A stretch of DNA of 63,327 nt, filler included, from Ionaspis alba (taxonomy: Eukaryota): assembly GCA_964255285.1 (NCBI GenBank). It is 16 parts of 16 records of this genome, joined end to end, with 100 filler letters (N's around TTAATTAATTAA, not from the genome) between each part and the next. Parts side by side here need not be neighbours in the genome. Positions count along the whole stretch, not along the records: positions 51,786 to 55,604 come from CAXUUL010001169.1; 15 more parts are not named here. The stretch is one strand, 5' to 3'. The notes under the pieces were generated by a model. It had not been told where the DNA came from, ran no database searches, and saw nothing but the letters and a program-made list of their open reading frames with translations. This document shows positions 1 to 63,327 of the stretch, in pieces. The first letter of the stretch is position 1; the number at the start of each line of letters is the position of its first letter. Both the position numbers and the translations under genes were made by a program.

Positions 1-7
1 GGTCACC

Positions 8-959
8 ATGAAGATCGAAGGACGAACCTTTATTGTTTCTGGCGGGTGCGTATCTCTCTCCGACTCTTCCCACCATTTACTTCGCAAATGTGCTTCGTGC
101 AGTTTGTAATAAAAGTTATATCGACGTCTACAACGCGAGCTTTGTTAAGACTTCCTTGAATCTAAATTGTGTGACCATGGAGACCTCACGCTTACACTCT
201 CCCAGCGCCTCCGGCCTCGGCCGGGCAACCGTCGAGAACCTCGTCCAAGCCGGCGGGCACGTAGCTATCCTCGATATGAACGAGGAGCTAGGAACCTCTC
301 TAGTCACCTCGATCGGGGCTACCAAGACCCTCTTTGTAGCTACCGACGTTTCGAATACCGACAGCATTGCGAACGCCTTCAAGCAAACCATCTCCTGGAT
401 CCAGCAGACCGGCTACGAGCTTGGCGGCGTGGTCGCTGCAGCTGGTGTGGCTAACCCAGCTAAGATCCTGGATAAGAATGGTGATCCCTTCGATATGGCG
501 GGTTTTGACTTCGTTATGAATATCAATGTCCGCGGTTCCATCGACCTGGTCCGACAAGTTGTACCACATCTTGCGAAAGTCAAGCCTGAAGCACCGGATG
601 GAGAACGGGGCGTTGTCATCCTAGTCTCTTCGTCAGCCGCTTTTGATGGCCAGCCTGGACAGGTGGCTTATGCGGCGTCTAAGGGCGCAATAGCATCGCT
701 GACATTGCCGCTGACGAGGGATTTGGCGCGGTATGGGATCAGGGTAGTGACGATTGCGCCAAGCTTGTTTGAGTCGGCGATGACGGCTGTTATGAGCGAT
801 AAGGTGAGGAAGAGTCTGGAAAGGGTTATGGAGTTTCCGGTTAGACCGGGAAGGCCAGAGGAGTTTGCGAGGATGGTCAAAGATAGCGTGGAGAATGGAA
901 TGCTGAATGGGACGGTGATTAGGCTTGATGGCGGAATGAGGATGCCGAGTAAGATGTAA
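8..959 (+). CDS. 3-hydroxyacyl-CoA dehydrogenase type-2 (HSD17B10/Scully-like short-chain dehydrogenase); 2 exons
   Basis: ATG at 8 (MKIEGRTFIVSG); a GT..AG intron at 46-205 restores the GGASGLG Rossmann motif; GERGVVILVSSSAAFDGQPGQVAYAASKG (YxxxK); C-terminal LNGTVIRLDGGMRM. Confidence 0.9.
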
Positions 960-1199
960 TATCAAGAACCTGCTGGGCAGCTGTGCGAAATGTTCCTTCT
1001 GAATGATGGAGTGGAAAGCATTTCCTTGGTGTCAAGGCTGTGGACTACTATAGGCGGCTCTGTGTACACCTTTTCTCAGCTGAAAATTGGTCACAAGCAA
1101 ACAGTTGATCACTTTGATGCATGAGGCTTTACATCCGAAATGCTTTGAAAGAAAATCATATACAACAATCCCCCGATCCTTCTCCTAGACCAGTCCATT

Positions 1200-2085
1200 T
1201 CAAGCAGTCCAGATCTTCTTGATCGCTTCTGTGACCCCAACATCGTTTGTCTCAAACTCGTATAATCCCACACCCACAGACAGAGTTGCAAGCCGTAATC
1301 CCCACCAGAACAAGGTTCGGGTCCGTGGAAGGCGCTTTGTCGGTATATAATCGATTATGCATGACCTTGATCCCCTGTCAGACTCTGATTTCGGATTCTT
1401 CAAGACCACTCACTGAAAGCCAATATGTGAATGAATTAGGATAGTTGCACAAAGCGTAGCGTCCATGATTGGGTTTAAGGATCCAGCTGCGAAAGGAGCA
1501 ATTGTGAGGGGAATGAGAGCCGCAGATATCAACCTGGCAATCAAGCTTGTCAGCACCTAATTCGCCTTTGCCTCAGAGTACATATCAACCTTTCAAAAGT
1601 CCAATGGTAACTTCCGTGGGTTGGCGAAGGATCTAGACATTATGCTCATCAGCGTCTCAGTCTACAGCCAAAGAGTATGCGAATACATACCAGGAACGGG
1701 TGCTGCATCATTGGCTGAAGAGGGTTAATACAACGAGAAGCAAAGGAGACTTTGAGCCGTTAGCATACCTGTTCCGTCAATGCGCTCTATATACTGATCA
1801 GTACTGGCCTAAGGAGCGGGGTACGAGGACGGACTCACGAGGGAGAGGTGGGAGTAATGCTCTTCTCGACGAGGCATGAAAAGAAGCAACTTGAGGGAAG
1901 ACGGAGAGATGATCTTGAACGATTGAAGGCCGAGAAGCTGTGGTCTGCGATATAACCGAGCGGTTTCGGGACGTCTGAGAGAAGGGGGACATTGGTGCAG
2001 TAAAGGGTTTAGTTGCGAAGGTTCTGCCGATATTCGCAGATCTGCAAGCTTGCCGTAGCATTGAGGGTCTTAAGACAGCGGCCAT
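1200..2085 (-). CDS. sdh4: Succinate dehydrogenase cytochrome b small subunit (CybS); 6 exons including 18-nt and 24-nt micro-exons
   Basis: Arg/Ser-rich presequence MAAVLRPSMLRQACRS. The spliced product reads HGSYHWTFERLISAALIPL...HSHIGFQSCIIDY...GLYEFETNDVGVTEAIKKIWTA. Micro-exons at 1769-1786 and 1691-1714 are flanked by GT/AG. Confidence 0.92.
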
Positions 2086-2291
2086 GGTAGTGATGACCTC
2101 AGTCGCAGAGTGATGGGCTGTTGTGGTGCTCAAGAAACGGTAATGATGTTGTTCGGCGGAGAGGAGCTTAATTGGTCAACCGAGGAAGGACGGTGATTCG
2201 CTGAAGTGACAAGGCAAATCTCAGAACCAAGCTCATCGCGCTTTAGATTCAACTCTTTGTAAAATCACAACCTTCACTTCCCTGACTAGCC

Positions 2292-3927
2292 ATGGCTTCA
2301 AGGCGGCTGGCTCTCAACCTCAACCAGGCATTGCGGAGTCGGACGGCTTTGAGGTCTCTCCAAGGACCAAAGAGAAGCTTCGCGACTCCGGTCAGCCACG
2401 GAGCCACAACAGAGAGCACCACCTTGTCCAATGGCTTGACTGTGGGCCCTCTTACTTATGGTTCTGCTCGTTCAATACTGACGGTAAATCCAGATTGCGA
2501 CGGAGCATTCTCCGTGGGCACAGACATCGACCGTTGGTGTTTGGATTGACGCTGGAAGCCGGGCAGAAACAGACAAGACCAATGGCACAGCACATTTCCT
2601 TGAGCATCTCGCATTCAAGGTAGGATATAAAATGATAATGAGGCCAAAGCTCTTGCCTTACGGAGATTGTAGGGCACCAAGAACCGCAGCCAACATCAAT
2701 TGGAGCTTGAAATAGAGAACATGGGCGGGCACCTTAATGCCTACACTTCGGTTCGTCCTCTCCGAGTTCAGGACCTCCAATAGTATATTGACATTAATAG
2801 CGTGAGAACACTGTCTACTACGCAAAGTCCTTCAACTCCGATGTCCCTGCTGCTGTCAACATTCTCTCCGATATCCTTCAGAATTCTAAATTAGAACCCT
2901 CCGCGATCGAGCGCGAACGTGATGTCATTCTGAGAGAACAAGAGGAGGTAGATAAGCAGCTAGAAGAGGTTGTGTTTGATCATCTCCATGCGACTGCCTT
3001 CCAAGGACAACCACTTGGCCGTACTATTCTTGGACCGAAGGAGAACATCGCCAGTATACAGAGGGATGACCTTGTGGGCTACATCAAGCAAAATTACACT
3101 GCAGACCGAATGGTGCTGGTTGGCTCAGGAGGTGTGCCTCATCAACAACTAGTAGACCTTGCCGAGAAACACTTTTCAGATCTTCCCACAGAGCCACCAA
3201 GTTCATCCGCATCAGCGCTTGCTGCTGCTCAGAAGCAAAAGCCTGACTTCATCGGTTCGGAAGTGCGAGTTCGAGACGACACCATCCCAACAGCCAACAT
3301 TGCCATCGCCGTCGAGGGTGTGAGCTGGAAGGATGATGACTACTTCACGGCTCTTGTCACGCAAGCTATTGTCGGAAACTGGGATCGTGCCATGGGCAAC
3401 TCGCCATATCTTGGGAGCAAACTTAGCACGTTTATCTTCGAGAACAAGCTTGCAAACAGTTTTATGAGCTTCTCCACTAGCTACAGTGATACTGGGTAAG
3501 TCGTTGCTTACAAAATGCTATCTCAGGTACAAGTAGCTAATACGGTCAATAGGCTATGGGGTATCTATCTTGTGACCGAGAACAAGACCCAGATTGATGA
3601 TTTGGTCCATTTCACGCTCCGCGAATGGTCCAGACTATCATACAACGTGACCGAGGCAGAAACCGAGCGTGCCAAGTCCCAACTCAAAGCCTCCATCCTC
3701 CTCTCCTTAGATGGAACCACTGCCGTTGCTGAGGATATTGGCAGACAGATAGTAACCACTGGCCGTCGCCTAAGTCCTGATGAAGTGGAGAGAGTAATTG
3801 GGCAAATATCAGAAAAGGACGTCATGGACTTTGCGAGAAGGAAATTGTGGGATCAGGATGTGGCTGTCAGTGCTGTGGGCTCGATTGAGGGTCTGTTGGA
3901 CTACAACAGAATCAGGAACGACATGAG
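2292..3927 (+). CDS. mas1: Mitochondrial processing peptidase beta subunit (M16 family); 5 exons, last few codons cut by the contig end
   Basis: [35 protein letters not shown] (HxxEH zinc motif), [36 protein letters not shown]; canonical introns. Confidence 0.95.
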
Positions 3928-4027
3928 NNNNNNNNNNNNNNNNNNNNNNNNNNNNNNNNNNNNNNNNNNNNTTAATTAATTAANNNNNNNNNNNNNNNNN
4001 NNNNNNNNNNNNNNNNNNNNNNNNNNN
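3928..4027. other. Artificial contig linker N44-TTAATTAATTAA-N44 (first of 15)
   Basis: Identical 100-bp spacer at 3928, 7949, 11959, 15962, 19954, 23938, 27919, 31895, 35869, 39842, 43804, 47753, 51686, 55605 and 59475. The core has stops in all six frames, and contig lengths decrease monotonically. Confidence 0.98.
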
Positions 4028-5986
4028 GTAGTCTCTAGGTACCTCACCTTCTCCGCCTCGGACATAGCCCGCCATATCTTCTCTCTCTGCGCATTCCGCC
4101 AGGCGTAGTAAAATTTGGACGAGATGATCAGGATGATATTGTATGCAACCAGGCCTAGGAGTACAACATTTCCGGTGCGGTACAACGGCTTGTCATTGTC
4201 TCGATACACCTGAGTCCAAACTTTACTTAGTTCGATGTTCATAATACTACAATAGAGCGGCCATGAAGGGTAGTCAACTCACATTGGATGCAATGATATT
4301 CGAAGCCTGGACACACATATTATACAGTGCAGAACCAACGGTACGAGTGCGAACAGAGCCTGCGTTGCGACTCGTCATAGCCACTGGTTGAATCAGTTGG
4401 GATCGTCGCTTCAAGGGCGGTTGACCGAGCTTACCGATGATGGCATGGACGTATGGAAATCCCGCGAGCATCATGTTGAGCACATATCTGCTCCAAATGT
4501 ACGCCTGTCCAGCAGGCAAGGTCTCCAACGCAACTAGAAGTGGAAACATATATATTTGACAGATAAGGATAATCAAAAAACGATTGTTAATCTTCTCGGA
4601 GACCCATGTCCAAAATACCAACTGCAGAATGAAAAGCGTATAGGCTGGCACAGTGAGCAAGTTCGTTTGGAAAGCATCAAAGTTCAAAGACTTGAGAACC
4701 AAGGTCAGGTATGCCGTTGCACACTCTCTCGGAATGGTCCACGTGAAACCAATGAGGTAGATGGGCCACATATCGTAGTCTTTCAGAGCTTCCCAGAGAA
4801 GTCTCGGTGTTACGGCTTGTCTGAGCATGGTCAAACACTATCCTCTCTGTGAACAATACAGAGCTCTTGACCTACCTGTTGTGCATATCACCTTTTGACG
4901 GATCATCTCTTAGGATTCTATTGGCCATAATAATCTAGATCACGTAAGACACAAGTCAACGAGCCAGTGAGAAAGCACTTACCTCTTCTCTTTCCGTAAA
5001 CCAGCCCTGTTTTCCTCGAAGGAAGCCCGCTGTCTGGTATGGCGAAGGAGGCAGGTAAAACCTTTGCACTTCCATTAGCTCGTTTAATCGCTAACGACTT
5101 CCTCATACCATGAGACGATGCCAATCAGACCTGTCAACGCTCCTTCAAGCGCAAACAGCCACTGCCATCCAGCCATGCCGTGGTGGCCCCGAAGATGGAG
5201 AATGCCATATGCAAGAAACGCGGAAATGATGTATGTGAAGGCATAAGCTCCCCAGAAGAAACTCAGTCGAATAGGAAGCTCCTTGCTCTTATAGAAGTAG
5301 CTCAGATATAGGATGACGTCGGGAATGAAGCCGCCTTCAATGATGCCCAGCAGAGATCTAGTGAGGAAGAACGTTGCTCGGCCCGTCAATCGCGCCTGAC
5401 AACTGGCGACAATGCTCCAGGATATCATTTGGATCGGTATCCAGTTGTCGGGTCCCAGCTTCTTGCTGATGAGCTGGGATGGAAGCTCGGCGCTGAGGAA
5501 CGATACGTAGAAAATCGTTTGCCCAGTATTGTAGTCATTCGTGTTGAGGCCCATGTTATCTAACATGTTATCCGACAAGGCTTGGGATATGTTGCCCCGG
5601 TCCAGCTGTAGCGCAAAGAACATAAGACAGCAATAAGCACAGACACGAAGGTCAAGCTTTCTTATCAAGGACCTTTCCTCGCCCTTAGACCATGTTGCCT
5701 TTGGATCGTACCTGTGTCTGCCTTCATAGCTGTCAATGGGTATATAGTACTTTTCCAAGCTGAGCTCGTCCAGCTCAGGGACAGCATCTGCTTTCAGACC
5801 TCCCACGATAACTTCCTCCTCACTTGACTCCGCGTAAGCCAATTGGGGCCTGGCAGAGGATGAGGTCTCATCTGCGGGGCGTGATCTCAACCAAGAAAAG
5901 AATCCGGAGAATTTAGACCTTGCTGACGCTGGTTCTGTCGAATCACTGCTGCTGGCTTGCAGTACAGACTCTCCTTTGGTAGCCAT
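4028..5986 (-). CDS. MFS transporter, allantoate-permease (ACS) family, Soa1/AstA-like sulfonate/sulfate transporter; multi-exon, 3' truncated
   Basis: MFFALQLDRGNISQALSDNM, AELPSQLISKKLGP, EGGFIPDVILYLSYFY, GWQWLFALEG, SRNAGSVRTRTVGSALYNM, YRDNDKPLYRTGN; GT-AG introns join the ORF pieces in frame. Confidence 0.88.
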
Positions 5987-6279
5987 TGGATTGTGTAGTA
6001 TCATGCAAGGACGCCTTGAAATCATTCGGCGCGGAAAGGGATCTTTATTCTTGCTTGACTTGTTGCGACCTTCCCAAGCAAGATGCAATGTCACCACAAT
6101 ATTGCATCAGCCCGCCTCGGAGACTGCTCCGTACTCCATACATAGGAGACGGCACCTTACTCCAGCGATTGACAACACCGTGCGCTATCTACATGATAAA
6201 AAAACTCCCGCTGCTCTACCGTCTACCAACCGCTACAAGCGAGTAGTGGTATCAAAATCTTGTGTCACTGGGGCCGACG

Positions 6280-6555
6280 ATGTCGCCATGGACGCGATAA
6301 TGTCGATTGCACGTAAAAGCGCTTGCAGGCCAGTTTTATGATGGATGCGCAGTGTTCCAGGCCAACCGAACCGTGATCGACTTTCGGGATCACACAACAA
6401 CAAACGCCCCGCAATTGCGTGATAGCAAGGAAGTCACTGATGCAGCACCACAACATAGGGAGAACCACAGCGTGAACCAATGATGTGTATGAGAACAAGG
6501 ACGTCTTATCTTTGGAAGACCGAGATCGTGTAGAAACTTCGCATCATGACACAAT
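6280..6555. promoter_or_regulatory. Candidate CYS-3/MetR-type sulfur-regulon bZIP sites in the divergent promoter
   Basis: ATGTCGCCAT (6280-6289) and ATGACACAAT (6546-6555) each match the CYS-3 consensus ATGRYRYCAT at 9/10 positions and lie between two sulfur-scavenging genes. Confidence 0.4.
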
Positions 6556-6664
6556 CTCATAACACCAGAGCAAGCTGCCTTCCATCCACAGAGCGCATAT
6601 AAATATCAGATATCAAAAACTAACATCCACCTCGCGCGCAATTTTGGCAACTTGGCAACTCGAA

Positions 6665-7948
6665 ATGGCACCTTCGGCAACCTCAGATACTTCTTGGCTG
6701 CCAGCACCTGCAGCTGCAGCAATAAAGAAGACCACAGGAAATTATAAGGAGCAATCCGGAGGACCACAGTCCTACAACAAGAAATTGGAAGTAGAGGGAG
6801 ATACTGATCACTCCAAGGCCAAGGTAAGCTGCTTCTCATCCTTCAACGATCAGTGGCATGACGAAACCTCCGTAGTACCTTCATTATCTACCAACATGGA
6901 ACCCAGACAAAAAGTATCCTCCGCTAGGGCCTTTTGTGCACACAGAGCACGGAGCTGATGCCGATGAGACGTTTCCTGAATTGCTTGGTCCTTCCGTGAA
7001 GAGAGAGGATCTTACGCCGACAATTGGTACCAACCTTTCTGGTGTCCAGATCAGCAAGTTGTCGAAAGCCGGCAAAGACCAGCTAGCTCTTTTGGCAGCT
7101 CAACGCAAGGTTCTCGTATTCCGAGACCAGGATTTTGCCGACCTGCCCATCGGAGACGCATTGAAATTTGGAGAATACTTCGGACGTCTCCATATTCATC
7201 CAACAAGCGGTGCACCTGAAGGGTATCCGGAAGTCCACCTTGTCCATCGCGGAGCAGGTGATCGACCTGGTGAAGAGCTTCTTCAGACACGCACATCGAC
7301 CGTGGCATGGCACAGCGACGTGACCTATGAGAAGCAGCCGCCTGGAACTACCTTTCTCTACATCCTCGATACGCCTGGTACCGGAGGCGACACGCTGTTT
7401 GTGAATATGGTCGAGGCGTACCGTAGGCTCAGCCCTGGTTTCCGTGAAAGACTGCATGGGCTTCAAGCAGTGCATTCTGGTATTGAGCAGGCGGAGACTG
7501 CGAGATCAAGGCAATCTACTGTGCGACGAGAACCAGTGACAAGCGTACATCCGCTTGTAAGAACTCATCCGGCGACTGGTGAGAAGGCGCTATTTGTTAA
7601 TCCGCAATGTGAGTATACTGTATCCTAGTGCCAAAGAACGTCGATTGTGACTGCCGAACGTTAGTCACTCGCTACATCGTCGGATATAAGCAAGAAGAGA
7701 GTGATGCCTTATTAAAGTTTCTCTATGATCACATCGCTTTCGGCGTAGACTTTCAAACAAGGGTCAAGTGGGCCGAGGGAACAGTCGTCTGGGATGTAAG
7801 TCAGTGCGGATCCTCTGCGAGCACATCACTGATATCCGCAGAACCGCGTGGCCGGCCATTCAGCTACTTTGGACTGGTTCACAGGTCAGCGTCGACACCT
7901 TGCTCGGATCACACCGCAAGCAGAGCAGCCATATGAGACGCCCTTTGA
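6665..7948 (+). CDS. TauD/TfdA-family alpha-ketoglutarate-dependent sulfonate (taurine) dioxygenase, Jlp1-like; 4 exons, truncated near the C-terminus
   Basis: LTPTIGT, QRKVLVFRDQDF, WHSDVTYE (HxD), GGDTLF, HPLVRTHPATGEKALFVNP, WD|NRVAGH (third iron ligand); introns at 6824-6875, ~7609-7664 and 7796-7841. Confidence 0.93.
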
Positions 7949-8368
7949 NNNNNNNNNNNNNNNNNNNNNNNNNNNNNNNNNNNNNNNNNNNNTTAATTAA
8001 TTAANNNNNNNNNNNNNNNNNNNNNNNNNNNNNNNNNNNNNNNNNNNNGAACAACGTGTTATGTATGCCATATCAAAAGCGATCGAAGGAATAAGCTGTG
8101 GGCGAGCTCTCCAACGGTATCCATCGTCCTTTCGTGACAATTGCCTCTCGTGGATAATTTGGGTCCTTCGCCCGCAGTAGAAACCCGATGGACTTGTTGG
8201 TTCTAAGCATGACGGCGTATATCCTAGCACAGACTGGCTTATAATGGCTTAGTGTGGTTGTCCCTCCATTTGTTTACTTGGAATTTTCAACCACAAATGA
8301 TTTTAGCGGCCTCGGTCGAAGACAACACTTTTTCTAATCCATCTGCTTTTGCTTTGAAGTCAGCAAAC

Positions 8369-9814
8369 ATGGCTGCACGATCAGGCGACACACCTATGGA
8401 CTTCGAATATGCCCAAAAAGGTGGACAGGTAGATCCGAACTCGGCTTGGATCAAGAACACTGGTACCAGAATGAATAGCTTCAAGAGCCAAAACCGTAGG
8501 ATCAACACCACAACTTGACTATGGTCTACTGATGTCGACCTGACTGTATCTGCTAGATTCCTCCTCGACTTTCAATTTTCAACCACAACCTCCAAGTCCC
8601 TCGCGCAGCACCTCCCAACCCTCCTCCCTCCAATTCCCACAAACCCCAACTTCCAAGCCAACCTCACTCCCCCCGCATGCCTTCGCCGGAGTCCGCGACA
8701 CTCCCTCCTTTGACTACTCCTCCGGCGCTGAGAACCCTTCATCGCCCGAAAATGCCGACACAGAAGATACTCCCGAACCCCTCTCCCGGCCCCTCCTCTC
8801 GGACAACGTCACGCTGAATCGCGGCCACCGCTCCCCTACGAAAGTGCCCACCTCTCAAGACTTCAACTTCAAAGCAGCCTTTACGCCTGGTCGTGGCGAA
8901 ATCCCACGACGACACTACACTGATGCTCTCGTCCGACGGGTGCACAAACGCAAGCGGCGCGAGCTCGACCGAGACAACCGTATCGGTCACCGCCGCCCGA
9001 GCTACGACTCAGACTCGGATTCGCACTCTCGGCCCACGAGCAGCGATGGTCAGAACCAGAACCCGCCGCAGATCGGCTTCATACCATCCATCTTCAGCTT
9101 CATCGACAGCCACCCCATGCTCCCGCACACGCTCTCGCTCTACACACAATTCCTGCTCAACATATTCGCGGTGCTCTTCATCATGTACATCGGATGGTCC
9201 TTCTGGGCGACGATCCGGTCCGACGTAGACAAGAAGTCCGAAGAAGCGGCCGCCGAGACGCTCGCCGAAATGGCGGTTTGCGCCAGGGAGTATGTGGCGA
9301 ATCGGTGTGAGCGGGATCTGAGAGTGCCGGCCATGGAGGCGGTGTGCAACAATTGGGAGAAGTGCATGAATCGCGATCCGGGGAGTGTGGGGCGCGCGAG
9401 AGTGAGCGCGCATACGTTTGCGGAGATTGTGAATAGTTTTATCGAACCGATTTCGATTAAGGCGATGGTGAGTCCTCTCCCTACCTGCTCTTCCCTATCG
9501 TTTGACGTGTACGGGATTTTGATGTTGATGTGGTTACTGGGCAGGCTTTTTGCCTTATTCTCGTTTTCGGCTGCGTGTTCGTCTCGAATATCGCTTTTGG
9601 GTTCTTCAGACACAAGGCCTACGCAAACCCTGCTCCACCTGCTCCTTATCCGTCTGCTCCAGTGCAGCATCCGATGCAGCAGCACCAGATGGGATTCCAA
9701 AATGGGCAGCAGTACTTTACGCCGTATCAGCATAGGATTGGGGAGCCTGGGATGGGGTTTGGGATGGAGCAGTCGGGGAGGTCGAGTCCGACTAAAAGGC
9801 TTGGGTATCGTTGA
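8369..9814 (+). CDS. Nuclear envelope protein Brl1/Brr6 family; 3 exons
   Basis: Two hydrophobic segments flank a four-cysteine luminal loop (CAREYVANRC...PAMEAVCNNWEKCMNRDP) followed by SAHTFAEIVNSFIEPIS; N-terminal TPMDFEY. Confidence 0.88.
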
Positions 9815-10271
9815 CTGGCTTTGGGAGTTGGATATGTTATATAGCTAGGTTTCTGGAATGGTCAAAGGTGGTGTTGTCAGCTGGAATTGTGTACAAAGTC
9901 GGAGCATGAAATGGATCAATGGTTCATTGGGGTTTATGTCACTATGAATCCAATCATGGAATTTTCGAGTACGTCCTTCATAGGAAATATATGACCTTCA
10001 CAAATGAGCGCTTTCTGTCACGGTACCAATCAACAGCGGATTGAGTGAACTTGGAGCTGTCACGAAAGCTCAGGCTGTGATTTGCTCTGGTCTTCTCGAT
10101 ACACACATCGCTTGACTAGGGTAGCCGTTCATGCGGTAACGCTCTGTCGTTCCATCGATATGCATCCGATATTCCTCCAGTAAGCGTGACACATGCCCCA
10201 TCCACACCACTAATGACACCTCCTTTTCTTCCGCACCTTTCCGATCACGATCTTAACACGGTTTAAAACTG

Positions 10272-11237
10272 ATGCCTGTCCGACTCATCACCCGCAGTTT
10301 CCCTGCTATCAGATATCATCCTCACAAGTCTCAATGTAAAATGGCTCCCACATACGGGCATCCATTGCCAGTATACACCATCTCGCCACCTTCTCCAGAT
10401 CTATCATCTGCTGTGCCACCATTGCTGACCGCAAATGGTGGACAGTGGACATTGAGTCCTGATGGGAAGGCATTGGAACGGGTGTTTGTTTTTACGAAGT
10501 TTAAAGAGGCGTGGGTGAGTAGTTTCCTCCAGCCTTCAATCTAGGTATCTATAGTGTCTTCTCTTTTCTATAAATTTTGATCACATGCCGAAACGAGTTG
10601 GTGTCCTCTGTTGACTGTCTACTGTGATTCATGAATGATGAAGATACTGTAATGTACGCGTGCCACCTTCTGATTGGAAGGCGATTGAGATGAGAATGAT
10701 TACTCTCTTTCAGATTTCGGGGAGAGAAGATGTATAGATGACGATCGGAGGTGTAAAGGTGATGGGAGAATGGATGTGAAAAGGCTGATGGCGACTAGGC
10801 CTTCATGGAAAGAGTAGCCGGTCATGCCGGCAAAGCGAGACATCACCCTGAGTGGGCGAACGTAAGTGCAGCCTGCTTCGGCCACATCTATCTTCTGCTT
10901 CGACTCGTACGGTTTCTCCTACCCATATTCACTTCTGGAACACGAAACCTGTCGGCCTTTTCTGCCCGTTCTTCCTTCATCTAATGAAAAGTGGAATCTT
11001 TTTGGGTCTAAGAAATATTAGATCTACAATCGTGTGTTCATCCGCTTGACAACGCATAAAGATCGGAGGAGCGGGAAGGGTGGGTTATCGGAGCTGGATG
11101 TCGATATGGCTGCCTGTTGTGATCGGGAAGGGAGGGAGGTTGGGGGCTTCAGAGATGCTGGAGATGGGGAGCGGAATGAGTTTGCGGAAAAGGGTAAGGG
11201 ACTAGTTGGCAAGGTGATGGACGGTGAGGCAGGATGA
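10272..11237 (+). CDS. Pterin-4-alpha-carbinolamine dehydratase; 3 exons (alternative start at 10341)
   Basis: WTLSPDGKALERVFVFTKFKEAW | AFMERVAGHAGKARHHPEWAN | IYNRVFIRLTTH...GLSELDVDMA; HHP and TTH signature motifs. Confidence 0.82.
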
Positions 11238-11626
11238 GGATTGAACGTGGGTAATCAGGAAGGAGTGCTAAAGCATCTGTAGTATATGTTTGGAGAGGGA
11301 GACTGTCGATACAAAATTGGAGAGGTAGTTGAAAACGGCTGATCAGCTTGTCAGGAATGGCACAACACTACTGCTCTAGGAAGCATTTGGTTGTTGTATA
11401 CGTTTCTGGGGAAAGAATGTATATGTACAATCATTGTCGGTTCTTCGATGCCGCTAGGACTCTAAAAATTATCTTTCAAGCACCAGGATGAAGTCCCTTG
11501 ATAGGTGCCGCACAAATGCCACAGAATCAACGCCACCCCATGTCTAGTCTATCCACGCGCTGAAACGGACTTCTCAATCAGTCAAACCTCTTAATTCTTG
11601 CTATCATTTTCGTTTCATCTGTCATT

Positions 11627-11958
11627 TCACTGGATCTTCTTGCCCATCTTGGCCATGCGACGTTCTCTCCTCTTCTTAGCAGCCACGGGACCTGACTCCG
11701 TATCCATAATGTAATCCCACCATCTGAAACTACTTGAGTAATTGCCAATGAATTTCTCGTGATGGACATCGTGGAAATCGGCTCCGCCCCAGAGAGGGAA
11801 GATATTGTGTAAGCTCCATGGGAAATCGTAGCCACTGTGAGCATCGATAGCCTGGAACAAACGGAGAGTGATCCATATGTACATGGTGAGGATGTGAAGG
11901 TCGCCGGTAATGGCGCACCAGAGGATTGGCGAACCAACGGTTGGTACTCCTAGCAACA
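11627..11958 (-). CDS. erg25: C-4 methylsterol oxidase, 3' fragment
   Basis: [19 protein letters not shown]...[24 protein letters not shown], the third histidine box of the sterol desaturase family. Confidence 0.92.
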
Positions 11959-12765
11959 NNNNNNNNNNNNNNNNNNNNNNNNNNNNNNNNNNNNNNNNNN
12001 NNTTAATTAATTAANNNNNNNNNNNNNNNNNNNNNNNNNNNNNNNNNNNNNNNNNNNNGGTGTGGTTGATGAATTTAGGTCTGCAGCCTAATGGTAAAAT
12101 GGATTATGATCACATTACGAAGTCTGCGCTGCTTCTGTGAAGTCGACCGTGTCTTTGAAAAGTAAAGTCGCTACATTACCCATAGTGGGCAGTGAGATTG
12201 TATTATGGATGCATCAAGGTTTGTAGCATCTGCGTCTGGTACATCGAGCTGCAGAGAGCTTCCGAAGGATGTCACGCTGTGGAACAGAACTTTAGCCAGA
12301 ACGCTCTACATGTAAACGTGTCACACTCAGCTTGTTCCAAGATGGTACAGTCTGCTTACACAGATGCCTTCGCTATGATCGTCGTGGAAGACAGCTTACT
12401 CAGGGAAATTTGAGGCAGATGTAAACGCTTTCTCTCATATCCGGCTGACATGGAGCCTCCCGAACAGAACATTGCATCAGGGTCAACAGAGCATGGACGT
12501 TTTCCCCGGACTTTGTCATATCCAAACAGAGGCTGTAGCTCAGGGAGCAGCAAGGTGACATGTGCTGTAGATAATTGGTGCAGCGGGACGGTCGACAAGG
12601 GTGATTGATCAATGGTGCGGGTCACCCGACGTGGCTGAGTACAACCCTCCGCCTGTCATCCACCGTTCCAGTTGTGTGTGAGAGGCTCCAGAGCAATCCG
12701 ACGTAGCAGCTACGGAATCACATCTCTGAACCTTTGCTCCCGCCCGCCAATAGTCTAATTCAACT

Positions 12766-13968
12766 ATGTCCCTCTCTACGCTCCCCCCCGAGCTACTTGA
12801 GGGAATCTGCGAGTTGCTACGGCCAGCAGATCTCAAATGCTTGAGATTGGTCTCTCGAAATTTGAACGATGTTGCCATGAAGTATTTCTTAGACGTTGTC
12901 CATGTCGACCTTCTTCCAGAAAGCTTCGATCAATTACTGGCTATAGCTGCTCATCCAGTCATAAGCAGCCACGTCCGAGTCGTCATGTATTTCCCACAGG
13001 AGTTCGTCTGCTGCGACTCTTTCGCTCAATATAAAAATCGGGCATGTGAAGACTGTCGACGTCCGCCTAGCGGGGGAGAACTAGGACTTCATTACTTGAA
13101 GGATCTGAACTTGTCTAACGAAGAGTGGCAAATGTATTGTGGGCGCAATCAAGCTTTCTATGAGTGGCAGCAAGAAGCGCTTGAGAGCACCGCCATTGAT
13201 TCCACCATGAACCTCGCCTTCGCCTCCTTTCCCAAACTGGAAACGGTCATCATGGCCAACTTTGAGAAGGGATACCCTCGGATCCATTCTACTCACCTGA
13301 AACAAATGACACTAGGAGAGACACTGATGCACCCTGTGATGCCTCGTACCGGACTTCCGAATGCGAATGCAAACGCAATCTTTCGAGCTCTTGCCAATCC
13401 CAAGGTCAAAGTCAAGTACCTAGGGCTCGAATTTGTTTCACAGTCGCTGTTCCAGCAAGACTGGGATGAGTTGGCGTCAAGTCTGGCTCGGCTTGAATTC
13501 TTGCGACTTCGCATCAAGACCTCGCAAGACATGGACGATGCTTGGTTAGAGTGCTTCTCAGTGTTCCTTAAACTCTGTACGGGCCTGCAGCGGCTGGAGC
13601 TGTTTGTCTACGGGGCCGCTTCAGTTCCTTCAACAGTGCTAGGAACATCTTTCAGCTGGCCTAACCTCGAAATCCTTCTTCTCGGCCAGTTCGCAATTCA
13701 GGGTGACCAATTGTTCGATCTGGTGACGGCACACCAACCAGGGTTGATACGGGTAGGGTTGCAGAATTGCTTTTTCGGGGATGGCGTACAGTCCGACAAG
13801 CTCAGAAATCAGGAAGGACGAGGTTATGGTCACAGATATGAGAAGAATCTGTTCTTCAACTCTCGTCTCGCTGAGCCTTTCCCTGTAAAACGCTGTAGAA
13901 ATTGGGGAGTAGAGCCGACGGTGTCATCTCTACTTACCATAGCTACACAGACTCAAAGTTCTGTATGA
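12766..13968 (+). CDS. F-box domain protein with a degenerate leucine-rich C-terminus
   Basis: N-terminal LSTLPPELLEGICELL..DLKCLRLVSR F-box pattern; downstream LxxLxL repeats; 400-aa uninterrupted ORF. Confidence 0.75.
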   Translation: MSLSTLPPELLEGICELLRPADLKCLRLVSRNLNDVAMKYFLDVVHVDLLPESFDQLLAIAAHPVISSHVRVVMYFPQEFVCCDSFAQYKNRACEDCRRPPSGGELGLHYLKDLNLSNEEWQMYCGRNQAFYEWQQEALESTAIDSTMNLAFASFPKLETVIMANFEKGYPRIHSTHLKQMTLGETLMHPVMPRTGLPNANANAIFRALANPKVKVKYLGLEFVSQSLFQQDWDELASSLARLEFLRLRIKTSQDMDDAWLECFSVFLKLCTGLQRLELFVYGAASVPSTVLGTSFSWPNLEILLLGQFAIQGDQLFDLVTAHQPGLIRVGLQNCFFGDGVQSDKLRNQEGRGYGHRYEKNLFFNSRLAEPFPVKRCRNWGVEPTVSSLLTIATQTQSSV

Positions 13969-14074
13969 GTACGGAATGGCAAATGCATTAGCCTGATCTG
14001 TAGCCCAAAGCACGAGTCGGAAGGTGCACAATTAGGTTGAACAAGAAACGAATGAGTTGAGGAGGTGTGACGCT

Positions 14075-15735
14075 TCATTCCATATTGAAGTCCCAATCGA
14101 TACCTTCGCACCCCTTTCTTCTGGAGATCCTGACCTTGAAATCCTTCTCCGGCGGAAACACATTAGTGGCCAGACTCTCCTGCTTCTGAGCAGGTATACT
14201 CCACGAACCATTCACAGGCGTTATATCAAACCTCAAGACCAGGTATGCCGTCAATGCCAAAGCCTCCAGAGCTACGAAATGCCGCCCAGGACACAGTGAC
14301 GCACCGCCTCCAAATGGTCGATATGCCGTCATGTTTTGCTTGAAGCCTTTGGCGATATCATTCTGCTTGAGGAAACGCCTTGATTGGAATTCCTTTACAT
14401 CTGGACCCCAAGACGAAGGATCTGAGTGCAGGACCGCGATTGGCATTTGAACGACCATACCTTTCTTGAGCAAATATTGGTCGTCGAGCATAGTGTCCTC
14501 GCGGACGAAACGGGCACCTGCACCCTGGGCATGAACACGAAGGACCTCCTGGAAGGTGGAATTCAACAAATGGCATTTCTCTCGCATGGTGATGACGTGC
14601 AGAGTTCGTTTTGTCTTGCTGGAAATGGAGGAGACCGAGGCGGCCTCAAGCTCGGCGCGGATGTCTTGAAGTAATCCTTGGTCGGAATAGATGTGAGCAA
14701 GAAGATAGAAGATTGCCGGTATCGTGTTCGCGAGGATGCCTAGCAGTGTGCCAACCTCAAGAAGCCCCTGGTTTTTGGTTGAGATGCCGTGCTTGGTATT
14801 GGCAGAGTATCTGGCTAATATCATCGCGGAGCTTTCGGACTGGCCCGGAACGTAATTTTCAAAGTAACGCTGAAAAGCAGCTGCCAGTTCCGAACGTGCT
14901 CGATTTCCTTTTGGTGCGACTAGGCTGGGTGCAATGTCTAAGATGAGGAGATTGAGGTCGTGGTCGAAATTCCTTCAGTCTTGTTAGCTGGTGCCTTTCA
15001 CGAGGGAAATTTCGTGGCGCACCAGAAAAGTTCGTTGAAACTCGGATTTTTGTCGAAGGGGTTCTCGGGGCCATATATCGCCCTCGTGCTGCACATGGTC
15101 ACCAACTGCCGTGTCCATGCGAAGAAATTAAATTCGTCGTTTTTCTCTAGGGCCTCTAGATACGTCGAGACCGCTTTCAAAAATGGCACCATCATATCTT
15201 CGAGGTTCTTTCCCGGGGACAGTGCTGCGACGATGCCATCATGAACTTCAATGACATATCCTGAGCCATCCTCCCCATTCAGATTGTGCTGCACAATCTG
15301 GCTTGTCACTTCATCATGACCAGTGATGCGCTTCCCGAGCTGGGCAATGAAAGGATTGAAAGCTAGTGCCTTCGAGTTGCGATTTACAGCAGATACCAAA
15401 TGGGGTGCAGTGACAACATAGACTTTGCCATTCAGCATATTGAGGGTATAGATTGGGAGCTTGCATCTGGAACTGTCGATAATGGAGATCAGTATTTCTA
15501 CAGCTGATACCCGTTTTGCAAAAGCATGCCTCGCGGTTTACCTCATGATCTGGTAGTATCGGGTACCATGTCGGAGCAAACCAAGGATATGACCAATATA
15601 GGGAATCGACTGAGAAACCACAGGCGCCTCTTCTGGAAGATGTTTCGGAGCATAAACATGGTCAAGTACAAGCCAGAAGACGGTTGCTGCAAGCAGAGAT
15701 ACCAGTGTCGTAAAGCTGAGAAATTTGCCCTCCAT
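14075..15735 (-). CDS. Cytochrome P450, CYP7/CYP8-like fungal group; 3 exons
   Basis: N-terminal TM helix, IPYIGH, I-helix LANTIPA, ExxR (EVLR), heme motif FGGGASLCPGR; introns at ~15474-15541 and ~14973-15022 give a continuous frame. Confidence 0.9.
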
Positions 15736-16061
15736 TGGTGCCCAAGAAGGCTTTATACCGAACGCGAAGTGCCTGAAATGATAGACCAGGCAGCCGAACA
15801 GGTTATCACATCGGACTTGAAATTTCACAACAAGAAATAGTATCGCAAAGCATTCACACCTGACAAATCCCACCAGATGAAGTCCCAAAGCTTGAAACAC
15901 TTTTTTGGCGTGTTTATGCTTATCGCCAATCGCGATCCGCTTATCCTATTGAAGACTAGAANNNNNNNNNNNNNNNNNNNNNNNNNNNNNNNNNNNNNNN
16001 NNNNNTTAATTAATTAANNNNNNNNNNNNNNNNNNNNNNNNNNNNNNNNNNNNNNNNNNNN

Positions 16062-19000
16062 TCGACACTCCTCCCCCTCTCCCTCATCCTCCTCCCTTCC
16101 ATCAAACCTCTCAGGCCCCTCTTCTGCAACCCAACAACACAACTCCTCTCAGCCTGCCAAATCTCCTCTTCCTCCTCGCCATCACCAGCCAAATACTCGC
16201 TACTATCCGTAACACTACTCGCCTGACTAACCCTCCCACTCACACTGCCTTCATCCTCGCTCTCACTTATCTGACCCGCCTCTCTGTGCCTGACACCATT
16301 GCGCTGGCCGTGGAAGGAAGTGTCGATGCGCAGACCACCTCGGGTGGCTGGCCGGTTAGTGGTTTCGTCGTCATTGGTGATGCCGTTGGTGTGGTTTTCG
16401 ATCTCGTTGGGGGAATTATCATCGGCTGCGAAATTCTGATGCAGAGTCGAGCCAGCGAAGCGGTCGAAGCCCGTGCCGCGTCCGCCACCAGCGGCCATGG
16501 CGCTGGCGTTGAAGACGGCGGCGGCGTTGCGGCCGTCCATTACTTGGTGGAGGCGTTCGAGGACGGCTTCGAGGAGGCCGTCGACGTGGTAGGGGCGGGC
16601 GAGTTGGAGGAGAGAGCAGAGGATTTGAGGAGTGCTAAGGGTGTGGCTGGGGGGCGGGAGGGAGGAGGTGTAGAGGTAGTGGAGGAGGGCTTGGAGGGTT
16701 AGGGGTGTGTGGGGGAGGAAGAGTGTTCGGGAGCGGGAGGAGGGTGGAAGGTTGATCGAGGTGGGCGGGCGAAATGTTGTGGGACTGGAGGCGGAGGTGG
16801 TGTTGGAGTTGTCGCGCGACGAGGAGTTTAGAGTTGAGGAGCCGCCGGAGGAGTGGGGGGCCACGATTGTGGACGCGGCGGAGTAGATTGTGTTTATGCT
16901 GGGTGTGATGGTAATTGAAGAATTCCGGGATGCGACTTGTGTTAGTGGTCGTAGGGTCGCAGCGTCGGATGAGACGCTGTCGCCATGATGGGTATGAGAA
17001 GGATGCGTTGCGCTTTCCCGGAGTAGATGCACAAAGTATGGTCCCCAGCGACGAGCGATCAGGTGAGAGTTGACGGGGATGCGTTCGCCACTGATAGAGA
17101 TGATGTCCATGTCGGCGAGCTCGCGCAGGCCCAGTGCCATTTGTCCTAGGTCTTCGGCAGCCGCGAAATGAGGACGACCTCCTCCAGACCATAGAGAGGA
17201 CTTGGATCGGAGAGATGCTGGCAGGGTGGGAGCGCTGAAAGAAACGTATGAAGAGGTAGGATCTGCATGGCGAGGATTGTCATATAAGCCGGATGGTTCA
17301 AGTTCCACCAAACACATATTGGAGAAGTTGATACGACGATGGTTGTAATCATCCACAAGACTTCGTTTTTGGTTGCCGAGAATGACAAATGTGTTCCTTC
17401 GAGACCATATGACACCTCTGTTCCAACTACCTTGGCTAAAGACATTGCCAACATCGATACGACTCCATGTCAGGGCCCTGAGATCGAGTACCCACAGCGC
17501 ATACTCTTGTTTCGAGGATGTCAGATAGGTTCCGCTAACGACAAAGTGATGGTCAAGTACGCCTCCGCTGGGGAATCGTAATCCTGGTGGGGAGAACTGG
17601 CCTCGCATTGCCTTTTCAGTCAACGAACCATCCGGCAAGCGCAACTGCAATTCCAGCTTGACGTCGAGGAAATTGTAGTTCGAATAGATCAGCATTGACG
17701 CTGGCTGATCAGAGACATCCCCGCTTCGCCTTGTCTCCTCTGGCCCGTCAACAGCTTCCGTCGCATCTCCAATCTTGGACGCGGACATGCCCCTCAGGGG
17801 CGCAACGACACTTCTGTATGCACCACAACTTCGTCCAAGAGTATGTGTTGCTGTCCACTTCAGGTTTCGCAAATTGAAGACACTGATCTGTTCGATGTAA
17901 TGGTTTGCACTGTCTTGCCCTCCCACGATAACCATCTCCGCCCCTCCTGTACCGTCTATGGCAACGCCGATCGAGCCTTGGTTTGGATTGCCTGACGAAG
18001 GGTTGTTATGGATAGCCGATAGTGGTGCATTTGCAGAAGTGAAGACGGATGATGAGGGTAGAATGGTTGCACAATGGGCATATCGTCCTTGTGGATTGTC
18101 TGTAGTATTCACATGTGTCCATCGTCGAGTATTCGCATCATAGATGTGGATGTCTGACTTGACAGTGACCTCTGGCTCCTGATCTATCGCATTCTGTGGT
18201 TGCTGAGCAGTTTGAGGCGACTGTACAGTGAAGTCACGCGACATTCCTCCATAGCAGACCAGCTTACTGTCTCCTAGAGCACATACACTGTGGAAATACC
18301 GAGGTTGGGGTATATCACCAGTAGTCTCGAGTTTGGTCCAATGTCGACGAATGAGGTCCAGTTCGTACATATCAGCCGTAAGCTGTGGTCGTCTTCGAGA
18401 CAGTCGACGTCCTCCAAACACGTAGAGCTTGTCACCTAGGATGGTTGTCGTAGCCCCAACGAGGGCGTGCGGCTCCTTCCCTGAACATTTGTGTACATTG
18501 CATACTAGCCCCGAAAGATTTGTTGTTCCAGACATTGTTTGCGGTTGTTGTGAGGCAGCAGACATCGGAGCGGGAGTATGAGGTGTATTGTCCGCAGACC
18601 TTGCCAATATCGAAGGCTGCTCGGTCTGCGATATCTCCAGAGACATGTCATGGTTGAAGCTAGACTGGCTACTGTTCATGGTTGCTGATTTTGAGAGAGG
18701 AACGGCTTCAGAACACACAGAAATAGCCTTGGAGGGCAAAGGAGCTGAGGCCTGCGAGTCAAGTGTGCTGCTCCTGCTCTTGGTCCCAAAGCCAGAGATG
18801 CTCGAAGCTGGTGTCAGAGGGTCTCTCGGGTTGAGGACACAGGGTCGTGATGTGCTACAGTCACTACCGGATGGGGTGGGTGGAAAGATTCCGTATGGCT
18901 GAGCAAAGTCAGGTATGATAATGGGTATGTGTCGCCGCCGCCTTGGGCTTCCTAAGGACGACGTCTGGTCTTTGACCACATGGGGATTGATCGAGATCGA

Positions 19001-19345
19001 ACGCAATTCACCCTCCTGGGAATCTGGCGAATCAGGCGATTTCCTCAATGCCGCATCGATGATGCTTTGTGTAATAATTATCGGAACATGCCTCGGATTC
19101 TTCTTTCTGAAGGCGGGTTGCTGTTCAATGGGAGACGCAACCGGGTTGCCAATCCGGATAGTCGTCTCTTGAGAGAGTGGGCGGTCTGAATGGACGTTCG
19201 AGAACGAGAGGCGTTTCAAAAGATTCTGGAGACTCGGTGGCGCAATCGAGTCTCTTTCGCGCAGCGGGAAGTCACCGCAACGGCTTGGTCTGTGTTCCGA
19301 GCAGGGCTTCGATGCCCATGCAGGGCCTTGAGCTTCTGAGTACAT
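16062..19345 (-). CDS. ral2: Kelch-repeat/BTB regulatory protein Ral2/Mds3-like; intronless, 3' truncated, true start uncertain
   Basis: LVGATTTILGDKLYVFGG, PRYFHS...LVCYGG, GRYAHCA kelch blades; BTB-like ADMDIISISGERIPVNSHLIARRWGPYF and LQALLHYLYT. Confidence 0.82.
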
Positions 19346-21012
19346 TGTGAGCAATAAATTCTCCGAGCGAGTCTGTAGATGGAGAACGATCTTTTGGCAA
19401 AGAAAGACAGGAAAGAAGCTCGGAGATGATGCTGGCTGATTTTTGAGAGTAACTCACAAGAGATCCAGAAAAGTGCCGGACCAGCTTGGGACGACCCCCT
19501 TCCCCACAGAATCGAGTTTGGAAATCCCACTTCTCCCTTGACTCGCAGTCTGACACCTACAGTATAAGGTAAGGTCAGCTCGGAACAGGAGTGAGTGCAT
19601 ATGTCTTGCACCGGCAGCATGCATACGTTGAAGTCAATTGTGATACCCTTGCGCCGCAGCAAAAGACCGGGGGAATTTGGTCGCACAAGTGCCCCACAAG
19701 CCACGCTGGCCACGATCACACGGCGGGATCTATCGTTGAGGAGGCAGGTACTGTCAGTGTTGAGATACCAAAGCAAGGAGCTCGTTTCTACTGTGTCATC
19801 CCACTGTCGTCGTTACCCCCACTCGAGGCGCGGCACATGCTAGGGTTTTGCGATAATGCAGAGTGCCAAGACTAGAACACAGGTGGAAGGATGGCTGCAA
19901 GGATCAGCGACTCGGGAACGAAGCCGAGGGAATGCTTGTCCCTTTCTCGGGTTNNNNNNNNNNNNNNNNNNNNNNNNNNNNNNNNNNNNNNNNNNNNTTA
20001 ATTAATTAANNNNNNNNNNNNNNNNNNNNNNNNNNNNNNNNNNNNNNNNNNNNAACTGCAGAGATCCATCGCCTCTCTTATCTCTGGCCATCGTGCGGAG
20101 ATAGAGGGCATGGCAGCTCTTCCTAACCCTTGACAGCTCATGCGTACCTTGCGGGAACGAGTCAGTAGCACTTGGCGAGATCCCTCCTTTGTGGGAAAGC
20201 TCAATACTCTCATGTATAATGCAGATCTAAATGCCGAAGTTGAGATAAGGAAGTTGCGAGTCAGCCAAGATAAGTAAAAACTGCATCGGGCTCACTCTGT
20301 TTGCAGCGAAAGGTGGGGCTTGCCCACCCGCGTGTCGCGCGACGCAGGTGAGCACTCATTTGACTGGTCGGCCAGTTTAGACATACAGCATTACTCAGAT
20401 CCACCTTGGTGGGGGGCGCCAGAGGGCTTACCCGTCCCTGAGGCGCTGTTGAGCAAATTATTTAGGCGGCTTCTAGTCCTGAGAACTTAGCCTCTTACAT
20501 AGTTAGATGAGATATCCGTTTCCACCCATAGCCTCCGTCAGCACTACGGTGGAACGGGTGGTTTGGATAAGTCAAGGAGGCGGGCTATCTTCGTCGTGGA
20601 CAAGCGGTGTTCGTTTAACCTCTCCCCTTCTCGAGTCTGTCTGCGCTAAGGAGCCTGTAAAAGATCCCTGTAGATTTACCGTATAAAATATCTTTTACAG
20701 TTATAGTAATAGTTGAATTTTATATATAAAAGTAAAAGTGTTCTGCCCCGCCACTGGTCCTGTTGGCAGAATGGTCAGATAATTAAATGGGTTCCGCCTT
20801 TGCCCCTAATTGACACAAGGGTCGGCGCTTCTGGGCGCTGCTGTGGTCTTATCGACCTACTTTACAGTCCTCGCGAGATTGAGCTGGCTTTCATGATGCA
20901 AGTCAATGCATTTTGCTGCTGTCGTACCCCCTCCGCAGTCTTGCGCCCCTCGAAAACTTTCTCTCCCAAAGCGTTTTGGAGCACTCTTTCAGAATCACAA
21001 ATTTGCCTGGGA

Positions 21013-22238
21013 ATGCCAGCAGCTGTGACTTTGCAAGCTCGACTTCGATTTCGTTGTTTTTCCAGCACAATAGCACCATTTTCGTCGTCAGCGGAGGTTA
21101 TAAATACAGATCCGCAGAGAGCTCACCCAACAAAGATCAAAGGCCAGTCCGGCTGTCATTACAAAATTGAACGCGTCCTTCAAGACAAGAGAAATTTGTT
21201 GGGTCGCGTTTTTTTTGCTACGTATATTATTCCGAATATGGCCAGTATGGTTTACCCACTGAAATTAATACAGAGACGGTAATGAAAATTTTGTCTTGAA
21301 AGAAATTCCTCGAAATAACTACGAACTTCGTTTAGAAATATACCGACGGTTAGGTAGGTGCCCCTACGTGCGCGGATTGGTAGACACTGCCCCAAATCAC
21401 TCAATATTTGTCTTCAAATACCTCAAAGAAAATCTTCTAGGATTGGTGCAGAAGAACTTACCGATTGCTATCACGAAAAGAATTCTCAAGGACGCGCTAC
21501 GAGGGCTTGTTGCATTGCACGATAAGGATATTGTCCACAACGGTAACCAAATATTGTATTTTCAGACAGCTAGGAGGCGGCTGACACACGTCAGATATTA
21601 AAGCAAACAACATCCTCATTGAAGCGGCGAATGGGCCTTACGGAGTTGTGGTTGAGCAGACGCAGCTCACTGATCTCGAAGACAGTGCACATTGCCTTCC
21701 TCCTGGGAACCTTATCGGCGCACAGTTAGGGAATTGGATGTGGCGCAGCCCTGAAGCACATGCAGAAGGCCCTATGAACAAACCTTCCGACATTTTCGCA
21801 TTCGCTATCGTTGTAAGTTCGCTGGGACATGTGCTGTTGTCTTAAGCTTGGAGGATGACGCCAACGAATTTGCAGTGCATTTACGCCTTGACTAAACGAA
21901 TTATTTTTGGCGTTCTGAAAGAGGAACTTGGCGAAGACGAAGAAATCCTATCTATCGTTCTTGAACGCCAACTGTCTTATTTTGGGGATCTAGAAGCGTT
22001 CAATGGGTTCCTTCAGTATCTTCATAATGGGAACCCAGCAAACCCCTGGATCGAGATTTTCCAGGCAGTGCGGTCTAGTTTCAACGCCGAGTACCCTCGG
22101 GAACCATTCTCTCTATGGCAAGATGAAATCATCGACGAGGATTTCAGGGACCTTATTGCGAAAATGGCGAACTTCAATCCAGAGAAGAGGATCACGGCAC
22201 GGGAAGCATTAGAGCACAAATGGTTCCTAGAGTCATAG
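21013..22238 (+). CDS. Atypical fungal Ser/Thr protein kinase; 4 exons
   Basis: FVLK, ALRGLVALHDKDIVHN|DIKANNIL, LTDLEDSA, GNWMWRSPE, KPSDIFAF, NPEKRITAREALEHKWF; introns at 21222-21273, ~21543-21594 and ~21812-21875. Confidence 0.8.
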
Positions 22239-24037
22239 AGCGATTCGTGCAACATGAATCGGCGGTACAGCTTGGGAACAAGACAAGCTATTCTATAAGC
22301 CAGCGCGCGTAGAAATTATTAGGTCAGGGACTCAGGCATAGGAGTGCCAAGGGACTAAAGCTACGCTAGTGCACGTGACTAGAGCATGTATATAGTACCT
22401 TTTTAGCCTACAATCAAGCTACAGAGTTACACACTACAAGAGACCACCCCCTTAATGGATGGTTGGGTAGTCGTGATTCAACAGAAATGGGACATTTCTA
22501 TCCTCTACCCTGTTAGATGCTAGCTCCCTTCTCTATAAAAAAGAGTAGAACTTGAGGATATGCAACAATATGAATTATATTAACTATAGCAGTATATGGA
22601 TGTATATAAAGACTAATTGTTCGAAAACATTATTGCGATCAGACGGTGTTTTGTGTGCGTAGCCAAGGCGCAACGCAAGTCACGAGATATTAGATGATGA
22701 TCGGCCCCTGACAGCGTCGAGACACGAATGCGCTAATAAAAATTCACCCAACAAAAAGTGAGTGCACGAAAATAAAAGCGGGGGAGCAGAATGAGGAGAG
22801 ACAAAAATGGGATCGTCACTGAGATTCGATACACTCTTTTTCTGCTTAAACTGCCAAGCATCGTTATAGGCTTATCTCCTATCTCATCACGCCTTCCGAA
22901 CCACCTGTCCAAACAGAACGATAGTTCAGGCACAGATTCACCTCGCCGTTGGTTTGTGATGCTGTTACCTCACGAGTGTTTTCTCGCGGCCCAGCAACCT
23001 TTCCGCGTGCGTTTGCTGGGTCCATGCACATGAGTCGTGCTCCGCAGGTGTGTTTCCGCTGCCCGAATAATCTCTCCCACTGCACAATCGACCGTGACCT
23101 TCCTCCGCACTCTACCACATACGACTGGTGGCGCCAGTTCTTGACGTGACCACCATGTAACAACACCAGATTAACCACAAACATCGGTCGAAAGGCCATC
23201 AAGCTGTAAAGCACATGCATGCCTACCATTGATCTTCCTTTTTGCGTATATAGTGTGTCTCCCGCTCCACTCCGGTCTCTTCCTCACCTCGCTTGGCCGT
23301 TTTCATTCTGGTAGCTTCTATTTCTTCTTTGCTTGTTGTCCTCTGTTCCATAAGCTCTCGCTGCAACGGGTATGATACTGCCACTTTCTCGGAGAGCAAG
23401 ATGATTTATGTACCGTGAAATCTTCAGGGAAAACACTACAGCTCGACAGCGAGAAGAGCCTGTAGGTACTCCAACATAGCGGACATTTCCTGGCTTCTTG
23501 TTCTGATTGCCTTTCATAAATTTTCTACTATTTTTCCGCATAACATATTATGTTCTCCAGATCAACGAATTGTCCGTGGGATTTTTCATGGTGGCTCTGC
23601 TCATCGGATATTCCCCCGCATCCTTGGTCGGTACTTTGTTTAGTATAGTGGAGTGCTTCAAAGGAGATGCTCAAGGTGGCATTGTAGTGTGGGACCAGCA
23701 TATGCTCCTAATGTCGTCAGACCCGATCTGGGCCTTCGAAGTATGATGTGAACGACAGCTCCAGTAACAAACAGCGGGTTATCTCTCGGTCGTGGTTCAG
23801 AGGACTGGAGGACCTGCTGCCATGTATTAGCTTATAAGAATGGTCTGAATACGGTATTGAACAAATTTCCTGACACTTATTTTGTCTTCATCTTTCGGAG
23901 CGCTTGATACCCTTTCAGATGGCGTTGATATGAATGTNNNNNNNNNNNNNNNNNNNNNNNNNNNNNNNNNNNNNNNNNNNNTTAATTAATTAANNNNNNN
24001 NNNNNNNNNNNNNNNNNNNNNNNNNNNNNNNNNNNNN

Positions 24038-24454
24038 ATGCAGGAACTACAGGACATCAACGAGATCGCACAGGCCGAAGAGCTTCTAAGCAAAAAGCAA
24101 GTGGGCAGCCCCTCACCTCATATCAAGGCAGAACCTAGTCCAGCCTTTTCGGTTGCTCTAAACAGCTCAAACACTTCTTTGCCTCTAGAAGCAGAAACCA
24201 AGGCGGTACGAACAACCTCTAATGCCAATACCCAAGCGGACAAGACAAGATCCATAGGAGGATCATGCCCCATCTGCTCAATGGAAAATGACCCATCTAG
24301 CCTACTTTGCATGGTGTGCTCACACGTCCTTGATGCACGCAAATCGCCTGGTTCCTGGAGCTGCCGGAGCGAAACGTGCAAAGACAGTCAGTACGTGAAC
24401 GCTGCTGACTGTGGACTCTGTGGTATTTGTGGCGAACGAAAGCATCCTGTTTGA
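24038..24454 (+). CDS. C-terminal zinc-finger region, probably of a WLM-domain (Wss1-like) metalloprotease; 5' truncated
   Basis: CPICSMEN...CMVC and WSCRSETC...YVNAADCGLCGICG RanBP2-like fingers. The parent family is inferred from recalled architecture; the catalytic domain is not in the contig. Confidence 0.5.
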   Translation: MQELQDINEIAQAEELLSKKQVGSPSPHIKAEPSPAFSVALNSSNTSLPLEAETKAVRTTSNANTQADKTRSIGGSCPICSMENDPSSLLCMVCSHVLDARKSPGSWSCRSETCKDSQYVNAADCGLCGICGERKHPV

Positions 24455-25074
24455 AACGATATTCTTAGAGCTACTGCCTCAAGACCCAAGGACTACAAAA
24501 GGCATGGCTACAGCCAAAGAAAGGGAGTTACTATCGATTGGTGGACTGGAGGGTTGTGTGCTTCTTTGGCATGTGGAAGGCTCTCCATCACAATCAGCGA
24601 TATTCTGGATGCTTTGAGAGTTTGTAAGTGGAGCTCGCTATCATGTATTTTGGAGAGACCAAGCTGACCTTCGAAGGTGCGCTAGTGTAGCAGCTGACTT
24701 TTGCACTATATACACTACAGTTCCTTGAGGTAGACTGGTTTTGATACCCTGCTGCGGCCGTCGATTTCCCGACGTTTTAGCCTAAGAGTAACGCTCGTTT
24801 AGTGCTTATAATGATTAGAATTGGCGATTCTAGGTTTCGAATACCTGAGTTCTCCGATTTTTCGGTAGACAGACATAATAATCATTTGACCATGTGAAAT
24901 ATGCGAACTCTTTCCCATGATACGGTCAGGGCAGCAAATCGTGCCAAGCAATAGTAACTCTTGGCATTACTTCCTAACCGAGGCGCTGTGAATCGGCTAA
25001 GAGGTCTCGAAGTCTTCGATCTTGCATCGGTGTTTCGTCCTTATCGAATCGAAACGTATTGCAGACCCTGGGCC

Positions 25075-26234
25075 ATGACAGATTTCCTCGAACATGAGCA
25101 ACCCTTCCGCCCAGCGAAGCGGCGTAAACTATATCGCAAGCGTGACGACGACGATACTACGGCCGGCCAATCGACCTTAGAGGTTGTAGACCTATCACCG
25201 AACTCGCAAACAATCGAAGAGCTGTTGAGCACTGAGGGTGGCGTACAAGATCCCACAGATGGCGCAGAAGCTTCAGAGGTCTCAGTGGCCGCCATTATAC
25301 GGCAACGCAAAGCTGCGCAACGGAGACGAGGAGGCATCGAGTTCACAAATTCTACCACTTCTACGTCCAGATCTCTTCCAGCTATGCATCAACTCAGCAA
25401 AGCTCTTGTGGGGAAAGATGATATGCTGGCAGACATTGACGCAGTCGTCAATCGCTTTGCGCCGCAGACCGGCCAGGTAGCAGATGTCGACAGACATATG
25501 TACGTCAACCCAACATTGTACCTTACGCACTTCCTGATACAGCCACTAACGTGTTAAGGATGGCCTACATAGACACCGAATTGGCTAAACGTCGTCAAGG
25601 CCAGGATGAAGGCTCGCTTTCAAGTAGTGGGTACGACATAGATGGACTTGAGGGTCCGTCTTCCACAGAACACGCGGTACACCGCCAACCGGCAGCATTA
25701 GGGAAGCTTCACGAGATTGACTTGGGGCCGGATGCCACCTTGAGAAATATTGCGCGGACTGAAGCAGCAAAGAAGAAGCTTGAGGGCGGCCTTGAGGAGC
25801 CGGTAGAAGAGACTGGGAAAATTCGATTGAGAAAAGATGGCAAGCCATACAGGGGCAGGAGACGGAGAAACAGTGATGATGTGAAGAGGGACCGGCTCGT
25901 CGAGGAAGTGCTCAGAGAAAGCAGACGTATGTCAGCTGGTAGGGGCTACGGATTCGCGCTAACGATATACATAGTGGAGATCTACGACGAACCAGACGCG
26001 GATGGAAAGGGAGGAAATGACGACCAAGCCGCGGACGACCGACTTGCCGAACAATTCAGACGCGAGTTCATGGACGCTGTCCAATCACGGCGCCAAAAGA
26101 CCGGACCAGCGACTGCGACCAAACCAGTGAAGGGGGCTAAGGTAGATGATAAGCCCAAAGGGCCTAAGTTGGGTGGCAGTCGAAGTGCACGTGCGGCAAT
26201 GAGGGAGCAGCAGGAGAAAGCCTTGAAGAAGTAG
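25075..26234 (+). CDS. Tls1/C9orf78 (Hep59-domain) splicing-associated protein; 3 exons
   Basis: RRRGGIEF, NRFAPQTGQVADVDRHM|MAYIDTELAKRR, GKLHEIDLG, AADDRLAEQFRREF. Confidence 0.78.
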
Positions 26235-26505
26235 AAGCTTCGATCCTCGTCTCAATGCTTAGACTCAGCTCGCAAAAGACTATCTGCCGTTGAAGTGATT
26301 CTAGCCCTTTCGAACTGTTCTCTCGGTGTATTTGATATCGAGAGCAATATCAGCAATTTCGGTAGATGTCTTCTCTATCCAGATAGTTTCAAGATAGGTA
26401 AAGCCACTTTGTTTGGCATGACATAAAGATATCCACTCAATGGGTTGGCCGTGCATAAGGGCAAGGCTAGGACCTAATTCTACGCTAGCACATGTTAGCT
26501 GCAGG

Positions 26506-26520
26506 TCGCGTCGAACGCGC
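26506..26520. promoter_or_regulatory. Tandem MCB-like (CGCG-core) elements upstream of ung1
   Basis: TCGCGT (26506-26511) and ACGCGC (26515-26520) lie about 140 bp upstream of the ATG. Confidence 0.35.
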
Positions 26521-26656
26521 TCTCGATACTCGTCTTGATCTTCGTGTCACACTATTACAGCATCGGCATTAATTACGGTCATATACTCGCCATTGCCATT
26601 GGCTGACCCGCTACTAATTGCCGCAGACATCAATTTGAGGGAAGAAGACTACAATC

Positions 26657-27918
26657 ATGTCGAACAGCCTCAAACGCAAAGCAGCCGATCTAGCTGCAGC
26701 TGATGCAAAGAAACCCAAAGCCAATGCCAACATAGCATCATTCTTCGGTGCGCCAAAGGCTACAGCTAAAGGGCCTGGAAATGCTGGAACAGCTCAAGCA
26801 CCTACCATCAAGTTTGACAAAGAGAAATGGGTCTCGAAGCTCACGGCAGAGCAGAAAGACCTCCTAAAACTTGAAATACAGACATTGCATGAGAGCTGGC
26901 TGGCGCATCTGAAAGATGAGGTCCTGACGGAGAAGTTCTTGAATCTAAAGAGGTTCTTGAAGAAGGAGAGGGAAGATGGCAAGACGATTTTCCCACCCTT
27001 AGGAGATGTCTACTCTTGGTAAAGTTTCCAGACTGCCCATCCCCAAGAAATCTTCTAATCAAATCTGTATCAGGTCAAGACATACTCCTCTCCACACCGT
27101 CAAAGCTGTCATTCTAGGCCAAGACCCTTATCACAACGTCAATCAAGCTCACGGCCTTTGCTTCTCCGTTCGGCCCCCAACGCCCGCCCCGCCTTCTCTC
27201 AAGAACATGTACATTGCCATCAAGAAAGATTATCCGTCCTTCGCACCACCACCTGATAAAGGAGGTCTCCTTACGCCATGGGCAGATCGCGGAGTTCTGA
27301 TGCTCAACACCTGTCTTACTGTCCGAGCACATCAGGCGAATAGCCATGCGAATCAAGGTTGGGAACAGTTTACACAGAAGGTCATCGATACCGTCGCGAA
27401 GGTTAGGACTAAAGGCGTTGTCTTCTTGGCATGGGGTACTCCAGCGAAGAAGAGAGTTGCAAAGGTCGATAGTGTCAAGCACTGCATCTTGCAGAGCGTG
27501 CACCCTAGCCCTTTGAGTGCCTCAAATGGATTTGTAAGTCGTGCCATGAAGATTGATCTTGGATTGGAAATTGACAATACCACGTTATAGTTCGATTGCG
27601 GTCACTTCAAAAAGACGAACGCTTGGTTGAAAGAGAGATACGGTGCTGGGGAAGAGATTGATTGGAACCTCGATGCCTCTGCCGTCACAAAGACGGAGTC
27701 AGCGAGGAGTGATGTTCCTACCGACCCGATTCTGATAGGGCCAGAAGATGAGGCTGCTTTGCTCGAAGCTGCAGAGCACTCAGAACATGATATCTCCGCT
27801 GCTGAGGTTATCAAAGATTCGGATCTCAACGAGAAAGGACTCAAGGCTGCCGAGATCTTGGATTCTGAAATTGCTGCTACCAATACCAGTGATGGTACAG
27901 AAGTTGAGGCTCCTGATA
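26657..27918 (+). CDS. ung1: Uracil-DNA glycosylase (family 1); 3 exons, acidic tail truncated
   Basis: IFPPLGDVYSW, VILGQDPYH, QAHGLCFSV, GVLMLNTCLTVR, SVHPSPLSA. Confidence 0.96.
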
Positions 27919-28018
27919 NNNNNNNNNNNNNNNNNNNNNNNNNNNNNNNNNNNNNNNNNNNNTTAATTAATTAANNNNNNNNNNNNNNNNNNNNNNNNNN
28001 NNNNNNNNNNNNNNNNNN

Positions 28019-28291
28019 GCTGCGCTTGCTCTGGTGGCGGAAGGAGAGTGTGATTATCTCCTTTGGCCACTCGGGTGAGAGGGGGGAGGGTGGAGGGACT
28101 AGAGCGTTCTTGCGCCCGGAGTCTGGATCTCGGCTTGGCATTGGGAGGGCGGAGGTGTCGATGGGGGAGACCGGCTCCGCGGGTGTGCTTGGCTTGGAGG
28201 ACAGGGGCGAGGAAGAGGAGGAGGATGAGGGGAAGGTGAAGATAGCGTCTCTGGTGCGGCGGCGAGGACGGCGGCAGCGGCAGCGGGCCAT
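28019..28291 (-). CDS. Hypothetical protein, 5' fragment (MARCRCRRPRRRTR..., Ser/Pro-rich)
   Basis: Open frame from ATG 28291 to the contig end, with a TATA-like TATATAA ~150 bp upstream; no family recognised. Confidence 0.4.
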
Positions 28292-28508
28292 GGGTGCTAA
28301 AGGGGCTTTGGACCTGCCTGGGTGGATGTGGGTTGATAGGGGTGAATTTAGGGCTGGTTTGAATTGGTGGATGAGTCGTGCAAGAAGCTGTTGAACGCGA
28401 CTGAGGGGGGAAGTTTGGTTTGAGGGGAGGATGAACGACTTATATAATGTTGAGGGGAGAGGGTGTTTGATTGTTCGTCCAGGTTGTAATATTGTCGTAA
28501 GAAACTGG

Positions 28509-28660
28509 ACAAAGACATTGTTGCTAGGATATAAAGACATCGAGGTTCAATACACAATGACATTGTCTGATCGTGGATCGTTCTTGTCTAGTGGCACAAA
28601 GACATTGTCAGATCGAGCAGCACGGGAAAGGAGCAGTCCATTGTAATCCAATGACATTGT
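28509..28660. promoter_or_regulatory. Cluster of 13-bp pseudo-palindromes MCAAWG-A-CATTGT (paired HMG-box-type sites)
   Basis: ACAAAGACATTGT at 28509 and 28596, ACAATGACATTGT at 28554, CCAATGACATTGT at 28648, degenerate ATAAAGACATCGA at 28531. Confidence 0.6.
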
Positions 28661-28831
28661 TTAATCTGGCTCTGGGAGTTAGGGTTGACATCGTCCCATG
28701 TGAACTGCACACCAGTATGCCCGAAGTTACGAAGCAACATGATTTTCCGGGAAATGATTTCTGTACACTATCCCAGCAATTGCATGACCTGATTGACTGA
28801 TCCTATCCGTTTCACAATCGCTCTGATCGAC

Positions 28832-29197
28832 TCAATGACCTTTCTATAAGCTAATTAGTATATCGTCCTGGACCATTACTAGAACAGGAAAATCTTTTAC
28901 CCCTCCACGCTCATCATTCATTCCAATAACAGGGCCTGGCGCCTCGGGATGGTCCTTCTTTGCTCTTTCATTGTTGTTCCCTTGATCTTTTTCACTCGCA
29001 GCGGAGTCTTGTTCCTCTGTCCGAGCTCTTTTCCCCGATTTTGAAGCGGATGACTGAATGTTTAGCTCATCTTTCCGATTCGTGATGTGCTCTTCTGGCT
29101 GACGACCTTCCCATGCTCCTGATAATGCGGGGCGAGTAGTCGAGAGAAAGCGGGTGGATGTTGGGAGGCTGAGGACAAAGCGGCGAAGGTGAGACAT
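28832..29197 (-). CDS. Small hydrophilic hypothetical protein with a mitochondrial presequence-like N-terminus; 2 exons
   Basis: MSHLRRFVLSLPTSTRFLSTT presequence; KDHPEAPGPVIGMNDERGG; a GT...CTAAT...TAG intron (~28844-28899) is followed by KGH-stop. Confidence 0.7.
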
Positions 29198-29743
29198 TGT
29201 GATTGTTGGGCGAAGAGACTTGGAGGTTGTGAGAAGAGATCAGTCAAGACTGCTGGGTCGAACTTATTACCAAATAACGGTTCAATGGCTCGTGAACAAT
29301 TCGGTGATGTCGTTATTTACAGCACTACTGCATGACATCACTTTCGGAAAGCCTAATTAAGCGAAATCTGGGGTAAGTCAAGGATTATGTTTGTTCTATC
29401 TGGATCGCCAATCAACGGCGCGTTTCCTTTCAACAAACATCATTCTCAACGTTCATCCTTTTCTGCGTTCACATCCATTGTCCATTATTTAGTCACACTG
29501 GATACATCACGTTCAAGCAACTTCAAGATAGTGATGCCACCCCGCAGGCGGGAATGCTTTTGACTCTTATACCAACGCTTCTGATAAATACTATTCGTAA
29601 GACTATTGTCTAACCAGTGTTCATTTGTTGTGTTCTGCAACGTGAATGAGCAACGTTTGTGCCTTTCGCTTGTCAAAGTTCTGTAGTACTTCATTGGATT
29701 CTGTGCGACTGCTGGATGCTCGAACATTAGCTCCTCATCTTAG

Positions 29744-31452
29744 ATGATGCACCGGGAGACATTACCAATAAGCACTCTCCCAGCTTGGGAAAGGCTCACC
29801 AATGTCGAATTAACTGGCATCAAGATATCGTCCACGGAGAATGGCAGAGGTTCAGGCATATATGCTACCACAGATCTCAGTAAGGAGAGTACCATCCTCA
29901 TGACGGTACCAAGAGAGCTTGTTCTATCATTGGAGACAATCTGGGAATACGCCAAAGCTGATCACCATCTACATGATGTTCTCGAAGCGGTCGGAGAGTT
30001 TGGAAGAGTAAGGCTCAAATGGATCCAAGTGCCGAGCCCTGCTAATCTACAAGTGATAGACAGCAAGAGGGGCGATCCTGATCTTCCTGCTCATTCAGAT
30101 AACGTCCAGTGCGTCAGATGTGCCAACCAGGATAGGAAACTCCAACCCGTGGACTGAGTATGCCAAGTACCTGCCTTCTGAGTTCTTTTTGCCAACTTTT
30201 TGGAACGGATCTGAAACACGGTTGCTCGAAGGGACATCCTTAGAAGCAGCGCTCGAGGGAAAGTTGCAAAGCTTGGATCGTGAATTCACTCATCTTCGAG
30301 AGTCAACTAATTCAATCGAGTGGTGCCGATACTGGTGGGATCAGGAGGTTGGCCGTCTCACATTTGACGACTGGAAGTTGGTCGATGCCATGTACAGGTC
30401 CCGAGCCATGGATCTGCCAGGTACAGGGCTCGCTCTTGTCCCTTGCATGGACATGGCGAATCACGCCTCGGGAGATGATTGCTGCGCACTATATGAGACA
30501 GATGAAGAAGGAAATGCTACGCTCGCACTTTTGCCTGGCCAGTCTATCAAGACTGGTGAAGAAATTACGATATCATATGGAGACGACAAAGGTGCATGCG
30601 AAATGCTTTTCTCATATGGCTTTCTTCCTGATGGAATGGAGAATGCTTACTCAATCTTTCTTGACCTTGCCATACCGAATGACGATCCCTTAAAATTGGC
30701 AAAGAGAGCTGCATTCGATGTCGCTCCAGGCTTTCGGATCTACATGTACCAAGGCGCTACCACCTGGCTTGGACCGTATGTCTGGCTACAATGTATCAAT
30801 GAAGAGGATGGATTAGAGTTTCGAGTCTTGCAGAGCAATGATGGAGAAAATGAGCTGAGTGTCACTTGGAAAGGGAAAACTCTCCGTGATATACTTGATC
30901 TGGAGAATTGCATCAAGAACGATAGATCGTTTACTCTGTTTCAGCTTCGTGCCGTCACCGTGCTACAGCAACGCATCCAAGACCAGTTATCGAAGCTGCA
31001 TGCCACCAGGCAGGAGTTTAGGAAATCCACGGAGAATGGATCATACGAACGAAGACCACGGATAGTAGAATACGCATCAAAGTTGTCGGATCTGGAAGAT
31101 AAATTGTTAGATAGAGCTATCAAGGACTTCGATGATCTGGTAAATCTCTTTCAAAGTCGGTCAGAAAGCAGTGCTAACAAGCTTCGATCACTAGCAAGTT
31201 CATCTCTACAACACAGATGCTGTTAAACAGTTCTTGGATCCAGAACAATTCGCCGAGGCGACCATCACACGTGTAACAGACGACTACGACGATGATTCGT
31301 TCGACCCAAGAATCCATAAAGGCCACAGCCACAATAGTGAGGAGATCAATGGACTCAGCGGCGATGACCAGATCAATAGCGATCGCACTGAAAATGACCA
31401 GGACCACCAAGACCAGGATCATGATGACCCTGACGCCGAAGATTTCACTTGA
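29744..31452 (+). CDS. SET-domain protein lysine methyltransferase (Rubisco-LSMT/SETD3/Rkm-like); 3 exons
   Basis: GRGSGIYAT, LVPCMDMANH, GEEITISYG, EMLFSYGF; an intron at 31140-31194 joins the acidic last exon ending at 31452. Confidence 0.88.
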
Positions 31453-32443
31453 TATATTGAAGCCTTGAGCCATTGGTACCTGTAGATATTAATCTTCGAA
31501 ATTCCATTGTTACAAATTCTATCCATGTGGCTGTTATAGCATAGCGCTTTGATTGTCCGGACGTTTAAACAAGAATAGGGTTACTGCAGCCAAGGCGGTT
31601 CACCCCGGCAGTGACGCTGGTGTCTGATAGATCCAGCGTTTCGCCATTCTGTACAGTTTGGTGCCCTTGAATTAAAATTGTTTCGATATATGTTATACTC
31701 ATTACAGGTGTACACTTGCTTTACAAAGTTAATATTGTAATATTGGACTTGCACCAATCACCCTTTTGAGTTTAATCGTCTTAGACTGACGAAAAACGTG
31801 CTTGCTCAATAAGATCTCTGTCTTAATTCGATTGTTATGACAACGAAGGATCATCTTCGTTTGTAATTTCCCAGATAATTGAACTTTGTTTTATNNNNNN
31901 NNNNNNNNNNNNNNNNNNNNNNNNNNNNNNNNNNNNNNTTAATTAATTAANNNNNNNNNNNNNNNNNNNNNNNNNNNNNNNNNNNNNNNNNNNNATTATT
32001 CTCCCTGACAAAGAATCATTGTCCGTGGCGAGATGAATAAGTAAAGAATGAGTGGCTCAGTGGCAAGACCTTGGATTATATATCACCATTTACTTGAGAC
32101 GTCGTATGGTGTTTTTACCCAGTCAATATACGCAATACGGGATGATATGTCTCATAGGCACTACTAATACTCATCTTCTGGCGATATGCCCTACAGACAT
32201 TCTCCTGCTGACGTGGGTGGGTAGATGTGCATACAGCGACCTGACCGCCTGCTCTTACCGTCCATTCGTTGTGCATAATAAGTTGTGGATCGAGAGGAGA
32301 GGACGATGTGCTCACTCATGTAGTGGATTGAATGCAGGACAGTTGAGAGAGCATCGTTGCAGAAGCGAGGGATGCATTGTGCATCTGATTCTTGCTGCAC
32401 GGGTAGGGCGAACCGGGCAAGTCAATCGCCTCGTCGATACTCT

Positions 32444-32470
32444 TGCTGCTGTTGCTGCTGCTGCTGCTGC
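32444..32470. repeat. (TGC)n microsatellite with one interruption
   Basis: tgctgctgttgctgctgctgctgctgc. Confidence 0.85.
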
Positions 32471-35173
32471 AAGAAGGTGCAGGGCGTGTCCTTCCCGACA
32501 AGAGATCATCTGATTGGTGTCTTGGTGCCATCGATCCGCTCTCTTACCCGATCCGGCCAAAGTTGAGGCATTAAATTCCACCACCTGGCTTGCCTCGTCA
32601 CAGTTTCCGTGGGATGTTTGCAACTTAGTCTCAACTCTAGTAGACTGCCCTTTTCATATCTTGTGTATCAGCTCCGCAACCGGCACCTCGAACATCTGAA
32701 TCCTTGAATCAGACTGACAGCAGAAATTAATACGGACAAATACGACGGCCTCAAGAGACAAGACCGCAAGGCAAATGCAATGGGTGTCTCGTTTGATGCA
32801 ATGCCATTCCATGACACGAATAACGAAAGCGGCCCGATTGCAACGTTCCGGAGGAGTTCTGGAATGTTGCTCTCATGGTCAGGCGTGAAGCCCCTTCTAA
32901 GCACCAGGGTTGTCCTTTTCCGCCCCGAGCGTAGCCTTTGTCCTCGGCGCTCCGAGGGCAGAAATTCTGATCCTCGAGGCATGATAGCGGACTCGTCAGG
33001 TGTTGAGCTACGCTCGAGAATAGCCAAGTTCTGGAGTAGCCGACGCAATTTCTCCCCCCAATGGCTCCGTGAAGATTCTCTCGCTCGAAGCCGTCGCCGG
33101 CCTGCATGTGCATCCATACCGTTCCTGCTGCATGGTCGCACTGTCTGGGCACGAATCATCGTCGAGCCGACGCCGCACTGTGTCTCCCACCGAACGGCAT
33201 AACTCGTTCGAGCAGGTCGAGGAGGCTCGAGCGTAAAGGACTTTTCCGATAAATCTATCGCGACGTCCATTGTCTTGATGCTGATAACGTACCCCCAACA
33301 CATAGGCTCCACGAAAGATATTGTTGATGGATCGACGTTGACTTCATTTCCATTTCACCCTCGATGATAGAGGCTCATCGAGTGGACCCAACAAGAATCC
33401 AGCAGGAATTAGTACCTGCATTTCTTGGAAAATTGCTGACATGCACAATGATGTCCTGAGGTGGAGCACGCCGAGAGACGAAGCTTGTGCGACGTTCACC
33501 GACGAGTCTCAGCACCAAGAGCCTCTACCAAGGCCATGAGTACCTGGCCCCATGAAGAATCACCGATCTTGGGCGACGAAGGATCATCTTGCAACAATAG
33601 AGTGGCGGCGATGACCACAGCTCTCGACACAGACCACTTTGCGCAATCTCATGCAAATCATCCGATTGTCATTCGTTCCGCCTCCACACTCTCATATTCG
33701 AAGCCTGATCCTAAGTTACCAGTGGTAGCAGCTGCTAGTCTTATCTCCAACCTCGCTAAGAAGGCAGAAGGACAGTCAGTGCAGAAGCTGTGAGTGGGCG
33801 AGTTGTGCAAACGATAATCTACCCCTCCATGTCCTCCATCCCCCGCCATTTCATCATCATCAATGCCCCGAGACCGAGATCATCCCCCCTTTTCGCCTAG
33901 CCCTGCGACGCCCTGTAACCAGCCCGCAGACATATCAGATGCTTCGAGGACATGCAGCTTACCTCTAGCTCCGATCTATGCGTCCGACTAGAGTCTTCCA
34001 GAAGCACTAGAACATCGTCTGTTATGCGCCAACCATTTTGGCGCATTACAGTTCGAGCTTCAATGTCATCAATGAATGGTACGTTTCACGAAGCAATGGC
34101 CAAGCCTAACATGAGTACACGCGCATAGCTCTTAGTCGTAGCGTTCCTCATGGATCATCAGTCAGTGGAAGTAAATGTGGACTTGAATCACACTCGGTCC
34201 ATCCGAGTCACGTAAGAGCAATACTTGGCACGTGAGAAGGATTACCAATAATATCAGCGAATCGCTCTCTTGAGTTGGATCAGTAATTCTGCGAATAAGC
34301 TCTGAAGGAATTACAGATGAATGTCCCCCCTCCACCAATATCAGATCCCCTGTTCCTCGATCCTTCGCCTGGCTAGCAAGCCTGGTCGAGAACGACCAAG
34401 ACACGAGATCTGACATGTAGATCCACCAGTATGTACAGAACAGAGGATTTTCACGAGTATCAGTTAAGGATTGATCGAAAGAGTATTGACGGAAGGGAGA
34501 CAGGCAGCAGCACCAAATCATTGCTCAGGCTGTCGAGCGTGGCCCTGCCTGAATAATAATGACTTAAATGTCATTAATAGAGAGATGTAAATTAAAAGAG
34601 GTTTCCTTCTGAAACTTGGTATAGTTTGAGGTAGAAATGAGACACATTGAAACGTAAGGCTTTCTTCACAAGAAATAGACACAGCACCAGAGACATCATT
34701 GCTGAGCAGATCGAACCTCGAATCATTCTTTCACAGTCTTGTATTCGACATTTCACTACATTTTTGATGGACACCACGCAGCGATCATGCTCGTATATTC
34801 TCTCGAGAAACAGCAGAAGGAGAGAAAGCCATGGGAGGCATATGCCTCGACTATCGCTCCACCTTTCCCTCTAACCCATTCCAGGCTCGCTAAAACCTTC
34901 CCAGTAATCCCCTAACAATTTCTCCCTCACTCTGATGCACGATCTGTAACACGACATCCTCGCAAACGGGAATCCCACGCTGCACGCATCCTTCAATCCT
35001 CCCCCCGCCAAGTCCCATAAAGTCCCTATACATACGATCACACAAAAAAACAAAAACAAAGAAAAAAGCTGGGCTTATGCAACAACCAACTCCTGCACCA
35101 ATCAGCCTCCCAGTTCCCAAGCCTTAGCATCTTGGCAAGCAACGCAATCACTCAGACCCTACCCTCACCAGCC

Positions 35174-35868
35174 ATGCGTGACAACTCCTCCTCCTCCAGC
35201 AGTCCTACTCGGCCCCTTCCAAACCACGAAGCCGCAAGTCTCTACAACGCCGGCTACTCCCTCCACGACCTCCAACGCCTCGCAGCTCGTCAGCGGCGTC
35301 CATCAGCGCAATCCATGAGCCCGTCGCCACCACCACTGAGCAGGACCAATACGCCTCGATACGCGTCCCAAGCAACAGCATTCGAGCGGTATCGGGACGA
35401 CAGTGCGGAGGACGAAAAGAGCTGGAAGGATTCGCCAACAATTACGGACAGTGGGTGGACGAGTGGGGACGAAGAGGATATAGTAATGGAGAAAGCGTTC
35501 GGACACCCGGCCTGGAAAGGGCGGCCGAATCGGCAGGATGCGTCAAGAGCGCGGAGGCCGTTGATCGAGCTCGTGAAGAACGAGTGGACGCGGCCGGTGC
35601 AGAGGGGTATACTCTCGCCGTCGCCGGAGCGGCGAGGCGGGCGGTGGGGAAGAGCTAGCCTGGGGAGGAGGATGAGACGGCATGCGATTTACTATGTTTT
35701 GCTACTGGGGTTGGGCTGGTTTGTGTGGGCGGGCTGGTTGGCGCCGATGTATGAACGGCAGGCGAGGATGGTGGAGTCGTTGAGGGCGAAGATGGAGACG
35801 GGGGAGGGATGGTTTGGGGCGAATATGAGGCCGAGGTTTGAGGGGATGGTGCAGGTGAGGGAGTTGGA
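35174..35868 (+). CDS. Type II membrane protein N-terminus, probably a Ppn2-like calcineurin-type metallophosphoesterase; 3' truncated
   Basis: Disordered N-terminus, basic patch plus one TM helix (IYYVLLLGLGWFVW), then GWFGANMRPRFEGMVQVREL, which I recall preceding the GDVHG domain in fungal homologs; the catalytic part is missing. Confidence 0.5.
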
Positions 35869-35968
35869 NNNNNNNNNNNNNNNNNNNNNNNNNNNNNNNN
35901 NNNNNNNNNNNNTTAATTAATTAANNNNNNNNNNNNNNNNNNNNNNNNNNNNNNNNNNNNNNNNNNNN

Positions 35969-37408
35969 ATAGACACCGGTGGGCGCCATGGGATTCGGAG
36001 AAGGCATATCGAGATTCGAGGGCGGGGAGGCGTGGTGGGTTGTTGAGGGGCAGAAGTGGAGGTTGTGTTTTGGTTTGGTGGCATGGTTGGAGGGGCGCGA
36101 CGAGGGGTGGTATTTGGAGTGGAGGGGGGGAGCGGCGGCGGAGGAATGGACGGTTGAGCCTGAGAAGTTGGAAGATAGGGGTGAGGTGTTGGTTATTGCG
36201 AGATCGGTGATGTCGTCGTCGTCGTCGTCTTCGATGGTGGGGTCGCGGAGGCGGCGGCGGGAGGAAGGTTGGAAGACGGCGGCGGGGTTAGTGAAGGCGT
36301 TGACTTGGTCGTCGGGGATGCTGCTGGCGTGCTCGATGTGTTGGGGTTCGAGGACGGCTTTGCGGTCCAGGGCTGGGACCCATTTGGGCTTGTGGGGTTG
36401 AGCGGTTGAGAAGGAGGACCAGGTTGCGTCTGTGTTGGCGGAATTGGTGCGTTGGAGGGCTAGGGCGTGAGAGGAGGATGGGAATGAAGGGGTGGAGGGT
36501 TTGGATTTGGGCTTGTTGGCCGAGGTGTGGTTGCTGTCGTGGGAGCGGCGGGGGAGGTAGCGTCCGATGTAGCTGATGGATTTGGAGCGACCTTTGGGTT
36601 CTTGCATGGCGTTTTCTTCGCGGACGGTGAGTTTTGTGGCGTTGGCGACGGAGGAGTTGGCGAGGCTCATGAGCTGGTTCAGGATGCCGAATTCGAGCTT
36701 GAGCTTGACGCTGTAGACCATGGATTTCAGCGTCGCTTCGATTTGGTAGAAGTCTTGGTATTCCATGATCAGAAGGATGAGGTCCATAACGATGATTATG
36801 ACGTTTATCCAAATGAGTTGCATCATTACTCTGCGTGTGCGGCCGTGGTAGACGGGGCGTAAGAGGCGGACCGTCGACCAGACGTAGATACCCGAGATGA
36901 TGAATTCTTGGAAGCAGAAGACGGTCATTTGGATTTTCTCGACATAATTGAAGATCCTCGTATAGGTGGTCGGATTGTTGGAATTATTGCCATAGGTGAG
37001 GACGGTGGTTGGGATGTGGAAGAGTATGGCATCGGTGATAATCATGATCAACACCCCTCGCAGGATCTTCTGTTCTCGGACCACCAAATGCAATCGCGAG
37101 TACAACACAACTGCCTGGCCGGTGACCATGGACCACCATCCTATGGTAATGAGCGTCACGGCGAAGTAAGGGTTGGTCACTTGAAAGAACTTGAGGACGA
37201 AACCCAAGGCGTGAAGGACGCAACCGTAGCTGGAGATGAGAAGAGACCAGAAATAGAGACCCCGGTGTCGTTTGAAGGTCATGAATACCTGGATGTTGAG
37301 TTCGATGACATTGTACCAGGCGACTGCTGTGAAAGCGGAGATGGTCATAACCACCGCACGGTCAAACCCGATGGCAGTATCGGTTATACCATCACCCTTC
37401 GACGCCAT
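35969..37408 (-). CDS. Fungal multi-pass integral membrane protein (DUF7703-type) with a long Ser/Pro-rich tail; 3' truncated
   Basis: About seven hydrophobic helices; TFKRHRGLYFWSLL, TGQAVVLYSRLHLV, EKIQMTVFCFQE, YSVKLKLEF. Confidence 0.8.
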
Positions 37409-40400
37409 CTTGATGTCTATGATTAGATCTCGCTTCTTTGACTGGTCGCAAGACACTGTCCAGAATTGTTTTGAAGGTCTTCGTATGCTCGATACTGATT
37501 CATAAGTGGGGAGTTCTTGTCGGGCCTCCTTGGAGGGAATTCATCTATGATGCTTCTTCCGCCAAGATCCAGGTTTCGTAACAATGGAGACCCAAGTCTC
37601 TGATGTCGCATAGGCGAGATAGCCCGTCACCATCCAGACGCTGGCGATGCAGAGCAAATGCGTAGCGACGACAACAATAATAATGAACGAGGAGTTTAGG
37701 GATAAGTGGAAGTGTTGGGACCGCACGATGGCCCTCACACGTGTGTTTGAGGTCACAGCACCGAAAGTCTCAAACACGGGGACGCTGTACAAGGTGGAAG
37801 AACGAAGGGCGGGCGCGGTTGTATATAAGTGGAGCCTGCAGGGACGAGAAAGATGCAACGGCCAAGATGCGGTGGCAAGTGTCACATCTCCCTTCCCCCT
37901 GGGACGATTGCGATTTGATGGCTGGTACGGAAGAAACAAGCGTGAGAAAGAACGGGATAGGATAGACCAGAGGAGTCAAAAGACGGGACGAGGAGGATAT
38001 GGGAATAGCGTGCTAAGGCAAGGGCGAGAGCTGTTTAGCGCAGTCGGTACGGAGGAGGAACAACCAATGTTAAGTCGTAGGCGGTACGAAGTAAGCAGTA
38101 AGAAGAGGCGTAGAGAAAAGGATTGCGAAAGTGGACGAACTTGGTTTTGATCTTGCCCTTGCCTGCTTCCAGGGAATAGAAACCTGGGGAAATCACCGGA
38201 GTCGTAGATGGGGAAGACTTAGCTGGGTGCTGACCGACTGACTGACGACGACGGCCTCGCATACCAACTGCAAGCCACGTTATGCGGGGTTGGGGTGATG
38301 AATGGATGGGACGTTTCTGTCTCTCTGAATTTCCTACAGTTGACCCGTTTCCGCTGCTAAGGGAAAATATTACGATTGAATGGATTGTATTTCTCCGTTG
38401 AGGACAGCTTCATCTTCTACTCCATCGTCAACACGCCGCACTACTTCCATAAGTTGGTCAACGCGTGCGGCGTTCCCAAACTGCCATCCCTTTGTCGGTA
38501 TCCCAGGTCCTTGGGACAAGACACGGCTGAGGACAGCCAAGTGTCCAGCCACCACTTTCCCTCCAAGATCAGCCCCCAATAGAAGGCGTTTAATCTCGAG
38601 GGTCGAGCTTGATCGGCCACCAGTCTGTATCACGATTCAAGCCATCAATCAACGTCGGAATGCCAACCGAAGTTCCCCTTCCACTGGTGATGAATTTGGT
38701 GTGATTATAATGCTTTCGCGTACAACCTCGACCTTTCGTCGCTCAGTCTTCGAAACACTCCTAGCGGGCATGAAAAATTGGCAAAGTGCAGCCACTTGCT
38801 TCACGCGAACAAGTATCGCCAAATAGACGTCACAGGGCACAATGCTCCTCCCTCGACAACGAGCATTTCCCACAGTAGCCATGCGAAAGGGAAAAGTCAG
38901 AGAAAGTACCATAAGTCCAGCAAGCAAGCAAGTGCCTCGACCCGAGTTCCAGAAGCTGCAAAAACCACGCAAGACGATCTAATCGCCTCAATGAGGAAAC
39001 GAGCATCGCCAATAGAAGCAACCGCTGCATTGTGCATGCCCGGAAATCACTGGACGAGATAAACCGGCAAAATCTCCACCCCCCTTCCCCGTCCACGAAC
39101 CAAGCGGAAGCCTTCAAAATGACTGAACCGGTAAATGATGGCCATGCTGACGCCTTGACCTGTAGGTCCAGACCCAATCAGCACGCAGATGCTCACATGC
39201 CCGCGAATCTCAGGCCGGGGAAAAAAAGAGCAGGCTGCATGCCAGATTCAGCAGTGAGCAGGAAGCGAGGATGCTTAGCATTGACATTCGTTATTCACAT
39301 TCACGTTTCGATAAACAATAAAGACATCGATTCGCAGTCAGCGCTACCACATTCGCACTGAAGAACCAAGCGCCTCTCTCCACACTGTGGAGATCCAGGC
39401 ACGCGGCTCACACAAAATAGCTCATACCCTTAAAGTAGCGTTTAGTGGGATCCGTCGCTAAGCATGGAGGGTATTAGCTGGGCGACTTTGGGGGGATCTC
39501 CAGCTAAATCTTAGGGGGCTTTCGTCCCACCGAAGCCTTTCAACATCCGCTGGCCAGGACCCAAAATTGATCGGAGCACTTAACCATCCACACCACGCCA
39601 GTAACAAGCTGAGACCTGCCTGTACGACCTCCATACTCCCCGATTCTCCCAATTCCGCCCTCTCAGCCCGTCCTCGCAAATCCTCTGGCTCACAACCGTT
39701 GGTCTAAACTCCAGCCAGCCGTGATTCATTGGTCCGCAAATTCCCCGGGTGTGGAGGACGCTGGCTAGTGCGGTGCCACTACTGCCGGGTATCGTGTGGC
39801 CAGGGAGGGTCGGGGGCTGGTTTTCTTGGGACTAGTGGCTGNNNNNNNNNNNNNNNNNNNNNNNNNNNNNNNNNNNNNNNNNNNNTTAATTAATTAANNN
39901 NNNNNNNNNNNNNNNNNNNNNNNNNNNNNNNNNNNNNNNNNCGTAACATGGCGGTCAGAGATCCTACAGCTTGTCAGCACGTTGTTGACGAAGCCTGCAA
40001 TAGACGGTGAAAGTCAATCCAAGGACAGGGTGATTAACTCCACGATTGACTTCAGGCGATGGTCAAGTCCACTTGTAGGAGAGACCTTTTCTCGCTGTCC
40101 TACTGCTTGGTGGCATGATTTCCTTTTCAGTCACATTCCTCTGGTTGCCAAGGCCAGTAGCGTGCAGCTTCACAACAACGGAAGTCTTCAACAACAACAA
40201 TTCATTTTTGATATTGTTCCGACTTCAACGGGTATGCAAAGACCACATGTATATAGTGATGAGGCTGCACCACCATTACGTTGCAGCCGCCTTTCTGCCC
40301 CCAACCGTCAGCCTTGTGACCTCAGCTCGTCGCCGCCGAACGCCTTGATGTTACTCCCACGAGCTTGGCGCCTTCCCCAAATTGAGGCATCATCTGCCTA

Positions 40401-40546
40401 TATAGCACCTGCCCCGCCAGACCACGATTCTCGTCAGAATGCCTGGTATCCGTCGCAGATACCAATCCCACGAGTCTACCATCAATCACCAGTCTACCAT
40501 CACAAGTATTCCTAGACAGAAATTCCCCCTTCAATCATCACCCAAC

Positions 40547-42036
40547 ATGGCGGCCAATATCAAGTTCATTCCATCGCTGATGGACTCCTTGGCAGGGACA
40601 TCCACAGAGGCCGAGCGGGAGGACCCTATTCGGCTTGTGCTGCGAGATGCTGGTATTCTGATCAAGATGCTCAAGTACCTGCCATGGACCATTAAACCTT
40701 TCAGGACCAACGACAAGCAGGCAGAATTTTACATCAGCCCAAGAGGTCTGAGAGACATGTTCTTTACGGGCCTGCTCACTCTAATGGGAGCTGTGGGTCT
40801 TTTGCTGGCTCCGGTTGCTATCTTGGCTCTTCCTGGCTTCATCGTCGTCGCGGCCGCAGCGGTCTTCGGTTTGGTCATGTGGCTTCTTGCTTGGCCCTTG
40901 CAGGGAACAGAGGTTGTGTATTCATCCATGGATGACGCTACCATGGCAGCTGCGAAAGGCCACTCCGATGAGAGATGGTTGTTTATTAATGGCTGCATCA
41001 CAACGTATTGCCTCCTCAGCGTCGAATGGGTGAATGATAGTGCTAATTTTGTCTCCATAGCCACATGGGTCTCCAAAACAACATCGACCGGCTTGCCAAA
41101 ACCTTTGGCCGTCCTGTCATCGGCATACACAACAAAACGTTAGCAAAGTCTTATTATTCTAATCGTCCACGCATACGATAGCTGAAAATTTGCAGTTTAG
41201 GGCTTGTCTTAGATCTCATCGAATGTCTAATCCAGAGATCCATGTCTTTCAGCACCCTAGACACGCGCATCGCCTATGATTATGTCAAAGCCTGCTTGGC
41301 AGATCCAACGGTCAAGAAAGTTGTGCTTATTGGGCACTCTCAAGGCGGCATCATTGTGTCATTAGTCCTCGATCGACTTTTCGCGGATCTTCCAGCCGAA
41401 ACGGTCGCGAAGCTCGAAGTATACACCTTCGGATCCGCTGCAGCTCATTTCAATAATCCCCGTCTATCGCTCAAACCGCGTAGCAAAGGAGACGTTACCG
41501 AAACCTCCACCTCCGAACCACCTCACGACCGTTGTATCCCATATATCGAGCACTATGCCAACGAATACGACCTGGTCCCTCGCTGGGGTGTCTTATATAA
41601 CGTGACGCAGCTCCTAGACAACCGGTACTGCGGCAAAGTCTTCGTCCGTATGGGCGCGACTGGCCACATGTTCAATCAGCACTACATGGACCCCATGTTC
41701 CCTCTCGATCATTCTCACACCAGCCTCTTCCTCGACCAGGTCGTGGATGTTGACGAGAAGCTAGCAGTCCGTCGGGAAAACTCGGCTCTACAGCACATGG
41801 GGCTCATGAGGCGGGAGTCATCCTTCAAGCCGGATGACTTCAATGTGCAGTTTGGCGATGGTCAGACAATCCCCGTGGGCGTGATTGTCAATGGCGATCA
41901 TGCGGACGGCGAAGATGGGATCAATTTCGTGGATCCCTCTCGTCATGCCAGGGGTAAAACGGTCCGTCAATTGTCGAGGTTTTGGAGATACGTAGACGGG
42001 GGAAGCCCGCCGGCGAGTGCTGGGACGACCGATTGA
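40547..42036 (+). CDS. Membrane-anchored alpha/beta-hydrolase-fold protein; 3 exons (possible upstream start at 40439)
   Basis: Two N-terminal TM helices, WLFINGC, VVLIGHSQGG (GxSxG), LEVYTFGSAA, EHYANEYDLVP, GHMFNQHY. Confidence 0.8.
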
Positions 42037-42772
42037 TGGGCGTATGGGAGAGTTTTCGGTTTTGCAGCCTTGTATTGCTTGTTTATGTTTGACTGGTTCG
42101 GATAGTCTTTCAACCTAAGTAGCATTAGTATCATTAAACTGCATCTAGTTCAATTAAGTCAAATGTCTAGGGACATCGCTTCAACATCTGTAAATGAGAG
42201 AACAGGTGAAACTCATCCGGTTCCCGATTCAGCAGTCTCGAACGTGTTTATGTATGGGTGGCTATTGATATAACGTCATATGTCTGATAACAAATAGAGT
42301 ACCTGGACAATTGGCTTTGAGCAACAGACTTGGCCAGTGTATCATTCTGTGTCACCACATCGGGTGGAAGTGGGACGAGAGCATCCACACAGAGCTGTAT
42401 TGTAAAATTGGTGGCGAGATAGTTGTGGTGATCGACAGCCAGAGTTACTTATACATAGCAAAGGTCGTGGACGCAGCCCATCAACGACATATGATCCATA
42501 TTCTACATGATGCTGTTCATAATCCATAATTGATTATGACAAAATCGTGAAAATGGTTCAACATTTATCGTAAAGTCTTGGCATCTTAGATAATCTGGTA
42601 GTTACGGGGAAGGAGGGATAGCCACGACAGTGGTGTTGGAACACCAACAAAATGTCACGGCTCTGCCCTGCTTAGAAATTGTAGACTTCAACATTTAGAT
42701 AGAGGACATTTCGGACCACCTCAAGATCTGACGTGGCGCAATCAAGATATCTGTTAAGCGGCTATTTTCGAA

Positions 42773-43803
42773 TCAGTAGTCGTAGAACCCCTTTCGACTC
42801 TTTTTGCCGAGCCAGCCAGCATCCACCATCTTCCTGAGCAATACCGCCGGGCGATATTTACTATCGCCCGTCTCCTCGTGTAGAACCTTCATAATAGCAA
42901 GACAAGTGTCGATACCAATAAAGTCTGCCAATTGCAACGGGCCCATTGGCACATTAGTTCCATTCTTCATAATATTATCAATGTCATCCTTCCCGCCTAC
43001 TCCAGTCTCCAGGCATATTATAGCCTCATTAATATAGGGCATTAGGATCCGGTTCGCCAGGAATCCTGGAGAGTCTGCTGATTGTGATGGTATCTTGCCC
43101 ATCTTCTTTACAAACTCCATAGCCGTCTCCACCGTCTCCGGCGAAGTCTGTAACCCACTGATGATCTCGACACCCTTTTGAATAGGTACAGGGTTCATAA
43201 AATGTGTACTTATGACTCGAGAAGCCGCGGACAGATCGGTGGGATCTTGCGTTGTGGCTGCGGCAATCTTCGTTATGGAGATTGAGGATGTGTTCGTAGC
43301 TAGTATTGCATGCGAGGGACATATTCGGGCAAGCTGGGCGAAGATTGACATTTTTAGGTCTGGAATCTCTGGCACTGCTTCAATGACAAAGTCGACGTTG
43401 GATAGATCTTCGATCTTTGTAGTTGAAGAAAGGCGTTTCTTGCATGCTTCGGCGTCTTCTTTGGATATCCTTTGCTTCGAGACGTCTTTCTCAAGAAGTT
43501 TATCTGTATCCAGTCAAGCGTTGTGTTTGCTACCAGGAATGCTTGCCAATTTACTGACCCGCGAATTTGAAGCCTTTGTCGATAGAAGCTTGTGATGTAT
43601 CTACCACAGTGACGGGTATTTGGGCCTTTTGTGCTGCCACGAGAGCTATACCTAATCCCTGATCTCCTCTCGTTAGAACATTTAACAGAGAATCGTAGTA
43701 GCAGAGGTCTGCGGGTTACCATTTGTCCCGCGCCTACTACACCGAGTCTGTTGACTTCTGCTGCACCTACTGAGGCAGTCGCGCTGAAGCTGCGTCGACC
43801 AAC
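42773..43803 (-). CDS. 3-hydroxybutyryl-CoA / 3-hydroxyacyl-CoA dehydrogenase (mitochondrial); 5' truncated
   Basis: GVVGAGQM|GLGIA, DFVIEAVPE, ILATNTSSISIT, HFMNPVP, DSPGFLANR, PMGPLQLADFIGID, GKKSRKGFYDY. Confidence 0.93.
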
Positions 43804-44496
43804 NNNNNNNNNNNNNNNNNNNNNNNNNNNNNNNNNNNNNNNNNNNNTTAATTAATTAANNNNNNNNNNNNNNNNNNNNNNNNNNNNNNNNNNNNNNNNN
43901 NNNGACCTACATCATAGACTATTCTCACGCATTCTGCTCAAATCAATTCATATTCGATTCTCCATTAATCTAGCTAAACCTCCTCCAAATATCGCTCAAT
44001 CTGTGTTCCTCCACATGCTCAACACCCCTTAATTACCCTTACCACTCCCCCTGCCAATTCCCATGGTATCAATCTCAACCCTTCAAATCCTCAAAGCGCA
44101 AGAGTGGTATCAAAGTGGAGTAATCATTCCCCAAATCCCCCGCTCAATGCCCAAACACCACCCCTAACCTAACCATGCAAATCCCCAATCCCATTCTGGT
44201 ATGATAATGGCCGAGTAGAGTTGCGCGTCGATGACCGAAAAAGAACTCCGTGCATAAATCGTGCGCCATGATCGTGCCGTTGCGAAGACGGACACCACAG
44301 ATATGCCCTGACCAGATCCAGCTGGTATGTCGACAGCCCAACACCAAGAGAAGCCGTGCATGCATCTCCATTATCGACCGTGAAAGAAAAGCCAAACTCC
44401 GGTAGAGCGAACGGAATAACCGAGAAAAGAAAATAGAAACTCCAGTAGGACATGAACCTCGTAACGATCGTAATCATCTCTCATCCCATTCCTCCC

Positions 44497-45723
44497 CTAA
44501 AGCCACTCCTGAATCCACCTCCTCTCAAACCACCCCACCCTCTCATAAGCAACCCATAGCTTACTCGCCTTATTAACATCAATCTTACAAGCCTGCTGCG
44601 CATCCGTCTTTCGAAACTCCTTCCCCAATTTCGCCTTATTGAGCCTCGCCTCAAAAATCCTCCTCTTGCTACACAAATAAGTCGCGCAGTTGAGGCGCAG
44701 CGTACTGGCCACCACGAGCTCGGCTTCGTGAAGCAAGTGCCGGTGGGGATCGTTACTCAGATCGAGCGTGTTGGCACACTGCCAGTCGACGTGTAGGTAT
44801 TTGGGTTTGTTGGGTGGGAGTGAGGAGAGCGGTGGACAGTAGTCGGGGAGAGAAGCGAAGTCGGTGTCTTCGGGGCGCTTGTTGGCGCCGCCGCGGGCGT
44901 CGGGAGTGCCGGAGCGGCGGTCGCCGGATGTGGTGCTGAGACTGGAGGGAGTGGGGAAAGGCTTGGGTTTGCGGACTCGGACAAAGGGTTTGCCGTCAGC
45001 GGAGGTTTTGCGGGGTGTATTGGTGGTTGACTTCCTCGGGGTCTTTGCCGATGGTGCTGGGACGAGTCTGATCAAGGGTTTCTTGGCTTCAAGTTTCTCG
45101 AGACGGATCTTCTCGACTTTTTCGTAAGAGAGAGGAACGCCGCAGATACGCTTTGCTCGAGCGTAGTTCTCTTCCGTCTCTTCCATCTGTCTTTTCATGT
45201 ATCTTCCTGGATCCTCGTTGTAGCTCTTGCCGATGGTTGAAAAGAACGATACCGCTGATCGGTATTCATCAACGGTAGGTCGATTGGCTTTTTTGTCGAA
45301 CTGGGCGTTGACTGCTGCCATGTGCTTGGTGATGACTTGGTCGACATAGGCAGTGTCTGGCGATGATGGGAAGAGAGGTCTGATTGTGGTTGTGTCTTCG
45401 CCAGATTCCGTGCCTGGGTATAATACTGGATCCCGTACTCTTTCTCCGATCCTCAGTCCCTCAAGCGAAGGACTGGATCTGTCCGTCGCCTTGTTCTGAT
45501 GACCTGTCCATGGCGACACTGGAGGTGATGGGAGAACTCGCAGGCTCTTGACATCGGGCGACTGTTTGTGATGCATCGGTGGAAGTGTATTCTCTGGTGT
45601 GAATGATGGTTGGCGAGAAAGCGATGAATGTATGTGATGTTTGGAGGGCGACGTGAAGCTGTCCAGTGGCTTGGCCTCAGGCGGAGACATGAGGGATGAT
45701 ATGGGTGGTAGTTGCGACATCAT
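44497..45723 (-). CDS. SWIRM-domain protein, Fun19/Laf1-like
   Basis: LPDYCPP, LDLSNDPHRHLLHEAEL..ASTLRL..YLCSKRRIF, FRKTDAQQACKIDVNKASKLW..ERVGW. Confidence 0.9.
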   Translation of the reverse strand: MMSQLPPISSLMSPPEAKPLDSFTSPSKHHIHSSLSRQPSFTPENTLPPMHHKQSPDVKSLRVLPSPPVSPWTGHQNKATDRSSPSLEGLRIGERVRDPVLYPGTESGEDTTTIRPLFPSSPDTAYVDQVITKHMAAVNAQFDKKANRPTVDEYRSAVSFFSTIGKSYNEDPGRYMKRQMEETEENYARAKRICGVPLSYEKVEKIRLEKLEAKKPLIRLVPAPSAKTPRKSTTNTPRKTSADGKPFVRVRKPKPFPTPSSLSTTSGDRRSGTPDARGGANKRPEDTDFASLPDYCPPLSSLPPNKPKYLHVDWQCANTLDLSNDPHRHLLHEAELVVASTLRLNCATYLCSKRRIFEARLNKAKLGKEFRKTDAQQACKIDVNKASKLWVAYERVGWFERRWIQEWL

Positions 45724-46964
45724 TGATGAGTGCGCAGAAGATGGTGATGGATGATGGTCGATTGAACGAGATATGGGAAGAAGTCGTGGTAGAAGTGATG
45801 ACGCGGTCGAAAAGCGAACCGTAGTGGAAGTCAATGGAAGCGGTCGGCCTCTTCCAATTGAAGTCCGGATTTGTCAGTGATGTTGCGAAGGATGGACTGA
45901 CTGATTATTGGAGAGTCGGAAACTCCGAGCGAAAAGCAGGGTGGCGAAGTTCGGATTTAAGAAGGCCTTCGCCTGAAGCGATGCGTTTCGCTTGATTTGG
46001 ATTTCTGACGATGTTCTGATGAGTCAACGAGTTTGCCAAGCCTCGGTCCTGCGCAGCAGAAAAACCCGAACCTCGACGGTTATGCGAGCGAGATTTATCA
46101 GTAGTAGCACGATGAACGGATCAAGGTAGCTTGATGGTGTGTGCGAAAAGGCTGAGAAAGGATCTGGAAGGATTGGGGCGGCTGAGATATAAGTAGGACG
46201 TGTGAGCGTTGCGGCGAAGAAGTGAATTGAAACAGGGTGCGGTAGGCAGCAGTAAATGATTGGGCTTCGAGTTAGGCACAAAGGTGGGATGACTCGAGGT
46301 CAATTGATGAATGTAGCCGTCAACTGACGAGTGAACGATGTTTCGCGTGGGATGGGAAGGAAGGAGGAGGTTGCACATAGAACGATGTGTGAACGAGGCA
46401 AGGTATGTAAGGCAAGGCAGACAAAGAAACACACGGGGACGGTGGGAATGAATGGGTACATGAGCAGGTAATAGGGTGGTGGTGATACAGTCAGTGGGTC
46501 TGGATCAATAATAGTAGGTAGTGTAGCCAGTGTGGTGGTCAGTCAGTCAGGTCAGTCAGTCATTCAGTCAATAAGAAGCAGGCCGTTGTGTGGCTCAATC
46601 AGGTCGGGGTCTCGGTGTGAGTTGTATCAAGTGATTCACTTCAATAGGGAATCTAGAAGGGTAAGCGCGCGACCACACAATAATGGAGGTTCCATGACCC
46701 GTGGACCTATTGGGTCAGCTGCCACCATGCTAAGAGTCAGTCTATTTGAAAACCAAGTCTTGTTTTTCTCTCGCGCTTTTTCCTCGAACAGGATGGGTGA
46801 GTGACGGAGAAAGAGTGGTAGGGGAAGGAGAGAGCGAGCAGGTCGAGCGAGGGAGTGAGTACGGGGTTCAAGCAGGCACTAAAAAGAGTGAATGACGAGG
46901 TAAGAAGCCGGGTCCAGCTGATACTCGATTGAAGGGATCGATGGCACAGTCACATTCGTCCTCA

Positions 46965-46980
46965 TCCATTGGCCAATGGA
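46965..46980. promoter_or_regulatory. Perfect 16-bp palindrome containing two opposed CCAAT boxes
   Basis: TCCATTGGCCAATGGA in the upstream region of the SWIRM gene. Confidence 0.45.
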
Positions 46981-47852
46981 CCCAACAATGCCCGGAAGGA
47001 ACGAATTGCGATGAGCCACACCTGAATGCTGCCCCCATTGACCGAGGCGCCCATTGCCAATCAATGACGACGCGAGGCGGATGATTGCGAACAGGCAGCG
47101 AAAAGGAATGGACGAATGATATAGTGCAACAAAGAAAACCAGGCAGCATTGCATTCATCGTCGCTCCACGTAAGACATCGATATTAATTATTATTGACAA
47201 GTCACTTGGGATGTAATGGAGAGGAAAGGACTGGAAGGCGCGAGATTGAGCGAGAAGAGGGGGGAAAAGGGAATTGGGAGGGCTGATGGTGGGACCAGGA
47301 GGGGCGTGGTTGTGTTGATGACTCAGGCACACGACTTGGGGAACCAGCACACCCCCCGAGAAGCCAATGAGAGCTGAGCGTCGTTGAGATATTCCAGAAA
47401 CCGGAAATCTACACAGTATACCCTTCTCTGCCCATCTCCATGCATGTGATGATCACAATCCCAATCAATCAATCAATCCCACTACTATTGTCGACGACAT
47501 CTTGATAACCCACGCCCTGCATCAATCCGTCCAATTATGGCACCGTCAATAATCCCGGTGCAATCCCTCGTCTATTACCACATCTCCCCTTCGAAGTTCG
47601 AACCGCCCCATCCCCTGCGTCCGCCCTCCTGTCGTCCCACCTCAATTGACTTTCCCCCTTCCAATAATCCCTCCTCAGCAGTCAAATAATAATGAACCCT
47701 AGATACTCCCCCCTCCACATCAAAAGCCCATGTGATACCGACAATTCGGTTCNNNNNNNNNNNNNNNNNNNNNNNNNNNNNNNNNNNNNNNNNNNNTTAA
47801 TTAATTAANNNNNNNNNNNNNNNNNNNNNNNNNNNNNNNNNNNNNNNNNNNN

Positions 47853-50800
47853 GGACGGCGGTCTTCGAGGGTTCGTTTTTGGAGGGCGAGGGCGAAGACT
47901 TGGGTGAAGGGTTTTGCGGATGTAATGGTTCTGGACGCGGGACCTGGTAAGGAAGGCGGGAGAAGGGTAATTGTAGTGTTGTACTTAGGTTCCGGGAGTT
48001 GGAGGGTTAGATCTTCTATCTGGAGAGGCTCAATGGCGAGGGATGCGAGAGTCGTAGATATTGACCATTGCTGGATCAGACCTTGAGGCTTGTTTTCTGT
48101 TGGGCTTTCCACGTTCCCGTTGTCTTGGTCGTCGCTGACGTGGAAGTAGCTGGGCCACGGGTCTGGGTGAACGTGCGGCATGAAGTCGTAGTTTGCTTCG
48201 AAGGGAGTGATGAGCACCAGGTCTTTGGTAACAGTCTTTGATATCGGTGTATCAGGATCGGACAATAGGTGGTAAAGAGCCTTGATCTCAAGCGTGTATT
48301 CTGCCATTTCTGGCAGAGACTGAAATCTCAGGGTTTGTGATTTGGTGGCAGATGGTAATAGTTGTGATGATGTGGATTCATGGAGTTGGCTGCTTGAAGC
48401 TTGCAATACATCATCCTTTTCATATGAGTCATTAACATCCTGCGGAACGCCCCAGTGTATTGCCGGAACCTTCTTCGAACTGCCTATGAGCTGAATCTCG
48501 AGACGAACCTCCGCGGTCTCATCTTCTTCATTAGTCATGTCGATCTTGATGTCGATCATCTCATCTGTGTAATAAGCTTTTCGTATGTTGGGTAGCTTGA
48601 TCTCCATCTTAGGAGGCTTCGGCAGGATGTCGACCACACAAGCTTGTTCCAGGTCAAGCTTCTTCCTCATGAGACCCTCCTCGTCTGCGACCCACCAGTC
48701 ATTTCGAGACGTTTGCTCCGTCAAAGCGATATCGATGTCCAAGTCAAATAGCTCTTCGTGTAGAGTGAGCGATACCTTTGTCGCTCTGACTTCTCCAGCA
48801 TCTCGGGGCAGCATTGCAATGTTGAAGACTTTTGTGGTACCCGGTGGGAAGAGTAGATCGCTCGAGCCGGAAAGTTTTTGGGCCGCTTTGGCACTTGATG
48901 AATCTGGCGATGACAGATCTGGGGAGAATAAAAATTCGCTCAACGAGACATTATACAGATGAATGCTCTTGTCTGTTAGACGAGAGTTCGGCGTCTTATT
49001 GTGATCGTGCTCTATCCTGAGATCTCTTAGTCCTCCTTCGAATTGCAACACAAATTCCTTGATTTCTATGGGAGCTGAATTGGAATGTGCGTTCGAGATT
49101 AGAGTGAGCTGAGACTCCAGAGTCTCACCGACTCGTCCTCCAATCGAGCCAAAGGTAAAAACAGCAGTCACTAGTAATGATTTTAGCAAAGTGAAGATAG
49201 GAATACTCTCGAGCCAGCTTACGACATGGAGCAGTATCGTTGGAGCTGACGACTACTTGAGGCTTCCCTTCTATATCCAAGCCATCTAGACATTTCGAGA
49301 TGTCATACTGCCAATTAGATCTCGGAGTAAGGGCTATATGCATGAAATTCAGCACAATTGAGACGCTTGGAGGTAAAGTCTTTGTTCCATACGTAGGACA
49401 CAGAATACATACAATTGCTCAGCAGCTCCCACTCCACGGCTACTAATGTCTCCCCGTCACCCAGATGCCGAGCACAAGCTCTTACAGCCCAGCTGATTTC
49501 TTCGACTAATTTCCACCAGCCAGCGCGCCGCCAACTGAGCTCCTGCCACAATGGCTTGAGAATCGTCATTGCATCCTCCCAACGTCCGGATCTCATGTAT
49601 TCTCTTGCTATCTCGAATTCTAATCTTTCGACAGCGCGAGTTTGATGCCGTTTTGAGAAGTGGATGGCCGCTTTTCGCATAGTGTCTATCAGTAACTCGC
49701 CATGATCAAAACCAGTGTGCCCGGGAAGCGGATACTCGATATGTGGTTCCGGACAGAGATAGGTGTCGTATAGATGAGATTTGCTGGCTATTTGAGAAGC
49801 GGGCGACTGGCCGGGTGAGTTCCGGTCTTCTTTTGGTACACCGAGCGCCAGTTTCCTCCTCGCCCGAGTTCGTTGCGCAGCTCGTTTCAACCAGTAACCT
49901 TCGTGATGGAGCAAATCCCATGGTGGTAGACGTTCATCTGCCGAGAATGCTTTCTCGGGTATTGCATAGATATCTGGTGTCTCGGTCGAAGGAGTTCCAA
50001 CAGAAATCAATTGCTCTGGAACATGAAATATAGGAACATCCACTTTCTCAATCAATTCAGCCATTATGGTAGACCATCGTGCTTCCCATGCCTGCCAGCC
50101 ATAAGTCCCTGTTCCTTTACCCTTTCTGTCAATTAACTCCTGAAAACGAGATCTATGATTCGACCACGACTGTACGGCTGATGTTGTTTGTCCGGTCCAT
50201 AGCAAGCAACGAAGTATTCGAATGACAAGTACGTCGGCCAGTAACCTAGCTTCATCAAATCGTGGGCTCCAGCTGGCGATGGTTTCGAAAACATCACCAT
50301 CCAACAAAGCCTCGTAAGCAGCCTCGTAATTTCGTCCTGCAGCGTCCATTTCTTGTCGAAATTCAGCAAAGCAGCCCAGCTTCGTCTCATACCTAACATT
50401 CCACCCCTGCGCTGAGAGAGTTTGGGAGGTGCCATATGTTGGAGGTGCAGTTGGTGGAGGTATTGTGCCTCTGTTTCTCTTCCTGCGAGCATGCTTGGAG
50501 AGATCACGATAGTACTCGATGCAAGAGGATTGTATTGAGGTAAGAACGCTAGCCACGAACATCTTGAACTCGACAGTGGAATGACCGCTGGGAAGGAAGA
50601 AAAGACTTTTGGGATCCAAGGAGGTTCCCCTGCGGATATTGGCTAGTCGATCTGTAGGATTGATCTCGATATCGCCGTCTTCACAGACAAGCACAACAAT
50701 CAACCGAAGCTTATAGGAAGAAGCAGTGATAGCGGTTCGGATGGCATTGATCTCACTCTTGAGCTTGTTGTCTCGCAATGTACTACTATTGGGGTCAAGG

Positions 50801-51472
50801 GTGAATTCAAAGAATGCGATCAGTGTGGAGGGCAGCAAATTCTGGTGCTTTGCGAACCAGAAAGGGGTCATGATGCCATCAGGGAACGTCGGGGAATCCG
50901 GTGTTAGTGGAGACAATGGAGAATGAAGGACTGGGGTCAAGGAAGGTTTTCTCGGGACGCCTTCTATAGGAGGTGGTGACGGAAAAGCTGCTGGAGGATT
51001 GGCTTTGTGTGATGGTAGAGTGAACGCCTACGTACTAGTCAGATACCAGATCATCAATGTAAATAGAAATTGCACCATGAATCGTAAGACAATATACAAA
51101 GCATAACAGACCCTCAATACCAAATGGCAGCACAAAAACAACGATGAAAGAATTATATAAAAAACTCAAGGGAGTCTAACCTACCCTCCCAACACTTCGA
51201 AAAGTATACCCCATCGTCCCCATCTTCCCCTTGCCAGGCCGATTGTTCCACGCGGCATCTCTGGCATCGAGCTCGCGGAAAGAACTCAGAAGTTCATCGG
51301 CGGTTTGCCCAGAGACATTGGGCAGATCCGAAGAGATGTAGATCCCGTTCTCTCTCAACAGCGGATAACCTTCTTCGACTGAATCACGTGGATGAGCGTT
51401 GTCAGAGCCCAGTCCAAAAAGGATCACGAAGGGAAGGTTATGAGAGACATAGTGGGATGGGTACCCGTCCAT
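47853..51472 (-). CDS. TRAPP subunit 11 (foie gras/Gryzun domain) homolog; multi-exon, 3' truncated
   Basis: MDGYPSHYVSHNLPFV, HSPLSPLTPDSPTFPDGIMTP, YYRDLSKHARRKR, GWNVRYETKLGCFAEFRQEM, ILPKPPK. Confidence 0.88.
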
Positions 51473-51785
51473 GGTTGCTGCGGCTGAATAGCTGGAGCAA
51501 TTTCAGGGTTTCTCATATTGTAATCTACAAATTGGAAAGATCCAAGCGGGCCATTGAAAAGTCATTATCCAAATCAATGTGATAGTCTACTGACTATATA
51601 CAATAAGGTTGGTGGTATATTTCGATATAGGGCAGGGCTGTAGCCGCGAACAATCGGCACGACTTTCGCCGATGACGTTTTTTGANNNNNNNNNNNNNNN
51701 NNNNNNNNNNNNNNNNNNNNNNNNNNNNNTTAATTAATTAANNNNNNNNNNNNNNNNNNNNNNNNNNNNNNNNNNNNNNNNNNNN

Positions 51786-53241
51786 ATGCCTCGCAAAGGC
51801 TGGATGTAAGCCAAACCCTCCTCATTACTTCGGTGCTCTAGCTGATTCAACCAGCGACAAATCCAAGTCGACAACCTACGCTCTTGTCCACCGCCCACAA
51901 AATGACCCCCAACTCCACGATGCGTCCTCTTCCTCTATGGTCTTCCAGGAGCTTGCTCCAACGCAAGCTCACAAGATCAAAAGCCGGAATGATTTGGAAA
52001 CTGAATTGTTCGGTGGCTCGAGTGTTGGTGGCGACGAAAATCTGCATCTTAGGGACAATGAGGGCGAGGCTGCGGAGTACGGAATCTTTTATGACGACAC
52101 AGAGTATGATTACATGCAACATATGCGAGATCTGAATAGTGGTGATGGGAGTGGAGAAAGTTACTTTGTTGAGGCGCCCGCGAGGAAGCAGAAAGGAAAG
52201 GATAAGATCAGTCTTGAGGATGCCCTACAAGAGGTCAAACTGGAGGATGCCAAGAACAAGGCAGCAGCGAACGAGACTGCTTCTTACCTCCTAGATGACT
52301 CTATGCTACCATCTAAGAATTTAAATAGGACTAGCTACCAAGACCAGCAAGATATTCCAGATGCCCTTGCAGGATTTCAACCAGATATGGATCCACGATT
52401 GCGTGAAGTATTAGAAGCTCTCGAAGACGAAGACTATGTCGATGACGAGGAAGATGTTTTTGGCGAGCTAGTGAAAGACAGAGAGGAGGTTTCCCTTGCC
52501 GAGTTCGAAGAGTTAGGGCTTGACGAGGGGGACACCGAGGACGATCCGGGATGGGAAACAGATGATACCGCCAAGCCGAGCAAAGAATATAAAGATCAAC
52601 CACGTGATATGCCATCAGCTCCTAGTACCAATGGCATGCCAATAAATGAAGGTCCAGACAACGGTGATGGAGATTGGATGGCGGAATTCAGCAAGTTCAA
52701 AAAAGCAACAAAGGTGGCCAAGAAGGACAAGCCAGTTGCGCCTTCAAATGCCGAACTACAGTCGTCGATTATGAGTGGGTCATCATTGGCAGGACGGAAG
52801 AAGAAGCGGAAAGGTGCAATGACCTCCAGCACCGGCTACTCCATGACAAGTTCCTCCCTTTTCCGTACCGAAGGCCTCACCACACTTGATGCACGCTTCG
52901 ACAAGATCGAGGAAGAGTATGCCGAGGATGATGGTATGGAAGAAAATGATGACGATGGAGCGGCATCGGTGATGACGGGGCGGATGTCCACTATTTCTAG
53001 ATCGTCAAACATGTCGAAAATGTCTAATCTGTCAGGTCTGTCAACAACGAGCAGTCAAGCACCAAATCTGATAATGAGGAGTGACTTTGATGGCATCATG
53101 GATGAGTTCTTGGGAGGGTATTCAATGAGTGGCAAAAAGCGGGTCAAGAAGGGTGGCTACCAGAGTGGGTTGGAGCAGTTGGACGAGATCAGGAGAGAGC
53201 TTGGTCCGCCCAGGATTGCTGTGCAGAAAGCTGGCCGATGA
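51786..53241 (+). CDS. ltv1: 40S ribosome biogenesis factor Ltv1; 2 exons
   Basis: [86 protein letters not shown]. Confidence 0.93.
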
Positions 53242-53757
53242 CGAGATATTTCGACAGATTGTTGTGCTTTTGAAGTTATCTGGTCGTTTAGTTGCAGCGT
53301 GCGAAATGGAAGGGCTCATGAGAGCCAAATATACCCCTTTATCATCTCCATGTATCAACTTAGCCAGTCACCGTACATTCAAAAGAGGTTTGGGACCGCG
53401 AATGTGTTATACTCGAGACGTTGCAAATCGAGGCCTACGTCATCCTCTTGATCCAAGACTATATCGTGGGCGGTATTGAAATGATTCTGAGGGCATCACT
53501 CTCGACGGCTGAGAAACTTACGGTTCGATGTCATACATTGCAATTCTTGGCCTTCGTACGAAGGTGGTCATTCATTGGCTAATGCAAAATTGTCCAATGA
53601 AGGCTCTCGGCGTCGTGGCTTTGCATATTCAAGAGGACTGCCTGCAGCAGAGCCCCGTTACTCAGCTGCATCTCTCAGCCTGGTCTTGTATATCACTCCT
53701 ATCAACCAGAAGGCGTCGTTGCAAGCTCCCACTTTCTCGGTCCATTTAAGAGTTACA

Positions 53758-55604
53758 ATGGATCCAGTAACCATCATCGGGACAACAGGCGCTGTTGCAA
53801 ACATCATCGACGTGATATGCAAGACCATCAAATCGCTGCGTGATATCCGTGAAAGATGGAACAGTGCAGACTCGACGATATTCTACCTCATAGCACAGCT
53901 GAATGCCCTTAAAGCAGGACTGAGCAAGATTTCGGAATGGCTCTCGGCTGATCTTCAAGATGTGCCTCAGCATTACCAGCTTGTCATTGATCTCGAAGAG
54001 TCCATCACCTGTTGTCGAATGTTGATCACTACTATGGATGTGCATATCTCCAAGCTCAACTGGAATGCATCGAATGAACTCGAGTTTGAAAGCAGAATCC
54101 GAACTATCTTCGAGGATAAGGCGGGCCAAGATTTTCAGAAACATATTGAGGCACAAATAAGTGCTCTGAATCTGTTATTGACAGCCTGTAGCTGGTGGGA
54201 ACTTGATCTCATAGTATTGTCCAGCATGACTAACGTTACCAACAGCAAAACACTCTCTGAACAACAGAAGTGGCTGGAAACACCAGTCAATCGTCGGGTG
54301 TTTGATCAATCCAAAGACAATTCCTCCTCGCTGTTTGTCCTGCGAGACTCGTCATCTACTCTGAGCAAGTGGACGCAGTCTACTGTGAACTCTTCGAAGC
54401 TATCGAGGGTATTCGTATTTGATCAGGAGTTGATGACCTCCAAGGTTTATCAGCGGCTTTTTCGAGCTTTGTGCAAACGCTCCGTCTGTGGGAAAGAATT
54501 GGAGGGCTCTTTAAATCTCGTGTCTCAAACGAGTCCACGCAACAAAACCATACCGGAAAAGAAGGATTCAGTTCTAAGATCGAAGGCGGTCGACCAGACC
54601 CTCCAAGAGGAGGCAAGACAGATGGGAGAGTACAGATTGGTGATTGTGGGAGGCCCGAGTGGCGGGAAACAATTAATGTTGAGGTTTATGAGATTGAAAA
54701 TTCGGAAATCTTTCACTGCAGAAGAGCTCCAGAACTACCGATCTATCATACAATCTACCCTAGTCGATCTCGTATGCGAATTGGTAGCACTTGGATCTCT
54801 ACATCATGAAGTCAGAGAGCTTTCGCAGTCAATTCCTAAGCCGTCGACACTGGCGGACCTGGTCAACGATAACTTTGCTGTGGTTACGGCAGCTAAGAGC
54901 CTGTGGTATAAGCAGAATGTGCAACAGCTTTTACTCGAGCAGGATATGAGTAGGTATTGGTTGTACCCTTAGTAAGTTTACGAGTTATCCCTGACTTCTG
55001 TAAAGCCTGTTGATGTCTCACAGTCTCTTCAAACACATACGGAGAATTTGTTCTCCAGACTATATACCAGCAAAATTTGACATAGTTCTCTTGCCATCGG
55101 AGAAATTGCCATATGGAACGCAAACAGAAGTTTCAGAACCCGTCGATTTGGATCAATCTAGCCTGGGTGTCTGCGACATCGCTACTGAAGAATCACTACC
55201 AGAAGGGTGGATCTGCCAAGTCGCAGATATCAACTCGATTTTTTATCGTCAAGATAAGCGGATAGATTCTAGTTTTGCCGGAGGACCCACTCACTAAGAA
55301 GCTCGTGAAGAGCTTGATGATGTTTGAACTTGTGGTTAACTCCAAATGGTTTACAAAAATTCAGTGGCTTTGGTTTTCCGCGACGGTCAAAGAATCACAA
55401 GACGGCTTGCTCAGAGCCCAATGGAACAACAGCTCACGAATTATGCCGGGGACAACGACATTAAAAGAGCTGGCAACTATACTTCTTGGCAGTTCAGCCA
55501 GTTCAATCACGCCGATCTTGTGATGAATAAGATTGTATTTGATGCGACGGATTTCGACCTCATCACATTCACCCTGACCATTGTAAAGAACGTCATCATT
55601 AGCT
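53758..55604 (+). pseudogene. HeLo-like N-terminal domain fused to a degenerate class III G-protein alpha domain; frameshifts/stop in the 3' part, truncated at the contig end
   Basis: MDPVTIIGTTGAVANII..IEAQISALNLLL N-terminus. G-alpha-like segments: RSKAVDQTLQEE, RICSPDYIP, SLMMFELVVNSKWF, YAGDNDIKRAGNYTSWQFSQFN, DATD. Introns at 54195-54245 and 54972-55023; lesions at 55239-55265 and 55355-55359. Confidence 0.75.
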
Positions 55605-57494
55605 NNNNNNNNNNNNNNNNNNNNNNNNNNNNNNNNNNNNNNNNNNNNTTAATTAATTAANNNNNNNNNNNNNNNNNNNNNNNNNNNNNNNNNNNNNNNN
55701 NNNNGTAGTCGGGAGTAGTCTGGGAGGAGTCTCACATGCAGCTTCTACTCCCAAGTATGCGTGACTATGCAGGCAGATTGCCCTGGGTATTGTTGTCACG
55801 AACTCCGCTGATTTTCTACGATAGAGAAAAATCCCCGTGTTTGACTGCATGGTCGATTTAGTAAATGGGCTTTCCTGTCACAAGCAATATTTCCCCCTTA
55901 TTCTCTATACCACATTGCAAACCGCAACAGCATCGTGGTGAACAAAGGAGTAGGATTCTAAAAAGCACTTTCAAACAAGCTTAAATCCAACATGGTGTTG
56001 CTCAAAAAGCGAAGTACATGCCCCCTTCGTTGTTGATCCTCCGATACGTGTCACCGCTTGTGGGTCGCAGAGAACAGTTCTATCGATCCTTCAACAGTGG
56101 CAGATGAAACAACCTACCTGAAACTGGACCTGAAGATCTTCAAGGACAAGCTGCATGAGTGTCGTACAACTCGATTTGACTGCTGACGACCGAGTACATA
56201 CACGGATGCACTGACCACTGCTGCTGCCAACGACGACGAAGGCTTTTTGTAGTACGAGCATCATTGGCAGACCGCAACCCCACAAATAATCCCCTCCATT
56301 ATTCGTGGGATATTAATATGACAGGCTCAGGGCGATCCACGTTTGTGTGCATCTTGGCGGCACAAAGTGCACCCCGCTTCCAACATCCAGCCAACTGGAA
56401 AGGAGAGGGAGGATGCCGAATCGTGCTTAAGCGCCCTCCCAGCCAGAACAATGCGAAGAGTTGCTCCTCTGCCGATCGTCTAGACCATGAAGCATGAATG
56501 CGAGCAGTCCGGCGAGAATGGTTCACATGTGGCCGGGTGGTTTTTCATTTTTCTGAGAAGATGCCTCGTTCGTTGATTGGGTAGACATCATGCTCACCGC
56601 CAGTCTGAGCGTGAACTGGTAGCCCATTCTTCAAGAACATGAGGGGGAACATAGATCGCGTTTTGATTGGATGGAAGGACCCATCTTTAGTGAGGAGCCA
56701 CAATGATGCCAGCAGAAACTGCACACAATGCGCACTGATTGACAGGCACAGTTCGGCCTGTCATTGGGAGGTGACATTCAAAGGTTCATTGTCGTGCCGC
56801 ACAACAGAGCGGTGGAGGACGACGGATGGGCCAATTACGGGGGGTTGCCCCTATATGTGCGCCCCTTGTTTCCCCTAGGCCAGACCAACCAGGGGCTGGT
56901 CGCACGCCAATGATTGGTTTGCACCTGAACGGAAACGATAATCAATCACCTCCACGCCTAACCCCTTCCGTCCCCAGCCAACAGGGGACACGCTCTAATC
57001 ATCTCCCTCCACCACCCAAACTACACGATTCCATCTCCTCCTCTTTTCCCATCATCACCTAATCATCGGCCACTCTGTACCATTCCTCCTCCATCTCCCT
57101 CCTTCTCGCCCTTCTTTTTCTTGTTAGCTGTCGTCCTCATTCTTCTTGCCTGGTTGAGTGGAAGGAAAAGGAAGAGACCCCAAAAAGCACAAAGACACTT
57201 AGACAGCCTGTCCGACAGCATTTTTTTGCTTCTTCCGTGCAACTTGGAACCTCCCTTCCACCAATCCATAATCCGAGAAGGCCTGCTTGTGATTTGCAGC
57301 GCAACATCACAGCTCTTTCCGACAGTCCTTTGTGTGTGCCTATCGAAATCTACCTAAATAATACGAAAGCTTTCTGCAATCATTATTTCACGTCCAGGGC
57401 GTCGCGCCTTCTTTTTTCTAATTCACTTGTCGCCCTAATCGTTTCGAAACTTTTTTTCCCATTCACACGTGGCGGCAACCACAGCTTCAATACG

Positions 57495-57572
57495 GTGAGC
57501 AATCACTATTCATCTTCCACACAATTGCACTTCACCTTTCTATGGTCGACTAATTTTTGGATGGTTGCATAG
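57495..57572 (+). other. Probable 5'-UTR intron of the gene starting at 57897
   Basis: GTGAGC donor, CTAAT branch point at 57550, TAG acceptor; downstream of a CT-rich initiation region. Confidence 0.55.
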
Positions 57573-57896
57573 AAGAGGGACAAGATCCGCTGCCAATTCG
57601 CCTTGCCCTTGAAGCCGCTTGGATCAGCTTTTTGTTATCGAGCAGATTCGACATAGAAACTCTTCCTAATTCTCAACACTTCACCTTGACGCGTATCTGG
57701 ACCACTTGCACCTACAAGTAGCCAACGACGCTGTCATCCCTACCTTGTCCACACGTGGAACCGACTTCGATATAAAGTCTCTGACTCCCACTCAGCTCCT
57801 CCACTTCGCTGTACAAAGCTCTTCTTTTCCAGTAACACTACCGCTGAATCATCACGATCACGCACTTTACCAAGTCTTCTATTCTCATCCGCCAAT

Positions 57897-59474
57897 ATGA
57901 GTCTCGACGCTGGCGGTCTCGCTCAAATGACATACAACCACAACACCTTTAGTAGCAGCCTTGGTCTTCCAGGCTCTGGCTTTGCTTCCCGTGGCAAAGG
58001 CTCCAACATCAAACGCCTCAGCGTTGCACCGCCTTCCACGATCTCGACCATCGATGAGAATCAGCCTGTTCAGCCAAGGACAAGCCGTTCTCACCTTCTT
58101 GCCGGTCTACGAACCGCTCCGAAGTCGCCAACATATCCGACATCCGCTCCTCCTACTCAGCTCGAGCAACGCGTACCATTTGAGCGAAATCGATATGCCG
58201 ACCAGGAGAACACGTTCACAGGTCGTAATGTTCCGAAGACAGCGACCGGTTCCAGCTTTCCAAATGCCATGCAAAATCAGTACAACATGAGCGGTATGAA
58301 CCGTATGTACTCGCCAGAGCAGGTTCTTGCCCCGCCTGAGATTCATATTGGTGATGGTCCAGCCGACGCTCAAATGGACCCGAGTATCTACGAAGAGCTT
58401 CGGGCCACCAATCAATACCTTGCTCAGCAACAGATGCGCCTTCAGCAGCAACTCATCAACGTGACAGCTGCCGCTGCTCAACAATTCTCGGACCTGAGCC
58501 TCGGTCAGCAACAACAGTATAGCCAACTGCCAATGACACCCGGCATGGGTTTCTACAATCAACAGCTCCAACAAGGACTTCAGCCTATTGTTCAGGCAGT
58601 TCCCAACCAGCCAGGCGTCTATACTGTCTACAACCCCATGAGTGGACAAGTGAACTACTTCTTCGACCAAAGGAACCAACAAAACCAATTTGAGCCACAG
58701 CAAACCATGTCGAATCTCGAGCTTAGCCACTCACCACCCCCACCGACACCGACCTTCCGTGCCCAAGTCTCGCCTCCACCAGAGTCACCAACACCAATGA
58801 ACACCTACCGCACTAATTCACCACCAAAAACTTCTCCGTCACCCCCACAAGAAGATGTAAATCCACTCCCGCCACCCTCAGCAAATGCTTTCCGCCCTTC
58901 ACACAGAAAAGCTCTCTCACTAGCGAACAGCATCAACAACATTAAAGTCACCGAGGCGCCAAAAACTGGAGGTCTTAAATCTTCTGGATTCCCGCCCACC
59001 CCCATGACCGGGACTTTCGGACCCGGCCAAGCCCGCGCCGGCGACCATCCACTCCGCCAGCCTCGCGGACCTCCATCCCTGGAAGAGCTTCTAGCCAAGC
59101 CAACGACCAAATTCGAAGGCAGCAAGAACTTCGCCACTCGCCAGCGTCGTCGTGCTGTTCACAATCTCGTTCGAGCTGGGATGGAGCGACGGACCGCCTC
59201 TCGAGGCAACGGCTCCATGGACAGCGTCGATAGCTTGACCCCCGCCAGCGAGGGCGAAATCACCTTTTCCATCTCCTCGGACAACGACTCCGAGAGCACG
59301 GGTAGTGGCAGCGCGAGTCTTTCCGGGAAGCCGAGTTTCGGGAGTTTGCGGGCTGCTGCTAATGGGGCGATTGGGTCGGAGCGGAAGGAGATGAAGGAGA
59401 GGTCGAGAGAGAGGAGCTCCGTTGATGGTCGGGTTACGGCTGCTTCTGTGAGTAGTGAGGAGGGAGCGGGGATT
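57897..59474 (+). CDS. Conserved-looking low-complexity (Q/N- and P-rich) hypothetical protein; 3' truncated
   Basis: Uninterrupted ORF of more than 520 codons; motifs KRLSVAPP, PRTSRSHLLAGLRTAPK, RQPRGPPSLEEL...KNFATR. Confidence 0.8.
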
Positions 59475-59972
59475 NNNNNNNNNNNNNNNNNNNNNNNNNN
59501 NNNNNNNNNNNNNNNNNNTTAATTAATTAANNNNNNNNNNNNNNNNNNNNNNNNNNNNNNNNNNNNNNNNNNNNCGCAGCGCCCTTGAACAGGCAGGAGA
59601 GTTGTGTTGTTTCTTAGGGGTAATGGCTACTGAGGTTGATGCGTTATGATACCGATTGGCTTCTTTCTTTTCCAGTCTATATTTATTGGCGGTGTGAATA
59701 CCTCTTATATTGAGCCCAACCGTGTATATTGTATCTTCTTTTTACATGGATCGAATACAAGTAGATAGATATGAACTCAATACCCTCATGCAAACATATT
59801 GAAAAAATGTTTAAGAAAAGCATGCATGTTATAACCAATTGCTCATGCCATGCATCCAATACTTCCCACATGATCGTGTTATCCTATGAAACATACCTGA
59901 GCACACTCAAAGCCACTCATCCGAGCAGTCCATTTATGCCTCGATACGAGCCCTGCTAAATCGTATGCACAG

Positions 59973-61862
59973 TCACAAGTAACCACCGCACTCAAGCATA
60001 CTCTTGCTAGCCACAAAGCTGAATCCGCCGAACGGATTTCCCTCATCCATAGCCCACCCATCATGCGTGGTCTTCAATGGGCTAATAGCCAAATCGGTAA
60101 AGTCACTCGAAAAATTCTCCGCCAATGCTGGATCCGTGATCAAGGGCTTGATCGGTGGTTCCAGCTCCCTTTTCTCAAGTGCCTTCCACTCGATCTTCCG
60201 AAAGAAGCGATGCTTTTTGATGGTCTGCAAATCTTTCGGCATATTACCTCCAAGCCGCTTGCTAGGCTCCTTGCGCAGGAGTCGAGTGAGCAGATCCTTG
60301 GCGTCGGGGCCGAGGAAGTAGGGCAGGACGAGTTTCTGCTTGAGAATGTTCTGCTGGATCTTCGCGTGATTCCCACCCTTGAATGGTGGGGAGCCAGTCA
60401 GAAGGTCGAAACCAAGCGCTCCGAAGGACCACCAATCAACTGCAGTACCATAGTTGTGGCCAAGGATGACCTCTGGTGCCATGTACTCGATAGTGCCAAG
60501 GAATGAATTGCATGGAGTCGAGTCGTCGAGCGCAACTTTGCTAAGACCAAAGTCTGTAAGGAGAAGGTGGCCTTCAGCGTCTAGAAGACAGTTCTCAGGT
60601 TTGAGATCGCGGTAGAGGACGCCAACAGTCTGGTGTAAATGTTCGAGGGCAAGCACCATTTCAGCCATGTAGAAAGCAGCGGTCTCCTCGGGAAACATGC
60701 GCTCCGTGGCAAGGTGGGTAAAGAGCTCGCCGCCTTGGGCATATTCGAGAATCAGGTAGAGCTTTTCGTGGTCCTGAAATGCATAGTAGAGCTTCACGAC
60801 AAAAGGGTGTCGGTTGATGCTTTCCAAAATGACACGCTCGGTCTTGGTCTGCTCTACCAAGCGTTTGTGGACCGTGAGGGAGGCTTTGCGGAATTGCTTT
60901 TGAGCGTATAGGCGGCCTGTCGCAGCTTGCTTCACTAAATGAACGGTGCCGTATGTTCCTTTCCCAAGGCAGGTCAACGGTTCGAAATCGGCAGATGTCA
61001 TCTTCCTATGAACGTCTTCTGACATTATATCCTGTGAAAATGCATTTTGCTCTTCTTGGCTGATATCGCAACTCACAAAATCATGCTCCAGGTTGACTTC
61101 ATAGCTCGTCATCTCCGTGTGATCAGTGTCACTTGCTGTCTCGGAGGCGGCGCTATTACTGCTTGGAGTTGCCGATCCTAGCTTGCTCTTAGTCCTGATC
61201 ATTGAAGGCATCCCTGGGACCGGTTCTAGATCTAACGCATCGAGCTGCTGGCGAAGAGCACTGATCCCACCGCATGCCGAGGACGGTCGTAAGTAGGGGC
61301 TGCTAGTGACACTGCCAATATTCGGCGTGCCTAGATCTCTCTTCCTAAAGTCACTAGGAGGCAACGAGAAGTCGGACTCCTCACCACCCGATAGCACAGG
61401 TGTCGAAACGAGTCCTCGTCCGGCATGTAGTGCTGGAGTCGCCGCCTTCTTCTCTGCTCGCTTCTTCCTCCTTTTCGCCTTTCCAGTAAGATTCACAGCA
61501 GTCAGTGTTGCATCTGCCATATCAACATCGTTCTGTGCATGGTTGCGTTGTCGGCTTCTACTTCTCGACGCCGATGGAGTCATCGCAATCGGTCTTGACG
61601 GAGTACGAGAAAGCTCGGCAGGCAGAATTTCAGGACCTATGTCAAGAACAGTATCCATGATCGAAACATCCTGAGGAGAGTTCTCCTCATGCAGGAGTAC
61701 GCTGATCGGGTCGACCGCATTGCTCTCACTATTTGTCTGTCTGGTCTTCTTGCGCTGTGATCTCCCAACTCGCGTATTGGAGTCCTCCATGTCCGCAACG
61801 CTGAATGGGATATTTCCTCCGGGAGGCAGCACCAAGGTAGCCGGTTCGCAGAACGGTGACAT
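59973..61862 (-). CDS. psk1: AGC-family S6 kinase-like protein kinase Psk1/Ypk3
   Basis: LGKGTYGTV, YAQK, HPFVVKLYYAFQ, YRDLKPEN, TDFGLSK, GTIEYMAPE, hydrophobic motif FGGFSF. Confidence 0.9.
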   Translation of the reverse strand: MSPFCEPATLVLPPGGNIPFSVADMEDSNTRVGRSQRKKTRQTNSESNAVDPISVLLHEENSPQDVSIMDTVLDIGPEILPAELSRTPSRPIAMTPSASRSRSRQRNHAQNDVDMADATLTAVNLTGKAKRRKKRAEKKAATPALHAGRGLVSTPVLSGGEESDFSLPPSDFRKRDLGTPNIGSVTSSPYLRPSSACGGISALRQQLDALDLEPVPGMPSMIRTKSKLGSATPSSNSAASETASDTDHTEMTSYEVNLEHDFVSCDISQEEQNAFSQDIMSEDVHRKMTSADFEPLTCLGKGTYGTVHLVKQAATGRLYAQKQFRKASLTVHKRLVEQTKTERVILESINRHPFVVKLYYAFQDHEKLYLILEYAQGGELFTHLATERMFPEETAAFYMAEMVLALEHLHQTVGVLYRDLKPENCLLDAEGHLLLTDFGLSKVALDDSTPCNSFLGTIEYMAPEVILGHNYGTAVDWWSFGALGFDLLTGSPPFKGGNHAKIQQNILKQKLVLPYFLGPDAKDLLTRLLRKEPSKRLGGNMPKDLQTIKKHRFFRKIEWKALEKRELEPPIKPLITDPALAENFSSDFTDLAISPLKTTHDGWAMDEGNPFGGFSFVASKSMLECGGYL

Positions 61863-63220
61863 AGTCAAGTCACTCCCTCCAGGTTCTCTGGACAGCGCAA
61901 CAAGAATCTGTCTGACGCTCTGTTCCGCCTATACCGTCAATCTAAGCCAGGTAGCCTTGACGATTAATTTAGCACAAGTACCCTTCAGCATGTGACAACA
62001 TCCTTACCAATTTCCTATTCGAGATATCTCTCACAGAGTATTACCGTCCGCCCATTCAGGACGGACCAACCGCCAGTAGCCAAAGAAGTCTATTATTTGA
62101 CACCTCCCGGGCGCAATTTCCAGCAGCTGAGAATTTTCCAAAACGACCGAGGTCGAAGGGAGTGAAAAAAGATGTAATGTTGAAGGTATTTTCGAAGGTT
62201 TCGTAGTAACCCATAGATGAAGATAGCGAATCAAAGGTAAAGTCAAATTTCGTGAAGTTGTTTGTGGTTGGAATGGCGAACAATTCTGGTAGAGTTTGTG
62301 TGGAAGTCGTGCAGAAAGTACGACACGAATTAAGAGGTTGGATGTTCTGCATTGGGTTAGCACCCTGACTCAGCCTTTCAGCGCTAAGATCTAGAAGTAA
62401 CCCTGCCCAGATGGCGTGAATCTGACTACAACTCTTTAGGCATTATTGTTTCTCCGATTTGGAGCGTCGAGCGTATTTTGTCCCCGCAATCTCATGACTC
62501 TCAAGCTAGGTGCCACCAACGGAACTTACAGAACAACTTGTACAGTTGGGTGCGAGTTTGCCTGAGACAAGTGTACTGTTGAATTCGCAAACCCCGTGGC
62601 AATTGTACTGTCCTGGCGAACTATGGGACAGTGGAGTTACTTCCCAAGAGAATCATGATTTGTTGTGGGAGCCTTTCAATCCACTTCAGAATATGCACTT
62701 CGTATATTTGTGATTGGGGCTTTTCGAGCTTTGTTTTCAATCGGTTGTTTGTAAATTTGTTGTTTCGTAGTGCTCTTTCAACTTTTCCAGTCCTCTCTTC
62801 ATTCAATTTTGATTAATCACTTCTACCAATCAGCTATTCAATAATTCATTCACAACTGAAGCCAATATAGTCCCTGATCACTATATAATGTCTTCAGAAC
62901 ACAACTTCCGTCTCCTCGACGCGGTCCTTACAGCACAGCAGAGACAGTCGTCAAGCATCCCAAGCAATTAAATAGACACGGCGAAAATCACGTGACATAT
63001 TTCCCCCTTACTCCCACAAAAGACTCATTGGAGTTTACTATTACTCCGGGATGGTAAATGTCTAAACAATCTCCCACTGGAACTTCTGCTCATCATGCAG
63101 ATATCTAGTGACATAGACAAGAGTGCAGAAACTGTGCCCGAGAATTCCTCCTTTTTGAAAAAAGGGCCCGTCTTTGTTTTTGTTATTCTTCGATTGAGCC
63201 TCAATTATGCTGTACCATAA

Positions 63221-63327
63221 TATGGGTTGGGTTGGGTTTTAAAAGCCAAAACCCAACCCATAATAAAATAGATTTTGGGGTGGGTTTATAAGGTAAAATA
63301 AATTTACAAAATAAATTTTTAATAAAT
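63221..63327. repeat. GGGTT/AACCC inverted-repeat element running into AT-rich sequence; probable degenerate DNA-transposon terminus
   Basis: Perfect 13-bp inverted repeat TGGGTTGGGTTTT (63228-63240) / AAAACCCAACCCA (63248-63260) with a 7-nt spacer, followed by very AT-rich sequence to the contig end. Confidence 0.5.

What the first reader, a model, noticed from the sequence alone, without database searches (positions are those of the whole stretch)
53758..55604. HeLo-like effector domain fused to a catalytically dead G-alpha: candidate decoy/sensor cell-death switch
Seen: the first ~145 codons (MDPVTIIGTTGAVANIIDVICKTIKSL...QLNALKAGL...IEAQISALNLLL) have the hydrophobic first helix and helical-bundle pattern of the N-terminal domains of fungal STAND/NLR proteins. 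After a linker (FDQELMTSKVYQR), from ~54577, the sequence follows a class III G-alpha (GNA-3/GanB/Gpa2 type) colinearly to its last helix. Every GTPase motif is altered: the P-loop GSGESGKST reads GGPSGGKQL, the switch-I Arg/Thr is lost (DIVLLPSEK), DVGGQ reads DIATE, and NKxD is absent. There is no N-terminal myristoylation glycine. Established: HeLo/HeLo-like domains execute membrane-targeting cell death in fungi, and canonical fungal G-alphas are stand-alone ~350-aa proteins. Inference: a duplicated G-alpha was recruited as a pseudo-GTPase sensor or integrated decoy controlling an effector domain, an NLR-like architecture without a NACHT/NB-ARC core. I cannot check whether it is already described.
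Basis: partly seen in the sequence, partly recalled or inferred. Interest (0 to 1): 0.85.

Follow-up and report, generated by a model that had tools for sequence, protein, structure and literature searches.

The report
Broken helical-bundle/G-alpha fusion gene in a fungus
This fungal gene joins a helical-bundle domain, of the kind that punctures membranes in fungal and animal cell death, to a G-protein alpha subunit that has lost its GTPase motifs; this copy is broken, but it belongs to a large gene family for which I found no published description.

Summary
From ATG 53758 a two-intron gene encodes a 145-residue helical bundle and a conserved linker. One continuous exon then runs into a colinear G-alpha whose P-loop, switch I, DxxGQ and NKxD motifs are all altered.

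Two things were missed.

1. This copy is damaged. It has a +1 frameshift in a T6 run (55239-55244), an in-frame TAG (55263-55265) at a conserved Tyr, and a -1 frameshift in an A5 run (55355-55359). The contig ends at 55604. Read literally, the product stops at 478 aa.

2. The fusion is not unique. Of the 150 best 50%-identity representatives, 78 carry both the N-module and G-alpha. Named members come from several Pezizomycotina lineages, and many are intact.
- None of 89 fusion proteins keeps all five G motifs, against 43 of 68 stand-alone G-alphas.
- One clade (the window's, nearest GNA-3-type) is degenerate throughout.
- A second clade keeps the P-loop and TKxD but has almost always lost the catalytic Gln.

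The N-domain models as a four/five-helix bundle. It matches MLKL 4HB (Z 10.7) and PF17111 only weakly.

Best reading: a recently disabled member of an MLKL-like family in which an executioner bundle is coupled to a pseudo-GTPase switch. The cell-death role is inferred, not shown. Eight full-text searches found no paper describing the fusion.

The parts
53758..54194 (+). Exon 1: N-terminal helical-bundle domain (aa 1-145), with a hydrophobic, small-residue-rich first helix MDPVTIIGTTGAVANIIDVI
   Evidence: ORF and start. AlphaFold2 pLDDT 84.5, five helices. PF17111 E 1.3e-4, below cut-off. VIA-align Z 10.7 to MLKL 4btf_A.
54195..54245 (+). Intron 1 (51 nt; GTGGGA ... CTAAC ... CAG)
   Evidence: Homologues read TACNCKTxSEQK across this point. 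Removing it gives TACSCKTLSEQQK. P0006 retains an insert at the same place.
54246..54971 (+). Exon 2: conserved linker (DSSSLxVLRDSxS, SKLSxxFxFDxELxxSKVYxR), then the G-alpha alpha-N helix, degenerate P-loop and helical domain, all in one open frame
   Evidence: Pfam G-alpha profile positions 3-129. In the P0003 model the linker forms two further helices (148-179) followed by a disordered stretch.
54649..54675 (+). Degenerate G1/P-loop GGPSGGKQL (canonical GSGESGKST)
54972..55023 (+). Intron 2 (52 nt; GTAAGT ... CTGAC ... CACAG)
   Evidence: Splicing gives WLYPYLFKHIRRICSPDYIPAKFDIV, which is colinear without gaps with canonical DSAPYFFEEVTRLAASNYIPTEADVL.
55024..55604 (+). Exon 3: Ras-like half of G-alpha, disrupted, cut by the contig end
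55079..55105 (+). Switch I region DIVLLPSEK (catalytic Arg and Mg-Thr lost)
55175..55189 (+). G3 DIATE in place of DVGGQ (catalytic Gln lost)
55239..55244 (+). T6 run holding a +1 frameshift
   Evidence: Frame change from WICQVADINSIF to IVKISG. No indel in the X1 contig.
55263..55265 (+). In-frame TAG at the conserved Tyr of the S-x-Y motif (SEYDQ in canonical G-alpha)
   Evidence: No difference in the X1 contig.
55295..55297 (+). TAA that ends the literal spliced reading frame (478 aa)
55355..55359 (+). A5 run holding a -1 frameshift
   Evidence: Frame change from NSKWFTK to (N)SVALVFRDGQ
55379..55390 (+). RDGQ at the place of G4 NKxD

Best explanation
**What it is.** The locus is a recently disabled (pseudogenised or truncated) member of a large Pezizomycotina gene family for which I found no published description.

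**Family architecture.** An N-terminal module of about 235 residues replaces the lipidated N-terminus of a heterotrimeric G-protein alpha subunit. The module is a four/five-helix bundle of the PF17111 / HeLo-like / MLKL-4HB type, followed by two further helices and a conserved linker. In the window's clade the G-alpha derives from the GNA-3 (group III) type and has lost nucleotide-binding and catalytic motifs. In a sister-architecture clade it comes from another G-alpha class, keeps the P-loop and TKxD, and has lost the catalytic Gln.

**Inferred mechanism (not shown).** By analogy with MLKL (4HB, brace, pseudokinase), the G-alpha-like domain would be a slow or dead switch. It would hold the N-terminal bundle inactive until a partner or conformational change releases it. 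The released bundle would oligomerise and insert its first helix into a membrane, causing either cell death or membrane-anchored signalling.

**This copy.** Two frameshifts and a stop remove the last third of the G-alpha fold. At most a 478-aa truncated product can be made.
For: **Gene structure**
- The fusion is encoded in one exon, flanked by two canonical short introns.

**Family size**
- 78 of the 150 best representatives carry both modules. Across all 198 proteins held, 90 do.
- Named intact members are Tricladium P0003 (632 aa; Pfam G-alpha 175.7 bits), Cudoniella, Massariosphaeria, Lophiotrema, Amniculicola and Bacidia.
- The ESM Atlas holds a cluster of 94 Ascomycota members.

**Motifs**
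- 0 of 89 fusion proteins keep all five G motifs, against 43 of 68 stand-alone G-alphas.
- 4 of 69 aligned keep DxxGQ.
- 20 of 89 keep the P-loop plus [NT]KxD, and only 1 of those has the Gln.

**Trees**
- The window's clade is one side of a branch (SH-aLRT 96) next to GNA-3-type G-alphas.
- The other clade groups with TCATDT-type G-alphas (99).
- One clade for both is rejected (p-AU 8e-5).

**Conservation**
- In the window's clade the N-module is better conserved than the G-alpha part: median pairwise identity 38% against 21%.

**N-domain fold**
- pLDDT 84.5.
- VIA-align Z 10.7 to MLKL 4HB in N-terminal register, 10.1 to NRG1.1 CC-R, 9.0 to MLA13 CC.
- PF17111 is the only recurrent Pfam match for the N-domain: 20 of 66 members, best E 2.7e-6.

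**Lesions**
-. They are present in an independent contig assembly of run X1. The neighbouring LTV1 gene is intact.
Against: - No experiment or RNA evidence exists for any member.
- The HeLo-like assignment is below Pfam's threshold in the window (21.9 bits against 27.2).
- The structural match is no better than matches to unrelated helical bundles: IncA Z 13.1, and the tool's note puts the helical-bundle background at up to about 13. Foldseek gave no match with E<=0.001. HET-s HeLo is not among the 50 listed VIA matches.
- No NLR, amyloid motif or HET gene can be seen nearby, because the contig is 3.8 kb.
- The first 400 codons of the window gene are still open, so the locus may not be a dead gene.
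- The X1 contigs are probably from the same reads as the window, so the lesions have no truly independent confirmation.
- The two clades were named after the first tree and motif census were seen, which weakens the AU test.
Confidence: 0.55

Rival explanations
1. Unconventional G-alpha, like plant extra-large G proteins. The N-module is only a membrane anchor or scaffold that replaces myristoyl/palmitoyl anchoring. The protein still works in heterotrimeric G-protein signalling through G-beta-gamma, RGS or effectors, largely nucleotide-independently, and has no cell-death role.
For: - The alpha-N helix that contacts G-beta is retained in all members (RSxxIDxxLxxDSxxLRR).
- One clade keeps the P-loop, switch I and TKxD.
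- The Atlas structural search lists a plant 822-aa G-alpha-domain cluster among neighbours (TM 0.42).
- Armaleo et al. 2019 (PMC6652019; abstract, passages and supplement passages seen) report five divergent G-alpha paralogues in Cladonia grayi. One is induced 2-fold in co-culture with the alga, and the authors discuss them as signalling components.
Against: - Switch II, the main G-beta-gamma contact, is degenerate in the window's clade (DIATEESLPEGW).
- The G-alpha part evolves much faster than the N-module (21% against 38% median identity). That is the opposite of what a conserved signalling interface predicts.
- I could not show that the Cladonia paralogues are this family.
Confidence: 0.25
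2. Integrated decoy. The dead G-alpha mimics the host's GNA-3-type G-alpha, so that a toxin or effector that modifies G-alpha triggers the N-terminal executioner.
For: - The architecture is an effector domain plus a non-catalytic copy of a signalling hub.
- The G-alpha part diverges quickly.
- G-alpha was recruited from two classes.
Against: - A decoy should keep the surface of its model. The window's clade has lost switch I and II, and in several members the whole helical domain (P0013, P0017, P0028).
- No effector that targets fungal G-alpha was identified here.
- The second clade retains nucleotide-binding motifs, which points to a switch.
Confidence: 0.1
3. The lesions are artefacts or one allele of a polymorphic locus, and the organism also has an intact, functional copy.
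For: - Both frameshifts sit in homopolymer runs (T6, A5).
- The three reading frames downstream stay open and recognisably homologous, with 83 open codons to the contig end.
- The X1 contigs show two variants at 53605-53758 and after 55543, and six substitutions in the coding part. More than one haplotype or copy is therefore present.
Against: - The X1 contig covering 53729-55481 at depth about 106 has no indel and no change at the TAG.
- A TAG in place of TAY is not a homopolymer error.
- LTV1 on the same contig has no frame break over 484 codons.
Confidence: 0.15

Closest known systems
MLKL (animal necroptosis executioner; plant MLKLs)
   Same: Both have an N-terminal four-helix bundle, connecting helices, and then a catalytically dead enzyme fold that acts as the regulatory switch. 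The window's N-domain model aligns to MLKL 4HB from its N-terminus (4btf_A Z 10.7, rmsd 2.6, 100 residues; 6ux8_A Z 9.8; AtMLKL3 Z 8.3). The P0003 model has two extra helices after the bundle, where MLKL has its brace.
   Different: The regulatory domain is a G-alpha-like pseudo-GTPase, not a pseudokinase. No RIPK-like activator is known. The structural Z is within the background for helical bundles.
Fungal HeLo / HeLo-like (HELL, PF17111) proteins: HET-S, HELLP, and N-termini of fungal NLRs
   Same: The domain sits at the N-terminus with a hydrophobic first helix. There are recurrent sub-threshold PF17111 matches. UniRef names several members 'Fungal N-terminal domain-containing protein'.
   Different: There is no C-terminal amyloid motif and no NACHT/NB-ARC. 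The partner is G-alpha. In a 2025 review of fungal regulated cell death (PMC12881547), a term search found HELL fused to kinase/pseudokinase domains but 0 occurrences of 'GTPase', 'G protein' or 'G-protein'.
Fungal group III G-alpha (GNA-3 / GanB / Gpa2 type)
   Same: The G-alpha part is colinear from the alpha-N helix to alpha5. The least-diverged family members, P0010 and P0008, still read KQMKIIHQNGYT, DVGGQRSE and RFNQVNR as P0019 does. The tree places the clade next to these G-alphas.
   Different: The lipidation motif MGxxxS is replaced by a module of about 235 aa. All five G motifs are altered in the window.
Plant extra-large G proteins (XLG)
   Same: Both have a long N-terminal extension fused to a G-alpha-like domain with degenerate catalytic residues. 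XLG's immunity and cell-death links are recalled from memory; the review PMC13185490 was seen only as a search listing.
   Different: The N-terminal extension is unrelated (recalled: Cys-rich/NLS region), and the origin is independent.
Divergent 'MAG C-like' G-alpha paralogues of lichen fungi (Armaleo et al. 2019, PMC6652019)
   Same: These are extra, divergent G-alpha paralogues reported in Cladonia grayi and Endocarpon pusillum. The window's closest named relative is from a lichen-fungus MAG (Loekoesia, P0002), and another family member is from Bacidia gigantensis (P0013).
   Different: The passages I saw mention neither an N-terminal domain nor lost GTPase motifs. The paralogues are assigned to the MAG C clade, not to GNA-3 type. 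Identity with this family was not tested because I had no sequences.

Membership tests
G-alpha (Pfam PF00503) | Profile match above Pfam's gathering score | tested here: inconclusive
   The window's literal pieces score 28.0, 17.4 and 17.4 bits (cut-off 48.8) but are colinear over profile positions 3-253. The read-through model scores 140 bits on my own G-alpha HMM, positions 2-328. Homologue P0003 scores 175.7 bits and P0057 328 bits.
G-alpha (Pfam PF00503) | All-helical domain inserted between G1 and G2 | tested here: met
   The window has about 130 residues between the P-loop and switch I, aligned to the helical domain of P0019. The P0003 model shows helices 278-414 there.
G-alpha (Pfam PF00503) | G1-G5 nucleotide-binding and catalytic motifs | tested here: not met
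   GGPSGGKQL, DIVLLPSEK, DIATE, RDGQ. 0 of 89 fusion proteins keep all five.
G-alpha (Pfam PF00503) | N-terminal Gly/Cys lipidation site | tested here: not met
   The G-alpha part starts at about residue 245, behind the N-module.
HeLo-like / Helo_like_N (PF17111, now named PigL_N), 4HB-MLKL superfamily | Profile match above the gathering score | tested here: not met
   21.9 bits against 27.2 in the window. 20 of 66 N-module proteins match at E<=0.01, best 2.7e-6. P0017 carries PF17111 in the precomputed annotation.
HeLo-like / Helo_like_N (PF17111, now named PigL_N), 4HB-MLKL superfamily | Four-helix-bundle fold like MLKL 4HB / HeLo | tested here: inconclusive
   Model pLDDT 84.5. Z 10.7 to MLKL, but up to 13.1 to unrelated bundles. 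Foldseek gave nothing at E<=0.001.
HeLo-like / Helo_like_N (PF17111, now named PigL_N), 4HB-MLKL superfamily | Extreme N-terminal hydrophobic helix at the protein's start | tested here: met
   MDPVTIIGTTGAVANIIDVI, conserved across the family as MADPIxIIGxxGAIxNIxDVV.
HeLo-like / Helo_like_N (PF17111, now named PigL_N), 4HB-MLKL superfamily | Membrane targeting and cell-death activity | not testable with these tools
   Needs expression and liposome assays.
Fungal NLR (STAND) | NACHT or NB-ARC NOD module plus repeats | tested here: not met
   No such Pfam hit in the window protein. 4 of 79 scanned members give weak NACHT hits (best E 0.0015), which I take to be P-loop matches.
MLKL | C-terminal (pseudo)kinase domain | tested here: not met
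   No kinase match. This is an analogy only.

The most novel reading that the evidence does not exclude
Filamentous ascomycetes possess a previously unrecognised class of cell-death or immune switch built like MLKL, but with a G-alpha-derived pseudo-GTPase as the regulatory module. It was assembled at least twice from different G-alpha classes. It may couple, or guard, heterotrimeric G-protein signalling to a membrane-permeabilising four-helix bundle without any NLR.
Probability: 0.2. Interest if true: 0.85.

Novelty: new variant of a known kind. Interest (0 to 1): 0.6.

Why it matters
HeLo/HELL/MLKL bundles are the executioners of fungal, plant and animal regulated necrosis. They are known to be coupled to amyloid motifs, NOD modules or (pseudo)kinases. 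A widespread coupling to G-alpha would add a new type of controller. It would also link the best-studied fungal sensing pathway to cell death or non-self responses.

For G-protein biology, the family is a natural series running from near-canonical to fully degenerate G-alpha, useful for asking what a G-alpha fold does without GTP hydrolysis. It is a fungal parallel to plant XLGs. It may also explain the 'extra, divergent G-alpha paralogues' noted in lichen and Aspergillus genome papers.

The window's own copy adds little beyond showing that members decay.

Tried and rejected
**Introns as an explanation for the frame changes.**
- The only GT...AG pair that restores frame around the TAG is 25 nt long (55248-55272), too short for a spliceosomal intron.
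- A 51-nt candidate (55248-55298) is out of phase (worked out by hand). Both were rejected.

**Searches that were unavailable or empty.**
- The window's own genome is not held, so no paralogue search was possible.
- Earlier findings of this scan returned nothing by sequence or by words.
- The third word-index search, with the N-domain and 'longer' lengths, gave only 4 proteins, all already known.
- phmmer of the N-domain against PDB sequences gave one chance-level hit (E 0.57).

**Searches that did not discriminate.**
- PDB sequence searches with P0089 and P0010 both hit G-alpha-i/t best, so they do not separate G-alpha classes.
- Atlas search with P0034, leaving out G-alpha clusters, gave no usable feature hit.
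- The Atlas could not take a part of a protein.
- The Pfam scan of alignment A3 exceeded the size limit. A4 was used instead.

**Expression.**
- No RNA holder is listed among the sequencing runs, so nothing can be said on expression.
- Run X3 laid nothing. Run X2 laid two short pieces at depth 2-3.

**Literature.** These were full-text searches of the held library only.
- 'helo-like' + 'g-alpha': 0 papers.
- 'domain of STAND proteins' + 'G-protein alpha': 0 papers.
- Searches for PF17111, Helo_like_N, and mixed terms found no paper describing the fusion.
- Term searches within PMC9815663 and PMC12881547 found 0 mentions of G-alpha, G protein or GTPase.
- PMC5307856 mentions extra G-alpha-domain orthologue groups in three Aspergillus strains without detail (passage seen).
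- Subscription journals are not covered.

**Not done.**
- dN/dS was not done, because no coding DNA of homologues could be fetched.
Full report
**1. What the window is and where the gene lies**

The 63,327-base window is not one stretch of chromosome. It is 16 contigs of about 3.9 kb joined by N44-TTAATTAATTAA-N44 spacers. The finding lies on the contig at 51786-55604. Upstream on the same strand is an intact LTV1 gene (51787-53238; Pfam LTV, E 5e-110, one open frame of 484 codons). No whole genome is held for the window.

**2. Gene model**

- The gene starts at ATG 53758. All relatives begin M(A)DP at this point, while the automatic model P0001 starts 61 codons upstream.
- Exon 1 is 53758-54194.
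- Intron 1 is 54195-54245 (51 nt, GTGGGA...CTAAC...CAG). Removing it gives TACSCKTLSEQQK, which matches the family's TACNCKTxSEQK.
- Exon 2 is 54246-54971.
- Intron 2 is 54972-55023 (52 nt, GTAAGT...CTGAC...CACAG). Removing it gives WLYPYLFKHIRRICSPDYIPAKFDIV, colinear without gaps with canonical DSAPYFFEEVTRLAASNYIPTEADVL.
- Exon 2 alone runs, in one open frame, from the second half of the N-terminal module through the G-alpha alpha-N helix, P-loop and helical domain. The fusion is therefore not an artefact of gene calling.

**3. The copy is broken**

Exon 3 (55024 onward) needs three repairs to stay colinear with G-alpha:

- a +1 shift inside a T6 run (55239-55244);
- an in-frame TAG (55263-55265) exactly where all relatives have the Tyr of the S-x-Y motif (SEYDQ in canonical G-alpha);
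- a -1 shift inside an A5 run (55355-55359).

I looked for introns that could explain these and found none of plausible length and phase. Read literally, the spliced frame ends at TAA 55295-55297 after 478 codons.

Read through with X at the three breaks, the model is 582 residues. It scores 304 bits on my N-module HMM and 140 bits on my G-alpha HMM (positions 2-328). About 10 residues are lost at the contig end.

A separate contig assembly of public run X1 (94% of the sampled words; word depth about 106) covers 53729-55481. It has six substitutions, no indel, and no change at the TAG. This run is probably the window's own data, so it excludes an assembler slip but is not independent sequencing. 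The same run shows two variants upstream of the ATG (13 differences in 53605-53758) and an alternative continuation after 55543. More than one haplotype or copy therefore exists.

**4. The observation itself**

Pfam sees G-alpha in three successive frames (profile positions 3-129, 144-212, 222-253) and PF17111 at residues 7-103. All of these are below the gathering scores.

**5. Relatives**

Word-index searches found named, intact fusions:

- Tricladium varicosporioides (P0003, 632 aa; Pfam G-alpha 175.7 bits, PF17111 E 1.5e-3);
- Cudoniella acicularis (three proteins);
- Trichoglossum hirsutum;
- Massariosphaeria phaeospora;
- Lophiotrema nucula (precomputed PF00503 + PF17111);
- Amniculicola, Pyrenochaeta, Paraphoma;
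- Bacidia gigantensis;
- a Loekoesia MAG, the closest at 44% identity overall and 52% in the N-domain.

UniRef calls several of them 'Fungal N-terminal domain-containing protein'.

A profile of 15 fusions was searched against 1.84 billion representatives and gave 12,985 hits at E<=0.001, mostly ordinary G-alphas. Classified with my own HMMs:

| Set | N-module + G-alpha | N-module only | G-alpha only |
|---|---|---|---|
| 150 best representatives | 78 | 37 | 35 |
| All 198 proteins held | 90 | 38 | 70 |

Many of the N-module-only proteins are fragments.

Other points from the relatives:

- The ESM Atlas puts P0017 in a 94-member Ascomycota cluster named after GNA-3.
- Three members lie on contigs barely longer than their coding sequence and lack the intron-1 insert: P0010 (588 aa on 1,919 nt), P0012 (572 aa on 1,976 nt) and P0005 (521 aa on 1,667 nt). 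This fits transcript assemblies, but I could not check it.

**6. State of the G-alpha part across the family**

I aligned the proteins to canonical P0019 and scored each motif.

| Motif | Fusion proteins: intact / aligned |
|---|---|
| Walker A (G1) | 25 / 73 |
| Switch I Arg + Thr (G2) | 18 / 72 |
| DxxGQ (G3) | 4 / 69 |
| [NT]KxD (G4) | 25 / 74 |
| G5 Ala | 3 / 39 |

- None of the 89 fusion proteins keeps all five motifs, against 43 of 68 stand-alone G-alphas.
- Twenty fusions keep both the P-loop and [NT]KxD, typically as GxSESGKST ... DVGG[STAEV]RSE ... TKxD. Only one of these has the catalytic Gln.
- These twenty belong to a second clade of longer proteins (about 600-750 aa).

The trees support two origins:

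- In an IQ-TREE (LG+C20 PMSF, quick) of 49 G-alpha domains, the window's clade (16 rows) is one side of a branch (SH-aLRT 96). It sits next to GNA-3-type G-alphas (98 for the clade plus two of them).
- The second clade groups with TCATDT-type (G-alpha-i-like) sequences (99).
- Forcing all fusions into one clade costs 75.8 log-likelihood units (p-AU 8e-5). The groups were named after the first FastTree, so this is a post hoc test.
- The same N-module has therefore been joined to G-alpha of two classes, either by two fusions or by a domain swap.

Within the window's clade the N-module is far better conserved than the G-alpha part (median pairwise identity 38% against 21%). In the other clade the figures are 33% against 29%. 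Several members of the window's clade have lost the helical domain altogether (P0013, P0017, P0028).

**7. The N-terminal module**

- AlphaFold2 on the window's first 145 residues, with 111 aligned relatives, gives a confident bundle (pLDDT 84.5, pTM 0.80).
- Foldseek against the PDB finds nothing at E<=0.001.
- VIA-align against 48,161 representatives lists MLKL 4HB (4btf_A Z 10.7, rmsd 2.6, 100 residues, in N-terminal register; 6ux8_A Z 9.8), NRG1.1 CC-R (10.1), Rx CC (9.6), MLA13 CC (9.0) and AtMLKL3 (8.3).
- It also lists unrelated bundles at equal or higher Z (IncA 13.1). The tool warns that Z under about 13 is background for helical bundles.
- PF17111 is the only Pfam family that recurs on the N-module: 20 of the 66 N-module proteins among 79 scanned, best E 2.7e-6.
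- Passages of Wojciechowski et al. [quoted passage not shown]
- The full-length P0003 model (pLDDT 82.4, pTM 0.58) adds two helices (148-179) after the bundle, then a disordered stretch (178-201), then the conserved FxFDxELxxSKVY helix, then a normal G-alpha fold. Inter-domain packing is not reliable at this pTM.

I therefore treat 'HeLo-like / MLKL-type bundle' as likely but not established.

**8. Other partners of the N-module (leads only)**

- A PH-like domain (P0080, P0169).
- An upstream HET domain (P0093).
- An Atlas cluster of 77 Ascomycota proteins with Ras (96%) and Roc (69%) domains, in which 12% carry PF17111 (score 0.87, below the tool's 0.9 bar).
- P0034 has no sequence-detectable G-alpha, but its Atlas model still resembles GTPase folds weakly.

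Taken together, these suggest the module is habitually coupled to GTPase-type switches.

**9. How it most likely works**

- Shown: the architecture, its spread, the motif states, the two G-alpha origins, and the damage in this copy.
- Inferred: the G-alpha-like domain is a regulatory switch. It would be GTP-binding but hydrolysis-deficient in one clade and nucleotide-independent in the window's clade. It would control release of a membrane-active N-terminal bundle, as the pseudokinase does in MLKL.
- Rivals: an XLG-like unconventional G-alpha in which the N-module only anchors the protein; an integrated decoy; and, for this locus, an artefact or null allele.

The window's copy can at best make a 478-aa protein that lacks the beta4-alpha5 third of the Ras-like domain. 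The reading frames beyond the lesions are still open and homologous, so the damage is recent.

**10. Known or new**

- Sequences of the family are in public databases with automatic names.
- Eight full-text searches found no paper that describes the fusion.
- Term searches in the fungal NLR effector survey (PMC9815663) and in the 2025 review of fungal regulated cell death (PMC12881547) found no occurrence of G-alpha, G protein or GTPase. The review does mention HELL fused to kinase/pseudokinase domains.
- Armaleo et al. 2019 (PMC6652019; abstract, passages and supplement passages) report five divergent G-alpha paralogues in Cladonia grayi and Endocarpon pusillum. They do not mention an N-terminal domain in what I saw, and I could not test whether these are the same family.
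- de Vries et al. 2017 (PMC5307856; one passage) note extra G-alpha-domain orthologue groups in three Aspergillus strains.

I rate the family a new variant of known kinds (HeLo-like executioner proteins; unconventional G-alphas). I rate the window's locus a decayed member of it.

Noticed in passing
window 1-63327 (spacers at 3928-4027, 7949-8048... 59475-59574): The window is 16 contigs of about 3.9 kb in descending length, joined by N44-TTAATTAATTAA-N44 spacers. Features cannot be read across these joints.
   Followed up: yes
window 51787-53238 (+): An intact LTV1 (low-temperature viability / ribosome biogenesis) gene lies upstream. It is one open frame of 484 codons, Pfam LTV E 5e-110. It served as a within-contig control for sequence quality.
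   Followed up: partly
window 53605-53758, 53851-53889, 54866, 55452-55543: Contigs of run X1 show a second variant. There are 13 differences just upstream of the ATG, 5 substitutions within 40 bases of exon 1, one in exon 2, and a different continuation after 55543. This suggests two haplotypes or copies in the sample.
   Followed up: no
proteins P0094, P0135, P0142, P0174, P0149, P0137 (representative library): There are tandem G-alpha/G-alpha proteins, and one 2,766-aa protein with 9-12 partial G-alpha repeats (Pfam G-alpha in 12 stretches). Organisms are unknown.
   Followed up: no
protein P0093 (1050 aa): HET domain (52-234, E 1e-29), then the N-module (635-860), then a G-alpha remnant. 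This may be a real three-part protein or two merged neighbouring genes.
   Followed up: no
proteins P0080, P0169; ESM Atlas cluster of 77 members: The same N-module is followed by PH-like domains. An Ascomycota cluster has Ras/Roc GTPase domains, with 12% of members carrying PF17111 (score 0.87, a lead only).
   Followed up: no
protein P0006 (JGI, 263 aa): It keeps an in-frame insert (SWLVCRLASDCIGRHTDLISRTH) exactly where the window has intron 1, so the intron position is conserved.
   Followed up: partly
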